From assembly GCA_963719495.1 (NCBI GenBank), contig CAVRCI010000013.1, forward strand, positions 480,001-544,000: 64,000 bases of DNA. Reading direction: 5' to 3'. Shown one piece after another: positions 1-64,000 of the stretch. Origin of the DNA: an uncultured Verrucomicrobiae bacterium. Lineage in GTDB: Bacteria > Verrucomicrobiota > Verrucomicrobiia > Chthoniobacterales > JAATET01. Made by a program: the position numbers and the translations under genes. Below the pieces are notes generated by a model. It made no database searches. It saw only the letters and a list, made by a program, of their open reading frames with translations, and was not told the origin of the DNA. Every line of letters starts with the position of its first letter. Position 1 is the first letter of the stretch.

Positions 1-613
1 CCAGAGCCTCCAACGAACGTCCGATAAACACCGGCACCGACCACCCCGCCGCCATGAAAACCAACCCCGCGAGGCAGGCGATGATCAGCGGATTTCGCGC
101 CATCGAAAGCCCCATCAGCACGAAACTCCCACGCCCCAACCGGTGGCGGCTCGCCTGCAGCACGATCACCGCCAGCACGTTGTAGAGCGCCATGATCGGC
201 GTGATCGCCAGGAAGATCGTCGCCATCGCCCGCTCCCGCTCGGCCCCGCCCAGATCGGCCAGCGCGTAGGTCAAAATCGGCAGTCCAACGAAGAGAAAAT
301 TTCCCCGAAACGCGCTCTGAACAAAAGTCCCCACCACCGCCCCCGGCAGCCGCAGCACCCCCACCGCTAGAACCCACGCCAGCGCCGCCGCCAATAAAGT
401 CGTCGCCGCCAGCACCCCGATCAGCCGCACCGTGTCGTCCGCCGGTTCCTCCGCCGAAGCGATGCTCATGAAAATCAAACTCGGCAGCGCGAGGTAGAAA
501 ACGAGCCGGTTCAGATCGATCATGAACTCCCGCCCGAGGAACCGCCCGCGCGCCAAAGCCGCCCCCAGCGCGAGCAGCAAAATAATGGGCGCCAGCGTCT
601 CGACGATTTGCAT
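1..613 (-). CDS. AEC (auxin efflux carrier) family transporter, 3' end outside window
   Basis: Manual translation from ATG at 613: MQIVETLAPIILLLALGAALARGRFLGREFMIDLNRLVFYLALPSLIF..., hydrophobic with the AEC-type LNRLVFYxALP motif. Confidence 0.8.
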   Translation of the reverse strand, partial: MQIVETLAPIILLLALGAALARGRFLGREFMIDLNRLVFYLALPSLIFMSIASAEEPADDTVRLIGVLAATTLLAAALAWVLAVGVLRLPGAVVGTFVQSAFRGNFLFVGLPILTYALADLGGAERERAMATIFLAITPIMALYNVLAVIVLQASRHRLGRGSFVLMGLSMARNPLIIACLAGLVFMAAGWSVPVFIGRSLEAL

Positions 614-626
614 GCGATTTTCCGGG

Positions 627-1061
627 CTAGAGAACAATCAAGTTCGAGCTCTCCGCTCCAACGACTGCGGCCAGCGAAATCCCTTGATCGAAGGTCACCA
701 AGCAACCCTCGTGATGCGTCGCCACGGCGAGAAGATAGACGTCCGTGATCTGGCGCGATCCCAGGACACGGGCCAATTCGAAAGTCTCGGGATCACAGAA
801 CGAAACGGCGTTCGGCCAAAATTCGTGGTTGGTCTGATTTCGGAAATCCCGCAATCGCGCCCCAACGTCCGCGACCGAAAGCCGCCGGTCGGGGGAATAG
901 TTCGGGTTAGCCAGGATGCGAATCAGCCCGTTTTCGGTCAAAGCCGTGCTGGACCACTCATCGCCGTCGGTCGAAAACCAATCGTGAGCGCGCTGATGAA
1001 AGGCGTGATCCTCGTCGAAAAGAGCGAGCAGAACGTTCACGTCCAGGAGGTGCCGTCTCAA
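627..1061 (-). CDS. vapC: VapC-family PIN-domain toxin
   Basis: LLDVNVLLAL, TENGLIRI, QITDVYLLAVA, LVTFD PIN motifs; overlaps upstream antitoxin by 4 nt. Confidence 0.9.
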   Translation of the reverse strand: MRRHLLDVNVLLALFDEDHAFHQRAHDWFSTDGDEWSSTALTENGLIRILANPNYSPDRRLSVADVGARLRDFRNQTNHEFWPNAVSFCDPETFELARVLGSRQITDVYLLAVATHHEGCLVTFDQGISLAAVVGAESSNLIVL

Positions 1062-1288
1062 ACCCCCTCTTCCTCCATGATCCGTCGGACGTGTTCCATC
1101 GTCACGACCCGTCCCGTCGCCGGAAGCACCGGGACGCCATTTCGAACTTTCCTTCCAGCGCCGACCGGCGAAACAAGCCCCTGCCGGGCAAGTCTCGACA
1201 GAACCGCACCGGTGCTCAGCCGCTCCCGAGCCGCGATTTCTTTCGCTGCCTGCAAAATGTCACCCTCGATGTCCAATGTTGTCCGCAT
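1058..1288 (-). CDS. vapB: VapB-type antitoxin (ribbon-helix-helix like), 76 aa
   Basis: MRTTLDIEGDILQAAKEIAARERLSTGAVLSRLARQGL...RNGVPVLP; ATG at 1288 inside the longer ORF 1058..1741. Confidence 0.85.
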   Translation of the reverse strand: MRTTLDIEGDILQAAKEIAARERLSTGAVLSRLARQGLVSPVGAGRKVRNGVPVLPATGRVVTMEHVRRIMEEEGV

Positions 1289-1329
1289 GCGATGATGTTG
1301 CCGCATCACCGCATCATCCGCAACTCCGA

Positions 1330-3705
1330 TCAATACGTCCCCTGCGTCACCCCGAGTTGCGGTTGGGCGCGGAGGTGGCGCCAGAGGTTTTCGCCGGTCG
1401 TTTGGCCGTCGAGGAGCGCGCGGTAGGTTTCGAGGATCCGGCGCGTCTCGTCCGGCGACTCCTCGAGCAGCTCGACGCGGAAATTCCGCAGCCCCGCCGC
1501 CACGAGCGGTTCGAAAAATTTCGCGCCCGTCTGCGCCTTCGCGTTGAAGAGCGTGTTCCGGCAGCCCACGTCCGCCCGCAGCGGATGCTCGACGCCGACG
1601 CGGTCCCGCAGATGGACCCGGTGCGTGTCGCAGGGCCGTCCGCAATTCGTGTGGTCCGTCCCGTCCGACAGGAACGCCGCAAAGACGCAGTGCTCCATGT
1701 GAAACATCGGCATGTGCTGGTGAATCGTCAGCTCGAACCACTCCGCCGGCGCGCCCGCGAGCAACGCCAGCACCTGACCAATCGTCAAATCATACGAAAT
1801 CGTCAGGCGCTCGAGTTCGTGGTCTTTGAAAACCCGCGCCGTCAGCGGATTCGCCACGTTGAGCGAAAAATCCCCGATCCGCCGCCGCGAACTCCCGCGA
1901 AAATACTCGATCGCCCCGACGTTGCGAATGAGCACCCCGTCGGGCGCGGCGTTTTCGATCAGTTTGAAAAACCCCCGCTCGCCCGCCTTCTGAATCCGCG
2001 GCGTCGCGAGGAAAATCGGCGCGCTCAAACCCGAAGCCCGCACCAGCGCGACCGCGTCCCGGTAGCGCCGCACGTCCTCGAAATCCACGAGCAGAACGTC
2101 CGCGTCGAAGGCGGCCTCGAGCTGCTCCATCGTCCGACAAAGCACCGACAAAGCCGCGCCAGGCTCCGGCTCTGCAGTCGCGGGCACACTCAGCGGCACC
2201 TCGATCCGAGGCGGAGCCGTCCGCTCGGTCACGCGATAGATCAGCTCCCGCCGCAAGCGATTCAGCTCGCTGATCGGCACGATCACTTCGCCCTCGATCG
2301 CGTTGTCCACGACGCCGAGCGAAAACGGCGTCTCGTCCAACTTCCCGAGCTGCGCCGCCAACCGCTCCGTCGTGAGCGGCTGATTCCGAGCCGCCTCCAG
2401 CCCCTTCGCCGACTCGACCGTCACCCCCCGCGCCGAGATCCGCAGCGGCTCGCCGACCCGCCCGCTGACGCAAAAATCAAGCGCCGCCTTCCGTCGCGAA
2501 GGCAAGTGCCCCGCGTAAGTCCCACGCAGATCCCGCCCCAGCGACGGGTCGTCCGTTTTCCACACCCGGTCGCCCACCGTGACGCCCTCCAGATCCGTGC
2601 GCTTGGGATCGAATTCTACCCGCCGCCCCGTCACCCGCACGATCCGCCCACCACTCTCCGCGTCCGTGTCCCCGCCGCTATCGAAGACCACCCCATCACC
2701 CACGCTCAGCGCCAATTCCCCGTCGACGTCCACCCAGGAACGCCCGACCCGCGTGACCCGACCGACGAACGGCCCCCGCTTCTTCCCGAACCGCGCCGGC
2801 ACCAACCGCTGATGATTCACCCCGTGCATCCAGCCCGAAAACAGCCCGCGCGAAAACGTCATCTCCAGCCGATACCAATCGTTCGCCGTCACGTCGTGCG
2901 CCCGCGCGTCGATCGCGGCATCCAGCGCCATCCGGTAGACGCTCGTCACCGCCGCCACGTATTCCGGCGACTTCAGCCGACCCTCGATCTTGAAACTCCG
3001 CACCCCCAGCGCGACCAGCTTCGGAATCTCCTCCACCGCCGCCAGATCCTGCGGCGAAAGCAAATACCGCCGGTCGCCCAGATCCCGCGTCGCCCCATCG
3101 ACCACCAATTCGTAAGGCATCCGGCACGCCTGCGCGCACTCCCCGCGATTCGCACTCCGCTGACCCAACGACTCGCTGGTCAAACACTGACCCGAATACG
3201 CGACGCACAGCGCCCCGTGAACGAACACCTCGAGCGGCACCGCCCCCGGGTCGAATTTCGCCAGCTCCCGCATCGAAAGCTCCCGCGCCAGCACGACCTG
3301 CCGCACCCCGAGGTCGCGCGCAAACGCCACGCCCTCCGGCGAAGTGATCGTCATTTGCGTCGAAGCGTGCACCCGTAATCCCGGCGTGATCCGCCGCGCC
3401 AGGTCCGCGAGTCCCACGTCCTGAATGATCACCGCGTCCACCCCCGCGTCCTGGAGTTCCCGCAACTGATCCGCCGCCGCCGCGAGTTCTTCGGTGAAGA
3501 CCAGCACGTTGAACGTCACGTAAGCCTTCACCCCGTGATTGTGCAGGAACGTCACGACCGCCGGCAGATCGTCGAAATTCTCCGCCCGCATCCGCGCGTT
3601 GAACGTCGGCATCCCGAAGAACACCGCGTCCGCCCCGTTCGCCACCGCCGCCCGCACGCAATCCCAGTCACCGGCGGGCGCGAGGAGTTCGGGTGGATTC
3701 GTCAT
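1330..3705 (-). CDS. U32 peptidase-family protein (RlhA-like long form, probable Fe-S-dependent RNA hydroxylase)
   Basis: PELLAPAG, HASTQMTI, EVFVHGALCVAYSGQC, SANRGECAQACR, KIEGRLK; start taken at MTNPPELL. Confidence 0.85.
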   Translation of the reverse strand: MTNPPELLAPAGDWDCVRAAVANGADAVFFGMPTFNARMRAENFDDLPAVVTFLHNHGVKAYVTFNVLVFTEELAAAADQLRELQDAGVDAVIIQDVGLADLARRITPGLRVHASTQMTITSPEGVAFARDLGVRQVVLARELSMRELAKFDPGAVPLEVFVHGALCVAYSGQCLTSESLGQRSANRGECAQACRMPYELVVDGATRDLGDRRYLLSPQDLAAVEEIPKLVALGVRSFKIEGRLKSPEYVAAVTSVYRMALDAAIDARAHDVTANDWYRLEMTFSRGLFSGWMHGVNHQRLVPARFGKKRGPFVGRVTRVGRSWVDVDGELALSVGDGVVFDSGGDTDAESGGRIVRVTGRRVEFDPKRTDLEGVTVGDRVWKTDDPSLGRDLRGTYAGHLPSRRKAALDFCVSGRVGEPLRISARGVTVESAKGLEAARNQPLTTERLAAQLGKLDETPFSLGVVDNAIEGEVIVPISELNRLRRELIYRVTERTAPPRIEVPLSVPATAEPEPGAALSVLCRTMEQLEAAFDADVLLVDFEDVRRYRDAVALVRASGLSAPIFLATPRIQKAGERGFFKLIENAAPDGVLIRNVGAIEYFRGSSRRRIGDFSLNVANPLTARVFKDHELERLTISYDLTIGQVLALLAGAPAEWFELTIHQHMPMFHMEHCVFAAFLSDGTDHTNCGRPCDTHRVHLRDRVGVEHPLRADVGCRNTLFNAKAQTGAKFFEPLVAAGLRNFRVELLEESPDETRRILETYRALLDGQTTGENLWRHLRAQPQLGVTQGTY

Positions 3706-3769
3706 GGCCGGCCTAGAATCCGCGCAACCCGCCTTGTTGTCCACCGTGCGCCGCCGTTAATCTCGGTAA

Positions 3770-4072
3770 ATGCCCACCCCGCTCGCGCCCACCGTCGTCA
3801 ACCGCATCGGCAACGAACTCGCCATCGCCTGGACGGACGGAGCCGAAACCTACTTCGAACTCGAGCGCCTCCGCCGAGCCTGCCCCTGCGCCGCCTGCGG
3901 GGGCGAGCCCGACGTCCTCGGCCGCGTCATCCGCCCGGACGTCGAATATTCGCCCACCAGTTTCGACCTGGCCGGCTGGGAATTCGTCGGAGGCTACGGC
4001 CTCCAACCCCGCTGGACCGACGGCCACCGCACCGGCATCTACTCGTATAGTTACCTCCGCCGCCTGGCGTAA
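3770..4072 (+). CDS. DUF971 / GBBH-N-like small metal-binding protein
   Basis: LRRACPCAAC and WxDGHxTGIYSYxYL motifs. Confidence 0.85.
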   Translation: MPTPLAPTVVNRIGNELAIAWTDGAETYFELERLRRACPCAACGGEPDVLGRVIRPDVEYSPTSFDLAGWEFVGGYGLQPRWTDGHRTGIYSYSYLRRLA

Positions 4073-4147
4073 GCCCAACGGTCCACAGGACCGCCATCCA
4101 TCAACCGCTGTCCCACCTCAGTCCGAAGGACTGCCCTCCAACAAACC

Positions 4148-4322
4148 CTGTCATTCTGAGCGAAGCGAAGAATCTCTGGAATACACTCCGTTGCGCGTCC
4201 GCAGTCGGGAAACGCTGACTCTATCGCGCCCCGATCGCTGACAAGAAGCAAGAGATTGCCTCTTCGGTTCCGGATAAAAGTGAGAGGCGGTCGATGGCTC
4301 TTCGCTTCGCTCAGAATGCCAG
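4148..4322. repeat. Inverted-repeat element, TGTCATTCTGAGCGAAGCGAAG family, copy 1
   Basis: Arms ctgtcattctgagcgaagcgaag ... cttcgcttcgctcagaatgccag; related copies at 43929, 51215, 60063. Confidence 0.85.
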
Positions 4323-4356
4323 TCGGGAAAGGGAAACCCCCTCCAGCCGAACAACC

Positions 4357-5199
4357 TCACCCCACCACCAGCGCCACCACCGGCGTCAGCAGCGCCAGAT
4401 CCGCCCAGGCACAAGTCGCGTCCGCCCCGATCCGCCGTTCCAGCCAAGGCCCCATCGCGATCAACAACGCCGACGCCAACAGCGACCCACCCGTCGCCTC
4501 CAACCCGGTCACCGCCAGAATCGCCACCAGCACCACCGCCACCCCCAGCGCCACCACCCGCCCCGGTCGCGCCCGCTCCCCGAATCGCACCGCGATCGAC
4601 GATTCCCCCCGCGCCAAATCCCGATCCCGCTCCAGCCGAGCGATCAGCAAACAATTCGCGAAGCAAACCACCGCAAACCCGACCACCTCCACCGCCACCA
4701 CCCACGAAAACGCGTTCACCAACGGCACCAACGCCGCACCCCCCGCGAAGACCACGCTCACCACCACCTCCTTCAACCACCCCCGCCCGAACCGCGCCCC
4801 CGCCAGCTGATTCCAGACAAAATACCCCACCACCAATCCCCCCAACGCCAATCCGCCCACGAGCACGCCCCCCGGCAATCGCGTCAGCGCCAACCCCGCC
4901 CCCCCCACCGCCGCCACCCCGATCCCGATCGACAAAGCCCCCGCGTGCCTCCGCCCAAACCGGTGCCGAGCCGCCGTCGTCGGCCCGACCGAAAGCCGAT
5001 AGCCGTCGAGCACCCGGTCCCCCGCGTAAATGATCCAAACCGCCAGGAAAAGGACCACCCGCTCACTCACCGTCACCGCGCACCCCGCCGTCCGAGCAAA
5101 GAGCTCCTGCCAAACCACGGTGATCAGCGGCGCGTCCAAGTTGAGAACGTTCAGCCACAAATACCAAGGCGTCCGCGCCCCCGAAGAATCCCCCGTCAT
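4357..5199 (-). CDS. Integral membrane protein, possibly UbiA-prenyltransferase-like
   Basis: Multiple TM segments; WIIYAGDRVLDG and LERDRD acidic motifs. Confidence 0.55.
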   Translation of the reverse strand: MTGDSSGARTPWYLWLNVLNLDAPLITVVWQELFARTAGCAVTVSERVVLFLAVWIIYAGDRVLDGYRLSVGPTTAARHRFGRRHAGALSIGIGVAAVGGAGLALTRLPGGVLVGGLALGGLVVGYFVWNQLAGARFGRGWLKEVVVSVVFAGGAALVPLVNAFSWVVAVEVVGFAVVCFANCLLIARLERDRDLARGESSIAVRFGERARPGRVVALGVAVVLVAILAVTGLEATGGSLLASALLIAMGPWLERRIGADATCAWADLALLTPVVALVVG

Positions 5200-5216
5200 C
5201 GATCGACTCAGACATT

Positions 5217-5307
5217 TGTAGCGGCGGGTCTATGACCGCCGCTGACTTCCTCGAACAAACGCCGCCCGCAAGCTCGACGGCCCCGACGGTCACAGACCGC
5301 CGCTACA
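5217..5307. repeat. GTAG-type REP doublet (REPIN-like)
   Basis: tgtagcggcgggtctatgaccgccg ... cggtcacagaccgccgctaca inverted pair. Confidence 0.75.
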
Positions 5308-5412
5308 AAATCCATCGCGTTCGTTTCCTTGAAAATCATCCTCGGAGCACAATCAGGTCACAACGGTTTGTTTGGCGATTCGGCACGGCTGTGGTAATCC
5401 CGACCCATCGGC

Positions 5413-7572
5413 ATGGCGGAAACGGTTCGTTTTGAACACTACGAAGTGCGCCGGCGCGAGGACGGCACCCTGTGGGAACTCGGCCGCGGCGCCATGGGCA
5501 TCACCTACCGCGCCTTCGACACCAACCTCCGCACCGACGTCGCGCTCAAGGTCATCAACGCCGCCCAGCTCGCCAGCCCCTCCGCCCGCGAGCGCTTCCT
5601 CCGCGAAGCCCGCGCCGCCGCCGCCATCCGCCACGCCAACGTCGCCACCGTCTACCACCTCGGCCAAGCCGACGACGCGTTCTTCTACGCGATGGAATTC
5701 ATCGACGGCGAGACGCTCGAAGACCTCATGGACCGCGAAGGAGCCCTCCCCACGCTCCTCGCCCTCGACGTCACCGACCAGGTCGCCCGCGCCCTCGGCA
5801 CCGCCGAAAAACGCGGCCTCGTCCACCGCGACATCAAACCCGCGAATCTCATGCTCACCCGCGACGAGGACGACGACCTCCGCGTCCGCGTCATCGACTT
5901 CGGACTCGCCAAAGCCGCCGACCGCCACTCCGGCTTCGACGCCGCGACCATCACCCAGGGCGGATTCCTCGGCACCCCCCACTTCGCCAGCCCCGAGCAA
6001 CTCGACGAAGCCGAGCTCGACGTCCGCTCCGACATCTACTCCCTCGGCGTCACCCTCTACTACCTGCTCGCCGGCAAGGCCCCCTTCAGCGGCTCCGTCG
6101 CGCAGGTCATGAGCCAGCACCTCCACCGCGACCCGCCACTCACCGCCGTCGCCGACCGCCCCACTCCCGTTCTCGCCCTGCTGAAAACCATGCTGGCCAA
6201 GGCCCCGTCAGCCCGCCCCCCGTCCGCCTCCGCCCTCCGCACCCTCATCGGCGACTGCATCGCCCAGGTCCGCGACGTCCGTCACGCCTCCATCACGACT
6301 TTGCCGGACGCGGAATGGTCCGCCGCCCCGTCGCTCGCCGACCACGGATTCCTCCCGTCCGCCGAGGCCATGACGATCCTCACTTCCATCGCCGGCGGCC
6401 TCGAAGCCCTCCAGAGAGCGGGCCTCCCCGTCCCAAAACTCACGACCGCCAAGATCAAACTCCTCCCCGGTCCCGCCGACACCACCCAGCCGCGATTCCT
6501 CGCCGCCACCGACGCCACGACCCCGGACCCCGCCCCCGTCCGCTCCCTCGCCGCCATCGCCTACGAGCTCTTCGACGGCTCCCTGCGCGATCCCGCCGCG
6601 ATCGAATTCGCCCCCATCCCCGACCTCCCGGCCGCCGCCAACCGCGTCCTCCGCCGCGCGTTCGATCCCACCAAAGGCTACCCGTCGCCCATCGCCTTCG
6701 TCGCCGATCTCGGCGATGCCGTCGGCGACCCGTGCGGAGTCGTCAGCGCTCCCGCCGCCAGCGAGGTCACCATCCCGCCGCCCGAGGACCACACGCCGCC
6801 GATCGACCGCGTCGCCCTGGCCCGCGCCCCCCGCCGCCGCGTCCCCGCCTGGGTCGGAGCCCTCGGCGGCCTCCTGGCACTCGCCCTCCTCGCCCTCCTC
6901 GCCCTCTTCTACTCACTCCGCCTCCCCCCCGAACTCCGCTTCCCACCCGAGACCACGCCGCCACCCCCCACTCCTACCCCATCGCTCTCACCCCCGCCCG
7001 AGCCAACCCCCGATCCGACTCCCACCCTCGTCCCATTCCAAGCCCCCAGCGCGACGCCCAGCCCGATCGACCCCGTCGTCCGCCGAGCCGCGAGCCTCGC
7101 CGCCGCCAACCGCCCCGGCGTCGCCCTCGACATCCTCGCCCAAGCCTGGGAACGCGACCGCGCGAACGAGGCCATCCCCGCCGAAATGGAGCGCATCGCC
7201 GCGACCCTCCGCGACCAGCCGCTCGCCGACGAATCCTTCGCCGACCTCGAAGACGCTCTCCAGCGAGCCGCCGAAGCCCACTCCGAATCCGCCCAACTCC
7301 TTCTCGCCGAGCGCTACCGCGAAGCCGACCCCGCCCTCTTCATCAAATACGCCACCATCGCCGAGAACGACGGCAGCCCCGCCGGAGCCCGCCTCATGGC
7401 CGAGGCCTACGAACTCGGCATCGGCGTCGATCCCGACCCCACCCGCGCCCTCGAATACCGCCGCCGCGCCGGCGAATTTCTCCCACCAACGCCGTCGCCG
7501 TCTCCCACGCCAAACCAGCCACCAGCAACCGCTCCGACCTTGCCAACCCCCGCCCCACCCGATAACCCCTAA
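5413..7572 (+). CDS. Hanks-type Ser/Thr protein kinase with TM helix, Pro-rich linker and Sel1-like C-terminal region
   Basis: LGRGAMG, VALKVI, HRDIKPANL, DFGLAK, GTPHFASPEQ, DIYSLG; LLALALLALLALF TM. Confidence 0.92.
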   Translation: MAETVRFEHYEVRRREDGTLWELGRGAMGITYRAFDTNLRTDVALKVINAAQLASPSARERFLREARAAAAIRHANVATVYHLGQADDAFFYAMEFIDGETLEDLMDREGALPTLLALDVTDQVARALGTAEKRGLVHRDIKPANLMLTRDEDDDLRVRVIDFGLAKAADRHSGFDAATITQGGFLGTPHFASPEQLDEAELDVRSDIYSLGVTLYYLLAGKAPFSGSVAQVMSQHLHRDPPLTAVADRPTPVLALLKTMLAKAPSARPPSASALRTLIGDCIAQVRDVRHASITTLPDAEWSAAPSLADHGFLPSAEAMTILTSIAGGLEALQRAGLPVPKLTTAKIKLLPGPADTTQPRFLAATDATTPDPAPVRSLAAIAYELFDGSLRDPAAIEFAPIPDLPAAANRVLRRAFDPTKGYPSPIAFVADLGDAVGDPCGVVSAPAASEVTIPPPEDHTPPIDRVALARAPRRRVPAWVGALGGLLALALLALLALFYSLRLPPELRFPPETTPPPPTPTPSLSPPPEPTPDPTPTLVPFQAPSATPSPIDPVVRRAASLAAANRPGVALDILAQAWERDRANEAIPAEMERIAATLRDQPLADESFADLEDALQRAAEAHSESAQLLLAERYREADPALFIKYATIAENDGSPAGARLMAEAYELGIGVDPDPTRALEYRRRAGEFLPPTPSPSPTPNQPPATAPTLPTPAPPDNP

Positions 7573-7614
7573 CGTCCGCCCGCTCGCCGGGGACCCGGCG
7601 CGGCGCTTCGATCC

Positions 7615-8807
<1,193 letters not shown>

Positions 8808-8811
<4 letters not shown>

Positions 8812-9170
8812 GGATTCAGGAAATCGCCTTCTCCTGCTACCCGGTCACCGACGTGCCCCGGGCCAAATCCTTCTACGAAGGAATCCTCGGCCTCACGCCC
8901 ACGATGGATCACGAGATGGAAGGCGGCCACTGGGTCGAATACGACATCGGCCCCGCCACCCTCGCCATCGGCAAAGCCCCCGGCTGGACCCCTTCCAGCG
9001 ACGGCTGCTCCGTCGGTCTGGAGGTCGAGGATTTCGAATCTGCCATCACCGAACTCAAGGCCGCGAACGTCCCTTTTGGGATGGAAGCCTTCGAAACCCC
9101 CGTCTGCCACATGGCGATGATCAAAGACCCCGACGGCAACATCGTCATCATCCACAAACGCAAGGCCTGA
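8808..9170 (+). CDS. VOC/glyoxalase family protein
   Basis: [29 protein letters not shown] overlap with sucC. Confidence 0.88.
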
Positions 9171-9222
9171 GTCGCCTCACCCATTTCCAATTCAGCATTC
9201 CAAATTTCTAATTTAAAAGAAG

Positions 9223-10116
9223 ATGGCCATTCTCGTCACACCAGACACCAAAGTTCTCGTCCAAGGCATCACCGGTAGTTTCGGTGGCCGCCACGCGCAA
9301 CTCAGCCTCGACTACGGCACGCAAATCGTCGCTGGAGTCACTCCCGGTAAGGGCGGCCAGACGTTCGCCGACACCGTCCCGATCTACGACACCGTCCGCG
9401 AAGCCGCCACCCAGACCGGCGCGACCGTCTCCGTCATTTTCGTCCCGCCACCCTTCGCCGCCGACGCCATCTTCGAAGCCATGGACGCCGGCCTCGACCT
9501 CGCCGTCTGCATCACCGAGGGCATCCCGGTCAACGACATGGTCCGCGTCAAACAAGCCCTCAAAGGCTCCAGGACCCGCCTCATCGGCCCGAACTGCCCC
9601 GGCCTCGTCACCCCCGGCACCGGCGAGAATTCCCACGGCGGCTGCCGCATCGGCATCGCCCCCGGCTACATCCACAAGCGCGGCAACGTCGGCGTCGTCT
9701 CCCGCTCCGGCACCCTCACCTACGAGGCCGTCTGGCAATTGACCACCCGCGGCCTTGGCCAGAGCACCTGCGTCGGCATCGGCGGCGACCCCGTCAACGG
9801 CACGTCCCACCTCGACGTCCTCGAGATGTTCAACGACGACCCCGAGACCGAAGCCATCATCATGATCGGCGAAATCGGCGGCACCGCCGAAGAAGAAGCC
9901 GCCGCCTGGGCCAAGGAAAACTGCAAGAAACCGATCGCCGCTTTCATCGCCGGAGCGACCGCCCCCCCCGGCCGCCGGATGGGCCACGCCGGGGCCATCG
10001 TCAGCGGAGGCGAAGGCACGGCCGCCGCCAAAACCGAAGCCATGAGAAACGCCGGCATCGCGGTCGCCGACACCCCAGCCGACATGGCCGACACCCTCAT
10101 CCGCCACATGCGGTAG
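9223..10116 (+). CDS. sucD: Succinyl-CoA synthetase alpha subunit
   Basis: [37 protein letters not shown]. Confidence 0.97.
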
Positions 10117-10156
10117 GGAAGCCGCGCCGCCGGGTTCCCAAACCATCTCCCAGAGC
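10112..10156 (+). repeat. GTAG-type REP that supplies the sucD TAG stop; near-identical copy at 37827
   Basis: ggtagggaagccgcgccgccgggttcc...accatctcccag at both sites. Confidence 0.8.
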
Positions 10157-10279
10157 TCCGCAACCACAAGAGCGAGCCACCCACTCCCCAACCGCACTTA
10201 ACTCGCTCCCCGCACCCTCACTTGCACCCCCGCGCGTCGCTCCCCACGCCACCCGAGCCACCCCGAGCCGCGCAAGCCG

Positions 10280-12046
10280 TCACCGCATCAGGTAAACCAC
10301 CTGAGTCCCCGAAGTCGCCACCGGCGGACTCATCTCTCCCAACCGCTCGCGCCAAAACTCCGACCGCCCCGCCTCGGTCACCAGCGCCACGCCCGCCCCC
10401 TCGCGCCAAAGCCCCGCGAACTCCCCGACCGTCAGATATCGGTCGCGCCCCAGACCCTCCGTCCGCGTCAGAAAATCCTCCTCGGGATTCTGCCCGATGA
10501 GCGTCACCTCATCCCCGACGTAGAACAGCAGGCTGCTTCCCGTATCGACCCCACCGTCGTAAGCGATCCGCACCCCGCGACGCGCCAGCTCCCGCAAAGT
10601 CGGAGCCATCTCCGCGACCGAAAAATACGGCGCCACCCGCGCGTATCCCGCCATCGCGCCGAAGCTCAAACTCGCCGCCGCCAGCATCACCGCCCGCATC
10701 GCCATCATCCGCCGCCCCCCGGCCAGCATCGCCAGCGCCCCAACCAGCGCCACCAGCGCAAATCCCAGACTCAGCCGCCCCAAGTGCGCCAGCGAACCCC
10801 AGAGCTCCCCGTCGAGTCCCACCATCGTCGTCCAAGCCGTCGCCCGCTCCGCCACCGCCGCCGAATCCCCACCCCCCACCATCGGCAGCACCACCAACGC
10901 CCCGGCGCAAACCCCACCAAACGCCACCACCCCGACCCACGAAATCCCCCGCTCGACCACCGCCGCCACCGCCAGCGCCAAAGCCGGCCAAGCGACCATC
11001 GCGTAATAATCCTGCCGCTGACCCGCCACCAGCACCGCCAAAAAGACCACCCCCACCCAAACCGCGACAAAAACCGCCGCCCGCGAAATCTCCCGCCCAC
11101 AAAACTTCGATGCGGCCGCATCGAAGTTTTGTAACGGCGTCCGCGTGTCCACCTGCGGAGTCTTCAACCCCAGCCGCACCGCCTCCGCGATCCCGATCAC
11201 CGACCATGGAAAAAGCCACGCCAGGTGCAGTAGCAAAAATTGCCCACGCGGCACGTTCGTGTAGCTCGTCGCCGGCGCCGCGCTCCCCGCCACGTGCCCC
11301 CACTGTTCGACCCAGAACAGATTCGCCAGCACCCCCGGGTACCGTGACTCGATGAACCAATACCAAGGCACGTTGATCAGCAAAAAGATCCCCACCCCCA
11401 CCACCGAAGCCAGCCGCCACGCCCGCGCCCGCCATTCCGCGACCACCAATGCCGACATCCCCACGATCACCAGCGGAAACACCAGCCCGTGCAATCCCTT
11501 CGTGAAAACCGCCAACCCGGCGAGCACCCAGAACCCCACCACCCATCGCCGCCAAGCCGCGTCGCCGACCATCACCGCCCGCAACCCGCAATAAATCGCC
11601 CACGCGATGAACGCGCAGAAAACCGGTTCCGGCATCACGATCCGAGCCAGTGTCGCCGTCCCCAGACTCGTCAACAGCACGATCCCCGCCACGAATCCCC
11701 GCCACGCCCCACCCAGCAACCCGCCGATCGCAAAGGTCGCCAGCACCCAGGCCGTCACCCCGATCGCGTTTGGTAACCGTGCCGCGAATTCGTCGATCCC
11801 AAACACTCGCATCGACCCAGCGATCATCCAGTAAAGCAGCGGCGGCTTCACCAGCCGGGGCACCCCATTGTTCTGCGGAATCAGCCAATCCCCCCAGTCG
11901 CCACCCTCCGCCATCACCCGCGCCGCACCCGCGTATTGACCATCCGTCTCGTTGTAAAGCGCCCCCCAGCCCGCCGACTGAATCTGCATCACCGCGCACA
12001 GCACGAAGAGAATGACCGCGAACCCCGCGGCGGCGGACCATTTCAC
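10280..12046 (-). CDS. ArnT/PMT-like GT-C fold membrane glycosyltransferase
   Basis: ETDGQY, PRLVKPPLLYW, EFAARLP, TKGLHG and many TM helices. Confidence 0.85.
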   Translation of the reverse strand: MKWSAAAGFAVILFVLCAVMQIQSAGWGALYNETDGQYAGAARVMAEGGDWGDWLIPQNNGVPRLVKPPLLYWMIAGSMRVFGIDEFAARLPNAIGVTAWVLATFAIGGLLGGAWRGFVAGIVLLTSLGTATLARIVMPEPVFCAFIAWAIYCGLRAVMVGDAAWRRWVVGFWVLAGLAVFTKGLHGLVFPLVIVGMSALVVAEWRARAWRLASVVGVGIFLLINVPWYWFIESRYPGVLANLFWVEQWGHVAGSAAPATSYTNVPRGQFLLLHLAWLFPWSVIGIAEAVRLGLKTPQVDTRTPLQNFDAAASKFCGREISRAAVFVAVWVGVVFLAVLVAGQRQDYYAMVAWPALALAVAAVVERGISWVGVVAFGGVCAGALVVLPMVGGGDSAAVAERATAWTTMVGLDGELWGSLAHLGRLSLGFALVALVGALAMLAGGRRMMAMRAVMLAAASLSFGAMAGYARVAPYFSVAEMAPTLRELARRGVRIAYDGGVDTGSSLLFYVGDEVTLIGQNPEEDFLTRTEGLGRDRYLTVGEFAGLWREGAGVALVTEAGRSEFWRERLGEMSPPVATSGTQVVYLMR

Positions 12047-12468
12047 GAAAGCTCGAGCGAGAAATTATCGGGGAACCCCTTCGGCAGCCGCATCGGCCGC
12101 CCTTCCGGCATCCGCACCAACGCCAACGCCTGACGACAGGTCACGAGCAGCGCCTCGTCGCGCGGACGCACGACCTCGAATTCGCAGAAAAACCGTACCT
12201 TCGACGACTCGGCGATCCTCCCATCGATCCGCACCACGTCCCCCAGCAACGCCGGCCGCCGGTAGTCGATCTCCGTCCGCGTCACGACCGGATGCACCTG
12301 AGTCCGCGCAATTTCCTCGAAGCTCATCCCCATTTGAATGGCCAGCTGCGTCCGCGCGATCTCGATGAACCGCAGGTAATTGATGTTGTGCACCACCCCC
12401 GCCGCGTCCGTGTCGAAATACATCACCTGCATCTCCGTGCGGATCCGCGTCTTCGGATTGTCGTCCAT
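12043..12468 (-). CDS. Acyl-CoA thioesterase (YbgC/4HBT hotdog fold)
   Basis: YFDTDAAGVVHNINYLRFIEIART; start taken at MDDNPK. Confidence 0.88.
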   Translation of the reverse strand: MDDNPKTRIRTEMQVMYFDTDAAGVVHNINYLRFIEIARTQLAIQMGMSFEEIARTQVHPVVTRTEIDYRRPALLGDVVRIDGRIAESSKVRFFCEFEVVRPRDEALLVTCRQALALVRMPEGRPMRLPKGFPDNFSLELS

Positions 12469-12776
12469 CGCCCCAAGTATGCGACCCACCCCCGCAACCT
12501 GTCCACCCCACAAGCAACCCATGGAGGGCGAGGCTCCCGCCAAGCCAAGGCGGCAAACAGGAATCACGATCTTCCAAACCCCGCCGCATCGGCAATCTCT
12601 CTGCGAGTGAGATTGAAAGTGCTTCCAAGGCTGAGCCTAAAGGTGCGAGCGAGATTGGGATCAGCGCGCCAGCCCGCGTCGAGCCGCGATTAAACCCTCC
12701 CTCGGGTGGCCGTGATACCACCCGCGCGGAGAAGCAAATCTCCGGCTAACCTCGATGTTGGCGGCGGAGCGCCCCA

Positions 12777-12834
12777 ACCAATCCATTACCTGGAAAATGT
12801 GACGGCCGTCACATTTTCCAGGTAATGGATTGGT
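12777..12834. repeat. Perfect 58-bp palindrome containing TGTGA-N6-TCACA
   Basis: accaatccattacctggaaaatgtgacgg|ccgtcacattttccaggtaatggattggt. Confidence 0.95.
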
Positions 12835-12969
12835 GGTCAGGTCCTCGGAAGAGCCCGGGCCTTACCGCTGGCGAGCCGGAGCTTGCCCGTCGGAAGGCCG
12901 CGGATCCGGGGGTCCCCGGACGGGGAGTGGCGAGCGAACGAATGAACGAACGAACGAATGAATCCGCTC

Positions 12970-13003
12970 CCGATAAAACGTAACGGCCGTTACGTTTTAT
13001 CGG
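12970..13003. repeat. Perfect 34-bp palindrome
   Basis: ccgataaaacgtaacgg|ccgttacgttttatcgg. Confidence 0.95.
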
Positions 13004-13296
13004 TCGACTCCGCGGGAATTGGGGGGGGTGTTTGGATGAGGCGGGAGACCCGATGCTGCGAGGCCTTGGACCGTGGCGATCTCCCACGGACTCGTCGCCA
13101 GCCTCCTGGCGTCCCCTCGGTCAGGCGTTCGTGGCGGTTACGAGATTCTTCTTCCGATCAGGACGCGCTTTCGATCACACCTTCTCTCCTCACCCCCCAA
13201 TTCCCCAATTGGGTGCAGGACAAAAATCTCTGAAAAAGCATTTAAGCGAGGTATTTTTACTGCCAAAGTATATGCGTTTACATATACGTTTGATTG

Positions 13297-13635
13297 ATGA
13301 ACCCAAATACCGCACCTCGTGCCATCCTTGATCAAATCGCGGCCATCGACCGCATGGAGCGAGGAAAGCTCTCGGTGATCCGTCAAGGCCAGAGCGGATC
13401 TTACTTCAATCTCCAGCGTAGGGAGGGTGGGCGAAACGTGACCGAATACGTCCCGGCCGATCAGGTGGCCCAAGCCCAGGAGAACATTGATGCCCATCAT
13501 CGCTTCCAGTCTCTTGTCGGCGAGTATGCGGACTTGATCACCGCGCAGAGCAGGCAGGATCGCAAGGCCGGGGCTAAAAAAAAACGCCCGACCCAAACAT
13601 CTGCCTCGCCCAGGAAGCGGAAATCCAAGACCTGA
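13297..13635 (+). CDS. IS accessory OrfA (DUF6788-like)
   Basis: MERGKLSVIRQG...YFNLQRREGGRNVTEYV...IDAHHRFQSLV; lies inside the IS upstream of the transposase. Confidence 0.75.
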   Translation: MNPNTAPRAILDQIAAIDRMERGKLSVIRQGQSGSYFNLQRREGGRNVTEYVPADQVAQAQENIDAHHRFQSLVGEYADLITAQSRQDRKAGAKKKRPTQTSASPRKRKSKT

Positions 13636-14936
13636 TCGCCGCGTTCCGCAGCAAAGAGCCAGCCGGAACTGCCGTCGCCGAGTTGGAAGTCCTCGTGCGC
13701 ACAGCCATCTTCAAACCAGCCAACGAACTGGTGGCCATGCTCCTGCAGCAAGCCGCCGAGCGCATTGACGCGGCCTACCTCCCCAAGCCCGGCGAACAAG
13801 CCAAGGGGCGCGAGGTTCTCATGGTCCAGGGCATGTTCGGCTCCTTCGCGCTGCTGCGCCAATACTACTACCATCCCGGGAAAAAATGCGGCCACTTCCC
13901 GGCCGATTCGGCCCTCGGTCTGGAAGGGGCCTACACCCCCGCCCTGGCCCGGCTCATCTGCTTGGAGGGAGCGGATGAAAGCAGCTTCCAGCAGGCTTGC
14001 TTCCACCTCGCGGAAACTGGCGGCATCTCCGTCTCCGAGCGCCAGATCCAGCGTGTGGTTGGCCGCACGGGCGAGTGCGCCGTGGCGTGGCAAAAACGAG
14101 AATCGGCCCCCGGCCCCTGCGAGGCCAGGATCCTCTACGTCAGCGCGGACGCCACCGGAGTGCCCATGCGCCGGGAAGAGCTCGCTGGCCGCAAAGGCAA
14201 AGCCCCCGACGCAAAAGCCAAAACCCGCATGGCCACGCTCGGTTGCGTCTTCACCCAGACCAAAGAAGATGACCAAGGTCGCCCCCTGCGCGACCACGAC
14301 TCCACCACCTACCTCTCCGCCTTCCAGAGCCCCTCGGACTTTGGAATCAGCCTGCGTCGCGAGGCCATTCGGCGCGGCTTGTTCTCGGCCCCGGAAACCG
14401 TCCTGCTCATCGACGGAGCCCCCGGCTTGGAAAAACTCGGGCACGATTACTTTCCGGATGCCGTCCAAATCGTGGACTTCTACCACGCCATGGAACACCT
14501 CCAGACCCTGATCGAAACCCTCTGGGGCAAAGCGGAGCAGGCCCGCAACAAGCGCCGCAGACATCACTGGAAAAAACTCCTCGCTCACGACGGGGTCGAG
14601 CGCATCATCAAGCAGGCGCGCCAGGAAGCCCTCCTTCGCGGCAATGTGGCACAGGTGGAAACCACTTTGGGCTACTTCGTGAACAACATCCCGCGCATGC
14701 AATACGGAACCTTCCGGGCCAGAAAATACTTCATCGGCTCCGGAGTCGTCGAAGCCGGCTGCCGCTCACTCATCGGAAAGCGATGCAAGCAATCGGGCAT
14801 GTTCTGGGGCGAGCCTGGCGCGGACAAAGTCCTCGCCTTCCGGTGCATCCATGCCAGCCGCAGAACGAACTCGTTCTGGAAATACCGCCTCAACTCACGC
14901 GCCGCTGAGAACGACACGCTCCCCCTCGCCGCATGA
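13578..14936 (+). CDS. ISKra4-family transposase, probably expressed by -1 frameshift from OrfA
   Basis: YVSADATGVP, LLIDGA, IVDFYHAMEHL, IGSGVVEAGCR, RCKQSGMFW; frame is open from the A9 run at 13576-13584. Confidence 0.9.
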   Translation, partial: KKTPDPNICLAQEAEIQDLIAAFRSKEPAGTAVAELEVLVRTAIFKPANELVAMLLQQAAERIDAAYLPKPGEQAKGREVLMVQGMFGSFALLRQYYYHPGKKCGHFPADSALGLEGAYTPALARLICLEGADESSFQQACFHLAETGGISVSERQIQRVVGRTGECAVAWQKRESAPGPCEARILYVSADATGVPMRREELAGRKGKAPDAKAKTRMATLGCVFTQTKEDDQGRPLRDHDSTTYLSAFQSPSDFGISLRREAIRRGLFSAPETVLLIDGAPGLEKLGHDYFPDAVQIVDFYHAMEHLQTLIETLWGKAEQARNKRRRHHWKKLLAHDGVERIIKQARQEALLRGNVAQVETTLGYFVNNIPRMQYGTFRARKYFIGSGVVEAGCRSLIGKRCKQSGMFWGEPGADKVLAFRCIHASRRTNSFWKYRLNSRAAENDTLPLAA

Positions 14937-15043
14937 TTTGAAGAATTTTGTCCTGCACCCTCCCCAATTCCACCCCCCAATTCCGCCGTTGACAACCCCT
15001 CCCCGCTCTGGAATCGTCCCCAACCCACGAATTCCCGAATCTC

Positions 15044-15217
15044 ATGAAACGCACCTACCAACCATCCAAGCGCACCCGCAAGCAACAGTTCGGCTTCCGT
15101 GCCCGGATGGCCACCAAAGGCGGTCGCGCCATTCTCTCCCGTCGTCGTCAGAAGGGCCGCAAGCGCCTCCTGCCGAAGGGCGTCGAGCTTCACTTCAAAC
15201 GTCACACCGCTGCCTGA
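15044..15217 (+). CDS. rpmH: 50S ribosomal protein L34, 57 aa (absent from the ORF track)
   Basis: [57 protein letters not shown]. Confidence 0.97.
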
Positions 15218-15584
15218 TTCGCGCCCGCTCCGGTTTCTCCGGGCGGCTCGATTAAATCAGAGCCACGAATTTTCCGCCGTGCGCGAGTGCGGCGAGACCA
15301 CCCAAGGCCGTTACTTCCGGGTGACGGTCCTTCGCTTTCCCGGCGAGGACTTCCCCGCCCGCATCGGCTTCATCACCTCCCGCCGCGTGGGCCCCGCCGT
15401 CGCCCGCAACCGGGTCCGCCGCCAACTCCGCGAGCTTTACCGCGTCCAACAACCCGACCTCGCCACCGGCGTCTGGATCGTCGTCGTCGGCAAGCGCGCC
15501 GCCACCGAAGCCGACTTCGCCACCCTGCGAGACGAATGGTTGCGTCTCGGCAGACGCCTTTCTATTGTCCCCAACCGCGAATGA
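15210..15584 (+). CDS. rnpA: RNase P protein component (start uncertain, CTG assumed)
   Basis: [25 protein letters not shown] (RNR motif); lies between rpmH and yidD. Confidence 0.92.
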
Positions 15585-15847
15585 AACACCTGCTCCTGGC
15601 CCTCATCTACGGATACCGCATCGTGGTTGTTCCGGCGCTGCGGTTCATCGTGGGACCCGGCGGCTCCTGCCGCTACCAGCCCACGTGCTCGCGCTACGCC
15701 ATCGAGGCCATCGAGCTCCACGGCGCCGCGCGGGGCGGTTGGCTCGCGCTCAAACGAATCTGCCGCTGCCACCCTTGGGGTGGAATCGGCCCCGACCCGG
15801 TGCCACCGGTCGCCCCCGTCGATCACCGCCCCCTCCGGCAGGGCTAA
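15581..15847 (+). CDS. yidD: Membrane protein insertion efficiency factor YidD
   Basis: [19 protein letters not shown]...[15 protein letters not shown]. Confidence 0.95.
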
Positions 15848-15862
15848 ACTCCTCTTCACCAA

Positions 15863-17704
15863 ATGGATCGCAAAACCCTGGTCGCCATCGGCCTGTCAAT
15901 TCTCGCCTTCATCGCCTGGCAGTATTACTACAACGCCACCTATGGCGAATACCTCGACCAGCAGACCGCCGAGCGCGCCCGCCAAGCCGAGCAACAAGCC
16001 GCTCAGGCCGCCTCCGCCACCCCACCGCCCTCGGTCGCAGCGACGACCCCCGGGGTTCCCGCGACCAGCGCCACCGCCACTCCAACCCCCTCGGCCCCCA
16101 GGTCGACGATGGCCGCCCAGCGCGAGATCGTCAGCGCCGGCCCCGGTGCCGACTTCGAATTCAACAACGACCTCGGCGGCATCGACACGGCCATCCTGCT
16201 CCTCCACCTCGGCGAGAATCAGGAATCCGTTGGCATTAATCGTAACCTGCCGATTCCCATCGGCGCACTCGGTTTCGAGCCCGGCCAGCCCCTCGGCGGC
16301 TTCGAGATGAAAGTCGACCGCGTCATGCGGCGGGTCGTCTTCACCAACCAGCAACCCGACGGCCTCGAGATCAGCAAAACCTTCACCGTCTCCGATGGCA
16401 ACGCCGAAGTCTACGACGAGGAAGTCGCCTCCGATGACACCGCCCCCCGCAACGACCCCTACGTCGTCGACCTCGCCGTCACCTTCCGGAATACCGGCAC
16501 CACTCCCATCGCCCGCGATTCGTTCTATCTGAGCACCGGTGGTTCCGAGCCCATCCACGTCAAGGACCTCCCGACCTTCACCCGTTTCGACTGGTCGAAG
16601 GATGGCGAAATGGAGGACATCGACGTGAATTGGTTCGGCGGCTCCAGCATCCCGCTCGTCGGCATCTCGCTCCGCGAAGCCTCACCCCTCTACACCGGCG
16701 AGGCCGAGGCCATCCGCTGGGCCGCGGTCACGAGCCAGTATTTCTGCACGATCCTCACCGTCAACGGCGACACGGCCGGCAAGACCGTCACCGCCGAGCG
16801 CTTCGCGGTCCCGAACGACGAGGGCAAGACCATCTACGGCATGCGTGGTGCCCTCGGGATGCCTGGCTTCGAACTCGCCGCCGGCGAATCGACCACCAGC
16901 AAGTTCGAGATTTACACCGGTCCGAAGGATCTGACCCGTCTCCGCACCCTCGGCGGCACCCAGGAAGAGGTCATGAACTTCGGCATGTTCGGGTTCGTGA
17001 GCAAATTCCTGCTCTGGGCCATGAACCTTCTCCACGGCCTCTTCAACAGTTACGCCGCCGCGATCATCGTCCTCACGCTCTGCATCAAATCCGCCCTCTG
17101 GCCGCTCCAGAACAAGGCGACGAATTCGATGAAACGCATGTCGCTCCTCTCGCCGAAGATGACCGAGCTGCGCGAGAAGTATAAGGACGACCCGACCAAG
17201 ATGAACACGGAGCTCATGGGGCTCTACAAAAAGTATGGGGTCAATCCGTTCAGCGGCTGCCTTCCCATGCTCGTTCAGATCCCAATTTTCTTCGGTTTCT
17301 ACTCGATGCTCGGCTCCGCCATCGAGCTCCGCAACAGCTCGTTCCTCTGGATCAACGATCTCTCCCAGCCCGACACCGTCGGGCACTTCCTCGGATTCCC
17401 GATAAACCTTCTCCCGCTCCTGATGGCGGGATCCATGGTCTGGCAGATGGCCATCACGCCGAAGACCGGCGACAAGAACCAACAGCGCATGATGATGTTC
17501 ATGCCGGTCATTTTTGTCGTCTTCGCCTACAACTACGCGTCCGGTCTCTCGCTGTATTGGACAACGCAGAACATCTTTTCTATCGTCCAACTCTACCTCA
17601 CGCGAAACCAAGCCCTGCCGACCCTGGAGCCAAAGCCGCCCGCCGCCAAGCGCGGTCAGCCCGCTCCGGTTAAGAAAAAACGCCAGAAACGCTTCCTGCA
17701 ATGA
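15863..17704 (+). CDS. yidC: Membrane protein insertase YidC
   Basis: YTGPK, GCLPMLVQIPIFFGFY, FLWINDLSQPD, GLSLYW. Confidence 0.96.
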   Translation: MDRKTLVAIGLSILAFIAWQYYYNATYGEYLDQQTAERARQAEQQAAQAASATPPPSVAATTPGVPATSATATPTPSAPRSTMAAQREIVSAGPGADFEFNNDLGGIDTAILLLHLGENQESVGINRNLPIPIGALGFEPGQPLGGFEMKVDRVMRRVVFTNQQPDGLEISKTFTVSDGNAEVYDEEVASDDTAPRNDPYVVDLAVTFRNTGTTPIARDSFYLSTGGSEPIHVKDLPTFTRFDWSKDGEMEDIDVNWFGGSSIPLVGISLREASPLYTGEAEAIRWAAVTSQYFCTILTVNGDTAGKTVTAERFAVPNDEGKTIYGMRGALGMPGFELAAGESTTSKFEIYTGPKDLTRLRTLGGTQEEVMNFGMFGFVSKFLLWAMNLLHGLFNSYAAAIIVLTLCIKSALWPLQNKATNSMKRMSLLSPKMTELREKYKDDPTKMNTELMGLYKKYGVNPFSGCLPMLVQIPIFFGFYSMLGSAIELRNSSFLWINDLSQPDTVGHFLGFPINLLPLLMAGSMVWQMAITPKTGDKNQQRMMMFMPVIFVVFAYNYASGLSLYWTTQNIFSIVQLYLTRNQALPTLEPKPPAAKRGQPAPVKKKRQKRFLQ

Positions 17705-18156
17705 TCCAGACACCCAAGGAAATCCTCGACACGATCCTGGGCTACCTTGGTTTCGTCGCCGAAATCAAAGAAATGGACCGCGACGGCAGCCCCGTCCTCC
17801 AGGTTTACACCCAGGAAGCCGAGGCCCTCATCGGTCGGCAGGACCAGACCCTCGGCGACCTCCAATTCATCGTGAACCGGATCCTGCACATCCAGCAGCC
17901 CGATTCCCCCAAGGTCATCGTCGACGTCGAGCACCACCGCGACATGCGCGACGACGCCCTCATTCACAAGGTCCAGCAGCTCGCCGAAGGCGTTCGCCAG
18001 GGCGGCCACGCCGCCCAGACCGAGCCGCTCAACTCCTACGACCGCCGGATCGTTCACCAGGCCTTCGCCGAGGACCCCGACATCGAAACGTCCAGCCCAA
18101 AGGACGCCTCGAGAGTCAAGCGAGTCACCATCCGCCGAAGCCGCCCAGCGCCCTAA
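17701..18156 (+). CDS. jag: Jag/KhpB-like KH-R3H RNA-binding protein
   Basis: LIGRQDQTLGDLQFIVN, PLNSYDRRIVH (R3H); directly follows yidC. Confidence 0.85.
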   Translation: MIQTPKEILDTILGYLGFVAEIKEMDRDGSPVLQVYTQEAEALIGRQDQTLGDLQFIVNRILHIQQPDSPKVIVDVEHHRDMRDDALIHKVQQLAEGVRQGGHAAQTEPLNSYDRRIVHQAFAEDPDIETSSPKDASRVKRVTIRRSRPAP

Positions 18157-18173
18157 GCGCGCAGCGCTTCCGA

Positions 18174-18220
18174 AAAAGGTAGGGCAGCCGGGCCCCGGGT
18201 GCCGTGATCCTCTCACAGCG
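18174..18220 (+). repeat. GTAG-type REP, direct repeat of 19957..20004
   Basis: aaaaggtagggcagccgggccccgggtgccgtga..tcctctca. Confidence 0.8.
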
Positions 18221-18270
18221 GCAACGCATCCCCGCTGGATTCCAGTTCACGAAAGACCTAACGTCACCCG

Positions 18271-18723
18271 ATGCGCATCCTCCCCCTCCTCGCAATCTGC
18301 CTCGCCCTCGGCGGCTGCCTCGCCACCCCGGTCGGCAAATCCGGCGGCATGGGATCCGTCACCGTCCCGAACACCAACCGCCTCGCCATCGTCGACGCCG
18401 CGCAGGACATTTTCCCGGATTACGGCTACACCACCGGCCCCGCGAGCTTCCCGGAGAGCATCTCCTTCGACAAACCCGCCGGCACTGCCGGCCAGATCGC
18501 CTACGGCTCCTACGACGACCCGGCCACGATGCGGGTCCGCCTCACCCTCTCTCCGATCCCCGGCACCAACGACGTCCGCGTCAGCCCGACGGTCTTCAGC
18601 GTGAGCGACGCCAACGAAGCCGGCTTCGACGACCCCACCCGCCGCTCCCAACTCTTCGCCCTCGAGTTCAAACCAATCCTGAATCGAATCAAAGCCCAGG
18701 CCGCCGACGCCGGGCCGATGTGA
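18271..18723 (+). CDS. Hypothetical lipoprotein
   Basis: Signal peptide ending in an LGGC lipobox; native codon usage. Confidence 0.75.
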   Translation: MRILPLLAICLALGGCLATPVGKSGGMGSVTVPNTNRLAIVDAAQDIFPDYGYTTGPASFPESISFDKPAGTAGQIAYGSYDDPATMRVRLTLSPIPGTNDVRVSPTVFSVSDANEAGFDDPTRRSQLFALEFKPILNRIKAQAADAGPM

Positions 18724-18727
18724 CGCA

Positions 18728-19921
18728 GTGAAATCGATTTTACGCCAGCTTTTCGCCGTTTCACTGTTGATCGGCGGCAGTGGTGCGGCGACCGCCGCAC
18801 CGGGCGGCTACTTCGAGACCTCGTTCGAATCGAAAGAATCCTACCCGGGTGGCCCGCTCGCCAACCCCGACCTCCCCTGGCGCGTCCTCACGGGATCCGC
18901 CGAGATCGTCGAAGGCTCGCCGAGCGACGGCGCCCAATCACTCCGCCTCCCGCCCTCCGACCCGCTGGCCCGCCTGCGACTTCAGTCCCGCACCCTGGCC
19001 GCGTCGCCGACTCTCTTCCTCGACTTCTGGATTCGTCCTCCGGCCACCGACGTCGACGCCGAGTTCCTCGATTTCGACGGCGCGCTCGTCTCGTTTCGCC
19101 GCGTCACCGGCCCGGACCCGACGGGTGAAATCAGCGTCTTCCACGCCACCTCCGACACAGAGGGCTCCTGGATCGCCACCGGCCAAAGCTTCCCGCTCGC
19201 CGCCGACGGCCAGTCGAAAGATTGGATCCGCGTGACCGTCCTGCGGGACCACACGACCGGCAGCTGGCACCTCTACCTCGACGGGATCATCGCCTTCCAA
19301 AACGTCCGCGCGCTCCCAACCGACGATTCGTCCGTCCGCTCCATCTGGATTCTCGGCGACGAAGCCGCCCCGCTGGACCTCGACGATTTTTACCTCGGAG
19401 CAGCCAGCCCGTTTCTCCACCGTCCCGCGATCACCGCCAATCCGCCCCCAACCCTCCCCTCCCGCTCGACACTCCCCCAGACCATCGGGCCACGGGTGCG
19501 CCCGAACCGGGTCGATTGGAACCCGAAAAACCAACCACCCAGCATCCTCACCGAACCCGAACTTCGTGGCTACACCTTCGAAGGCAAACAGGGCGACGAC
19601 GTCAACGTCGCCAAGCGGGTCGTCAACTTCCTCGACGGCTCCGACAAACTCCACGTCGCCGCCTTCGGCCTCCGCCGCGACGAGGAAGGCAATCCGCTCC
19701 CCATGGACCTCACCTTCACCGCCGACGTCCAGCTCCGCCCCGGCACCGACCTCCGCCGCATCTTCTGGGAAGTCCGCACGCTCCCAAAAAGCTTCACCGA
19801 ACCCCGCATCGAAGGCGACCTCCTCCAGCGGGGCAACTTCGACGGAACTCTCGCCCGCGTCGTGACCGTCCCCGGCGAAGACGTCGCCAAAGGCCTGTCG
19901 GTCAACGTGACCGTCGATTGA
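18728..19921 (+). CDS. Hypothetical secreted protein, beta-rich (LamG/ConA-like N-terminal half)
   Basis: N-terminal signal peptide; WIRVTV..D...GSWHLYLDG and LDLDDFYLG strands. Confidence 0.65.
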   Translation: MKSILRQLFAVSLLIGGSGAATAAPGGYFETSFESKESYPGGPLANPDLPWRVLTGSAEIVEGSPSDGAQSLRLPPSDPLARLRLQSRTLAASPTLFLDFWIRPPATDVDAEFLDFDGALVSFRRVTGPDPTGEISVFHATSDTEGSWIATGQSFPLAADGQSKDWIRVTVLRDHTTGSWHLYLDGIIAFQNVRALPTDDSSVRSIWILGDEAAPLDLDDFYLGAASPFLHRPAITANPPPTLPSRSTLPQTIGPRVRPNRVDWNPKNQPPSILTEPELRGYTFEGKQGDDVNVAKRVVNFLDGSDKLHVAAFGLRRDEEGNPLPMDLTFTADVQLRPGTDLRRIFWEVRTLPKSFTEPRIEGDLLQRGNFDGTLARVVTVPGEDVAKGLSVNVTVD

Positions 19922-19956
19922 GAATCGAGGGCAAGCGCCCCAGCGCCCCAACCGTC

Positions 19957-20004
19957 AAAAGGTAGGGCAGCCGGGCCCCGGGAGCCGTGACATCCTCTCA
20001 GCGG
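19957..20004 (+). repeat. GTAG-type REP, direct repeat of 18174..18220
   Basis: aaaaggtagggcagccgggccccgggagccgtgacatcctctcagcgg. Confidence 0.8.
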
Positions 20005-20113
20005 GTCCAACCCCACGCCCACCCGTTGGCACGCCACCCAACTCGAACCCAAGCGCCCTTCGCGCCCCCGCGTCACCAATCAGCTCAGCCGGTAAACCTG
20101 AAAAGAAAATGAG

Positions 20114-20243
20114 ACAGGATTAACAGGATTAACGGGATGATCAGGAATGACTGATGAGGCGGGGATTGTTCACCCTCTGAGTGAGCGGGGACTTTGTTCG
20201 AAGTCACTGAAATTCAATCCCTTCAATCCTGGAAATCCTGTCC
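20114..20243. repeat. Inverted arms of degenerate 9-mer tandem repeats (ACAGGATTA / AATCCTG)
   Basis: gacaggattaacaggattaacgggat ... aatcccttcaatcctggaaatcctgtc. Confidence 0.7.
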
Positions 20244-20295
20244 ATTCCGGGATTTAGGTTAAAACGGAGGCCAGCCTTGACGATGCGGTGCGCAA

Positions 20296-20661
20296 TCACC
20301 CGGTCACCGAAGGGATCATGAGGGCGAACAGGAAGGTTGCGAGAACCGAAACGCCGAGACACCAATACCCCAACCGACGTTCCGGTCTCTGCTGAATTCG
20401 CAGAGCGACGATGGTCGCGACAAGCAGAACGAATCCAGTCAGACCGACGCTCGGATAGATCCAGCCGTATCCGTCGACGAACTCCAGATCCGCCCGAAGC
20501 ATCCAGCAGCCGAGCAGGATCGGGAAATCCAACATCGTCGTCGCGGCGAGCAAAAGAATCCGCGGCCCCAGGTCCGAGCCAAATCCCCGGTCGACGGGCG
20601 TGATGAGTTCGTCTTCGATCACGAAGCAATTTAGACATGGTTTTCGGCAAATGAGAAACAA
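20296..20661 (-). CDS. Small hypothetical membrane protein (3 TM), start uncertain
   Basis: Three hydrophobic stretches in the 121-aa ORF. Confidence 0.45.
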   Translation of the reverse strand: MFLICRKPCLNCFVIEDELITPVDRGFGSDLGPRILLLAATTMLDFPILLGCWMLRADLEFVDGYGWIYPSVGLTGFVLLVATIVALRIQQRPERRLGYWCLGVSVLATFLFALMIPSVTG

Positions 20662-20672
20662 GTCGGATATTC

Positions 20673-21340
20673 GAGGAAGGGGTCAGTCCGTTCAAGAGGA
20701 AGGGGTCGAGGAAGGGGTCAGTCCGGAATGGCACTGCTTTAAGCCAGTTTTCGGGGAGAAAGATGGAGGGAGATCCGCTGATTTGGTAGATTAAAGTGTG
20801 AGCAGCAACCAACCATTTCTCAGCGGATTCCCAACTCAAATATGTGGCAAAATGCGGCGGCGTCTGCAAGCGGTCATCGCGGAGCGACGGAGCGCATTGG
20901 CAGAGTCATCCATAGCGACCTACGCGCTGCAGTTTTCCCACATCCTGCCGGCCGATTTTTTGGAGTCACTCTCGCTCACGCAACGGGTTCGGCAGTATTG
21001 CAATGTGGTCGTCTTCTGGGTGTGGCTAAGGAAGGGGTCAGTCCGTTCAATGGTTCAGAATCGCCCAACGGACGGGCCCAGAGATCCCGCAGCATGTGTT
21101 TTGAACCAATGAACGGACTAACCCCTTTGAGACCCCTTTGACGGCGTGACGGCGCGGTCGGACGCGGGGACTGACGGGCAATTTCGGACGACCGATCGGA
21201 CTTAGCAGCCGAGCGTTGGGCGGCAATTTCTGAACCAATGCACGGACTGACCCCTTTGACGGACTGACCCCTTTGACGGACTTGAACCAATGCACGGACT
21301 GACCCCTTTGATGAACCAATGCACGGACTGACCCCTTTGA
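20673..21340. repeat. Cluster of GGGGTC-headed motifs (aaggggtcagtccgt[t/g]ca[t/a]tggttca), both orientations
   Basis: GGGGTC at 20679, 20702, 20714, 21034; GACCCC at 21131, 21249, 21266, 21301, 21330 (variant at 21120). Confidence 0.92.
20726..21029 (+). pseudogene. IS4-family left end plus truncated transposase N-terminus
   Basis: Begins gaatggcact like the IS at 25712; ORF from 20798 (NQPFLSGFPTQICGK...RVRQYCNVVVFWVWL) parallels the N-terminus of the 25720..27225 transposase and breaks off at a GGGGTC motif. Confidence 0.75.
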
Positions 21341-21756
21341 AAAGACATGCTCGACGCGCACGCGAATCTTGCTGATGGCGTGGTTGGATTTGCGGGTGGC
21401 CTCGTCCAGCGGGCGATTGCGGTTGGCTTTTCGCATCATGAACTCCTGCGCGTCGCAGCGCTCGAGGACATGGACTTCGCTTTCCGCTGAATAATTGGCG
21501 CTGGCGGCTAGCGCCGCCTGATCAGTTTCATCCACGAGTTGGGCGAAGACTTGGCTGTCATGCACGTTGGCAGGTGTCGTGGCGTGCGTGTCGATGAGCT
21601 TGGTCTTGGCGTCGATTTTCGCGTGGTTCTTGTAGCCAAAATGGGTCTCCGCGTTCTTTTTCGTCCAACACGCGTCGCAATCCTTTTGGCGACCCCGGGC
21701 CGTTCCCGCTTCGAAACCAGCGGGACGTTCGCCTTTTTTGATCTGCGCATTCTCCT
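21341..21756 (-). pseudogene. IS5-family transposase internal fragment
   Basis: RQKDCDACWTKKN..HFGYKNH...IRVRVEHVF, cut at a GGGGTC motif on one side and by another IS end on the other. Confidence 0.85.
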
Positions 21757-22030
21757 CAGCGGTTCTCATTTTGGTATTGTTGAAGTGCCGGAGGGCGGTC
21801 GGTTGACTCGATGGGGAAGTGAATTGGAGCGCGGACTTGTACTTTTTGGGCAGTACCGGCATGGCTTGGACCCATGAAAACCACGCCGCCCGGATTGGCC
21901 CGCATTATCGGGAAGTTCCGTGCCGTGGCGGGGGGACTTCCCGATCCGCGCAAGGGTAAGAGCACGAGTTTTTCGATGGCGGACATCGCGCTGAGCGCGT
22001 TTTCGGTATTCTTCACGCAGAGCGCGTCGC
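21757..22030 (+). pseudogene. IS end (cagcggttctcattttgg) plus ~52-aa transposase N-terminus, ISNCY-like
   Basis: LPDPRKGKSTSFSMADIALSAFSVFFTQSAS, then loss of coding character; interrupts the IS5 gene. Confidence 0.65.
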
Positions 22031-22744
22031 CTTCGTCAACTGGCATCCTCGCGCATGCACGGGGCGTGACAGCGCCCCGGCTCTGCGGGGGTGTTGGCGC
22101 GAGCCGTGCGCGCCCGCTCGATGCGAGGATGATCGGCTCTCCGATCACCGGAACGATCCGGAGCGGCTGGCTTACACTCGGGAGCGGACCACGCGGGGGC
22201 GGGGCCGCTCTGGGTCCCGTCCCGGCGTGGGCTGCAGGGCTGGTGAACCGGGCATTGCCGTATGGCGTCGCTTCTGTGTTGCGGCCTGGCGCGGGACCTG
22301 CCCGACCCCGCGCTCTGGCGGGGTCGGAGGCATTATATCACCCAACTCGCGGCAACGTATTAGCCGAGGGAGCGCTCTGGCGACCGGTGCCGCGGAGGGC
22401 CCCTTTAGGGAGGCACCGCGTCAGGCACGGCTATACGGTGCCGCTGTTGGGCGATGTCATGCCGCGCAGGTCCCGTGCCCCGAAGGGCGAGCGAAGCGAA
22501 GCAGGCCGCAATCGTAACCCAACCGGAGCGCTCTGGCGCAGGGTCGAATTTGCAGGACGGGGGCGGGCGGGATGGTGAGGGATCGAGTTACGAGAGGCGA
22601 GCGGCGGCGCGTCGGATGCCGGGTGGCAGGGGCATTAGCATCCGGCGTGACGGCGCGGTCGGACGCGGGAGCTGGCAAACAATTGAGAGAGCAAATGTGT
22701 CATTATGAATGACCGACCCCTCAGCGATGAATGACCGACCCCTC

Positions 22745-24078
22745 GGTATGAACGGGAACATTGGTTACAGATAAACCGACCACATAGGTAACACTTAGAG
22801 GGTTAGTTTTCATGGCTTGCGGGAGCAAGCTTCGACTCCCAACGCTCGGCGTAGGCCGTAGGCCGGAGCCGAGCGTTGGGAGTCCGATCCAGCCACCCGA
22901 GCTTCACATTGGCATATCGAACGGCCAGCAGCCCTGTCTCCGGCGATTCCTCCACGGCCACATCGACGCCGATCAGTGACTCGCCGACGAAGCAGTTGTT
23001 TCCATTCAAGGAGATGAAGCCTGCTTTGTTCACCCGCTTGGTTTCCACCCCTGCCTCGTAGAGCGCAGGTTTGATGCGTTCGTCCAACCGGCGCAGGGAG
23101 GGTTGATAGGCTTGCGCCGGTGTCCTCATGCCGATGCCCTCGTGCGGACGCTCGTCGTTAAAGACTCTGCGCCACCGGTCAAAACGTTGCTGTTGGGCCC
23201 AACGGTTCGCGCTTCCCGGCTGACAGCATTCGGCCTTCATCGTGCGATGCATCCGTTCGTGGCAGCCGTTGTCCTGCGGACAGCCAGGTCGGCTGAACTG
23301 CACTTCGATACCCAATCCGATCCACCACACGCTCAGTCTGCTCAATCCCGCTGGTCCCATCGACGCGAACGGGGAGCCATTGTCCACGCGAATGATCTCC
23401 GGCAGCCCGTAGCGCTTGAATACACTGCGGAACTCGCGCTGCGTCCACTTTACCGTCATGTCCGGCATCGCCTCCGCTTTCATCAGGTATCGACTGTGCA
23501 GATCGCTCACCGTCAACGGATCGCAACGCTCGCCGTCACCCAGCAGGAACCATCCCTTGTAGTCCACTCCGAGCACGTGGTTACAGCGTTCCGGCGGCGT
23601 CAGCGTCCCTCGTTCCACCGTGAAGAGGCCTCCTCGCCGCTTGCGCGCCTTCACCAGCCCGTGCCGCTTGAGAACCTCTCCCACCGTGCTTACGACCGGT
23701 AAACGATCCACTTCGTGCTTCACTTCGAGCACTCGCTGGATCTTCTTCGGCCCCCACGTCGGATGTAACCGCTTTTCGGCCACAATCAGCCGCTCCACCG
23801 CTTCTTCTGTCCTGCTCGTCACCGTCTTCGGGGCCCGGCTCCAATCCTCTAGTCCGCCCATCCCGTGGGCCTCGTATCGCGCCTTCCACTTGTGACCCGT
23901 CTTGCGCGAGATGCCGAAACTTTCGCACAGCTCCACCATCGTGAACCGGTCGCTCGTCAGCAAACTTACAAATCTCTGTTTCTGTTCCATCGGTGACTCG
24001 TTTTGCCAGGGCATTCACCACCCTGAACTGTCACCCATGTCCTCGGTCAATCTGTCACCTATGTCCTCGGTTCATACC
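22745..24078 (-). mobile_element. Complete IS481-family element
   Basis: Ends ggtatgaac/gttcatacc; tandem subterminal repeats tgtcacc[c/t]atgtcctcggt; flanks cccctc/cccctt (6-bp duplication, 1 mismatch). Confidence 0.85.
22803..24014 (-). CDS. IS481-family DDE transposase
   Basis: MPW..HTH (ELCESFGISRKTGHKW), WGPKKI, VDYKG, IRVDNGSPF, PQDNGCHERMHRTMK, FNDERPHE. Confidence 0.93.
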   Translation of the reverse strand: MPWQNESPMEQKQRFVSLLTSDRFTMVELCESFGISRKTGHKWKARYEAHGMGGLEDWSRAPKTVTSRTEEAVERLIVAEKRLHPTWGPKKIQRVLEVKHEVDRLPVVSTVGEVLKRHGLVKARKRRGGLFTVERGTLTPPERCNHVLGVDYKGWFLLGDGERCDPLTVSDLHSRYLMKAEAMPDMTVKWTQREFRSVFKRYGLPEIIRVDNGSPFASMGPAGLSRLSVWWIGLGIEVQFSRPGCPQDNGCHERMHRTMKAECCQPGSANRWAQQQRFDRWRRVFNDERPHEGIGMRTPAQAYQPSLRRLDERIKPALYEAGVETKRVNKAGFISLNGNNCFVGESLIGVDVAVEESPETGLLAVRYANVKLGWLDRTPNARLRPTAYAERWESKLAPASHEN

Positions 24079-24102
24079 CCCCTTTTTGACCGACCCCTTT
24101 TC

Positions 24103-24807
24103 GTTCTCCACAAACCCCACCGGTTACCCAAGGGCGTTCTCACCAACGAGCAAGTGTTGCGGCTGCTCGCGCAGCCTGAGCTTGCCACCCCCAACGGCTA
24201 CCGCGACCGCACCATCCTCGAACTGCTCTACTCAAGCGGCTTGCGCGGCCTCGAACTCGCCCGGCTCACGATTTACGACGTGGACTTCAAGGACGGCACC
24301 GCCCGCGTCGTCCAGGGCAAAGGCAACAAGGATCGCATCGTCCCGCTCGGCCGCACCGCCGCCGGATACCTCCGCGAATACCTGGCCCACATCCGCCCGA
24401 TCCTGCTCGGCCGGGCCGTCCGCCAGAAAGCCGTCGAGCGTCTGTTCCTCACCGGCCGCGGCGGCGCGTTCAACTCCAACGTGCTGCGGCGCTTGGTCCG
24501 CCGCCATGCCAAGGCCGCGGGCCTGCCGCCTACCACCGCCGCCCACGGCCTCCGGCACGCGTGCGCGACTGAAATGCTCAAAGGCGGAGCGAACGTCCGT
24601 CACGTCAAGGAACTCCTCGGCCACGCGACGTTGACGACCACGCAGGTTTACACCCGCGTCATCCCCGTCGATCTCCAGAAAGTCCACGCCGCCACGTCCC
24701 CCAGCGAACGCCGCCGCAAGCTCGACGTTCCCGAGTTCGAGCTGGTCCGGTTCCGCGACCGGAAAAACAAGACCAGCCTCTCCCAAACCCCGTGGAAACG
24801 GCGCTGA
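24103..24807 (+). pseudogene. XerC/D-like tyrosine recombinase, catalytic domain only (5' truncated)
   Basis: RDRTILELLYSSGLR, GKGNKDRIVP, HGLRHACATEML, LLGH...TTQVYT; N-terminal SAM domain replaced by the GACCCC motif and IS481 end. Confidence 0.85.
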
Positions 24808-24838
24808 ACGGGATCGCCACGGCTCCGCCAGCTGCCGT

Positions 24839-25327
24839 ATGATCCCCGACGTGCGCACGACTCCGGTCCTCTACCTCGATACCTCCGTTCTCGGCGGCTA
24901 CTACGACGACAAATGGGAGGAAGACACGGTTGCGCTCTGGCAGCAGATGGAGGCCGGACAATGGCGGTTCGTCAGCTCCGACATCACCACCAAGGAAATT
25001 GAAGGCGCTCCTGAAAATGTCCGCGATCTTTTTGCCCGGACGTTCCCGCTTGGCACGCTGCTCGAAGTCACCGACGAAATGGAAGACCTCGCCGCCGCCT
25101 ACATCGCCCAGGGCGTCGTCACCCAAAAATACGAGGACGACGCCCTCCACGTCGCCGTCTGCACCGTCGCCCGGATCGACTTCCTCGTGAGTTGGAACTT
25201 CCGGCACATGGTCAGCGCCCACCGCAAAGCCGGGTTCAACGGCGTCAATCTGTTGAAAGGATACCCGCACGTCACTATCGTGAACCCACTGGAACTCATC
25301 TATGAAAACCGCAACAAAAACCTTTGA
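24839..25327 (+). CDS. PIN-domain protein (toxin-like)
   Basis: YLDTSVLGGYYD, DDALHVAVCTV, LVSWNFRHMV. Confidence 0.88.
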   Translation: MIPDVRTTPVLYLDTSVLGGYYDDKWEEDTVALWQQMEAGQWRFVSSDITTKEIEGAPENVRDLFARTFPLGTLLEVTDEMEDLAAAYIAQGVVTQKYEDDALHVAVCTVARIDFLVSWNFRHMVSAHRKAGFNGVNLLKGYPHVTIVNPLELIYENRNKNL

Positions 25328-25493
25328 TGGCGTGGAGATGTCCCGGCGGCTGCGCGAGGACACCAGCCGTCTGCTTCACTCCATGAACCGAGAGCAACGG
25401 CGTGAATGTCTGCGCGAGGCCCGCGAACGCTACGCCGCCGAGCTTGCCGCCCGCCAATCCAGGCAGCCGCTCGAAACCGCCTCTTCTTCCTAG
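25302..25493 (+). CDS. Small putative antitoxin partner of the PIN protein
   Basis: 63 aa, KTFDGVEMSRRLRE; overlaps the 3' end of the PIN gene. Confidence 0.65.
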   Translation: MKTATKTFDGVEMSRRLREDTSRLLHSMNREQRRECLREARERYAAELAARQSRQPLETASSS

Positions 25494-25719
25494 CCGTTGC
25501 TTCGTTCCCGCCGTGGTCGCCTTCCTCAAAAACGCGCCTCCGCTCCGCGTCCGCCGTTCCCGTTCCGGGATCGCGCGCCCGCACGCGCGAAGCTTTGGGG
25601 AGTGGCCGCGAATAAAGTTGGTTCCCGTGGAAATGGAATGGAAAGCTAAATAGAGCCTGTCCGAAAAGAGCGGATCAAGCATTGAAAGGAGTAATCAAAG
25701 GGGTCAGTCCGGAATGGCA

Positions 25720-27225
25720 CTAAGATAAGGGGGATTTGGGAGGATTTTCGACCCCGGATTTTCGGTGAGGGAGCGGTCCCATTTGGCGGCGGGGCTTGGT
25801 CAAGAGGCGATAGTTTTTGGGGCGGCGTTTTCTGACTCTGGGTTCGGATCGGTCTGGGCGCAGCGGAACGAGATCGCTGGCGATGGCAGAGAGCATGGCG
25901 TCGAGGATGGCGGAGATGGTGCGGGGTTTAGCGTTGGCCCCACTGGTGGCGTTGGCGAACTGACGGACGGTATCGAGAGTGCCCTTGAAGGAGACGCGAT
26001 CCAGGTCGAGTTCGTGAATCAGGGCGGCTTTCTGCATGACGCTGCGGACGAGGTTGTAGGCGATGAAGTGCATGAGGAGTTCGCGCTCGATGAGGGCCGG
26101 GGATTTGCAGCGCAAGACGTCCATGTTGAGAGCGATCTTGATCTCGCGAAAATGGAGTTCGACGCTCCAGCGGCGGAAGTAGAGGGAGGCGAGATCATCG
26201 GCGGGAATGGCCGTCTCGGAGAGCAGCAGGGTGGTCACCAAGGTCACGGTCTGGGTGCGGAAGCCGGGTTGGGCGATGGTGTAGCGCACGACGCGCACTG
26301 GAATATCCGCGGGCCAGAGCGCGAACTCCTCGGGCGTCATCCCGCGTGGTCGCTGCGCGGGGCGCTTCCAGACAATGTTCACATCGAAATTTGCCGACTT
26401 GGGAAGCTGAGCACCAATGGCCTTGCGGATCCGTTTTTCGGGCAAGCGCATCAACGAGTCCACGCCCAGGGAGAGCAGACCGGCAATAGCCCCGAAGGAA
26501 CAAAATCCCCGGTCGGTGAGAACGAGATCGCCACGATTGAAAATGCTCCAAAGGTTGCGAAAAAGCCGGGTCTCATGGGTGAGACGATCGCCCCAATCCG
26601 CCTTGAGAAGAGCTCCGGTGAGAAGGCAGAAAACGCCAACCAGATTGATTGCGGGAAAGCCACACCCCGGCTTCTGACTGCTGCTCTGCGGCCAACGATC
26701 TTGATTGGCTTCGGTGTCGGGCATGGAGACACCCGTGCCGTCCACGAGCCGTACCTGGCGACCATGCCAGAGAGCGCCGCTGGGAATATTGGCTTCCATG
26801 CGCACGGCCAGATGGGTGTTGATTCCTTCCAGTGTCGCCACCGGGAGCTTGGCTCGCGCCTGGCAATAAGCGCTGGTATTGCCACTCATGACCTCGGTCT
26901 CTGTAGTGCCAGACGGTTTGGATTTTCTGCTCACCAAAGCCATGACCTTGCACACGGCTTCGCGACAGGAACCGTTCGGGGTTTGCACCTGATCCAGGAA
27001 GCTCCAGAAGACACGTTCGAGCGAGAAAATGCGCTTGCGGCTGTGAGCACAGCTGGGCGTTGAGCTAAGTAACTTCCGTGAAATGTAGGAGCCAAAGACG
27101 TTGACCAACACCGAGAGCGAACCGCTCTGCCTGAGCTTGGCAAGGGCCTGCGTCAGGGGTGAGACTGGCGGTCGTCCAAAAAGCCGCGAACTAAAATTTG
27201 GGAAAAACGGGTTGAAAGAACGCAT
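25720..27225 (-). CDS. IS4-family transposase (501 aa)
   Basis: SAYCQARAKL, LVDGTGVSMPDT, TDRGFCSF, LYFRRWSVELHFREIK; start taken at MRSFNP. Confidence 0.93.
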   Translation of the reverse strand: MRSFNPFFPNFSSRLFGRPPVSPLTQALAKLRQSGSLSVLVNVFGSYISRKLLSSTPSCAHSRKRIFSLERVFWSFLDQVQTPNGSCREAVCKVMALVSRKSKPSGTTETEVMSGNTSAYCQARAKLPVATLEGINTHLAVRMEANIPSGALWHGRQVRLVDGTGVSMPDTEANQDRWPQSSSQKPGCGFPAINLVGVFCLLTGALLKADWGDRLTHETRLFRNLWSIFNRGDLVLTDRGFCSFGAIAGLLSLGVDSLMRLPEKRIRKAIGAQLPKSANFDVNIVWKRPAQRPRGMTPEEFALWPADIPVRVVRYTIAQPGFRTQTVTLVTTLLLSETAIPADDLASLYFRRWSVELHFREIKIALNMDVLRCKSPALIERELLMHFIAYNLVRSVMQKAALIHELDLDRVSFKGTLDTVRQFANATSGANAKPRTISAILDAMLSAIASDLVPLRPDRSEPRVRKRRPKNYRLLTKPRRQMGPLPHRKSGVENPPKSPLS

Positions 27226-27267
27226 CCAATACAAGTATATATACTTAATCGAAGCCGCCAGTGAATT

Positions 27268-27621
27268 ATGCCGAAAACCGCTAAAAAATCCGACCTCACC
27301 GCCCGGGAAATCCGTCGACTCGAAGCACGCTACAGCACCCTGGCCTCGGAGCTGGGAAGCTTCCCCGAATTGAGTCAGGGAAGCGTGATGCCCCAACCTC
27401 CCCGGGCTTGGCGGTGGACCCGCAAAGTTGCCGGAAAAACCGTCACCGTTGGGCTCAGTCCCCTCAAAGCCCAAAGGATGAAACTAGCCATCGCCAACCA
27501 TCGAAAGCTGGAAAAGAACGTTACCGAGATGCGCGAGATAACCCAGAAACTCATCTTGAGAACCCCAGATCCCTCCCCGATTCCCAAACGCGAGCCGCCT
27601 CCTAAATCCTCCTTAAGTTAG
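27268..27621 (+). CDS. IS accessory protein (DUF6788-like)
   Basis: LSQGSV...WRWTRKVAGKTVTVGLS...IANHRKL; stop codon lies in the IS IR. Confidence 0.75.
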   Translation: MPKTAKKSDLTAREIRRLEARYSTLASELGSFPELSQGSVMPQPPRAWRWTRKVAGKTVTVGLSPLKAQRMKLAIANHRKLEKNVTEMREITQKLILRTPDPSPIPKREPPPKSSLS

Positions 27622-27629
27622 TGCCATTC

Positions 27630-27880
27630 GGGTCAGCCGATGAATTCTTCAAAGCGGTAGGGGTCAGCCGATGAATTCTGACGACGCTTAGCTAGCGGAA
27701 GGGGTCACGTGAAGGGGTCGGTCCATAGCATTGGCACATTCGGCGCTCGCAACTTTCCATCGATTTTCGACTTTCACTGTCGGGCTCAGATTCGGAGAGG
27801 GAAGTGGGGGTCAGAAGTGGGGGGTCAGTATGCAAAAACGAATTCCTACTTCCCGCGGAAAGGGGTCGGAAAGGGGTCGT
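27630..27880 (+). repeat. Second cluster of GGGGTC-headed motifs
   Basis: GGGGTC at 27660, 27701, 27714, 27807, 27821, 27862, 27873; gggtcagccgatgaattct occurs twice. Confidence 0.85.
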
Positions 27881-28049
27881 GGGCGGGAGCGAAAATTCAG
27901 CGGGTGACGTCACCGCTCCCGTCAACACCACGGACGATCCGGTGGGCTTGGTCGCACAGCCGACACACATCACGGCGAGCGCGCAGGCGCAAAAGAAACG
28001 GGACCTTCGCCGAGTCTACCCCGTTGCGCAATGGAGTCGCGCGGGCATC

Positions 28050-28342
28050 ATGCGCCGGATGCCGCCCGCGACCGATCCGACCATCGTCCTGACCGAAAAA
28101 TCCCTCACGGGCATGGGCGGTTGGCAGATTTGGAAGCAGGCGCGAGCCATCCACGAAGGCGGTCACGTGACCGAAGCGACCTACGAGCCGCCGTTGCTCA
28201 AAGGACGAGTCTCGGAGGGCGGTAAAGAATTCCTCGCGGCTTCCGCTTCAACAACCGCATCGACGTCGACAACCTGTGCCCCTGCCGCGACTCCCGCGTT
28301 CGCGTTCTGATCTGCGCTCACTCCATCGCCGTCGTAGAACGT
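28050..28342 (+). pseudogene. N-terminal fragment of a SWIM zinc-finger protein (SNF2-helicase type), frameshifted and truncated
   Basis: LTEKSLTGMGGWQIWKQARAI..., then in another frame FNNRIDVDNLCPCRDSRVRVLICAHSIAVV (CxC...CxH); ends at gtcagtccgttcattggttcaga. Confidence 0.75.
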
Positions 28343-28572
28343 GTCAGTCCGTTCATTGGTTCAGAATTCGCATCCGATGCCCGCTTACTCAAAGAAATCC
28401 CCCCCCGAATTACCGCCGGTTCGCGGCATGCGCCCGCGTCGTAACGCCGGATGCAGATTGCACCGACCGCCCGGCATCCGACGCGCCGACGCTCGCTTCC
28501 GGTAGCTCGGAGGTCCGGGCTAATTCGTCGGCGGGGGCGAGCTGATGGTTGGTTCAGAGTGGGTGAACCGAG

Positions 28573-28731
28573 GGATGTGATTGCGAAAAACGTCACCGGG
28601 GCGAGACGAAGAAAGTGGCACCGCGGAGATTGAAGACGGCTGGCGCGGCGCGACCAGCCCTACCCAGTCGGGTAGGGAACGTCGCGCCGCGCGTTCCCTC
28701 GCTCTCTCGGCCTACTTTCGCAATCACACCC
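28573..28731. mobile_element. 159-bp MITE with GG[A/G]TGTGATTGCGAAA ends carrying back-to-back GTAG REPs
   Basis: 16-bp IR (1 mismatch); perfect 9-bp direct repeat tgaaccgag at 28564-28572 and 28732-28740. Confidence 0.88.
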
Positions 28732-28880
28732 TGAACCGAGTCTTGCGAGCGTTCACAATTGACCTGCCGTCGGTCGTGGCGGCGTTCGGTGATCGCCGTT
28801 CGCTTCTCGCCCAGGTGGTGCAACCGTATGCTCACGCCCGACATTGGCTACTGATCCCAAGTCATGGACGCTTCCCAACG

Positions 28881-29843
28881 ATGTCTCCCACCCGCCTTTT
28901 CTCCTTCCTAGCCGTCGCCACCGCGACCCCGCTCTTTGCCGCCGATTCGCCGAATCTTTATTGGCCGGGCACGTTCGAGGGGGCCGTCTTCGGGGGGAAC
29001 TTCAGCTCCGCGAAAAACGTCCAACTCGAGACCGGCACCAATCACACGCCGGGCGGAACCCGGGCTTGGAAGATCCAACCGGGCTACCAACACCTTGAAC
29101 TGCTCACCGACGGGACCGGCGATTTCGAAGTCTCCTTCCACGCCCGCGCCGAGAGTCGACTCGAAGTCGTGCTGAAGGTCATCAGTCCGGGCGCCGACGG
29201 CAAGCTAGCGGAGGACCCTCATTCCATCACGATCGAGCCCTCCGAAGACTGGCGGGAATACCGCGCGGTCGTGCCGGTGAGCGATCCCTACCCAGGTCCC
29301 CGCACCGGCGAGATCCTCGTCACCGCCTTTCAATCCGGCGACGCCGACATCTGGATCGACGATCTGGAAGTGCGCCGAGCGAGCGAGGATCCGGACGCGC
29401 CGTCGCCCGCTCCCGCCCCGGACGCCACGACCTCGATCCCGCTCGGCGGCGAAAGCGAACTCGCCGTGGACCAGGCGCCAATTCCCTCCTCGATTTCCCG
29501 CGACATCCCGGTCGACGGACTGGCCGGAAACCATGTCCGCGTCTGGCTCGACGTCACCTACGACTCCGTTGCCGAGCCCGCGAAGAATTGGGCCGGCGTC
29601 GTCGCCGAGCTTCGCGCCACCGACGCCGCCGGATCGTCCACCGTCCTCGAATCGACTCCGGCGCCCTTCTGGCTTCCCATCGGGCACGCGGCCCCCGCGG
29701 GCGAGCCGCGCACGATCCGGGCTGAATACTCGATCCCCGCCGACGCTCAATCACTCACCTTCCTCGCGCAACTCCAGCCGGGCGCGCAGTCAAACGGTGC
29801 CCGCCTCGAAAATCACCGGATCGAACGTCTCTCCGAAAAGTAG
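28881..29843 (+). CDS. Secreted protein with probable tandem carbohydrate-binding-like beta-sandwich domains
   Basis: Signal peptide MSPTRLFSFLAVATATPLFA; VSFHARA, EDWREY, IWIDDLEV; Pro/Ala linker. Confidence 0.65.
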   Translation: MSPTRLFSFLAVATATPLFAADSPNLYWPGTFEGAVFGGNFSSAKNVQLETGTNHTPGGTRAWKIQPGYQHLELLTDGTGDFEVSFHARAESRLEVVLKVISPGADGKLAEDPHSITIEPSEDWREYRAVVPVSDPYPGPRTGEILVTAFQSGDADIWIDDLEVRRASEDPDAPSPAPAPDATTSIPLGGESELAVDQAPIPSSISRDIPVDGLAGNHVRVWLDVTYDSVAEPAKNWAGVVAELRATDAAGSSTVLESTPAPFWLPIGHAAPAGEPRTIRAEYSIPADAQSLTFLAQLQPGAQSNGARLENHRIERLSEK

Positions 29844-29944
29844 CTCCCTTGGGTGGCGGAAAAAGCGCCGCCTACGACTGGCTCAGTGCCAGCGTCCCGG
29901 CAACGTGTTCGTAAAACGGATCGCCGGGCACGATCGAGCCGAAA

Positions 29945-31325
29945 AGGGGTCGGTCATTCATAATGACACATTTGCTCTCTCAATTGTTTGCCAGCTCCCG
30001 CGTCCGACCGCGCCGTCACGCCGGATGCTAATGCCCCTGCCACCCGGCATCCGACGCGCCGCCGCTCGCCTCTCGTAACTCGATCCCTCACCATCCCGCC
30101 CGCCCCCGTCCTGCAAATTCGACCCTGCGCCAGAGCGCTCCGGTTGGGTTACGATTGCGGCCTGCTTCGCTTCGCTCGCCCTTCGGGGCACGGGACCTGC
30201 GCGGCATGACATCGCCCAACAGCGGCACCGTATAGCCGTGCCTGACGCGGTGCCTCCCTAAAGGGGCCCTCCGCGGCACCGGTCGCCAGAGCGCTCCCTC
30301 GGCTAATACGTTGCCGCGAGTTGGGTGATATAATGCCTCCGACCCCGCCAGAGCGCGGGGTCGGGCAGGTCCCGCGCCAGGCCGCAACACAGAAGCGACG
30401 CCATACGGCAATGCCCGGTTCACCAGCCCTGCAGCCCACGCCGGGACGGGACCCAGAGCGGCCCCGCCCCCGCGTGGTCCGCTCCCGAGTGTAAGCCAGC
30501 CGCTCCGGATCGTTCCGGTGATCGGAGAGCCGATCATCCTCGCATCGAGCGGGCGCGCACGGCTCGCGCCAACACCCCCGCAGAGCCGGGGCGCTGTCAC
30601 GCCCCGTGCATGCGCGAGGATGCCAGTTGACGAAGGCGACGCGCTCTGCGTGAAGAATACCGAAAACGCGCTCAGCGCGATGTCCGCCATCGAAAAACTC
30701 GTGCTCTTACCCTTGCGCGGATCGGGAAGTCCCCCCGCCACGGCACGGAACTTCCCGATAATGCGGGCCAATCCGGGCGGCGTGGTTTTCATGGGTCCAA
30801 GCCATGCCGGTACTGCCCAAAAAGTATAAGTCCGCGCTCCAATTCACTTCCCCATCGAGTCAACCGACCGCCCTCCGGCACTTCAACAATACCAAAATGA
30901 GAACCGCTGAGGAGAATGCGCAGATCAAAAAAGGCGAACGTCCCGCTGGTTTCGAAGCGGGAACGGCCCGGGGTCGCCAAAAGGATTGCGACGCGTGTTG
31001 GACGAAAAAGAACGCGGAGACCCATTTTGGCTACAAGAACCACGCGAAAATCGACGCCAAGACCAAGCTCATCGACACGCACGCCACGACACCTGCCAAC
31101 GTGCATGACAGCCAAGTCTTCGCCCAACTCGTGGATGAAACTGATCAGGCGGCGCTAGCCGCCAGCGCCAATTATTCAGCGGAAAGCGAAGTCCATGTCC
31201 TCGAGCGCTGCGACGCGCAGGAGTTCATGATGCGAAAAGCCAACCGCAATCGCCCGCTGGACGAGGCCACCCGCAAATCCAACCACGCCATCAGCAAGAT
31301 TCGCGTGCGCGTCGAGCATGTCTTT
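29945..31325. repeat. Probable source copy of the 1381-bp inverted duplication
   Basis: Begins with aggggtcggtcattca; here the IS5 gene continues to its stop and right end. Confidence 0.93.
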
Positions 31326-31634
31326 GGACGAATTGCGCAGATGGGCATGGATTACTGCCGATCCATCGGAGTGCGACGCGCCAGCCGGCACAACAGCCTT
31401 TGTAATCTGGTCTACAATCTTGATCGCTACGCCATCCTCATGCGCGGGGCGTGAAAATCCCACCGAATCCCTCCTCGATGGTCCGAATTCCGGGCGGCTC
31501 GGGCTCGAATGGTCCGTCGTCCGGTCTCCAAACCGTTGCTTTTGGCCCCGCCGATGTCGCCAAATGACACGTCCGATCAAAAAATTTCCATCGATTCTCT
31601 CGTTGCGTCAAAATCAGCGTTACCGGAGGTGCCC
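30910..31634 (+). mobile_element. IS5-family remnant (3' half of transposase ending 31454, plus right end)
   Basis: FGYKNH, VRVEHVFG, LVYNLDR; terminal gaggtgccc followed by ttaa. Confidence 0.82.
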
Positions 31635-31797
31635 TTAATCATAATCTTTGTCTTTGTCGCTCCTCACCCGCTCGCGGCACCCCGCGATACCGATACGGAG
31701 ATACACGGAGAGTAAGACAAAGATTAAGATTATGAGAAAGAGTGGGTGCCGGCGGAGTCCCGTGTCCTTCCAATAACCAATAACCAACAACCAATAA
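31635..31797. repeat. Inverted hexamer-repeat arms plus heptamer tandem (ccaataa)x4
   Basis: taatcataatctttgtctttgtc ... gacaaagattaagattatgagaaagag; similar to 57304..57405. Confidence 0.7.
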
Positions 31798-31811
31798 CAC
31801 CTCACCCGCAC

Positions 31812-34448
31812 TTGAATCCTCGCGACATCCACCCTGGCCAGCGCTGGGCCTCCGACACCGAACCCGAACTCGGCCTCGGCATCCTTCTCAAAGCCGAATT
31901 CGGCCGCGTTGAAATTTATTTCCCCGCCGCCGCCGAGCACCGCCAATACGCGCTCGAATCCGCCCCCCTCCGCCGCATCGTCTTCCGCCCCGGCGACAAG
32001 ATCCGCACCCACGAGGACGAGCAACTCACCGTCGAATCCGTCACCACCGGCAGTGACGGCATCGCCACCTACACCGTCCGCGCCGACGGCAAAGACCGCG
32101 CCGTCCCCGAGGCCGAACTCGCCGACACCATCAGCTTCAGCGCCCCCGAAGACCGCCTCCTCGCCGGCCGCACCGACGACCTCGCCACCTTCGACCTCCG
32201 CGTTGCCACCCTCGGCCACCGCGCCCGCATCCGCCAATCCCCGATCCGCGGCTTCACCGGAGCCCGCATCGACCTCATCCCCCACCAGATCCACATCGCC
32301 TCCGAGGTCGCCAGCCGCCTCGCCCCCCGCGTCCTCCTCGCCGACGAAGTCGGTCTCGGCAAGACCATCGAAGCCTGCCTCGTCCTCCACCGCCTGCACC
32401 TCACCGGCCGCGCCGACCGCGTCCTCATCGTCCTCCCCGACCCGCTCGTCCACCAGTGGTTTGTGGAATTGCTCCGCCGCTTCAACCTGCTCTTCAGCCT
32501 CTTCGACGAAGAACGCGTCGCCGCCATCGAGGCCGGCGACCTCGACGCCAACCCGTTCCTCGACAGCCAACTCGTCATCGCCAGCGCCGCCTTTCTCGCA
32601 AACAACGTCAAGCGCGGCGACCAGGCCGTCGCCGCCGGTTGGGACCTCCTCATCGTCGACGAAGCCCACCACCTCGAGCTCGGCAGCCCCAGCTACGACC
32701 TCGCCGCCCGCCTGGCCGCGGCCATCCCCGCCGTCCTCCTCCTCACCGCCACCCCGCAGCAGCTCGGGCTCGAAGGCCACTTCAGCCGCCTCCGCCTACT
32801 CGACCCCGACCGCTACGCCGACTTCGACGCCTTCGTCGAAGAGTCGAATCGCTACACCGAAGTCGCGAAAGAAGCCGAAGTCCTCATAGCGAAAAAAGCC
32901 GCGCCCGCCGATTTGGCCGACCTGCTCGACCGCTTCGGCACCGGCCGCGTGATGTTCCGCAACACCCGCGCCGCCCTCACGGGTTTCCCCCAGCGCCGCG
33001 CCCACCTCGTCGCCATCGACCAGCCCCGCATCCTCTGGCTCGTCGCCCTCCTGCGCGCACTCGACCCCGCGAAGATCCTCCTCATCTGCCGCACCCGCGA
33101 GCTCGCCGAGCAGACCTACGAAGCGCTTCTCAAAGAAATCAGCGTCACCGCCGCCGTCTTCCACGAAGGCCTCACCCTCCTCCAGCGCGACCGCAACGCC
33201 GCCTTCTTCGCCGAACCCGACGGCGCCCGCATCCTTCTCTGCTCCGAGATCGGCAGCGAAGGCCGCAACTTCCAATTCGCCCACCACCTCGTCCTCTTCG
33301 ACCTCCCGGACGACCCGGAATTGCTCGAACAACGCATCGGCCGCCTCGACCGCATCGGCCAGACCGAGACCATCCACATCCACGTCCCCTACGAGACCCG
33401 CACCACGTCCGAGATCCTCGCCCGCTGGTATCACGAAGGCCTCGGCGCCTTCGAACGCAACCGCCACGGCGCCTCCGAGATCGCCGCCGCGCTCGACCCC
33501 GACCTTCGTGCCCTCCTCGAAGAACCCGACGAGAAGAAACTCACGAAATTCCTTCGGAAGTCCAAAGAACTAGCCGCCTCCGTCACCCAACGCCTCTCCG
33601 AAGGCCACGACCGCCTCCTCGAGCTCACCAGCAGCCAACCCGGTCGCGCCGCCGAGCTCATCGAGCGAATCGACCGCCGCGACACCGACCCCGCCTTCGA
33701 AGAATATCTTCTCGAGCTCTTCGACCATTTCGGTATCCACATCGAAGAACTCGGCCACCGCGGCTACCTCCTCCGCCCCGGTCACCTCCTCGCCGACGCC
33801 TTCCCCGGCCTCCCCGACGAAGGCCTCTCCGTCACCCTCGACCGCCCCCGAGCCTTGAGTCGCGAAGACCTCGGCTTCTTCTCCCAGGACCACCCCATGG
33901 TCCGCGGAGCCATCGACCTCCTCCTCGGTGCCGAAACCGGCAACTCCGCCTTCGGCGTCTGGCGCGCCCCCGCCCCGGAGGCCATCTACCTCGAGGCCCA
34001 CGCCATCGCCGAATGCGTCGCCCCGGCCAGCCTCCACGCCGACCGCTTCCTCCCCCCAAAGCCGATCCGCATCACCGTCGACCACCGCCTCGAAAACCAA
34101 ACCGAAAACGCCGCCCTATCGAAAGCCAAGCTCGAAAAAGGCGACATCCACCGCCTCCTCCACAACGACAAAATCAAGCGACGGCTCCTCCCCGCCATGC
34201 TCGCCGAAACCCAGCGCCTGGCCGAAATCGACCTCAAACTCCTGGTAAAGACGGCCACCACCACCATGGAAGCCCGCCTCCAGTCGGAGATCGACCGCCT
34301 GCGACACCTCGCAACGATCAACAACCAAATCCGCCCCGAAGAAATCCAAGCCATCGAAGACCAAAGGACAAATCTGCGAACCGCCCTGTCCGGCACCCGC
34401 CTCCGCCTGGACGCCCTCCGCCTAACCCACAAAACCCCCGCGGAGTAA
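31812..34448 (+). CDS. rapA: RNA polymerase-associated SNF2 ATPase RapA/HepA
   Basis: GQRWASDTEPELGLG, LLADEVGLGKT, DEAHH, LLLTATPQQLG, SEIGSEGRNFQF, EQRIGRLDRIGQ; TTG start assumed. Confidence 0.93.
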   Translation: MNPRDIHPGQRWASDTEPELGLGILLKAEFGRVEIYFPAAAEHRQYALESAPLRRIVFRPGDKIRTHEDEQLTVESVTTGSDGIATYTVRADGKDRAVPEAELADTISFSAPEDRLLAGRTDDLATFDLRVATLGHRARIRQSPIRGFTGARIDLIPHQIHIASEVASRLAPRVLLADEVGLGKTIEACLVLHRLHLTGRADRVLIVLPDPLVHQWFVELLRRFNLLFSLFDEERVAAIEAGDLDANPFLDSQLVIASAAFLANNVKRGDQAVAAGWDLLIVDEAHHLELGSPSYDLAARLAAAIPAVLLLTATPQQLGLEGHFSRLRLLDPDRYADFDAFVEESNRYTEVAKEAEVLIAKKAAPADLADLLDRFGTGRVMFRNTRAALTGFPQRRAHLVAIDQPRILWLVALLRALDPAKILLICRTRELAEQTYEALLKEISVTAAVFHEGLTLLQRDRNAAFFAEPDGARILLCSEIGSEGRNFQFAHHLVLFDLPDDPELLEQRIGRLDRIGQTETIHIHVPYETRTTSEILARWYHEGLGAFERNRHGASEIAAALDPDLRALLEEPDEKKLTKFLRKSKELAASVTQRLSEGHDRLLELTSSQPGRAAELIERIDRRDTDPAFEEYLLELFDHFGIHIEELGHRGYLLRPGHLLADAFPGLPDEGLSVTLDRPRALSREDLGFFSQDHPMVRGAIDLLLGAETGNSAFGVWRAPAPEAIYLEAHAIAECVAPASLHADRFLPPKPIRITVDHRLENQTENAALSKAKLEKGDIHRLLHNDKIKRRLLPAMLAETQRLAEIDLKLLVKTATTTMEARLQSEIDRLRHLATINNQIRPEEIQAIEDQRTNLRTALSGTRLRLDALRLTHKTPAE

Positions 34449-34507
34449 CCTTCGAGGAGCGGCGATTTTCAATCGCCGACCCACCCCAACGCGAAGCGCA
34501 AATCAAC

Positions 34508-35383
34508 ATGCTCTGGCAAACCCGCCGCCACCTCCACGACCTCACCCACGAGGCCGCCATCATGGGCATCCTCAACGTCACCCCGGATTCCTTCTCCGAC
34601 GGCGGCAGTTACACCGAACCCGACACCGCCGCCGCCCACGCGCTCCGCATGCAATCCGAAGGCGCCACCCTCATCGACGTCGGAGGCGAAAGCACCCGCC
34701 CCGGCTCCGAGATCGTCCCCACCGCCACCGAGATCGCCCGCGTCGTCCCCGTCATCGAGCGCATCCGTCGCGCCAGCGACATCACCATCTCCATCGACAC
34801 ATCCAAGTCCGAAGTCGCCCGCGCCGCCATCGCCGCCGGAGCCGACGTCATCAACGACGTCACCGGCCTCACTGCCGACCCGGCCATGGCCCCCCTCGCC
34901 GCCGAAACGAAAGTCGGCGTCATCATCATGCACATGCGGGGCACGCCGCGGACCATGCAGATCGCCCCCACCTACGAAGACGTCGTCGTCGAAGTCCGGG
35001 AATTCCTTCGACAGCAACTGGGGGCGGCGATAGCGTCCGGGATCGACGAAATGGCCATCGCATTAGACCCCGGCATCGGCTTCGGAAAGACCCCCGACCA
35101 CAACCGCCGCCTCCTGGCCAACTGCGAAGCCTTCGCCCTCACCCCGACCATTCACCATTCACCATTCACCGATCACGCGCGCAAGCGCCCCGTCTTGATC
35201 GGCGTCAGCCGCAAATCCTTCCTCGGCCACCTCGCCGGATCGAACACCATCGCCGACCGATTCTGGCCCGGAGTCGCCTTAACGAGCCTCTGCCGGGAAA
35301 AGGGAGCGCGAATCTTCCGAGTCCACGACGTAACCGCCCACCGAGACGCCGCGAGAATGACCGAAGCCATCCTCCAAGCATGA
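34508..35383 (+). CDS. folP: Dihydropteroate synthase
   Basis: IMGILNVTPDSFSDGG, DVGGESTRPG, DPGIGFGK, GVSRKSF, RVHDV. Confidence 0.96.
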   Translation: MLWQTRRHLHDLTHEAAIMGILNVTPDSFSDGGSYTEPDTAAAHALRMQSEGATLIDVGGESTRPGSEIVPTATEIARVVPVIERIRRASDITISIDTSKSEVARAAIAAGADVINDVTGLTADPAMAPLAAETKVGVIIMHMRGTPRTMQIAPTYEDVVVEVREFLRQQLGAAIASGIDEMAIALDPGIGFGKTPDHNRRLLANCEAFALTPTIHHSPFTDHARKRPVLIGVSRKSFLGHLAGSNTIADRFWPGVALTSLCREKGARIFRVHDVTAHRDAARMTEAILQA

Positions 35384-35432
35384 ATTCTCACCGCATTGAA
35401 TCTGCGAGAATCTGTTTAATCTGCGGACAAAA

Positions 35433-36227
35433 GTGAATTCCGAAACCCTGCAAACCGCGCTCACCTACGTCCGCGAGAATTGGACCGCCAGCATCGAGAT
35501 CACGATCATCGCGGTCGTTCTCTACTACATCTACAAATACCTCAAAGGCACCCGCGGAGCCCGCATCCTCATTGGATTGGCGGTCATTTTCATCACCCTC
35601 ACGCTCATCTCGCAGGTCTTCGAGCTCGCCGTCATCGGGTGGCTCCTGCGCAGCTTCTCCGTCTTCCTCGCCATCGCCCTCGTCGTCATTTTCCAGCCCG
35701 AACTCCGCCGCGCCCTCACCGAACTCGGCAGCCACCGCTTTTTCAGTAGCTCCTTCGAGAAAAAGGAAACCATCGAAGAACTCACCGACACCGTCTTCGA
35801 ACTCGCCGGCAAAGGCTTCGGCGCCCTCATCGCCGTCGAGCGCGAGATCGACCTCAAAGCCATCGCCACCACCGGCGTCATGGTCGATTGCGAATATTCC
35901 AAAGAATTGACCCTCACGGTCTTCCACCCCAAAACCGTCCTCCACGACGGCGGCATGATCGTCGCCAACGACCGCATCATGGCCGCCGGCTGCATCTTCC
36001 CGCTCACCCAGCGCGAAGACCTGGACCGCAACCTCGGCCTCCGCCACCGCGCCGCCCTCGGCATGAGCGAAGAGTCCGACGCCATCACCCTCATCGTCTC
36101 CGAGGAAACCGGTGCCGTCTCCATCTGCCACAACGGCGTGATCGAGCGAAACCTCAACGTCGAAACGTTCCGAAAGCAACTCAGCCGCCTCCTCCTCGTC
36201 GAGGACAGTGAAAGCGATGTTTCATAA
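35433..36227 (+). CDS. cdaA: Diadenylate cyclase CdaA
   Basis: 3 N-terminal TMs, VIFQPELRRAL, LHDGG, GLRHRAALG, VSEETG. Confidence 0.94.
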   Translation: MNSETLQTALTYVRENWTASIEITIIAVVLYYIYKYLKGTRGARILIGLAVIFITLTLISQVFELAVIGWLLRSFSVFLAIALVVIFQPELRRALTELGSHRFFSSSFEKKETIEELTDTVFELAGKGFGALIAVEREIDLKAIATTGVMVDCEYSKELTLTVFHPKTVLHDGGMIVANDRIMAAGCIFPLTQREDLDRNLGLRHRAALGMSEESDAITLIVSEETGAVSICHNGVIERNLNVETFRKQLSRLLLVEDSESDVS

Positions 36228-36360
36228 AGCCCTCCACAATTGGAAAGCCAAAGTCGTCTGCGTCTTCATCGCCACGATCCTCTGGTATCTCATCAACCAG
36301 AACGTCAACCAGCGAGGCTCCGCCCAGGACTGGCCCACCCCCGCCGCCTCGTTCAATTAG
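36217..36360 (+). CDS. 47-aa membrane peptide resembling the CdaR N-terminal TM anchor (not in the ORF track)
   Basis: MFHKALHNWKAKVVCVFIATILWYLINQNVNQRGSAQDWPTPAASFN; overlaps the cdaA stop and precedes glmM. Confidence 0.75.
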   Translation: MFHKALHNWKAKVVCVFIATILWYLINQNVNQRGSAQDWPTPAASFN

Positions 36361-36431
36361 CTCCGTCGCACCAGCGACCTAGCCATTTCGCATTCCCCAT
36401 TTCTAATTTCTAATTTCTAATTTTTGTAGCC

Positions 36432-37805
36432 ATGAAATTATTCGGAACCGACGGCGTCCGCGGCGTCGCCAACGTCCACCCGGTCACCGCCGAAGTCGCC
36501 CTCAAGCTCGGCCGCGCCGCCGCCCACGTCTTCAGTGAAAACGGCGGACCCTACGCCCGCGGAGCCGATCATCGTCCCAAAATCGTCCTCGGCAAGGACA
36601 CCCGGCTCTCCGGCTACATGCTCGAGAACGCCATCGTCGCCGGCATCACGTCCCTCGGCGTCGACGTCCTCGTCATTGGCCCCGTCCCCACCCCCGGCGT
36701 CGCCTACATCACCCGGTCCCTCCGCGCCGACGCCGGCATCGTCCTCTCCGCGTCCCACAACCCCTACGAAGACAACGGCATCAAATTTTTCCGCCACGAC
36801 GGCTACAAACTCGACGACCAGGTCGAGGCCCGCATCGAGCAACTCGTCTTCTCGGGCGAGATCGACGAGATCCGCCCCACCGCCGGAAAAATCGGCCGCG
36901 CCACCCGCATCGACGACGCCCTCGGCCGCTACGTCGAGCAAGCCAAGCAATCCTTCCCCCGCGGCCTCACCCTCGAGTCGCTCCGCATCGTCCTCGATTG
37001 CGCCAACGGCGCCGCCTACAAATCCTCCCCCTGCATCCTGCGCGAACTCGGCGCCAACCTCACCGTCGCCCACAACGCGCCCAACGGCACCAACATCAAC
37101 GCCGACTGCGGCAGCACCTACCCCGAAGAAATCTCCCGCTTGGTTCAAGAGACCAGAGCCGACATCGGCATCAGCCACGACGGCGACGCCGACCGCGTCC
37201 TCCTCGCCGACGAGACCGGCACGGTCGTCGACGGCGACGAAATCCTCGCCATCGCTGCCATCGAAAACCTCAAACGCGGCACCCTCGCCCACAACACCCT
37301 GGTCGCCACGATCATGAGCAACTACGGCCTCGAGGAAGCCCTCGCCCCCCACGGCGGCAAGGTCATCCGCACGAAAGTCGGCGACCGCTACGTCATCGAA
37401 GAAATGATGCGCGGCGGCTACACCGTCGGCGGCGAGCAGAGCGGCCACATGATCTTCCGCGACTTCTCGACGACCGGCGACGGCATCGTCAGCGCCCTCC
37501 AGATCCTCCACATCATGCTGGAAACCGGCCAGCCCCTCAGCAAACTCAAAGCCCAGCTCAAAAAATACCCCCAAGCCCAGCGAAACCTCAAAGTCCGCGA
37601 GAAACCACCCATCGAATCGCTCACCGAAGTCACCAAGCTCATCGCCGAAGCCGAGAAGGCCCTCGACGGCAAAGGCCGCGTCCTCCTCCGCTATTCCGGC
37701 ACCGAGCCCAAAATCCGCCTCCTCATCGAAGGCCGCGACGAGCACCAGATCGCCACCCAGGCCGACCAAATCGCCACCGCGATCCAGAACCAGATCGGCG
37801 CGTAA
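36432..37805 (+). CDS. glmM: Phosphoglucosamine mutase
   Basis: FGTDGVRG, GKDTRLSGYM, SASHNP, HDGDADR, GGEQSGH, RYSGTEP. Confidence 0.97.
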   Translation: MKLFGTDGVRGVANVHPVTAEVALKLGRAAAHVFSENGGPYARGADHRPKIVLGKDTRLSGYMLENAIVAGITSLGVDVLVIGPVPTPGVAYITRSLRADAGIVLSASHNPYEDNGIKFFRHDGYKLDDQVEARIEQLVFSGEIDEIRPTAGKIGRATRIDDALGRYVEQAKQSFPRGLTLESLRIVLDCANGAAYKSSPCILRELGANLTVAHNAPNGTNINADCGSTYPEEISRLVQETRADIGISHDGDADRVLLADETGTVVDGDEILAIAAIENLKRGTLAHNTLVATIMSNYGLEEALAPHGGKVIRTKVGDRYVIEEMMRGGYTVGGEQSGHMIFRDFSTTGDGIVSALQILHIMLETGQPLSKLKAQLKKYPQAQRNLKVREKPPIESLTEVTKLIAEAEKALDGKGRVLLRYSGTEPKIRLLIEGRDEHQIATQADQIATAIQNQIGA

Positions 37806-37826
37806 GCGCCGCCATCCAAGGAGGAG

Positions 37827-37871
37827 GGTAGGGAAGCCGCGCCGCCGGGTTCCGTGACCATCTCCCAGCGC
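37827..37871 (+). repeat. GTAG-type REP (copy of 10112)
   Basis: ggtagggaagccgcgccgccgggttccgtgaccatctcccag. Confidence 0.8.
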
Positions 37872-38130
37872 ACTCGCCACCCCAACCGACGCTCAAATTA
37901 CCCACATCGTGAGCCTGGAAAGGAAGTTGAGAGTTTGCAGTTGAGAGTCGAATGCCCGCGGATCAGTGACTTGTGAGCTTGGCATCACTCACTGGCAAGG
38001 TGAGCGCGAAATTTGGCTTCAGTCGCGTATTTCCAACTCTCGACTACCGACTCTCAACGATTCACTTTCCTTTTATGACTCCGCGAAACGGAAGGGACGC
38101 GACGCTCCGCGATCAAGCGCCAGCGTGGCC

Positions 38131-39843
38131 TCACCGAAGCCACCGGCGAGCCCAGGCGACCCATTCGACCGCGAGCAAAGCCAACGCAACGGCCACCAGC
38201 CACTTCCACGGTGCCGCCCCGAGCCTCCGCGCGCCGACTTCGAACCCATTCGCGCCCGATTCCCGCAGATCCGACTCCGTCCCGCCCGCCGGATTCACCG
38301 CCAGCCAATCCTCCGCCCCGTCGCGGTAAAAACCCGCTCGCTCGAACGTCTTCCCAGCAACGTCCCCAGCGCTCCCAGCCGATAATTCTCCCGCTCGCAA
38401 CGACTCCGGTTCCCGCACGCCCGCCAGCCAATGCACGGTGTTTGCCATCAGGAGCGGGAACGCGACCTTCAACGGAAGGTCGGACTCCTCGACCCGAAAA
38501 CCGAAAGTCGCCGTGCGGGTTCTGCCCTCGTCCCGCGTGCCGATGAGAACGTCGTCGACCGACCTCGCGACGGACGTCAGACCGACCACCGGCTCCGCTT
38601 CGGTGATGATCGCGCCGTCGAGCGAAAGACCGGCCAGCAAGGGGCTGTCGCCGACCGAATCCGTGATCACCGGATTCGAAATCCCGGTATCTCCGGTGGT
38701 CCACGGACTCCGCCCCACGAAGAGAAAATTCCCCGACTCCGCGGCGGCCTCGCGCGACATTCCTTCGGGCACGAAGTCGTCGAAAACGACCGCGTCGAAC
38801 GACAATTCCATACCGGGTCGCAACGCATCCGGGGTGAGCAATTCGAACGCGATTTCCGGATCCGAACTCAGCGCGTTTTCCAGAAACCAATTGCCCGCGC
38901 TCACCAAAAGCACGCGGGGCATCCCGCCGACCGGCACCGCGGCGCGCCCGACGTCGTCCGCCGCCAGCGCGTCTCCGCCCACCAACCGTCCGGTCAGCCA
39001 ACCGCGCTCGGATTCCAACTCGCGCGAGCCGAAGATTTTCACACTCTCGCGGGACCCACCGCCCGGGATCGTCAGCGGAACGACGTCGAGCGGACGGTCG
39101 TCCAGGCGAATCTCCAGATCGCGCGTCAACGGCTCGTCCGAAAAATTCCGCACCCGCACGAACAACTCCCGGGACTGCCCGCCATCGGGCAGTGGCCGGA
39201 CCGCGAAGTCGGTGATCGCCGCATTGTCCGCCCGCTCGCCCACCGCCACGACCTCGACGCCGGGGATCTCCACCGCCCGATCCGTGACGAAAACGATCCG
39301 CCCCTCGCCGTCGGCCAGGACGTCCCGCGAGAGGTCGAGCGCCGCCTCGATCGACCCACCGGCGTCGGTCACGCCCGCTTCCGCCACGGCTTCGCCCGCT
39401 CGCCGGGCGTCGGCGGTGAGCGGACTCACGCCACCCGACGTCGTGAGCACCGCGACGGGATTCCGCTCGCCGGCGCGGGCGGCGATCTGCTCCGCCGCTC
39501 CGCGCGCCCGCTCGAAGACCGTGCGTCCATCCCCGCCCGCCGCCCGCATCCGCAGCCGCGTATCCAGCACGACGACGGTGGGCTCGGGAACGAGCAGCGA
39601 CGAGAAATCCGGTCGCATGAGCGCGAGCAAAATCAGCAGAAAAATGAGGAGATTCAGCAGCAACGAACGCCAGCCCCGCACGCGCCCCAGCGCCATCCGA
39701 CTCGGCGCGGCGACCGGCACCGCCCGCCACCGCATCACCGACGGCACGACGATCCGCCGTCGCCGCTGCCGCAGCATGTAGAGCCCAACCAACACGGGAA
39801 CCCCCGCGAGGAACCAGGCCGCCCACGGAAAGAGAAACGTCAT
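38131..39843 (-). CDS. BatA-like / vWA-domain membrane protein
   Basis: MTFLFP...LYMLRQRRRRIVVPS..W double-TM N-terminus, VVVLDT, VFVTD, C-terminal AVEW TM. Confidence 0.8.
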   Translation of the reverse strand: MTFLFPWAAWFLAGVPVLVGLYMLRQRRRRIVVPSVMRWRAVPVAAPSRMALGRVRGWRSLLLNLLIFLLILLALMRPDFSSLLVPEPTVVVLDTRLRMRAAGGDGRTVFERARGAAEQIAARAGERNPVAVLTTSGGVSPLTADARRAGEAVAEAGVTDAGGSIEAALDLSRDVLADGEGRIVFVTDRAVEIPGVEVVAVGERADNAAITDFAVRPLPDGGQSRELFVRVRNFSDEPLTRDLEIRLDDRPLDVVPLTIPGGGSRESVKIFGSRELESERGWLTGRLVGGDALAADDVGRAAVPVGGMPRVLLVSAGNWFLENALSSDPEIAFELLTPDALRPGMELSFDAVVFDDFVPEGMSREAAAESGNFLFVGRSPWTTGDTGISNPVITDSVGDSPLLAGLSLDGAIITEAEPVVGLTSVARSVDDVLIGTRDEGRTRTATFGFRVEESDLPLKVAFPLLMANTVHWLAGVREPESLRAGELSAGSAGDVAGKTFERAGFYRDGAEDWLAVNPAGGTESDLRESGANGFEVGARRLGAAPWKWLVAVALALLAVEWVAWARRWLR

Positions 39844-40724
39844 CGCCGCAGCGCCCCCGACCGCTCCAACTCGACGATCAACGCCGCTGGCTCCCGCGCG
39901 CACGACGCTTCGTGATAAACGAGCCCCTCGCGCCGACACCACGTCCGCAACTCGTCCGCGAGGGTGTCACCAGCCCACCGTTCCCCGCCCGAGCCGCTCA
40001 CCGCCAGCTCCACCCCCGTCTCCGCGTCGACGACCAGCAGATCGCCCTCGAGCGAACGGCCATCCTCCGCCGGATCGAACACCCGCACGACCGCGACGTC
40101 GAATCCGCGGCTCAGCAGCCGCCGCAACGCGCGCTCGAACCCCGCGGGATCGAGAAAATCGCTGATCACCACCGCCACCGCCCGCCGCCGCGCGCGAGCG
40201 GCGACCGCTCGCAAGGTCGCCTCGAGGTCGGTTGCCCCGGAGTCCGCCTCGACCCGATCCAAAAACCCGACCACGTCGTGAAATTTCGCCCGACCCCGGA
40301 GTGGCCCGATCCGCGACCCCAAGTCGCCCGTGAAGACACCGATCGAAACGTCGTGCTGGCCCGCCAAAGCGACGTAGGCGAAAGCCCCAGCGAGCAGCCG
40401 CGCCTGATCCCACCGAGACCGCGCCTCCCCGCCTTCCACGGCGCACCGCATCGACGCGCTGCCGTCCACGAGCACCTGCACGGAGATCGATTCCTCGTCG
40501 TGGTAGAGCTTCACGAAGAGCCGATCGAGCCGGGCGTAGGCGTTCCAATCCAGCGACCGCGGATCGTCGCCCGGCGCGTAGTTGCGGTGCTCGGCGAATT
40601 CCACGCTGGACCCCGCGCGACGCGACCTCAACTCCGCCCGATGCCGACCCTCGACCGGTCGCCGTGGTGCAAACCGCAGTCGCTCCAGCGCCCGCAGGAA
40701 GGCCGGCGTGAAGAGCCGCTTCAC
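39840..40724 (-). CDS. DUF58 domain protein (MoxR-associated)
   Basis: GSSVEFAEHRNYAPGDDPRSLDWNAYAR, VDGSASM, VISDF; GTG start. Confidence 0.9.
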   Translation of the reverse strand: MKRLFTPAFLRALERLRFAPRRPVEGRHRAELRSRRAGSSVEFAEHRNYAPGDDPRSLDWNAYARLDRLFVKLYHDEESISVQVLVDGSASMRCAVEGGEARSRWDQARLLAGAFAYVALAGQHDVSIGVFTGDLGSRIGPLRGRAKFHDVVGFLDRVEADSGATDLEATLRAVAARARRRAVAVVISDFLDPAGFERALRRLLSRGFDVAVVRVFDPAEDGRSLEGDLLVVDAETGVELAVSGSGGERWAGDTLADELRTWCRREGLVYHEASCAREPAALIVELERSGALRR

Positions 40725-42520
40725 GTCCGCGGCCCCTCCAACTCCACGGCGTTCACGTCGCCCTCCGGTTGGTAGTCGGGCGTGAGCCGGTCGGGTCGCA
40801 CGAAGATCTCGTATTCCCCGAAAACGCCGACCAGCACGTAATTCATCCGCACGTGGTCGCGCACCGGGGCGGCCCAATTGCGGAAGCGTGAGTATTCCGT
40901 TTGGTTGATGTCCTCGTCGCTGATCACGACCACCGCCGGGCGTTTCTCGCTGATGTCGCGGATGGTTTTTTGGATCCACTTCGACTCCGACTCGACCGAC
41001 GCGTTGTCGTTGTAGAGATTCCGCAGGAACGAGCGGCGGTTCGTCATGAAGTTGATCGTCGGCGAATACGGGAACGTCACCACCCAGTCGTCCGGCTGCG
41101 AGTGGATCGACACCGCCTCGTAGATCGCGGCGATCCGTTCGCGCTCCCGGCGCTTCAGAAGAACCCGCACGCCGTTGTCGGCCACGAATTCGTGCGAGCG
41201 CTTCCGCTTCGCCGCGATGGTCCCCGCCGACTCCTTCGGGAGCGCGTGGGCGAAATAGATTCCCTCGCCGAGCACGCACAATCCCACGAACGCCCACCCC
41301 GGCACCCGCCACCACCACGATCCCGAAGCCCAGCGCGCCGCGTGCCAGCTCGCGCAAACCATCGCGATCAGGAACGGACACATGAACTCGCTCAGGTGCG
41401 GCGTGTCCGGGCGGAAGAAAAAATACTGAGGGAAGAGCGTGAGCGCGACGCCGAGTGTGACCAGGCAGGTGAGCGAAGCTACCCGCCGCTCGCGATCCCG
41501 CGCGATGATCGCCCAGACCAGCCCAACGCCCGCCACGACGAAAACGATCCCGCTGATCAGCAGCGGAAGGTAAAGCGAAACCACGAACGCCGCGTCGCCA
41601 AACGACTCCTGCTCGAACAAACCGCCCAGCGTCTCGCGGGGCCGCGTCGTGTCGCCCTTCGGCTCCGCCGCAACGCCTTCGGCGACCCGCCGCCAATCAC
41701 CCGCCGTCGCCCGCACCGGCTCGGTCGCCGAGAGCACCTCTTTCCCGAATTGATACCGCAACCGGCTCAACTCGGTCGGGTATTGCCCAAGAAAATCCGG
41801 CCCAAACCCCCGCCGCTGCGCGTCCAGGTAGACTGGCAGGTGCGTCGCGAAGACCCCTGCGACGAGCAGCGCCCCCGCCGCGCCCGCCCCCACCAGCCGC
41901 CGCCGGAATTTCCCCCGCACCCCCAGCGGATACAGCGCCACCAACCCCACCCCGATCACGCTCAGAAAGATCCCCAGGTCGACCCGAACCAGCAGCGTCA
42001 GACCCAGCGCCAACCCGGCCATCACCCACCACGCCCACCGCCAGCGCTCCGACCGCGGCTCCAGCACGTAGGCCTGGAGGTAAACGTAGCCCATGAGCAC
42101 TGGCAGGAATCCCATGTAATTCCGAAACAGCATCCCGGGCACCAGCACCAGCAGCACGCCGGTCCCGAGCGCCAGCCACCCGACGCCGGTCACCCGCCGC
42201 ACCGTCAGAAACCCCACAACGGCCATCGCCAGACACATCGCGAAAAAATAAATCCGCAGCGCGACGTAGTCCGGTCCGGTCACCTGAAACAGCCACGCGA
42301 TGGGATAAAACCACATCACGTTGTAACCCAGAAACGTGTCCACGATGGGCAGCGCCCCCTCGTTCAACCGCATCGCGATCACCCCCTCGGTGCCGCCCTC
42401 GCCGCCCAGGTTGAGATCGGAGCGGTAATACTGCCCGTAGTAAATGAGTGCGACGACGACCAGCAGCAGCGGACCAAATCGGCGCAACCAACCGTCGACG
42501 CGCGGAGCCAGGGATCGCAT
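40721..42520 (-). CDS. Polytopic membrane protein, probable GT-C-type glycosyltransferase
   Basis: Start MRSLAP; GEGG loop, many TMs, FFFRPDTPHL, C-terminal soluble domain. Confidence 0.65.
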   Translation of the reverse strand: MRSLAPRVDGWLRRFGPLLLVVVALIYYGQYYRSDLNLGGEGGTEGVIAMRLNEGALPIVDTFLGYNVMWFYPIAWLFQVTGPDYVALRIYFFAMCLAMAVVGFLTVRRVTGVGWLALGTGVLLVLVPGMLFRNYMGFLPVLMGYVYLQAYVLEPRSERWRWAWWVMAGLALGLTLLVRVDLGIFLSVIGVGLVALYPLGVRGKFRRRLVGAGAAGALLVAGVFATHLPVYLDAQRRGFGPDFLGQYPTELSRLRYQFGKEVLSATEPVRATAGDWRRVAEGVAAEPKGDTTRPRETLGGLFEQESFGDAAFVVSLYLPLLISGIVFVVAGVGLVWAIIARDRERRVASLTCLVTLGVALTLFPQYFFFRPDTPHLSEFMCPFLIAMVCASWHAARWASGSWWWRVPGWAFVGLCVLGEGIYFAHALPKESAGTIAAKRKRSHEFVADNGVRVLLKRRERERIAAIYEAVSIHSQPDDWVVTFPYSPTINFMTNRRSFLRNLYNDNASVESESKWIQKTIRDISEKRPAVVVISDEDINQTEYSRFRNWAAPVRDHVRMNYVLVGVFGEYEIFVRPDRLTPDYQPEGDVNAVELEGPRT

Positions 42521-42724
42521 TTCCAAATCCCGGCCAGCGAACGCCTTTCGCCGTCGCCATTCAACCGAAAACCGCGCCGCGTGTCCGACCTCCCGTGTCC
42601 GGCCCACCTTCGCTCGACCCTTGATTTCGCGGGAATACGGTGGAACGCTTTCCTCTCCCAACCCGACCACGACGCATCGCTCCGGCGCGTCCGTGCGTAT
42701 CATTCGAACAAAATCGAACAACCT

Positions 42725-43891
42725 ATGAAGACCATCACCATCGCGCAGCAAGTCGCCGCCCGCACCTACCCGCCCTTCAGCCTCTCCGGCCTCATCGAGG
42801 GCACGTTCAAACCCCGGCCCGGCCAGCGAATCTGCATCCTCATCGACCTCGATGACCCGAAGGACGTCGTCGATTTCAAATTCCTCGAAAACCCCGACCT
42901 CTCGATCCAACGCAACGCCCACCAGCACTTCCACCTCGGCCTGCAAAACGGAGTCCTCGACGAGTTGAAACTCACCGGCGGCGAGTTCATCGCCTACCAG
43001 AACGTCGGCGGCAGCAACCTCGACCTGCCCGACTACGCCATCGATTCCACGGGTAAGGAGTATTCCTTCGAGCGCGATATTTATCCGAAGTTCGACATCA
43101 TCCTCTGCATCTCGACCTGGTCGGCGACCGCGCCGCTCACGGCCTCGGCGAAGATTCACGGCTTCCGCGGCGCGACGCTCCACGGTCTCAACCAGATCAT
43201 TCTGACGACCGGACTCGCCGTCGATTACGACGAGGTGAGCGCCAACGGCGAGAAGCTCCGACTCGGCATGACGAAGGCCGACTGGATCGAGATCGACTTC
43301 GCCTTCGCGGGCGAGACCTACTCGCTCTACCTCCAGCTCGACGGCCAGGAGGCGCAGAAGAGCCACGGCCTCTGCCGCGACGAAGTGCCCGACGTGGCAA
43401 ATCTGCCTGCCGGCGAGATCTACTACGTCCCGGTGAGCGCGACCGGCACGTTCCCAATGAAATACGAGGACGGCACGATCGCCATCCAGCACGTCAGCGG
43501 AGGCCGCGTGCGGCGCGCGGAATTCGTGAAGGGCAACGTCGAGACCGTCGACGCCCACAACGCCAAGCTGAAGAGCGATCCCGTCACCGGCGAGATCGGC
43601 GAACTCGGTTTCGGCACCCAGATCCTCCCGGTCTCCGGACGCGACATTCAGGACGAAAAAATCCTCGGCACCATCCACGTCGCCACCGGGCGCAGTGACC
43701 ATCTGGGCGGCCACCTCACGCCGGACAAGTTCGTCGACGCCGGCAACGCCACGCACGACGACATCCTCTTCGCGCCCCACAAGACGCCGGAGATCGACGT
43801 CACGCAGGCCCGGATGCACCGCGACGGCGAGACGAAGATCCTCATCGAGAGCTTCGAGCCGTCCGACTACATCTACAGCCTCATCTCCTAA
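42725..43891 (+). CDS. M29/thermophilic-metalloprotease-like aminopeptidase homologue
   Basis: NLPAGEIY, IGELGFG, DEKILGTIHVATG, HDDI; start MKTITI. Confidence 0.75.
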   Translation: MKTITIAQQVAARTYPPFSLSGLIEGTFKPRPGQRICILIDLDDPKDVVDFKFLENPDLSIQRNAHQHFHLGLQNGVLDELKLTGGEFIAYQNVGGSNLDLPDYAIDSTGKEYSFERDIYPKFDIILCISTWSATAPLTASAKIHGFRGATLHGLNQIILTTGLAVDYDEVSANGEKLRLGMTKADWIEIDFAFAGETYSLYLQLDGQEAQKSHGLCRDEVPDVANLPAGEIYYVPVSATGTFPMKYEDGTIAIQHVSGGRVRRAEFVKGNVETVDAHNAKLKSDPVTGEIGELGFGTQILPVSGRDIQDEKILGTIHVATGRSDHLGGHLTPDKFVDAGNATHDDILFAPHKTPEIDVTQARMHRDGETKILIESFEPSDYIYSLIS

Positions 43892-43928
43892 CCGATTGGC
43901 CCGCCCCCGTCGCCGGGCCAACCCACCT

Positions 43929-44022
43929 TGTCATCCTGAGCGAAGCGAAGGATCTCTGGCTTCAATCTCTTAGCGGCACGAGTCGCAGGGGAGTCTGCGG
44001 TTCTTCGTTTCGCTCAGAATGA
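43929..44022. repeat. TGTCAT-GAGCGAAGCGAA inverted-repeat element, copy 2
   Basis: tgtcatcctgagcgaagcgaagga ... ttcttcgtttcgctcagaatga. Confidence 0.85.
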
Positions 44023-44058
44023 AAGGGAAGTGAAAGCCCCGGTCCCGCCCCGTTTCCC

Positions 44059-44805
44059 ATGTCCGTTTACGAATTCCCCAAGCTCGTCGCCGAGTATCTC
44101 CTGTTTCACTACGGGAATGCCGACGACGTGCTGGGCGGGATGCCTGGTCCGCGCGACGCGGTCGGCTTCGCGCAGCGGCTCGTCCGCGAGCTGCTCGATC
44201 CGTCGGCGCTTCCGCCGGACGCTCATGCGCTCGACGTGGGCTGCGCGGTCGGCGGCTCGGCTTTCGAGCTGACCCGATCCTGCGCGAAGGTCCACGGGAT
44301 CGATTTCTCCAACGCGTTCATCGCCGCAGCGAAAACGATGGCGACCGAAGGCCGTCTCGAATTCGAGAAAGTCATCGAGGGCACGATCACGAAAACGGCC
44401 ACGGCGACCCTGCCGCCGGAAGGCGACCCATCCCGCGCCACCTTCGCGATCGGCGACGCCTGCGATCTTCCCGCCGACCTCGGAGCATTCGACGTCGTCC
44501 TCGCGGCGAACCTCATCTGCCGCCTCCCCAATCCGAGTCGGTTCTTCGGCCGGCTCCCATCGCTCGTCCGCCCCGGCGGCCAGCTGCTTCTGACGACGCC
44601 CTTCACGTGGTTGGACGACTACACGCCGCGCGAACTCTGGGTTGGCGCAACGCCGGAAACGGGCCCGAGCTTCGCGGCGCTGGAAACGATCCTCGCCCCA
44701 CACTTCGAACTCCAGCATCGTGCCGACATCCCCTTCCTGATCCGTGAGCACTCCCGAAAATTCCAATACACCGTCGCCCTCGGAACCCGCTGGAAACGGC
44801 GTTGA
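44059..44805 (+). CDS. SAM methyltransferase resembling the OvoA C-terminal (mercaptohistidine N-methyltransferase) domain
   Basis: EYLLFHYG, ALDVGCAVGGSAFEL, GDACDL, ANLICRL, PFTW, IREHSRKFQY. Confidence 0.8.
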   Translation: MSVYEFPKLVAEYLLFHYGNADDVLGGMPGPRDAVGFAQRLVRELLDPSALPPDAHALDVGCAVGGSAFELTRSCAKVHGIDFSNAFIAAAKTMATEGRLEFEKVIEGTITKTATATLPPEGDPSRATFAIGDACDLPADLGAFDVVLAANLICRLPNPSRFFGRLPSLVRPGGQLLLTTPFTWLDDYTPRELWVGATPETGPSFAALETILAPHFELQHRADIPFLIREHSRKFQYTVALGTRWKRR

Positions 44806-45376
44806 CTGGGAAGGCCGCTATCAACAAAAGGACACGCCCTGGAACAAAGGCTTCGCCGCCCCACCCCTCGTCGAGTGGCTGGAATCCAACCATCTGAGCG
44901 GCAAGGTTCTCGTCCCCGGCTGCGGCACCGGCTACGACGTCCGCGAAATCGCCCGGTCGGGCGTCGAGATCGTCATCGGCCTCGACCTCGCACCCAGCGC
45001 GATCAATTTCGCCGACAGCCAACCGCGCGTCGGCTCGGAGCGCTACCGACTCGCGAATTTCCTGACCCTCCCGCCCGAACTCGTCGGCGCGTTCGACTGG
45101 ACCTTCGAGCACACCTGCTTCTGCGCGATCGACCCCGGGTTGCGGTCGACCTACGTCCGCTCCACCGCCGCCGCGCTCAAGCCTGGCGGCCACGTTCTCG
45201 CGATCTTCTACCTCGACGTCGGCGAGCGCGACGGCGGCCCGCCCTTCGGAACGACGCGCGAAGAACTCGACGACCTATTCGGACCGCTCTTCAAAACCAT
45301 CAGCGAAACCGTCCCAACCCGAGCCTACGAAGGCCGCGAAGGCTGCGAGCTCATCCGAGTCCTCCGCCTGAAATAG
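44744..45376 (+). CDS. TPMT / thiol-halide methyltransferase family protein
   Basis: WEGRY...TPW, VLVPGCGTGYD, FEHTCFCAIDP, GPPFG. Confidence 0.88.
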   Translation: MSTPENSNTPSPSEPAGNGVDWEGRYQQKDTPWNKGFAAPPLVEWLESNHLSGKVLVPGCGTGYDVREIARSGVEIVIGLDLAPSAINFADSQPRVGSERYRLANFLTLPPELVGAFDWTFEHTCFCAIDPGLRSTYVRSTAAALKPGGHVLAIFYLDVGERDGGPPFGTTREELDDLFGPLFKTISETVPTRAYEGREGCELIRVLRLK

Positions 45377-45401
45377 GCCGCTGGCCCTTGATCGACGCAA
45401 G

Positions 45402-45461
45402 GTAGCGCAAGCTTCGAGCTTGCCCGAATGCATTCCTCTGCAAGCTGGAAGCTTGCGCTCC
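45402..45461. repeat. GTAG/GGAG-type REP doublet
   Basis: gtagcgcaagcttcgagcttgc ... gcaagctggaagcttgcgctcc. Confidence 0.7.
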
Positions 45462-45475
45462 GTGTCGACCGATCT

Positions 45476-45874
45476 GGGTGTGATCGAGATTGCGTCCGGA
45501 CCGGAAGGAGAACTCCGCGCACGCCGAGACCGTCTGGCCGAGATTACGCCAGGAGGGTTGGCGACGAATCCAAGGAAGATAGCCGCGATCCAAAGCCCGG
45601 CGACGTCGGGTCTCCCGCTTCAACCCAGCTCCTCCATGGTCCCCGCGAAGTCGACCGGTAAAATGTGACGACCGTCACATTTAACAGGTAATGGAGCTTG
45701 ATGAGGCGCTCTGCCGCGGACTCCGGGGGTAGCCGGAGATTTGCTTCGCCGCGTGGGTGGTCGTATCGCCACTCGTTGGTGGACCGTGCTTTCGGCTCGG
45801 CGTGTGCCGGCCCGGTGATCCCTATTTCACTCCCACCTTCCGTCCCGGCCTTGGACGCACTTCCAATCACACCC
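45476..45874 (-). mobile_element. MITE copy B (399 bp)
   Basis: IR gggtgtgatcgagattgcgtcc / gggtgtgattggaagtgcgtcc (18/22); perfect 9-bp direct repeat gaccgatct at 45467-45475 and 45875-45883. Confidence 0.92.
45661..45682. promoter_or_regulatory. CRP/FNR-box-like palindrome in the MITE centre
   Basis: aaatgtga-cgaccg-tcacattt matches the CRP consensus AAATGTGA-N6-TCACATTT; function unproven. Confidence 0.4.
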
Positions 45875-45979
45875 GACCGATCTTCGCACCCGCTTGCCGG
45901 GTTGCCAACTCCGCCACCCGCGTCTATACCGACCTCACTCGAATCCCGCCCCGGCGGGCCAGCGAGCCATCAGCCGCCC

Positions 45980-46753
45980 GTGAAATTCAGCGCATTGACC
46001 TTCAACATGCAGTTCGGCCAAGCCTGGGATCCGGACGAACCGCTCCGGGCTCCCGTTCGCCTCGAAGACACCATCGCGTTCCTCGAAGACAATCCGCACG
46101 ACGTCTATTTCCTGCAGGAAGTCGAGCGCGCCCAACCCGGCGGCGAGCAAACCGAGCCCCCGCCGAACTTCACCCGCATCGCCGGCGCCCTCGACGCCCA
46201 CCACGCCGTTTTCGCCTACCCACCCGTCAATCCCGACGAACTCCCCTTTGGCATCGCGCTCGCGATTCTGTCCCGCACGCCGCTCGTCGATTTTCAACAC
46301 ATCGAGCTCCCCGCGCCTCCCCTCACGTTCGACTTCGAAGGCGGCACCCGGGTGCCGTCCCGCCGCCAACTCATCTCCGCCCGCACCCGCATCGCCGGTT
46401 GCGACGTCGCTCTCATGAACACCCACCTTCAGGCTTTCTTCATGATCGGATCGACCAGCCTCGAGCACCGCGGCCAGCGCGACCGCGTCGACGAAGCCTT
46501 CCGAGCCACCACCGGCCCGACGCTCTGCGGTGGCGATTTCAACTGCGCCCCCCACGAACACCTCGTCGAACAATACCGCGCCGCCGGCTACGAGACCGCG
46601 CAGGATTCCGAAATCACGTGGCGCCACCAGCCGTTCGTCACCGACCACCTGTTCTTCAACTCCGGCCTCCGCGCGACGCGCTCGGAAGTCATTCCCACCG
46701 TCTGCTCCGACCACCACGCCGTCTCCGCCGACTTCCGTTTCGTCCGCGACTGA
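45980..46753 (+). CDS. Endonuclease/exonuclease/phosphatase family protein
   Basis: TFNM, FLQEV, NTHL, GGDFN, DHLF, SDHHAV; GTG start. Confidence 0.88.
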   Translation: MKFSALTFNMQFGQAWDPDEPLRAPVRLEDTIAFLEDNPHDVYFLQEVERAQPGGEQTEPPPNFTRIAGALDAHHAVFAYPPVNPDELPFGIALAILSRTPLVDFQHIELPAPPLTFDFEGGTRVPSRRQLISARTRIAGCDVALMNTHLQAFFMIGSTSLEHRGQRDRVDEAFRATTGPTLCGGDFNCAPHEHLVEQYRAAGYETAQDSEITWRHQPFVTDHLFFNSGLRATRSEVIPTVCSDHHAVSADFRFVRD

Positions 46754-46762
46754 TCCTTTCCG

Positions 46763-47524
46763 ATGCGACTCGTCTCCTGGAACGTCAATGGCCTCCGCGC
46801 CGTCCTGAAAAAAAATTTCCTCGGCTTCCTCGCGAACGCCGAAGCCGACGTCATCTGCCTCCAGGAGATCAAGGCCCGGCCCGAGCAGGTCGCCGAAGTC
46901 GTCTGGCCCGCGGGCTATTCGATCCACTGGAATCCCGCCGACAAGCCCGGCTACTCCGGCACCGCCACGCTCACCCGCATCCCGCCGATTGCGGTGACCG
47001 CCGGCATCGACCTACCCGAACACGACACCGAAGGCCGCGTCCTCACCCTCGAATTCGACGACCATTTCCTGGTCAACGTCTACACGCCGAATTCCAAACG
47101 CGGCCTCCTGCGCCTCGACTACCGCACCAACGCCTGGGAACCCGCGTTCCGCGCCTACTTGCAAAAGCTCGACGCAAAAAAGCCCGTTGTCGTTTGCGGC
47201 GATCTCAACGTCGCCCACCGCGAGATCGACATCGCCAACCCGAAGAGCAACGTCAAAAACGCCGGCTTCACCCCCGAGGAGCGCGCCTGCCTCGACGACC
47301 TCCTCGCCGCCGGATTCGTCGACACCTTCCGCGCACTCCACCCCACCGCCACGCGGAAATACACCTGGTGGAGCTACCTGAACCAGGCCCGCGCCCGGAA
47401 CATCGGCTGGCGCATCGACTACTTCCTCGTCTCCGAGCGCATGCGCCCCCAGCTCACCGCCGCGACGATCCACCCCGAAGTCGAGGGCAGCGACCATTGC
47501 CCCGTCGGGATCGAATTGCGGTAG
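46763..47524 (+). CDS. xth: Exodeoxyribonuclease III
   Basis: SWNVNGLRA, CLQEIK, GYSG, NVYTPN, GDLNVAH, YTWWSY, GWRIDY, GSDHCP. Confidence 0.96.
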   Translation: MRLVSWNVNGLRAVLKKNFLGFLANAEADVICLQEIKARPEQVAEVVWPAGYSIHWNPADKPGYSGTATLTRIPPIAVTAGIDLPEHDTEGRVLTLEFDDHFLVNVYTPNSKRGLLRLDYRTNAWEPAFRAYLQKLDAKKPVVVCGDLNVAHREIDIANPKSNVKNAGFTPEERACLDDLLAAGFVDTFRALHPTATRKYTWWSYLNQARARNIGWRIDYFLVSERMRPQLTAATIHPEVEGSDHCPVGIELR

Positions 47525-47859
47525 CACAAGCCTTCAGCCCGCGGGCACTTCCCCCGGGCCCGACCGACCGCCATCGATCCCGAAGGGATCGCCCCCAAAC
47601 GAGGGATGAGGCACGGGTCGGGATTGAATCGCCCCCCTTCCCGAACCGGGAAGCAGGCGTTTGGCCAGCGTTGATGGTCGCTTCTCGGCACTTCCCGCTT
47701 TTGGTATCCATCCGCGTTTGACCGGTGAAACTTCGTGTCGGTGAAACTTCTTAGCTTTCCGCTCGCAACCAACTTTGCAGGGTCGTGATCCCCGTTTCGC
47801 CTCACCCCAACTTCAAAAAGTGGGAACCCGACGGCGCGGCTCCCCTACCCCGGGCGACG

Positions 47860-48231
47860 CTATTCGCGCATTTCGCGCTTTCGCATCGGCATCGCGTCGA
47901 TGAGCGCGAAGACCGCCGCCGGGTCGACCGCCTCGGACCAACGCTCCTTCACGCCACCGTCCTTGCCGACCAGCAAGATGACGTTCTCGCCCGCCGCGAC
48001 GTCCAGCTCGTCACGCAGCGCCGCGCCCTCGATCGGCAGAACAAGGACGTCGCGTTCGGCGCACTCGGCCGCGACGGCGTCCCAAGTCTTTTGAAATTTC
48101 TCCCGAAACTCCGCAGAGTCGCTTTGCCACAACACGAGCCGGTTCTTCCAGCGGTAATCCGAGAGGGAATCGGCGCGGACGGACATCGGCGGGACTAGTA
48201 AAAGCAGGAGCACAGCGATCGCGCGGATCAT
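47860..48231 (-). CDS. DUF4174-like thioredoxin-fold secreted protein
   Basis: YRWKNRLV, LVGKDGGVK, IDAMPMRKREM. Confidence 0.85.
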   Translation of the reverse strand: MIRAIAVLLLLLVPPMSVRADSLSDYRWKNRLVLWQSDSAEFREKFQKTWDAVAAECAERDVLVLPIEGAALRDELDVAAGENVILLVGKDGGVKERWSEAVDPAAVFALIDAMPMRKREMRE

Positions 48232-48584
48232 CGCTCGAGCGGGTTGGGAAATTCTTCGGTGTAATCCCGCGTGAACATCCAGCCGCCCGGTTTTTTGTCC
48301 GCGCCGTAGCTGGTGATCGTGACCGTGAGCGTGTCCGGCGTGTAGATGTAGGGCTCGCCGATGTGATCGACCAGGTCCTCGGGCGGGACGTCGAGCTCGT
48401 CGAGTGTCGCCGGGAGGCGGTCGTTCCTGTCGGCGTAGGCGATGATCGCGGCCTTGAGGTCACCCATCCGCGCCCGGTTGGTGTCGACGGGATGTTCCTT
48501 CCCGGCCGCGAAAAAGTAGTAGATCGCGATCATGGCCAGAGCCATGCCGCCAAGGACGAGAAAGAAAGAGCGCTCGGGTTTCAT
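48228..48584 (-). CDS. Small membrane-anchored protein with GspG-like pseudopilin domain
   Basis: N-terminal TM; LPATLDEL...D..GEPYIY...ITSYGADKKPGG. Confidence 0.6.
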   Translation of the reverse strand: MKPERSFFLVLGGMALAMIAIYYFFAAGKEHPVDTNRARMGDLKAAIIAYADRNDRLPATLDELDVPPEDLVDHIGEPYIYTPDTLTVTITSYGADKKPGGWMFTRDYTEEFPNPLER

Positions 48585-48796
48585 CGGAGTCGGATAAGGG
48601 TCGGAAGGTCCTAAGGTCGGAACGTCGAAAGGTCAATGCAGCCCGGCGGTGCCAGCCGACCCCTTCTGGCATTCGGAGGGCGAGGCTCCTGCCGAGCCGT
48701 GGCCTTCACGTCCGACGCCGCCTCGCTCAAAATGACAGATCGAGAGGAAAAGCGCGGCTCCGCCCTCGTCAAAACAATCGCCCCAGCGATTCAAAC

Positions 48797-48849
48797 CCGA
48801 CCTTCCGACCTTCCGACCTTCCGACCTTCCGACCTTCCGACCTTCCGAC
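48797..48849. repeat. Octamer tandem repeat (ccgacctt)x6+, with a degenerate inverted arm at 48590-48635
   Basis: Read directly; abuts the gabD stop codon. Confidence 0.92.
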
Positions 48850-50310
48850 TCACCCTTCACCCTCACCCAACCCCATGCACACGTATTTCATCACCGTGTA
48901 ATCCTCGAGCCCATGCGTCGATCCCTCGCGACCGCTGCCGGATTCCTTGACTCCGCCGAAGGGCGCCATCGGATTCGAGATCGCGCCGGTGTTGAGCCCG
49001 ACCATTCCGTAGTCGAGCGCTTCGCTGAACCGCCACGACCGCGCCAAATCCCGCGTGTAGAAATACGCCGCCAGTCCGACCGACGTGTCGTTCGCGAACG
49101 TCAGCGCTTCCTCGTCGGTCGAGAACCGATACAGCGCCGCGACCGGCCCGAAGATTTCGTCCCGCGCGAAGTCCATGTCGGGCGTCGCATCGGCGAGGAC
49201 CGTTGGTTCGAAGTAGGTGCGGCCGAGCGGGTGCCGACCGCCACCCAGGAGCACCCGCGCTCCCTTCGCCTTCGCGTCGGCGACCAGACTCTCGACCTTC
49301 TCGAGCGCCGCGGCGTCGATGAGCGGGCCCTGCTCGACACCGTCCTTCGTGCCGTCGCCGACCTCGAGCCGCCGCACCGCCGCGACCAGTTTCTCGGCGA
49401 ACGCGTCGTGAATCGAATCGTGGAGCAGGAAACGATTCACGCAAACGCAGGTCTGTCCCGTGTTCCGATACTTCGCGGCGATCGCGCCCTCGACGGCGGC
49501 GTCGAGGTCGGCGTCCGGGAAGACGACGAACGGCGCGTTGCCGCCGAGTTCCATCGTCACCTTTTTCACGGTGTCGGCGCACTGGCGAATGAGTAGTTTC
49601 CCGACGCCGGTCGATCCCGTGAACGTCAGCTTGCGGACGACCGGACTGCGGGTGAACGCCTCGCCAATCTCGGCGGCGGGGCCGGTCACGACGCTGAAGA
49701 GTCCCGCCGGCACCCCGGCCCGCTCGCCGAGCAGCGCCAGCGCGAGCGCCGAAAGCGGCGTCTGCGAAGCGGGCTTGGCGACCATCGCGCAGCCCGCCGC
49801 GAGGGCGGGAGCAACCTTGCGGGCGAGCATGGCATTCGGAAAATTCCACGGCGTGATCGCGGCGCACACGCCCACCGGTTGGCGAATCACGACGATTCGC
49901 CGATCGCCCGATGGCGGCGGAATGACCTCGCCGTTCAGACGCCGCGCCTCCTCGGCGAACCACTCGACGTAGGCCGCGCCGTAGCCGATCTCGCCCCGGG
50001 CCTCGGCGAGGGGTTTGCCCTGCTCGGCGGTGAGGATGCGCGCCAGGTCTTCGGTGTTTTCGACGAGCAGATCGAACCAGCGGCGCAGGACCTTTGCCCG
50101 ATCGCTCGCGGGCCGCGCCGCCCACGCGGTCATGGCTCCCGCCGCCGCGGCGATCGCGCGGTCCGCGTCGGCGGCGGTGAGATCCGGGACGGTCGCGATC
50201 TCCTCGCCGGTCGCGGGATTGGTCACCGGGATCCGGCGATCGGAGTCGATCCACTCGCCTCCGACGGGGGCCTTGGAGCTGAGCAGTGAGGGGTCGCGGA
50301 GGTCGAGCAT
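48850..50310 (-). CDS. gabD: NAD(P)-dependent succinate-semialdehyde dehydrogenase
   Basis: AITPWNFP, FTGSTGVG, MELGGNAPF, RNTGQTCVC, EIFGP, PFGGVKESG. Confidence 0.93.
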   Translation of the reverse strand: MLDLRDPSLLSSKAPVGGEWIDSDRRIPVTNPATGEEIATVPDLTAADADRAIAAAAGAMTAWAARPASDRAKVLRRWFDLLVENTEDLARILTAEQGKPLAEARGEIGYGAAYVEWFAEEARRLNGEVIPPPSGDRRIVVIRQPVGVCAAITPWNFPNAMLARKVAPALAAGCAMVAKPASQTPLSALALALLGERAGVPAGLFSVVTGPAAEIGEAFTRSPVVRKLTFTGSTGVGKLLIRQCADTVKKVTMELGGNAPFVVFPDADLDAAVEGAIAAKYRNTGQTCVCVNRFLLHDSIHDAFAEKLVAAVRRLEVGDGTKDGVEQGPLIDAAALEKVESLVADAKAKGARVLLGGGRHPLGRTYFEPTVLADATPDMDFARDEIFGPVAALYRFSTDEEALTFANDTSVGLAAYFYTRDLARSWRFSEALDYGMVGLNTGAISNPMAPFGGVKESGSGREGSTHGLEDYTVMKYVCMGLGEGEG

Positions 50311-50409
50311 CGTGATTTGACTCAACACCATCCGGCGTCGCTGGGAAAGCTCCGCCCGACGACTTTGCCGTGGATCGCCGACCGTCTCCGCGCTAGCGTT
50401 CGCCGGACC

Positions 50410-51153
50410 ATGCACCGATTTTTTCTCGCGCCCGACGATCTGCTTCAGGACACGCCCACGCTCACCGGCGACGAGGCCCACCATTGCCTCAACGTCCTCC
50501 GTCATTCGGTCGGCGACAGGATCGTCGTCTTCGACGGTCGCGGCCACGAAGCGACCGCGACCATCGAGTCCGCCGACAAAGGCGGTGCCGCTCTCCGCGT
50601 CGTCCACCGCGGCAAGTCGACGCCGCTCCGCTGCCGCATTACGCTCGGCCAGGCCGTCCCGAAAGGGAAAAACATGGATCTCATCATTCAGAAGGCGGTC
50701 GAGCTCGGAGCCGCGGAGATCGTCCCGCTTCTCTCCGAGCGCACTGTCGTCCAGCTCGACGAATCCGACCTCCCGGCCAAGCGGGCCAAATGGCAATCGG
50801 TCGCCCTCGAGGCGTGCAAACAGTGCGGCCAGAATTGGCTGCCGGAAGTCGGCGTGCCCGTGTCGACCCGCACCTACTTCGAGAAGGCGAAGCCCGCCGG
50901 ACTCATCCTCATCGCCTCGCTGCAAGCCGACGCGGTGCCGATCAAAGCGTTGCTGAAGGACTACGAGGAGCAAAACGGCTCCGCCCCGACGGACCTCACG
51001 ATCTACGTTGGACCGGAGGGCGACTTCACCCCGGCGGAACTCGGCCTGGCGAAGAGCAACGGCGCCCGCCCCGTCACTTTGGGGCCGATCATCCTACGGA
51101 CCGAGACCGCGGCGATCTATTGCCTGAGCGTGCTGGGCCACGAGTTGTTCTGA
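50410..51153 (+). CDS. rsmE: 16S rRNA m3U1498 methyltransferase
   Basis: HHCLNVLR, IIQKAVELG, EACKQC, VGPEGDF, LGPIILRTETA. Confidence 0.95.
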   Translation: MHRFFLAPDDLLQDTPTLTGDEAHHCLNVLRHSVGDRIVVFDGRGHEATATIESADKGGAALRVVHRGKSTPLRCRITLGQAVPKGKNMDLIIQKAVELGAAEIVPLLSERTVVQLDESDLPAKRAKWQSVALEACKQCGQNWLPEVGVPVSTRTYFEKAKPAGLILIASLQADAVPIKALLKDYEEQNGSAPTDLTIYVGPEGDFTPAELGLAKSNGARPVTLGPIILRTETAAIYCLSVLGHELF

Positions 51154-51214
51154 CGAGCCGTCGCTGCTGCGGCAGCGATCAGCCCCGCCCCGCGGAGCCC
51201 ATCGTCCAACCCGT

Positions 51215-51310
51215 TGTCATGTTGAGCGAAGCGAAACATCTCTGGCTTCTCAGGCAGACAGCGTCCTGAAGAGTGTAAGCCAGAGATATTTCGCTTCGCT
51301 CAATATGACA
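51215..51310. repeat. TGTCAT-GAGCGAAGCGAA inverted-repeat element, copy 3
   Basis: tgtcatgttgagcgaagcgaaacatctctggctt ... aagccagagatatttcgcttcgctcaatatgaca. Confidence 0.88.
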
Positions 51311-51350
51311 GGGTTTGGAACGACGGCTTGCCTGGCGGCACCTCGCCCCC

Positions 51351-51749
51351 CTACCACCACAGCGGCGCGAACTCTTCCCAATCCCACGCGTCCCCGACGC
51401 CCCACGCGTTTACGACCGCCGCCTCGTTCGCAGCCGCGGCGACGCCTTCACCGTCCGCCTGCAGCGTCCAGTATTTTTCGTAATCCCGTGGCGATCCCAC
51501 GAGGAACGTCGACGTTCCCGGATCCGCGTAGACGTAACCGAGCCGCTCACCCGCCCGCACCGGCACCAACCGATTCGCCGGTAGCGACCGCATCATCGCG
51601 ACCCGGGTCGGAGTCGTCGCCGTTCGCGTCTGGAAACCCGCCGCCTCCAGAGTTTCGACGGTCGTCATCGCGCGCTTGCGCCCGAACATCGAGCACCCCG
51701 TTGTTCCCACCAAAACCGCCACCAAAATCAACCAAGCAGACATCCTCAT
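51351..51749 (-). CDS. Hypothetical lipoprotein
   Basis: Signal peptide with TGC lipobox; LEAAGF, YVYADP. Confidence 0.7.
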   Translation of the reverse strand: MRMSAWLILVAVLVGTTGCSMFGRKRAMTTVETLEAAGFQTRTATTPTRVAMMRSLPANRLVPVRAGERLGYVYADPGTSTFLVGSPRDYEKYWTLQADGEGVAAAANEAAVVNAWGVGDAWDWEEFAPLWW

Positions 51750-51866
51750 CGTGCCGCCAACCGTGCGCCAGACCCCGCCCCCGACGCAAGCGTCCAGCGT
51801 ATCGCCCGCCCTCGGCGGAAACCATTCCTGCAAGTCAGGCTCGACAGCCATGCTAACGTCCAACCC

Positions 51867-53360
51867 ATGAATTTTTCGTTTTCTTACCTTCAATTGGCTG
51901 CGGTAGGTGCAGCCGGTTCGCTTCTGATTGACGCGATGCCGACGGCCTTCGCTCAGGTTCCCACTTTTGCGTCCGCGGATCTCGTCCTCGGCCAGCCGGA
52001 TTTTGTGACCAAGACTCGGGTCTTTCCGAGGAATGCCTCGTCGTTCGAAGGCCCAAACTGCGTGATCGTCGATCCCGTCTCCGGCAAGGTGTTCGTCTCG
52101 GATGGCGCAACGGATCGAATTCTGCGCTTCGCCTCCGCGGATAGTCTTGCGAACAACGCGGAAGCCGAAGCGGTGTTTGGCAACGTCGATTTTGCGGGGA
52201 CGCAAGCGACGGCTCCGGAGGAGAGATTGTCGGAACCCGATGGCTTGGCGCTCGACTCGGCAGGGCGACTCTGGGTGGCGGACCGTTTCAACAACCGGGT
52301 CATCATGTTCGAGAACGCGGTCAACCAAACCTTCACACCGGGCACCGCGTTCTCCGCCGACCTGGTTCTCGGACAGCCGAATTTCAGCGGAACGGGTGAT
52401 GCCATCACCGCCGCCGGAATGGATGATCCGCGCGCCGTCTGGGCGGATGCGTTCGGCAACCTGTTCGTAGTCGACAAAGACAACCACCGGGTTCTGCTTT
52501 TCGCCGACGCAGCTTCGAAGAATGACGGTGCCGACGCCGACGCGGTCTACGGACAGACTAATTTGACTTCTAAATCGACCGGAAGGACCGCAACGGAATT
52601 CAACGAACCCTATGCCGTCATGCGCGACACCGCTGGCACGCTTTGGGTCGCTGACTACAATAACGGTCGCGTCATAGGTTTTGAAACAACCGCCGGGCCT
52701 TTCCCCGACCTCACCGCGACGCGGGTATTCGGTCAAAGCAACCTCACCGGCGGCCTGAATGGCTTCGGGAACACGGCATTCGACCGTCCGAGCGGCGTGC
52801 ACGTCGACCGATTCGGCAGTCTCTGGGTCGGTGTCGGCAACGAGAACCGGGTCCTGCGATTCGACTCCGTCGCGACCAAGCCAAACGGCAGCCCGGCTGA
52901 TGCGGTGATCGGGCAGGCGGATTTTTCCTCGTCCGATCCCGGTCTCGCGGCCAACCGGATCGATACGGAACGCTTCCTCGCGCAGATTTCCGTGGCCGCC
53001 GACGGCGACCTCTGGGTGGCCGACTCGAATAACAACCGCGTTCTCCGCTTCAGCTATCAGTCGGCCGTTCCCCGCGACCTAGTCCGACCACGGCTCCGGA
53101 TTCGGGGTCGCAAGACCATCGAGACGCTGCGCAACCGCGTCGTCATTCGCGGCACCGCGATCGACGCGTCCGGTATCGCCGACCTCGACGTGCGAGCCCG
53201 CGGCGCAAAGGTCGCGAAAGCCAAAGTGCGCACCGACGACCGCTTCAAAGTCGTCCTGCGCGTCAGGAAGGATTCCGGTCGCGTGATCGTCAAGCTGCGC
53301 GCCGAGGATCCGTCCGGCAACAAATCCAAACGCGCCAAATTCCGCATCCTCCGGCGCTGA
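51867..53360 (+). CDS. Secreted NHL-repeat beta-propeller protein with a basic Ig-like C-terminal domain
   Basis: Repeated ADxVLGQPxF and LWVADxxNNRV units. Confidence 0.9.
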   Translation: MNFSFSYLQLAAVGAAGSLLIDAMPTAFAQVPTFASADLVLGQPDFVTKTRVFPRNASSFEGPNCVIVDPVSGKVFVSDGATDRILRFASADSLANNAEAEAVFGNVDFAGTQATAPEERLSEPDGLALDSAGRLWVADRFNNRVIMFENAVNQTFTPGTAFSADLVLGQPNFSGTGDAITAAGMDDPRAVWADAFGNLFVVDKDNHRVLLFADAASKNDGADADAVYGQTNLTSKSTGRTATEFNEPYAVMRDTAGTLWVADYNNGRVIGFETTAGPFPDLTATRVFGQSNLTGGLNGFGNTAFDRPSGVHVDRFGSLWVGVGNENRVLRFDSVATKPNGSPADAVIGQADFSSSDPGLAANRIDTERFLAQISVAADGDLWVADSNNNRVLRFSYQSAVPRDLVRPRLRIRGRKTIETLRNRVVIRGTAIDASGIADLDVRARGAKVAKAKVRTDDRFKVVLRVRKDSGRVIVKLRAEDPSGNKSKRAKFRILRR

Positions 53361-53372
53361 CGCCGCGCCGCG

Positions 53373-54842
53373 TCAATACCGCCGCCACAGCGCCGGCATG
53401 AAGAGCACCAGCAGCGCGAATAATTCCAGCCGCCCCAGAATCATCAGGATGGACAGGAAGACGTGCGTCGCCGGCAGCATCTCGGAGAAATTCTGCATCG
53501 GCCCAACGGCACCGAGACCCGGGCCGATGTTGAAGAGCGTCGCCACCACCGAGCCGAAACTACTCAGCAGATCGAGCCGCGGTTCGATCACCGTCATCGC
53601 CAAAGTCGAGATCCCGACGATGAAACACGTGAGCGCCACGAAGAAGACGGCGCTGGATTTGAGCGACTCGTCGAGCAATTGGCCGTTAAGCCGCAGCGGG
53701 ACGACTTGATTGGGCCGAAACGCGTTCACGAGCTGCTGCTTGGTCGTCTTGATGAAGACGAGGACGCGGCTCACCTTGATCCCGCCCGACGTCGATCCCG
53801 AGCAGCCGCCGACGAACATCAGCATCACCAGGATCGCCTTCGAAAGCGTCGGCCACGCGTCGAAATCCGCCGAAACGAACCCGGTCGTCGTCATGATCGA
53901 AATGACCTGAAACGAACCGTCGCGAAACGCCGCCCCCCAATCCGCGCCGCGCCGCATCACGAGATCGCCCGCGATCACGGCCGTCGTCACCAGCACGATC
54001 ATCGCGTAGCCCCGCAGTTCCTCGTCGACGCGGAGACGCTGAAAATTTCCCCGCAGCACCCACGCCATCAGCACAAAACTCATGCCGCCCAGGAACATGA
54101 AGATCGACAGCCACACTTCGATCCAAACGCTGCCGTAGAAGGCGACGCTCGCGTTCTTCGGACTGAATCCACCCGTCGAAATCGCCGCGAACCCGTGCAA
54201 CAGCGCGTCGTAAAACGTCATTCCCAGCACCATCAATCCGGCCACGCAGATGATCGTGAGCACGGTGTAAATCTGCCAGAGCCGCGTCGCGGTGTCGCGG
54301 ATCCGCGAGTGAAAACCATACCCGATCTGCGCGCTCGATTCGTTTCGGAAGAGCGATTTGCTGCCGACCCCGAGCGTGGAAAGCAGCGCGACAAAAAGAA
54401 CGAGAATCCCCATCCCGCCCAGCCACTGCGTCGTTGCGCGCCACAGCAGGATCGAGCGCGGGTAGAGCTCGAGGTCGGAGATCACGGACGATCCGGTCGT
54501 CGTGAAGCCGGACGCCGATTCGAAAAACGCCGCCGCGAAGTCGAGCCGTGGCGTGCAGAGCAGATAAGGAAGCGCTCCGACCACGGCGGAGATCAGCCAG
54601 CCCAATCCGACGATTGCCATTCCCTCTTTCCGCAACACTTCGTCCCCCGCGCCGCGCCCGGCCAACATCAAGCCGAGACCGAGCGCCGCCGCGATGGCGA
54701 AGGATTTCAACAACGCCCAATCGTGCACGACGTCGTCGCGCCCACGCTCCGCACTCACCGCGTAGAGCTCGCAGATCAGCATCGCCCCGGCGACCAGCAG
54801 CACCAGCAGGCCGAGAACCTTGAAGAGAACGCGGTAATTCAT
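53373..54842 (-). CDS. trkH: Trk potassium uptake membrane subunit
   Basis: FFESASGFTTTG, QWLGGMG, STGGF, GGCSGSTSGGIK, NIGPGLG, GRLE. Confidence 0.95.
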   Translation of the reverse strand: MNYRVLFKVLGLLVLLVAGAMLICELYAVSAERGRDDVVHDWALLKSFAIAAALGLGLMLAGRGAGDEVLRKEGMAIVGLGWLISAVVGALPYLLCTPRLDFAAAFFESASGFTTTGSSVISDLELYPRSILLWRATTQWLGGMGILVLFVALLSTLGVGSKSLFRNESSAQIGYGFHSRIRDTATRLWQIYTVLTIICVAGLMVLGMTFYDALLHGFAAISTGGFSPKNASVAFYGSVWIEVWLSIFMFLGGMSFVLMAWVLRGNFQRLRVDEELRGYAMIVLVTTAVIAGDLVMRRGADWGAAFRDGSFQVISIMTTTGFVSADFDAWPTLSKAILVMLMFVGGCSGSTSGGIKVSRVLVFIKTTKQQLVNAFRPNQVVPLRLNGQLLDESLKSSAVFFVALTCFIVGISTLAMTVIEPRLDLLSSFGSVVATLFNIGPGLGAVGPMQNFSEMLPATHVFLSILMILGRLELFALLVLFMPALWRRY

Positions 54843-54856
54843 CCGGGGTCGCCGCG

Positions 54857-56203
54857 CTAAGCGATCAGTTTCGAGAAAGCCTTGCGCGCGTCGCCGGCGA
54901 TCATCGCCACGACCACGTCGCCGGCCGCCAGCACGTCCTCCGCCGCGGGCACGGTCGCCTGCGCGCCGTGCGTGACCGAGACCAAGCCACTGCCCTTCGG
55001 CCACTCGATTTCCGCCACCGCGTGGCCGTCGAGATTTCCGCCCTCCCGGATCACGAATTCGATCACGTCGATCCCGCCGGACAACCGCACCAGCGTGCTG
55101 AACCGCTCGTCGGTGCAGAATCGCATCAGATCCCGCGCGGTCGCCACGCGCGGGCTGACCGCGCCCAGGATGCCGAGTTTCGCCCCGGCCCGCGTGACCG
55201 CGTCGGCGTAATCGGCGCGGTGAATGAGCGTGAGGCAATGTTTCACGCCGAGGTCCTTCGCCTGCAGGCAGGTCATCACGTTGTCCTCGTCCTCGAGCGT
55301 CGCGCCGACGAAGAAATCCGCTTCGCCAACCTGCTCTTCCTTGAGCAATTGGAACGACGTCGCGTCGGCGTTGATGAGCGTCGTTCGCTGGAGGACCTTG
55401 GCGAGGTATTCGCAGCGCTTCGCGTCGCGCTCGACGATCCGCGTGCGGAAGCGCCCGCCCTCGAGCATCTGCGCGAGCGCAAAGCCATACTCGCCGCCGC
55501 CGAAGATCACGACCCGCGTCTCTTCCCGCCCCTTGCCGCCGCGAAAGCGCGGCACGACGTCCTGCAACGTCCGCGGATTTCCAAACAAAGTGACCACGTC
55601 GCCGTCGGTGAGAATCTCGTCACCATCCGGGATGATCGCCCGATCACCGCGCTGGATCGACCCGACGCGCACCCGGGGCGGCAGGCCCAGATCGCGCAGC
55701 CTTTTACCCACCGCATCGCTGTTCGGTTGGATCGGCGTCTGCTGCAGCTCGATGCGCCCGCGCGCCACTTCCTCGACGATCAGGCAGTCGGGATTGCGGA
55801 TGTGCTTGGCGAGTTCGACGGCCGCGAGGCGTTCGGAACTGAAGAGGTAATCGACTTGGAAGTGCGCCCGATAATCGAGGAGCCACTGGTCGCGCTGAAC
55901 GTCGGAATGCACTCGCGCGATGGTTTTCTTCGCCCCGAGCGACTTGGCCAACGAGGCGGCGACGACGTTCGTGTTGTCGTCGCTGGACAATCCCAAAAAC
56001 ACGTCGCACTCCGCGACCCGGGCTTCCTCGAGCAGCGACACGGACGAGCCGTTGCCCCGCACGACGCGGGCGTCGAGTTTGTCGTTCATGTCGGCGGCGA
56101 CGCGTTCGTCATCCTCGATCACGGTCACGTTGTGCGCCTGGCCGATGAGCGTCTGCGCCATGTGGAAGCCGATCTCGCCGGCTCCGAGGATGATGATGTT
56201 CAT
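54857..56203 (-). CDS. trkA: Trk potassium uptake NAD-binding subunit
   Basis: Two RCK repeats (IIILGAGEIG; VVIFGGGEYG). Confidence 0.95.
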   Translation of the reverse strand: MNIIILGAGEIGFHMAQTLIGQAHNVTVIEDDERVAADMNDKLDARVVRGNGSSVSLLEEARVAECDVFLGLSSDDNTNVVAASLAKSLGAKKTIARVHSDVQRDQWLLDYRAHFQVDYLFSSERLAAVELAKHIRNPDCLIVEEVARGRIELQQTPIQPNSDAVGKRLRDLGLPPRVRVGSIQRGDRAIIPDGDEILTDGDVVTLFGNPRTLQDVVPRFRGGKGREETRVVIFGGGEYGFALAQMLEGGRFRTRIVERDAKRCEYLAKVLQRTTLINADATSFQLLKEEQVGEADFFVGATLEDEDNVMTCLQAKDLGVKHCLTLIHRADYADAVTRAGAKLGILGAVSPRVATARDLMRFCTDERFSTLVRLSGGIDVIEFVIREGGNLDGHAVAEIEWPKGSGLVSVTHGAQATVPAAEDVLAAGDVVVAMIAGDARKAFSKLIA

Positions 56204-57252
56204 GCGGTTTTGGCGTGCTGCGAAATGAGATTCAGACTCACGAGACCGACGATCTGGCCGGCGTCGTTCACCACGGGCAGGACGGAATTCTGACTCCGCT
56301 GCATGATCGCGAACGCGTCGCCGAACAAAGCCGATTGCGGCACCGTCGGCACGATTTCAGCCAACTGCGCGAGCGTCGAAGCGCCCGCCGGACCCGATGC
56401 GAGCAGGTCCTTCCGCCGCACCATCCCGGTCACGCGCAACCGGTCGTCGGTGATCGGGAAGATCGGCTGCGAATCCCGCGCCGCCGCCTCGGTCGCCTCC
56501 GCGACCGTGAGCGAATCGGGAAACGACTGGAACCTCGTGATCATCGCGTCGCCGACCCGCATTCCCGTCGCGGCGGCCCGCATTTTGGAATAATTCAACT
56601 CCTGCTGCGCGCCCGAGAAAACAAAAATGCCGATGAACACCAGGAACGGGTTCCCGAAAAACCCCGCCACCACGAAAAGCACCGCCATCACCTGACCGAC
56701 CCGCGCCGCCACCCGCGTCGCCGTAGGGTGCGAAAATTTCATCCCGAGCAGCGCCCGCAGGATGCGCCCTCCGTCCATCGGAAACGCCGGGATCAAATTG
56801 AACAGGATCAGCATCACGTTCACCTGGAGCAGCTGCACCGCCATCCCGTCCCCGCGGTCGAATTCCGTGAAATCCTTCCCGCCCATCGGCAGCCCCAGCA
56901 CGATCCACAGGCCAAGCGCGATCACGACGTTCACCGCCGGTCCCGCGATCGCGACGATCAATTCCTGGCGCGGATTCTCCGGCATCCGCTCGAGCCGCGC
57001 CACCCCACCGATCGGCAGCAGCGTGATGTCCGGCGTCCGAATCCCGAAAGCCCGCGCCGCGAACGCGTGGCCGAACTCGTGCAGCAGCACGCAGAGAAAA
57101 AGCAGCAGCACGAAAGCCAGCCCGCTCAGCGCCGCCGACGTCCCACCGCTCTGGTAATACGTCCACGCGACGAAGGCCAACAAAGCCAGGAACGTCACGT
57201 GCACCTTCAGTTCAATGCCGGCGACCCGCGCCATGGGATACGACCACTTCAC
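56200..57252 (-). CDS. Site-2 (M50) metalloprotease with CBS domains
   Basis: HEFGH, FNLIPAFPMDGGR, C-terminal CBS pair. Confidence 0.93.
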   Translation of the reverse strand: MKWSYPMARVAGIELKVHVTFLALLAFVAWTYYQSGGTSAALSGLAFVLLLFLCVLLHEFGHAFAARAFGIRTPDITLLPIGGVARLERMPENPRQELIVAIAGPAVNVVIALGLWIVLGLPMGGKDFTEFDRGDGMAVQLLQVNVMLILFNLIPAFPMDGGRILRALLGMKFSHPTATRVAARVGQVMAVLFVVAGFFGNPFLVFIGIFVFSGAQQELNYSKMRAAATGMRVGDAMITRFQSFPDSLTVAEATEAAARDSQPIFPITDDRLRVTGMVRRKDLLASGPAGASTLAQLAEIVPTVPQSALFGDAFAIMQRSQNSVLPVVNDAGQIVGLVSLNLISQHAKTA

Positions 57253-57303
57253 GCGCTCTCTCTACCCCTTTCGCCCCACCATGCAAACCCCATCCGGCTT
57301 CAC

Positions 57304-57405
57304 CTCTTTCTCTTAATCCTAATCTTCGTCCTACTCAGTCCTGCCCACACCCACGCGCCCTGCGAAAATACGGAGTAGGACGAGGATTATGATTATGAGA
57401 AAGAG
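57304..57405. repeat. Inverted hexamer-repeat arms
   Basis: ctctttctcttaatcctaatcttcgtcctactc ... gagtaggacgaggattatgattatgagaaagag. Confidence 0.75.
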
Positions 57406-57464
57406 CCGGAGGCGATGCGACATCCGCATTGTCCCAAGTCCCCCGACCCGCGAAACTCCCGCCC

Positions 57465-58199
57465 ATGAACGACCCCACCCGCTGGCGCGGCCTCACCGCC
57501 GAAGCCCAGGCGAAACTCACGGCGCGCGACTACGCCAGCGCCGACCTTCCCACCCGCCTCGCGACCGCCGGGCTCGAAGGCGGACAAGTCCTCGCCGCCG
57601 AGCCGCTCCTCCGCGAAGCCGCCGCGTGGATCCCCGGCGTCGAGCTCTTTCACCGTCCGATCCACCCGCAACGCCACCGCGGCGGCTTCGGAGAATTCGC
57701 GCGCGAAGGCGAAGGCCCGCTCGGCCGCATCGGACTCTGGCCGCGCCAATGGGCCACCGCCCGGATGTTCGTCGGCACCGCCAAGGGCTTCCACATTCAC
57801 CCGCCATTCATTCCGGAAAACGCCGAACCCGCCACGTATCTGGCGGCACTTTTTGCCGACGAGGACGCCACCCGCCGTCCCTACGACCGCGAGCAATGGG
57901 ACGTCATGTTCATCGTGCAGGGCCGCGCCGAGATGTTTCTCATCGACGAGCGCGCCGGCTTCGACCGCCGCCGCATGCGTTTCATGATCGACGGCGACGA
58001 CGTCCGCGGACCCAACACGCTCGGCGTCGTCATCCCCCCGGGTGTCGCCCACGCCCTCCGCGGCGAAGGCGGCACCGACGTCATCATGGTCTACGGCACC
58101 AGCACCGTCTTCGACCCGAGCAACGAAGGTCGAATCGCCGCCGGCATCGAAGCCGATGCACTCCCCGAAGAGTGGGCAACCACCTTCACCGAAGGGTAA
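57465..58199 (+). CDS. Divergent RmlC-like cupin (dTDP-sugar 3,5-epimerase family)
   Basis: RGGFGEF, KGFHIH, QWD, VIPPGVAHA, DP.NEGRI; convergent with rmlA. Confidence 0.7.
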   Translation: MNDPTRWRGLTAEAQAKLTARDYASADLPTRLATAGLEGGQVLAAEPLLREAAAWIPGVELFHRPIHPQRHRGGFGEFAREGEGPLGRIGLWPRQWATARMFVGTAKGFHIHPPFIPENAEPATYLAALFADEDATRRPYDREQWDVMFIVQGRAEMFLIDERAGFDRRRMRFMIDGDDVRGPNTLGVVIPPGVAHALRGEGGTDVIMVYGTSTVFDPSNEGRIAAGIEADALPEEWATTFTEG

Positions 58200-58276
58200 A
58201 ACAGGCATCCCGCCTGTCGCTCCGGGCATCCCGCCCGGAGCCTCGTTCCAAAACGGCGAAGCCGCACTTTCCCCCG

Positions 58277-59161
58277 CTAGAGCACCGACCCCGTCGGCAC
58301 CGCCCCGACGTTCTCGAGATACCGCCGGTAGTCATTCCGCGGCAATCGGGCCGCCACCGCGTCCAGTCCCGCGCGGTCGATGAACCCCATTTCGAAGGCC
58401 ACCTCCTCGATGCAGGCCACCATCACGCCCTGCCGATGCCGCAGCGTCGCCATGTAATTCGCCGCCTCCAGCAAGCTCTCGTGCGTCCCGGTATCCAACC
58501 ACGCCAACCCGCGCCCCACGACCTCGACCCACAAATCCCCCCGATCCAGATACGTCGTGTTCACGTCCGTGATCTCGACCTCGCCCCGCGCCGACGGAGC
58601 GAGCCCCCGCGCGATCTCCACGACGTCACCGCCGTAGCAATACAACCCCGGCACCGCGTAATGGCTACGCGGCGCGGTCGGTTTCTCCTCGATGCTGATC
58701 GCCCGCCCCTCGGCGTCGAATTCGATCACCCCGTAGCGCTCCGGATCCCGCACCGGACAGGCGAAAATGCACCCGCCCGATTCGCGCTCCAACGCCCGCC
58801 GGAAAAAATCCAGATTGCCGTGGAAAATGTTGTCGCCCAGCACGAGCGCCACCCCGTCCCCGGCGAGAAATTTTTCCCCGATCAGAAACGCCTGCGCGAT
58901 TCCCTTCGGTTCCGGCTGCACCGCGTATTCCAGCTTCAGCCCGAGCTGCGACCCGTCGCCGAGCAGCGCCTCGATCATCGGTAAATCCTTCGGCGTCGAG
59001 ATGATCAGAATTTCCCGAATCCCGCCCAGCATCAGCGTGCTCAGCGGGTAGTAGATCATCGGCTTGTCGTAAACCGGCAGCAGCTGCTTGCAGACGATGC
59101 GCGTGAGCGGATCGAGCCGACTCCCCGCCCCACCCGCCAAAAGAATACCTTTACGACTCAT
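58277..59161 (-). CDS. rmlA: Glucose-1-phosphate thymidylyltransferase
   Basis: [38 protein letters not shown]. Confidence 0.96.
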
Positions 59162-59250
59162 CGCGTCAGCAAATGGAAAACCCCTCCCCGGGTCAAGCCA
59201 CCCACTCGTAGGGGTCGACGTGAGGACACCCCGCCATTAAACCGAATCCC

Positions 59251-60012
59251 ATGCTTCCCTGGATCGCCACCCTCCTCGCCCTCGCCACCCCGCCCTTCGC
59301 CCACGCCGATTGGACGCTCGCCTCCCGCGAAGTCGTCGCCGATCTCCCCGGCGGCGCGCATCTCGTCGAGCGCGAAGCCCGGAGCGACGGCCGCAAAGTC
59401 TTCGTCCAAGGCGTCCTCTTCAGCTCGAAAAACTACGCCTTCCGCGTCGTCGACAATCCCACGAAAAACGAAGGCAAACTCGCCACCACGATGGCCGCCG
59501 GCGATTTCGTCGCCGGAGTCAACGGCGGCTACTTCCACGCCGATTGGCGGCCCGTCGGCCTCGCCATCGCCGACGGCGAGACCACCAACCGTTTCGAGCG
59601 AGCCAAGCTCCTCGCCGGCATCTTCGTCGTCACCGGCGGCAAACCCCGCCTCATCCGCTCCGCCGCCTACGAGACATCGAAGAAAGACACCGAAGCCCTC
59701 CAATGCGGCCCCTACCTCGTCGAGAATGGCGACGCCACCGTCGGCCTCGACGAAAAACGCCGAGCCCGCCGCACCGTCGTCGCCACGGACGGCGGCAAAA
59801 ATTGGGCCCTCCTCATCCTCTCCCCCGTCACCCTCGCCGAGACCGCCAACCTCCTGGCCAGCGAAGAGATTTTCCCGGACCTGAAGGTAAAAGAAGCCCT
59901 CAACCTGGACGGAGGCTCCTCCACCGCCCTCTGGGCCGCCACCCCCGGCAAGCCCACCAGCCTCCCCGAAATCGGCAGCGTGCGAAATTACCTCGGCATT
60001 ATGGAAAAATAG
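59251..60012 (+). CDS. Phosphodiester glycosidase (NAGPA) family secreted protein
   Basis: GVNGGYF, LQCGPYLV, ARRT, ALNLDGGSST. Confidence 0.88.
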   Translation: MLPWIATLLALATPPFAHADWTLASREVVADLPGGAHLVEREARSDGRKVFVQGVLFSSKNYAFRVVDNPTKNEGKLATTMAAGDFVAGVNGGYFHADWRPVGLAIADGETTNRFERAKLLAGIFVVTGGKPRLIRSAAYETSKKDTEALQCGPYLVENGDATVGLDEKRRARRTVVATDGGKNWALLILSPVTLAETANLLASEEIFPDLKVKEALNLDGGSSTALWAATPGKPTSLPEIGSVRNYLGIMEK

Positions 60013-60062
60013 TTTTTGAGGTTGGCGTCGACCCCAAATGCGAAGCATTTCCGTTCCCCCCA

Positions 60063-60206
60063 CCTGTCATTCTGAGCGAAGCGAAGAGCCATCGACAGCC
60101 TCTCATTTTGAAACCCGTCACTGAGAGGCAATCTCTGGCTTACACTGAATTCGCGCGCCGTGAGGGTGAGAAACCAGAGATGTTTCGCTTTGCTCAACAT
60201 GACAGG
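60063..60206. repeat. TGTCAT-GAGCGAAGCGAA inverted-repeat element, copy 4
   Basis: cctgtcattctgagcgaagcgaagagccatcgac ... tttcgctttgctcaacatgacagg. Confidence 0.88.
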
Positions 60207-60366
60207 TTTTGGAAAGGCTTCGCCCAATCACCCCCCCTCCGTTCCTCCAAGTCTCTGCGCGAGGACCCGCATCAGCATTTCTCCGCGCCCCTGCGCCTCT
60301 GCGTGAGAAAAAGCATTCCCGCATTTTCGCTCGCCCCCCGCCAGCCCCCCATCCAAAATCCACCCC

Positions 60367-60723
60367 ATGCAGATTCACATCAGCCCCCGTCACCTCACGC
60401 TCACCGCGTCCATCCACGGACACGTCGCAGCTAAAATCGAACACCTTGAAGGCATTTCCGACGACATCATCGCCGCGCACGTCGTCCTCCTTTACGACGA
60501 GAACAAGAAGAACAAAAAGTTCCTCGTCAAAGCCCACCTCGCCGTCCCCGGCCCCGACATCCACGCCGAAGACTCCCAATCCGACCTCCACATCGCCATC
60601 GACAAAACCGCCGACAAACTCGCGCGCCAGCTCCGCAAGCGCAAAACCAAGCTCAACAGCGCCCGCAAACACCGCGCCCAGATGGACGCCGAGGGCAAGA
60701 AGCGCGGTTACAAGCGAGCCTGA
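60367..60723 (+). CDS. hpf: Ribosome hibernation factor HPF/RaiA
   Basis: MQIHISPRHLTLT..., DLHIAIDKTADKLARQLRKRK. Confidence 0.9.
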   Translation: MQIHISPRHLTLTASIHGHVAAKIEHLEGISDDIIAAHVVLLYDENKKNKKFLVKAHLAVPGPDIHAEDSQSDLHIAIDKTADKLARQLRKRKTKLNSARKHRAQMDAEGKKRGYKRA

Positions 60724-60746
60724 TCCTCACCGGACGCACACGGGAA

Positions 60747-61619
60747 ATGGAGGGGGATTACAAGGTCAAGCTCGACGTGTTCGAGGGGCCGCTCGACCTG
60801 TTGCTCTACCTCATCAAGCGCGATGAGGTCGACATCTACGACATCTCGATCGAGCGCATCACGAAGCAATACCTCGAATACATCGAGGCCTTCCAGATGC
60901 TCGACATCGAGCTCGCCGGCGAGTTCATCGTCATGGCCGCCAACCTGCTCTACATCAAGAGCCGCACGCTCCTCCCCGTCGACCAGCAGATGGCCGAAGA
61001 GGACGCCGAAGAGGACGATCCCCGCTGGGAACTCATCCGCCAGCTCATCGAATACAAAAAGTTCAAGGAAGCCGCGAACCGCCTCCGCGACTTCGAGACC
61101 AAGCAGGAAAACCTCTACCCCCGCATCGCCGTCGAGCCCGACCTCCCGCCCGCGGAGGAAAACATCTTCGTCGAAGACGTCGGCATCTTCGACCTCATCC
61201 GCGCCTTCCAGAACATCCTCAAGCGCCGCGCCGCCAAGACCGAGGACCTCCGCGAAATCTTCGCCGAAAACTTCAGCGTCTCCGACAAGATCGAGCACCT
61301 CGTGAATCTCACACGCGCCGGAGTGTCGCTCCGGTTCGAGGAAATCTTCCCCGAAGCCGCCAGCCGCACCGAGATCGTCGTCACCTTCCTCGCCATGCTC
61401 GAGCTCATCCGCATGAAGCAGCTCCGCGTCCGCCAGGACGGCCAATTCGGCGAAATCTGGGTCGACCCCGCCCACCCCCCGGAGGGCACCACCCCACCGG
61501 AGGGCAGCCGGAGCGAAGCGGAGACAGTCGGGAAACTCTCCGACAACGCTCCCGCCGCGCCGTTACTTTCACCCGAAACGTCGACCTCCACGGAAACCGC
61601 CGACACCACCACTCAATGA
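60747..61619 (+). CDS. scpA: Segregation and condensation protein A
   Basis: FEGPLDLLLYLI, EFIVMAA..IKSR.LLP, VVTFLAMLEL. Confidence 0.95.
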   Translation: MEGDYKVKLDVFEGPLDLLLYLIKRDEVDIYDISIERITKQYLEYIEAFQMLDIELAGEFIVMAANLLYIKSRTLLPVDQQMAEEDAEEDDPRWELIRQLIEYKKFKEAANRLRDFETKQENLYPRIAVEPDLPPAEENIFVEDVGIFDLIRAFQNILKRRAAKTEDLREIFAENFSVSDKIEHLVNLTRAGVSLRFEEIFPEAASRTEIVVTFLAMLELIRMKQLRVRQDGQFGEIWVDPAHPPEGTTPPEGSRSEAETVGKLSDNAPAAPLLSPETSTSTETADTTTQ

Positions 61620-62497
61620 GCCCTCCCGACCTCAAGCTCATCGTCGAATCCCTCGTCTTCGCGTCGGAAAAACCCATTTCCGCCCGCGAGATCGGTGCCG
61701 TCCTCCGCGGTGCCGCCGCCGCTTCTCCGGAGGACGAAACCCTCGCCGAAATCGCCAAGTCGAAGGAAAACGACATCATCAACGCCGTCGACCAGCTCAG
61801 CGCCGACTACCTCGAAGTCGAGCGCGCCTTCGAGATCCGCGAGACCGCGTCCGGTTGGCAACTCGTCTCCTCCGCCCGCTTCGCCCCCTGGCTCCGCCAG
61901 CTCTTCCCCGAGAGCAAGCCCGCCCGCCTCAGCGCCCCCGCCCTCGAAACGCTGGCAATCATCGCCTACCGCCAACCCGTCACCCGCGCCGACATCGAAG
62001 CCGTCCGCGGAGTCGCCGTCGACGGCGTCATGACCACCATCCTCGACCGCGGCCTCGTCCGCATCGCCGGTCGCAGCGAACTCCCCGGCCGCCCCCTCCT
62101 CTACGAGACCACCACCTTCTTCATGGAGCACTTCGGCCTCCGCAACCTCGACGACCTCCCCAACGCCGCCGAGCTCCGCCAGGCCGCCATCGCCGCCGCC
62201 ACCGAACCCGAACCAACCAAAACCCTCGAAGGCGAAGCCCCCACCGACCCATCGGACCCACCCTCCACCGAGCTGGTCCACCCCCCGGAAGCCGAGGCGT
62301 CAGCCGACCCAACCCCCAACTCGGAGGGTGAGGCTCCAGCCGAGCCGTCACCATCACCCGAACCGGCGGATCTTCAGGAAAACGCGATCCCGCCCGAAGA
62401 CTCGTCCGATCAACCAACCCCGCCCGCCGCCCCCCCAACCGAATCACCAGAACCCCCGCCCGAGCCAAGCGAAGCCCCGCCCGCCCCACCCCAATGA
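61616..62497 (+). CDS. scpB: Segregation and condensation protein B with Pro/Glu-rich tail
   Basis: LSAPALETLAIIAYRQPVTRADIEAVRGV, PGRPLLYETT..F..HFGL. Confidence 0.95.
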   Translation: MSPPDLKLIVESLVFASEKPISAREIGAVLRGAAAASPEDETLAEIAKSKENDIINAVDQLSADYLEVERAFEIRETASGWQLVSSARFAPWLRQLFPESKPARLSAPALETLAIIAYRQPVTRADIEAVRGVAVDGVMTTILDRGLVRIAGRSELPGRPLLYETTTFFMEHFGLRNLDDLPNAAELRQAAIAAATEPEPTKTLEGEAPTDPSDPPSTELVHPPEAEASADPTPNSEGEAPAEPSPSPEPADLQENAIPPEDSSDQPTPPAAPPTESPEPPPEPSEAPPAPPQ

Positions 62498-63333
62498 GCG
62501 ACCTCACCGACATCCGCGACCAGATCGACGCCATCGACACCGAGCTCCTCCGGCTCCTCAACGAACGCGCCACCCTCGCCCTCGCCGTCGGCGAGATCAA
62601 AAACCGCGAAGGCCTGCCAATTTACGCCCCCGAGCGTGAAGTCACCCTCCTCCGCAATCTCGTCGAACGCAGCGTCGGCCCCCTCCCCCCCATCGCCATC
62701 CGCGCCATCTACCGCGAGATTATGTCCGCCTCCCTCGCGCTCGAGAAGGACGTCGTCATCGCCTGCGCCGGGATTGAAGGTGGCCCCACCCACCTCGCCG
62801 CCCGCGCAAAATTCGGCTCGAGCGTCGACTACGGATTCTTCGCCGACGTCGTGGACGCCTTCCTCGCCACCGCCCGCGGCGAAGCCGATTGCGTCGTCGC
62901 CGCCATCGAGGAATCCAACCACGGCGCCGTCAAACCCACCCTCGACGCCCTCACGCAAACCGAGCTCACCATCTGCGGCGAAATCCGCTCCACCCCCGAC
63001 GGCTCCGAGGATCACACGGAGAACGCCTCCCGCTACCTCGTCCTCGCCCGCACGGCCACCGCCATCACCGGCAACGACCGCACCACCCTCCTCCTTCGGG
63101 TCGAGGACCGCCCCGGCGCCCTCGTCGACGCCCTCGAACCCTTCCGCGACGCCTCCCTCAACCTCGCCCACTTCGCCAGCCGCCCCGCCTCCCGGGGCAG
63201 CAACGACGTCTTCTTCTTCGTCGAAGTCGACGGCCACGCCAGAGAAGAAGGCTTCGACGAAGTCCTCCGCGAACTCAGCCGCCAGTGCCGCGCGGTCAAG
63301 ATCCTGGGAAGCTACCCCAGACAATCGCTCTAG
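62494..63333 (+). CDS. pheA: PheA-like: chorismate mutase + internally deleted prephenate dehydratase + ACT domain
   Basis: IRDQIDAID..LLNERA, YAPERE, IYREIMSAS; DRPGAL, SRP, KILGSYP; only 279 aa. Confidence 0.8.
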   Translation: MSDLTDIRDQIDAIDTELLRLLNERATLALAVGEIKNREGLPIYAPEREVTLLRNLVERSVGPLPPIAIRAIYREIMSASLALEKDVVIACAGIEGGPTHLAARAKFGSSVDYGFFADVVDAFLATARGEADCVVAAIEESNHGAVKPTLDALTQTELTICGEIRSTPDGSEDHTENASRYLVLARTATAITGNDRTTLLLRVEDRPGALVDALEPFRDASLNLAHFASRPASRGSNDVFFFVEVDGHAREEGFDEVLRELSRQCRAVKILGSYPRQSL

Positions 63334-63340
63334 CAAAAAA

Positions 63341-63405
63341 GGGAGCGCCAGCTCCCCGGGGAGCGCGGGCTTCCAGCCCGCAGTGCCGAGCTTCCAGCTC
63401 GGCAC
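63341..63405. repeat. REP-like hairpins downstream of pheA (possible terminator)
   Basis: gcgggcttccagcccgc and gtgccgagcttccagctcggcac. Confidence 0.6.
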
Positions 63406-63511
63406 CTCGTAACCAAACGCGAAGCGTCACCCCCCCGCGAATCCACCCCGCCAGAAAACCCCCTTGCCGCCCCCCCGCCCCATTTGCCACGCTACAGCCC
63501 GAATGGAGGGA

Positions 63512-64000
63512 ATGTTCAGCAACTACGACGTCGGAGGCTTCTGCGACGAAATGTTCGATTCGGCCGGCAACGTCCGCCCGCACTACGAAAAACTCCTCGC
63601 CCGCTTCCAGGACATGAAGCCCGGCGAGTTCGACCGCAAGCGCGACCTCGCCGAGCATTCCTACCTCAGCCAGGGCATCACCTTCACCGTCTACAGCGGC
63701 GACGAAGGCACCGAGCGCATTTTCCCATTCGACCTCATCCCCCGCATTCTCGCCGCCAAGGAATGGGCGCACATCGAGGCCGGCATCGCCCAGCGTCTCC
63801 GCGCGCTCAACCTGTTCCTCGCCGACATCTACCACGGTCAGCGCATCCTGAAAGAAGGCATCATTCCCGAGGACATGATCCGGAGCGCGAAGCACTTCCG
63901 CCCCGAATTCATGGGCTTCGACGTCCCGAAGGACATCTACATTCACGTCTGCGGCACCGATCTCATCCGCGGAGCCGACGGCCAATACATGGTCCTCGAA
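63512..64000 (+). CDS. Circularly permuted type 2 ATP-grasp protein, 3' end outside window
   Basis: Manual translation: MFSNYDVGGFCDEMFDSAGNVRPHY...QGITFTVY...ERIFPFDLIPRI...GTDLIR...MVLE. Confidence 0.9.
   Translation, partial: MFSNYDVGGFCDEMFDSAGNVRPHYEKLLARFQDMKPGEFDRKRDLAEHSYLSQGITFTVYSGDEGTERIFPFDLIPRILAAKEWAHIEAGIAQRLRALNLFLADIYHGQRILKEGIIPEDMIRSAKHFRPEFMGFDVPKDIYIHVCGTDLIRGADGQYMVLE

What the first reader, a model, noticed from the sequence alone, without database searches (positions are those of the whole stretch)
20670..29965. GGGGTC-motif-driven gene-fragment capture island: a candidate undescribed DNA-shuffling system
Seen: about two dozen GGGGTC-headed motifs in 9 kb, in a few subtypes (ggggtcagtccgt[t/g]cattggttca, ggggtcggtcattca, ggggtcagccgatgaattct). 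I did not notice these extended forms elsewhere in the window. They sit at the points where unrelated DNA is joined: the break in the IS4 fragment (21030), the break in the IS5 fragment (21340), the 5' break of the tyrosine recombinase (about 24100), the 3' break of the SWIM gene (28342) and both ends of the duplicated 1381-bp segment. Inference: the motif is an enzyme-recognised end or origin that mobilises adjacent DNA one-endedly and builds a mosaic of fragments. From memory and unverified, Y1/HUH (RAYT-like) transposase genes often end in ...GACCCC, so such an enzyme is a candidate trans-acting factor. Tn3-family IRs also begin with GGGG, an alternative. No candidate enzyme gene lies in this window.
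Basis: partly seen in the sequence, partly recalled or inferred. Interest (0 to 1): 0.88.

Follow-up and report, generated by a model that had tools for sequence, protein, structure and literature searches.

The report
TIRtron end repeats scarring an island
The repeated GGGGTC motifs are the end repeats of an already named but biochemically untested family of single-strand DNA transposases (TIRYT), and the broken genes beside them look like scars of cutting about five bases outside the repeat and rejoining, mixed with ordinary insertion elements that land in the same repeats.

Summary
The motif cluster is real, but the motifs are not new. They are TIRtron terminal inverted repeats (GGGGWSAS; Di Nocera 2013; Quentin 2018, subclass 2.1). 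This genome carries six intact HUH/Y1 genes of that kind outside the window, two framed by two of the three named subtypes. The third subtype frames such a gene in a relative. No Tn3 transposase was found, and 0 of 18 repeat pairs show a target duplication. The junction claim largely holds and sharpens: copied pieces end at variable points and are joined to DNA that starts about 5 nt outside GGGG (19 of 26 independent tandem units; 15 of 110 outermost repeats, against 0.38% of random sites). This fits nick, extend and rejoin by TIRYT in trans, as modelled for TnpA-REP. Other junctions are IS4, IS481 and IS110-like insertions into the repeats. Most joins are local. Only one copies a non-mobile gene from another contig, and its other end is an IS4 end. 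A dedicated capture system is therefore not shown, and reads do not formally bridge the junctions. The scan has reported TIRtrons and stacked ends before on other DNA. Verdict: known kind, with mechanistic detail not found in print. Interest 0.5.

The parts
20674..20725 (+). Stack of three TIR-A heads (20679, 20702, 20714), each preceded by the tag AGGAA; left edge of the island
20726..21027 (+). 302-nt end fragment of an IS4-type element (family inferred from its GAATGGCACT end; no profile hit for the fragment), inserted after the first 12 nt of TIR-A and broken off
   Evidence: 100% to C7:41464-41780 and 99% to C2:755692-755996; donors continue; no Pfam or NCBIfam hit
21029..21130 (.). Transposase-less mini-element: tag + TIR-A (21034, +) facing tag + TIR-A (21125, -)
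   Evidence: folds only through the facing pair, z -6.0
21131..21340 (-). Stack of TIR-A heads (21136, 21254, 21271, 21306, 21335), all with the tag TCAAA, units of variable length
21341..22721 (-). Inverted copy of the 1381-bp segment: starts at TIR-B (22720), ends inside an IS5-like gene and is joined to TCAAA-TIR-A
22692..24079 (-). Copy of the 3' TIR-B end of the TIRtron at C13:309.6 kb together with an IS481-like element (22745-24078; ORF 22803-24014) inserted at the repeat's outer edge
   Evidence: 99.9% to C13:309624-308237; IS481 profile E 1e-59, below its cut-off
24079..24102 (-). TIR-B head stub (24097) with the tag GAAAA, at the recombinase break
24103..24807 (+). 5'-truncated XerC/D-like tyrosine recombinase (catalytic domain only)
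   Evidence: PF00589 E 8e-39; matches XerC/D profiles from about position 98-134 onward; no near-identical donor in the genome
24839..25493 (+). Two-gene pair resembling a PIN-type toxin-antitoxin module (label recalled from motifs; no profile hit)
   Evidence: 54% paralogue at C2:759222
25695..25711 (+). Tag TCAAA + first 12 nt of TIR-A, the target of the IS4 insertion
25712..27629 (-). Complete IS4-family element (transposase plus DUF6788 ORF) with unmatched flanks (TIR-A on the left, TIR-C on the right)
   Evidence: NF033592 199 bits, over cut-off; PF20586
27630..27900 (+). Cluster of TIR heads of subtypes C (27660), H (27714) and E (27821), with stubs
   Evidence: subtype C frames a TIRYT gene in G005 (L036); subtype E frames C1:181973-183022
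28050..28334 (+). Frameshifted 5' fragment of a SWIM-finger gene (label recalled from the CxC..CxH motif), broken at 28334
   Evidence: 84% paralogue at C13:578193-578454 continues
28335..28370 (+). Tag TAGAA + variant TIR-A (CGTG in place of GGGG); the same variant is itself tandemly duplicated from -5 on C14
28881..29843 (+). Intact 320-aa ORF (no Pfam hit), a 98%-identical copy of C14:28420-27461; followed by the cut 3' tip of the next C14 gene
29941..29975 (+). Tag (G)AAAA + TIR-B, joined to the end of the 4.2-kb C14 copy
29945..31636 (+). Direct copy of the 1381-bp segment, continuing into the 3' part and probable right end of an IS5-like element; right edge of the island, no TIR there
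   Evidence: end position inferred from a contig's loose end at 31636 and the sequence

Best explanation
The island is a pile-up of TIRtron ends. SHOWN: the motifs are the terminal inverted repeats of subclass-2.1 TnpA-REP (TIRYT) genes, which lie elsewhere in the genome, each framed by its own subtype. Repeat-anchored units start near 5 nt outside GGGG and end anywhere, from 11 nt to over 1 kb inside. IS4-type, IS110-like and IS481-like elements sit inside the repeats. INFERRED: a TIRYT acting in trans binds its repeat and nicks the strand that reads tag-GGGGTC about 5 nt outside the G run. It holds that 5' end as a phosphotyrosine while the freed 3'-OH is extended. A 3'-OH at a variable position, on the same new strand or on another molecule, then attacks the phosphotyrosine. 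Same-strand closure gives the stacked ends; closure with another strand gives the truncations at 21027, 21341, 24102, 28334 and 29941. IS insertions into the repeats, and recombination between IS copies, supply the remaining junctions. The mosaic is most likely a by-product of end processing rather than a selected capture system.
For: Six 311-354-aa Y1 genes are framed by inward-facing GGGGTC[AG]G repeats. TIR-A frames C11:169.3 kb and TIR-B frames C13:309.6 kb; TIR-C frames a gene in G005. All six keep NH[FY]H and Y[IV]HLNP. The model's best structural match is TnpA-REP 4er8 (E 1.6e-7), with a weak DnaA DNA-binding-domain match (E 0.016). Tandem units: 51 of 69 clean units (of 120 pairs) fit a start at -5; with one unit per array, 19 of 26 (of 48 arrays); in same-genus loci, 41 of 61 (of 102 pairs). 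Donor breaks lie at offset 3-6 for 15 of 110 outermost heads, against 76 of 20,000 random sites and 14 heads spread over offsets 10-40. Tags recur with unrelated flanks (TCGAA at 9 flanks on 5 contigs; 42 TIR-A pairs share 5 nt or more, 14.4 expected). C-terminal TIRYT fragments of three lengths are anchored at the 3' repeat on C15. In the genus, the repeat pattern occurs in the 3 of 5 genomes whose best TIRYT-A homologue is 56-69% identical, and not in the 2 at 43-46%. The chemistry and the nick-extend-rejoin model are published for E. coli TnpA-REP (PMC3333891, passages). IS4-type ends: 17 of 50 have a perfect 11-nt TIR flank and 34 of 50 match at 8 of 11 or more, against 0.3% at random.
Against: No TIRYT has been assayed in the papers found, so the enzyme link is by association. 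The offset is not strict: 7 of 26 independent units do not fit -5, 51 of 120 adjacent pairs were not clean duplications, and 76 of 110 heads had no traceable donor. In 80 distant loci only 12 of 26 units fit -5, with offsets up to 16, and none of 7 donor breaks lay at 3-6. No empty site was found, in the genome or in relatives, where synteny is broken here. Public contigs do not bridge the junctions by the tool's 31-nt rule. The last 1.4 kb of the C14-derived piece differs from C14 at about 35 positions while the first 2,827 nt are identical, so strain mixing or several events may be involved.
Confidence: 0.72

Rival explanations
1. The repeats are passive landing pads: DDE and IS110-type elements insert into them, and IS-driven deletions, homologous recombination and replication slippage make all the junctions, with no TIRYT activity.
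For: IS4-type ends are strongly tied to the repeats. Five of 5 near-full IS110-like copies start right after the repeat head. The IS481 junction is copied from C13:309.6 kb, and the window's IS4 has unmatched flanks. IS targeting of REPs is known (PMC1525189 abstract; PMC11208160 passages).
Against: The breaks at 21027, 21341, 28334 and 29941 abut a tag plus repeat, not an IS end, with 0-2 nt of shared sequence. Slippage does not predict a start fixed near -5 across unrelated flanks and genomes.
Confidence: 0.15
2. The junctions are assembly artefacts or a chimera of strains in a metagenome-derived genome.
For: The stretch is found only in environmental metagenomes. No contig spans it or formally bridges a junction. 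Identity to C14 changes abruptly.
Against: The joins lack long homology and carry a motif-fixed tag. The same geometry appears in separate assemblies of relatives. One X1 contig (21324-21864, no differences) crosses the 21340/1 join, though with only 17 nt on the repeat side.
Confidence: 0.08
3. The motifs are Tn3-family inverted repeats, and the 5-nt tags are 5-bp target duplications.
For: Tn3 ends begin with GGGG and make 5-bp duplications (recalled).
Against: No PF01526 match in a genome 98.6% complete, while the control rang in 2 of 14 genomes. None of 18 facing pairs has a duplication next to GGGG. Tags are absent from the donor sequences, so they travel with the repeat. The repeats frame Y1 genes.
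Confidence: 0.02

Closest known systems
TIRtrons / TIRYT and TIR repeat families (Di Nocera, De Gregorio, Rocco 2013, PMC3733652) = TnpA-REP subclass 2.1 (Quentin et al. 2018, PMC6006769) = RAYT group 1 (Bertels et al. 2017, mapped by Quentin)
   Same: GGGGWSAS-headed, non-palindromic repeats facing inward around long Y1/HUH genes with a C-terminal helical tail; repeats also dispersed singly, in pairs and in clusters.
   Different: In the passages read, neither paper maps a cut position, describes a carried 5-nt tag, links the repeats to gene truncations or reports IS targeting. Subtype B reads GGGGTCGG, one letter off the consensus.
E. coli TnpA-REP / BIME amplification model (PMC3333891, Fig. 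7B legend)
   Same: HUH nick, 3'-OH extension and attack on the 5'-phosphotyrosine, adding one unit in tandem.
   Different: There the enzyme binds a hairpin and cuts at C|T at varied distances. Here single repeats fold weakly (z -1.4, -1.9, +0.6), the start is set by distance rather than by a dinucleotide, and units can run over 1 kb into unrelated genes.
IS91/ISCR one-ended rolling-circle transposition and Helitron gene-fragment capture (recalled; search listings only)
   Same: HUH chemistry, one fixed end and one variable end, mobilisation of adjacent DNA.
   Different: Those use Y2/Rep-type enzymes carried in cis. Here a Y1 TnpA-REP relative would act in trans on two-ended elements. The Y2 search was uninformative because its control did not ring.
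REP-targeting insertion sequences (PMC1525189; IS621 in PMC11208160)
   Same: IS elements of several families insert at fixed points in a dispersed extragenic repeat.
   Different: The target here is a TIRtron end repeat rather than a palindromic REP.
tnpA-REP subclass 2.1 beside prochlorosin genes (bioRxiv 10.1101/2020.03.09.984088)
   Same: Same enzyme subclass; many truncated C-terminal gene fragments; diversifying recombination proposed.
   Different: Those authors found no inverted repeats and later noted no strong evidence for causality. Here the fragments are anchored at repeats.

Membership tests
TIRtron TIR / TIRYT (subclass 2.1) | Repeat head fits GGGG[AT][CG]A[CG] | tested here: met
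   Subtypes A, C, D, E, F read GGGGTCAG; B and H read GGGGTCGG (one mismatch) (consensus)
TIRtron TIR / TIRYT (subclass 2.1) | The same repeats frame a Y1 transposase gene in inverted orientation | tested here: met
   A at C11:169265/170342, B at C13:309596/310595; C at G005 L036
TIRtron TIR / TIRYT (subclass 2.1) | HuH motif and Y---NP catalytic motif | tested here: met
   Six of six genes; invariant H60, H62, Y121, N125, P126 in 11 aligned proteins; PF01797 in 11 of 11
TIRtron TIR / TIRYT (subclass 2.1) | Long protein with a C-terminal HTH (Bac_DnaA_C, HTH_23 or HTH_28) | tested here: inconclusive
   Length 311-354 aa is met. None of the three Pfam families hit; the model matches DnaA-DBD 3pvp weakly (E 0.016, probability 1.0, TM 0.68 by target). 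Placement in Quentin's tree was not tested.
TIRtron TIR / TIRYT (subclass 2.1) | No REP-type hairpin in the single repeat | tested here: met
   z -1.4, -1.9, +0.6 for A, B, C
TIRtron TIR / TIRYT (subclass 2.1) | Enzyme binds and cleaves the repeat | not testable with these tools
   No assay found in print in searches
Tn3 family | DDE_Tnp_Tn3 transposase in the genome | tested here: not met
   0 matches; control rang in 2 of 14 genomes
Tn3 family | 5-bp target duplication flanking paired ends | tested here: not met
   0 of 18 facing pairs
IS91/ISCR | Y2 transposase (PF04986) | tested here: inconclusive
   0 matches, but the control rang nowhere
REP/RAYT (GTAG-tagged) | Palindromic repeat with a GTAG tag | tested here: not met
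   NF047646 at 54.6 bits, below its cut-off of 80

The most novel reading that the evidence does not exclude
TIRYT enzymes are trans-acting, one-ended HUH transferases. They nick a fixed distance outside a non-hairpin repeat and join that end to any free 3'-OH, so they copy and fuse kilobase pieces, whole genes included, across the chromosome. This would be a bacterial counterpart of Helitron-style gene-fragment capture, building variable islands and synteny breaks in a subclass present in about 15% of strains (figure from PMC6006769).
Probability: 0.4. Interest if true: 0.78.

Novelty: new member of a known kind. Interest (0 to 1): 0.5.

Why it matters
Subclass 2.1 is the second-largest group of Y1 enzymes (PMC6006769), yet a search of the library found only two works that use its name, and the passages read of them report no activity. 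This genome supplies a precise prediction: which strand is cut, where (about 5 nt outside GGGG), which enzyme goes with which repeat, and what the products look like. That makes the activity directly testable. If joins to distant DNA are common, these repeats are an overlooked source of gene truncation and duplication. Their use as targets by three IS types would also explain why such islands accumulate mobile debris.

Tried and rejected
The Tn3 reading was rejected. The IS91/Y2 search was uninformative. An empty-site search by joining the flanks of 18 repeat pairs found none. A search for an empty site in five same-genus genomes failed because the flanking genes have other neighbours there. 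A first, loose test of repeat ends against any GGGGTC[AG] gave only 24 observed against about 15 expected among 3,349 ends; the signal appears only with extended repeats and offsets. Public contigs from four runs did not bridge the junctions; a contig joint 21253-25712 and others may come from other loci and were not used; the small shares in X2-X4 say nothing on habitat. The single-sequence model of the C-terminal tail was poor (pLDDT 69) and was not searched. 'Subtype G' proved to be a repeat head fused to an IS110-like end rather than a separate repeat. Earlier-finding look-ups by place and by sequence returned nothing.
Full report
OBSERVATION. The cluster is real. There are 26 GGGGTC heads in 20670-29965 against 43 in the remaining 54.7 kb, and all 16 extended heads of the window lie between 20679 and 29946. 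They are not peculiar to this island. The genome (G000, 4.54 Mb, 16 contigs; window = C13:480001-544000) holds 65 GGGGTCAGTCCG, 38 GGGGTCGGTCATTCA and 5 GGGGTCAGCCGATG, and a second island on C14 is as dense.

WHAT THE MOTIF IS. PF01797 (Y1_Tnp) has 12 matches in the genome and none in the window. Six are stand-alone genes of 311-354 aa, each framed by inward-facing GGGGTC[AG]G repeats of its own subtype. Subtype C frames such a gene in the same-genus genome G005 (L036). All six keep NH[FY]H and Y[IV]HLNP. An AlphaFold model (mean pLDDT 80) matches TnpA-REP 4er8 best (E 1.6e-7) and a DnaA DNA-binding domain weakly (E 0.016); Pfam did not find the HTH families. This is the TIRtron/TIRYT arrangement with its GGGGWSAS motif (PMC3733652, passages), equated with TnpA-REP subclass 2.1 (PMC6006769, passages). 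In the genus, the repeat pattern occurs in 3 of 5 genomes, those whose best homologue of the A-type enzyme is 56-69% identical, and not in the two at 43-46%; kin are not independent. Tn3 is excluded: no PF01526 match, and no target duplication next to GGGG in 18 of 18 facing pairs.

ANATOMY OF THE ISLAND. Most pieces are copies of DNA found elsewhere in the genome. 20711-21027 equals C7:41464-41780 (an IS4-type end). 21341-22721 is the inverse of 29945-31325. 22692-24079 equals C13:309624-308237, the 3' end repeat of the B-type TIRtron plus an IS481-like element. 25699-29941 matches C14:31601-27360. Three kinds of junction occur. (i) Tag joins: a copied piece stops at an arbitrary base and is followed by 4-6 nt that the donor lacks, then a repeat head (21027|AAGGAA, 21341|TCAAA, 28334|TAGAA with a CGTG variant head, 29941|AAAA; 24102|GAAAA is inferred, as no donor exists). 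(ii) IS insertions into the repeat: IS4-type at 20726 and 25712/27629, IS481-like at 22745/24078. The complete IS4 has a TIR-A flank on the left and a TIR-C flank on the right, so the left end of the C14 copy is an IS4 event or recombination between IS4 copies, not a tag join. (iii) Junctions without any motif, near 21752 and 22030, inside the duplicated segment.

GENOME-WIDE TEST OF THE JUNCTION CLAIM. Of 120 adjacent head pairs, 69 are clean tandem duplications. Of these, 51 are compatible with a start 5 nt outside GGGG, 31 with -4 and 22 with -6; the inner ends vary. Units within an array are not independent. Taking only the outermost unit of each array, 26 of 48 arrays are clean and 19 of those fit -5. 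Of 110 outermost heads, 34 have outside DNA that is a cut copy of a sequence elsewhere. For 15 the break lies at offset 3-6, for 3 at offset 2 (the IS481 end), for 2 at 8-9, and for 14 it is spread over 10-40; random sites give 76 of 20,000 at 3-6. By my reading of that list, 4 of the 15 are in this window and most donors are local or are mobile-element pieces; only 29941 clearly joins non-mobile DNA from another contig. Tags recur with unrelated flanks: TCGAA at 9 flanks on 5 contigs, and 42 TIR-A pairs share 5 nt or more against 14.4 expected. In 45 loci from five same-genus genomes, 41 of 61 clean units (102 pairs) fit -5, and 8 of 19 donor breaks (112 heads, loci pooled across genomes) lie at 3-6. 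In 80 more distant loci the rule loosens: 12 of 26 clean units fit -5, offsets reach 16, and none of 7 donor breaks lies at 3-6. A looser first test showed little (24 against about 15).

IS TARGETING. Of 50 GAATGGC[AG]CT ends, 17 have a perfect 11-nt TIR-A flank and 34 match at 8 or more of 11 positions, against 0.3% of random sites. Five of five near-full copies of an IS110-like element (family recalled from motifs) begin right after a repeat head. This parallels IS targeting of REPs (PMC1525189, abstract; PMC11208160, passages). Target duplications of about 10 bp and strong site preference are described for IS4 subgroups (PMC2266710, passages and section 7).

MECHANISM. HUH enzymes leave a 5'-phosphotyrosine and a free 3'-OH. 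For E. coli TnpA-REP, cleavage and strand transfer were shown in vitro, and tandem growth was modelled as nick, extension of the 3'-OH, and attack of a new 3'-OH on the first phosphotyrosine (PMC3333891, passages). The polarity here fits: fixed 5' start on the tag-GGGGTC strand, variable 3' end. I infer that a TIRYT in trans nicks about 5 nt outside its repeat, that closure on the same strand stacks ends, and that closure with another strand truncates or fuses neighbours. The geometry and its enrichment are shown; the enzyme, the strand nicked and the source of the 3'-OH are inferred. Confidence 0.72. Rivals: IS activity and slippage alone (0.15), artefact or strain chimera (0.08), Tn3 (0.02).

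LIMITS. Four public runs, all kept as contigs, hold parts of the stretch. None spans it; one X1 contig crosses the 21340/1 join without differences but with only 17 nt on one side, under the tool's 31-nt rule, and 154 pieces were not listed. The C14-derived piece is identical for 2,827 nt and then differs at about 35 sites in 1.4 kb, so its history is not one simple event. No empty site was found; in relatives the flanking genes have other neighbours. The labels SWIM, PIN, RapA and IS110 are recalled from motifs, not from profile hits.

NOVELTY. Searches found two works using TIRYT or TIRtron. In the passages read, neither gives a cut site, a carried tag, gene truncation or IS targeting; their figures and supplements (Fig. 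9 and Additional file 5 of PMC3733652) were not seen and could show stacked ends, and subscription journals are not covered. A preprint (10.1101/2020.03.09.984088, whole text) proposed diversifying recombination by subclass 2.1 and noted C-terminal fragments, without inverted repeats and with a later caveat. PMC5581495 (passages) added nothing on mechanism. Earlier notes of this scan on other genomes reached the same family call and saw stacked ends. I read them after forming my reading (notes); they are unchecked and are not counted as support.

VERDICT. New member of a known kind, with a testable mechanistic signature not found in print. Interest 0.5. The boldest reading not excluded, a trans-acting one-ended gene-shuffling activity, has probability about 0.4 and would deserve about 0.78.

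Noticed in passing
G000 C14:87118-88833, C14:89105-90820, C9:184096-185718, C4:310002-311610, C2:757359-758965: A 1.6-kb element with a 405-aa IS110-like protein (family recalled from motifs, not scanned) sits in five places, each starting right after a repeat head: a REP-like target for a possible bridge-RNA recombinase.
   Followed up: partly
G000 genome-wide, e.g. C2:755418-755683, C6:139299-139673, C7:43096-43360: Small (265-375 bp) IS4-type miniature elements with GAATGGC[AG]CT ends insert into the same repeats, often with 11-bp duplications.
   Followed up: partly
G000 C15:2281-5105: A TIRYT gene is followed by three C-terminal fragments of such a gene (aa 259-316, 70-316, 126-316), each next to a 3' repeat.
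   Followed up: partly
G000 C10:1249-4536, C13:378005-381487, C14:100566-103301: Y1_Tnp domains lie in frame inside three long ORFs that read as LeuRS, AlaRS and RecG (names recalled from the sequences).
   Followed up: no
window 19917 / 31746 versus L048-L054: The island lies at a synteny break: in five relatives the RapA-like gene (name recalled) is preceded by DNA that maps to G000 C13:705-714 kb, about 200 kb away.
   Followed up: partly
window 20076-20262 and 28571-28731: Two other dispersed repeat families of about 160-180 bp, each with many copies in the genome; the second flanks a short Y1 gene at C8:183677.
   Followed up: no
G000 C14:27360-36400: A sister island with 17 extended repeat heads, a tandem duplication anchored at a TIR-C tag, and the source of window 25712-29941.
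   Followed up: partly
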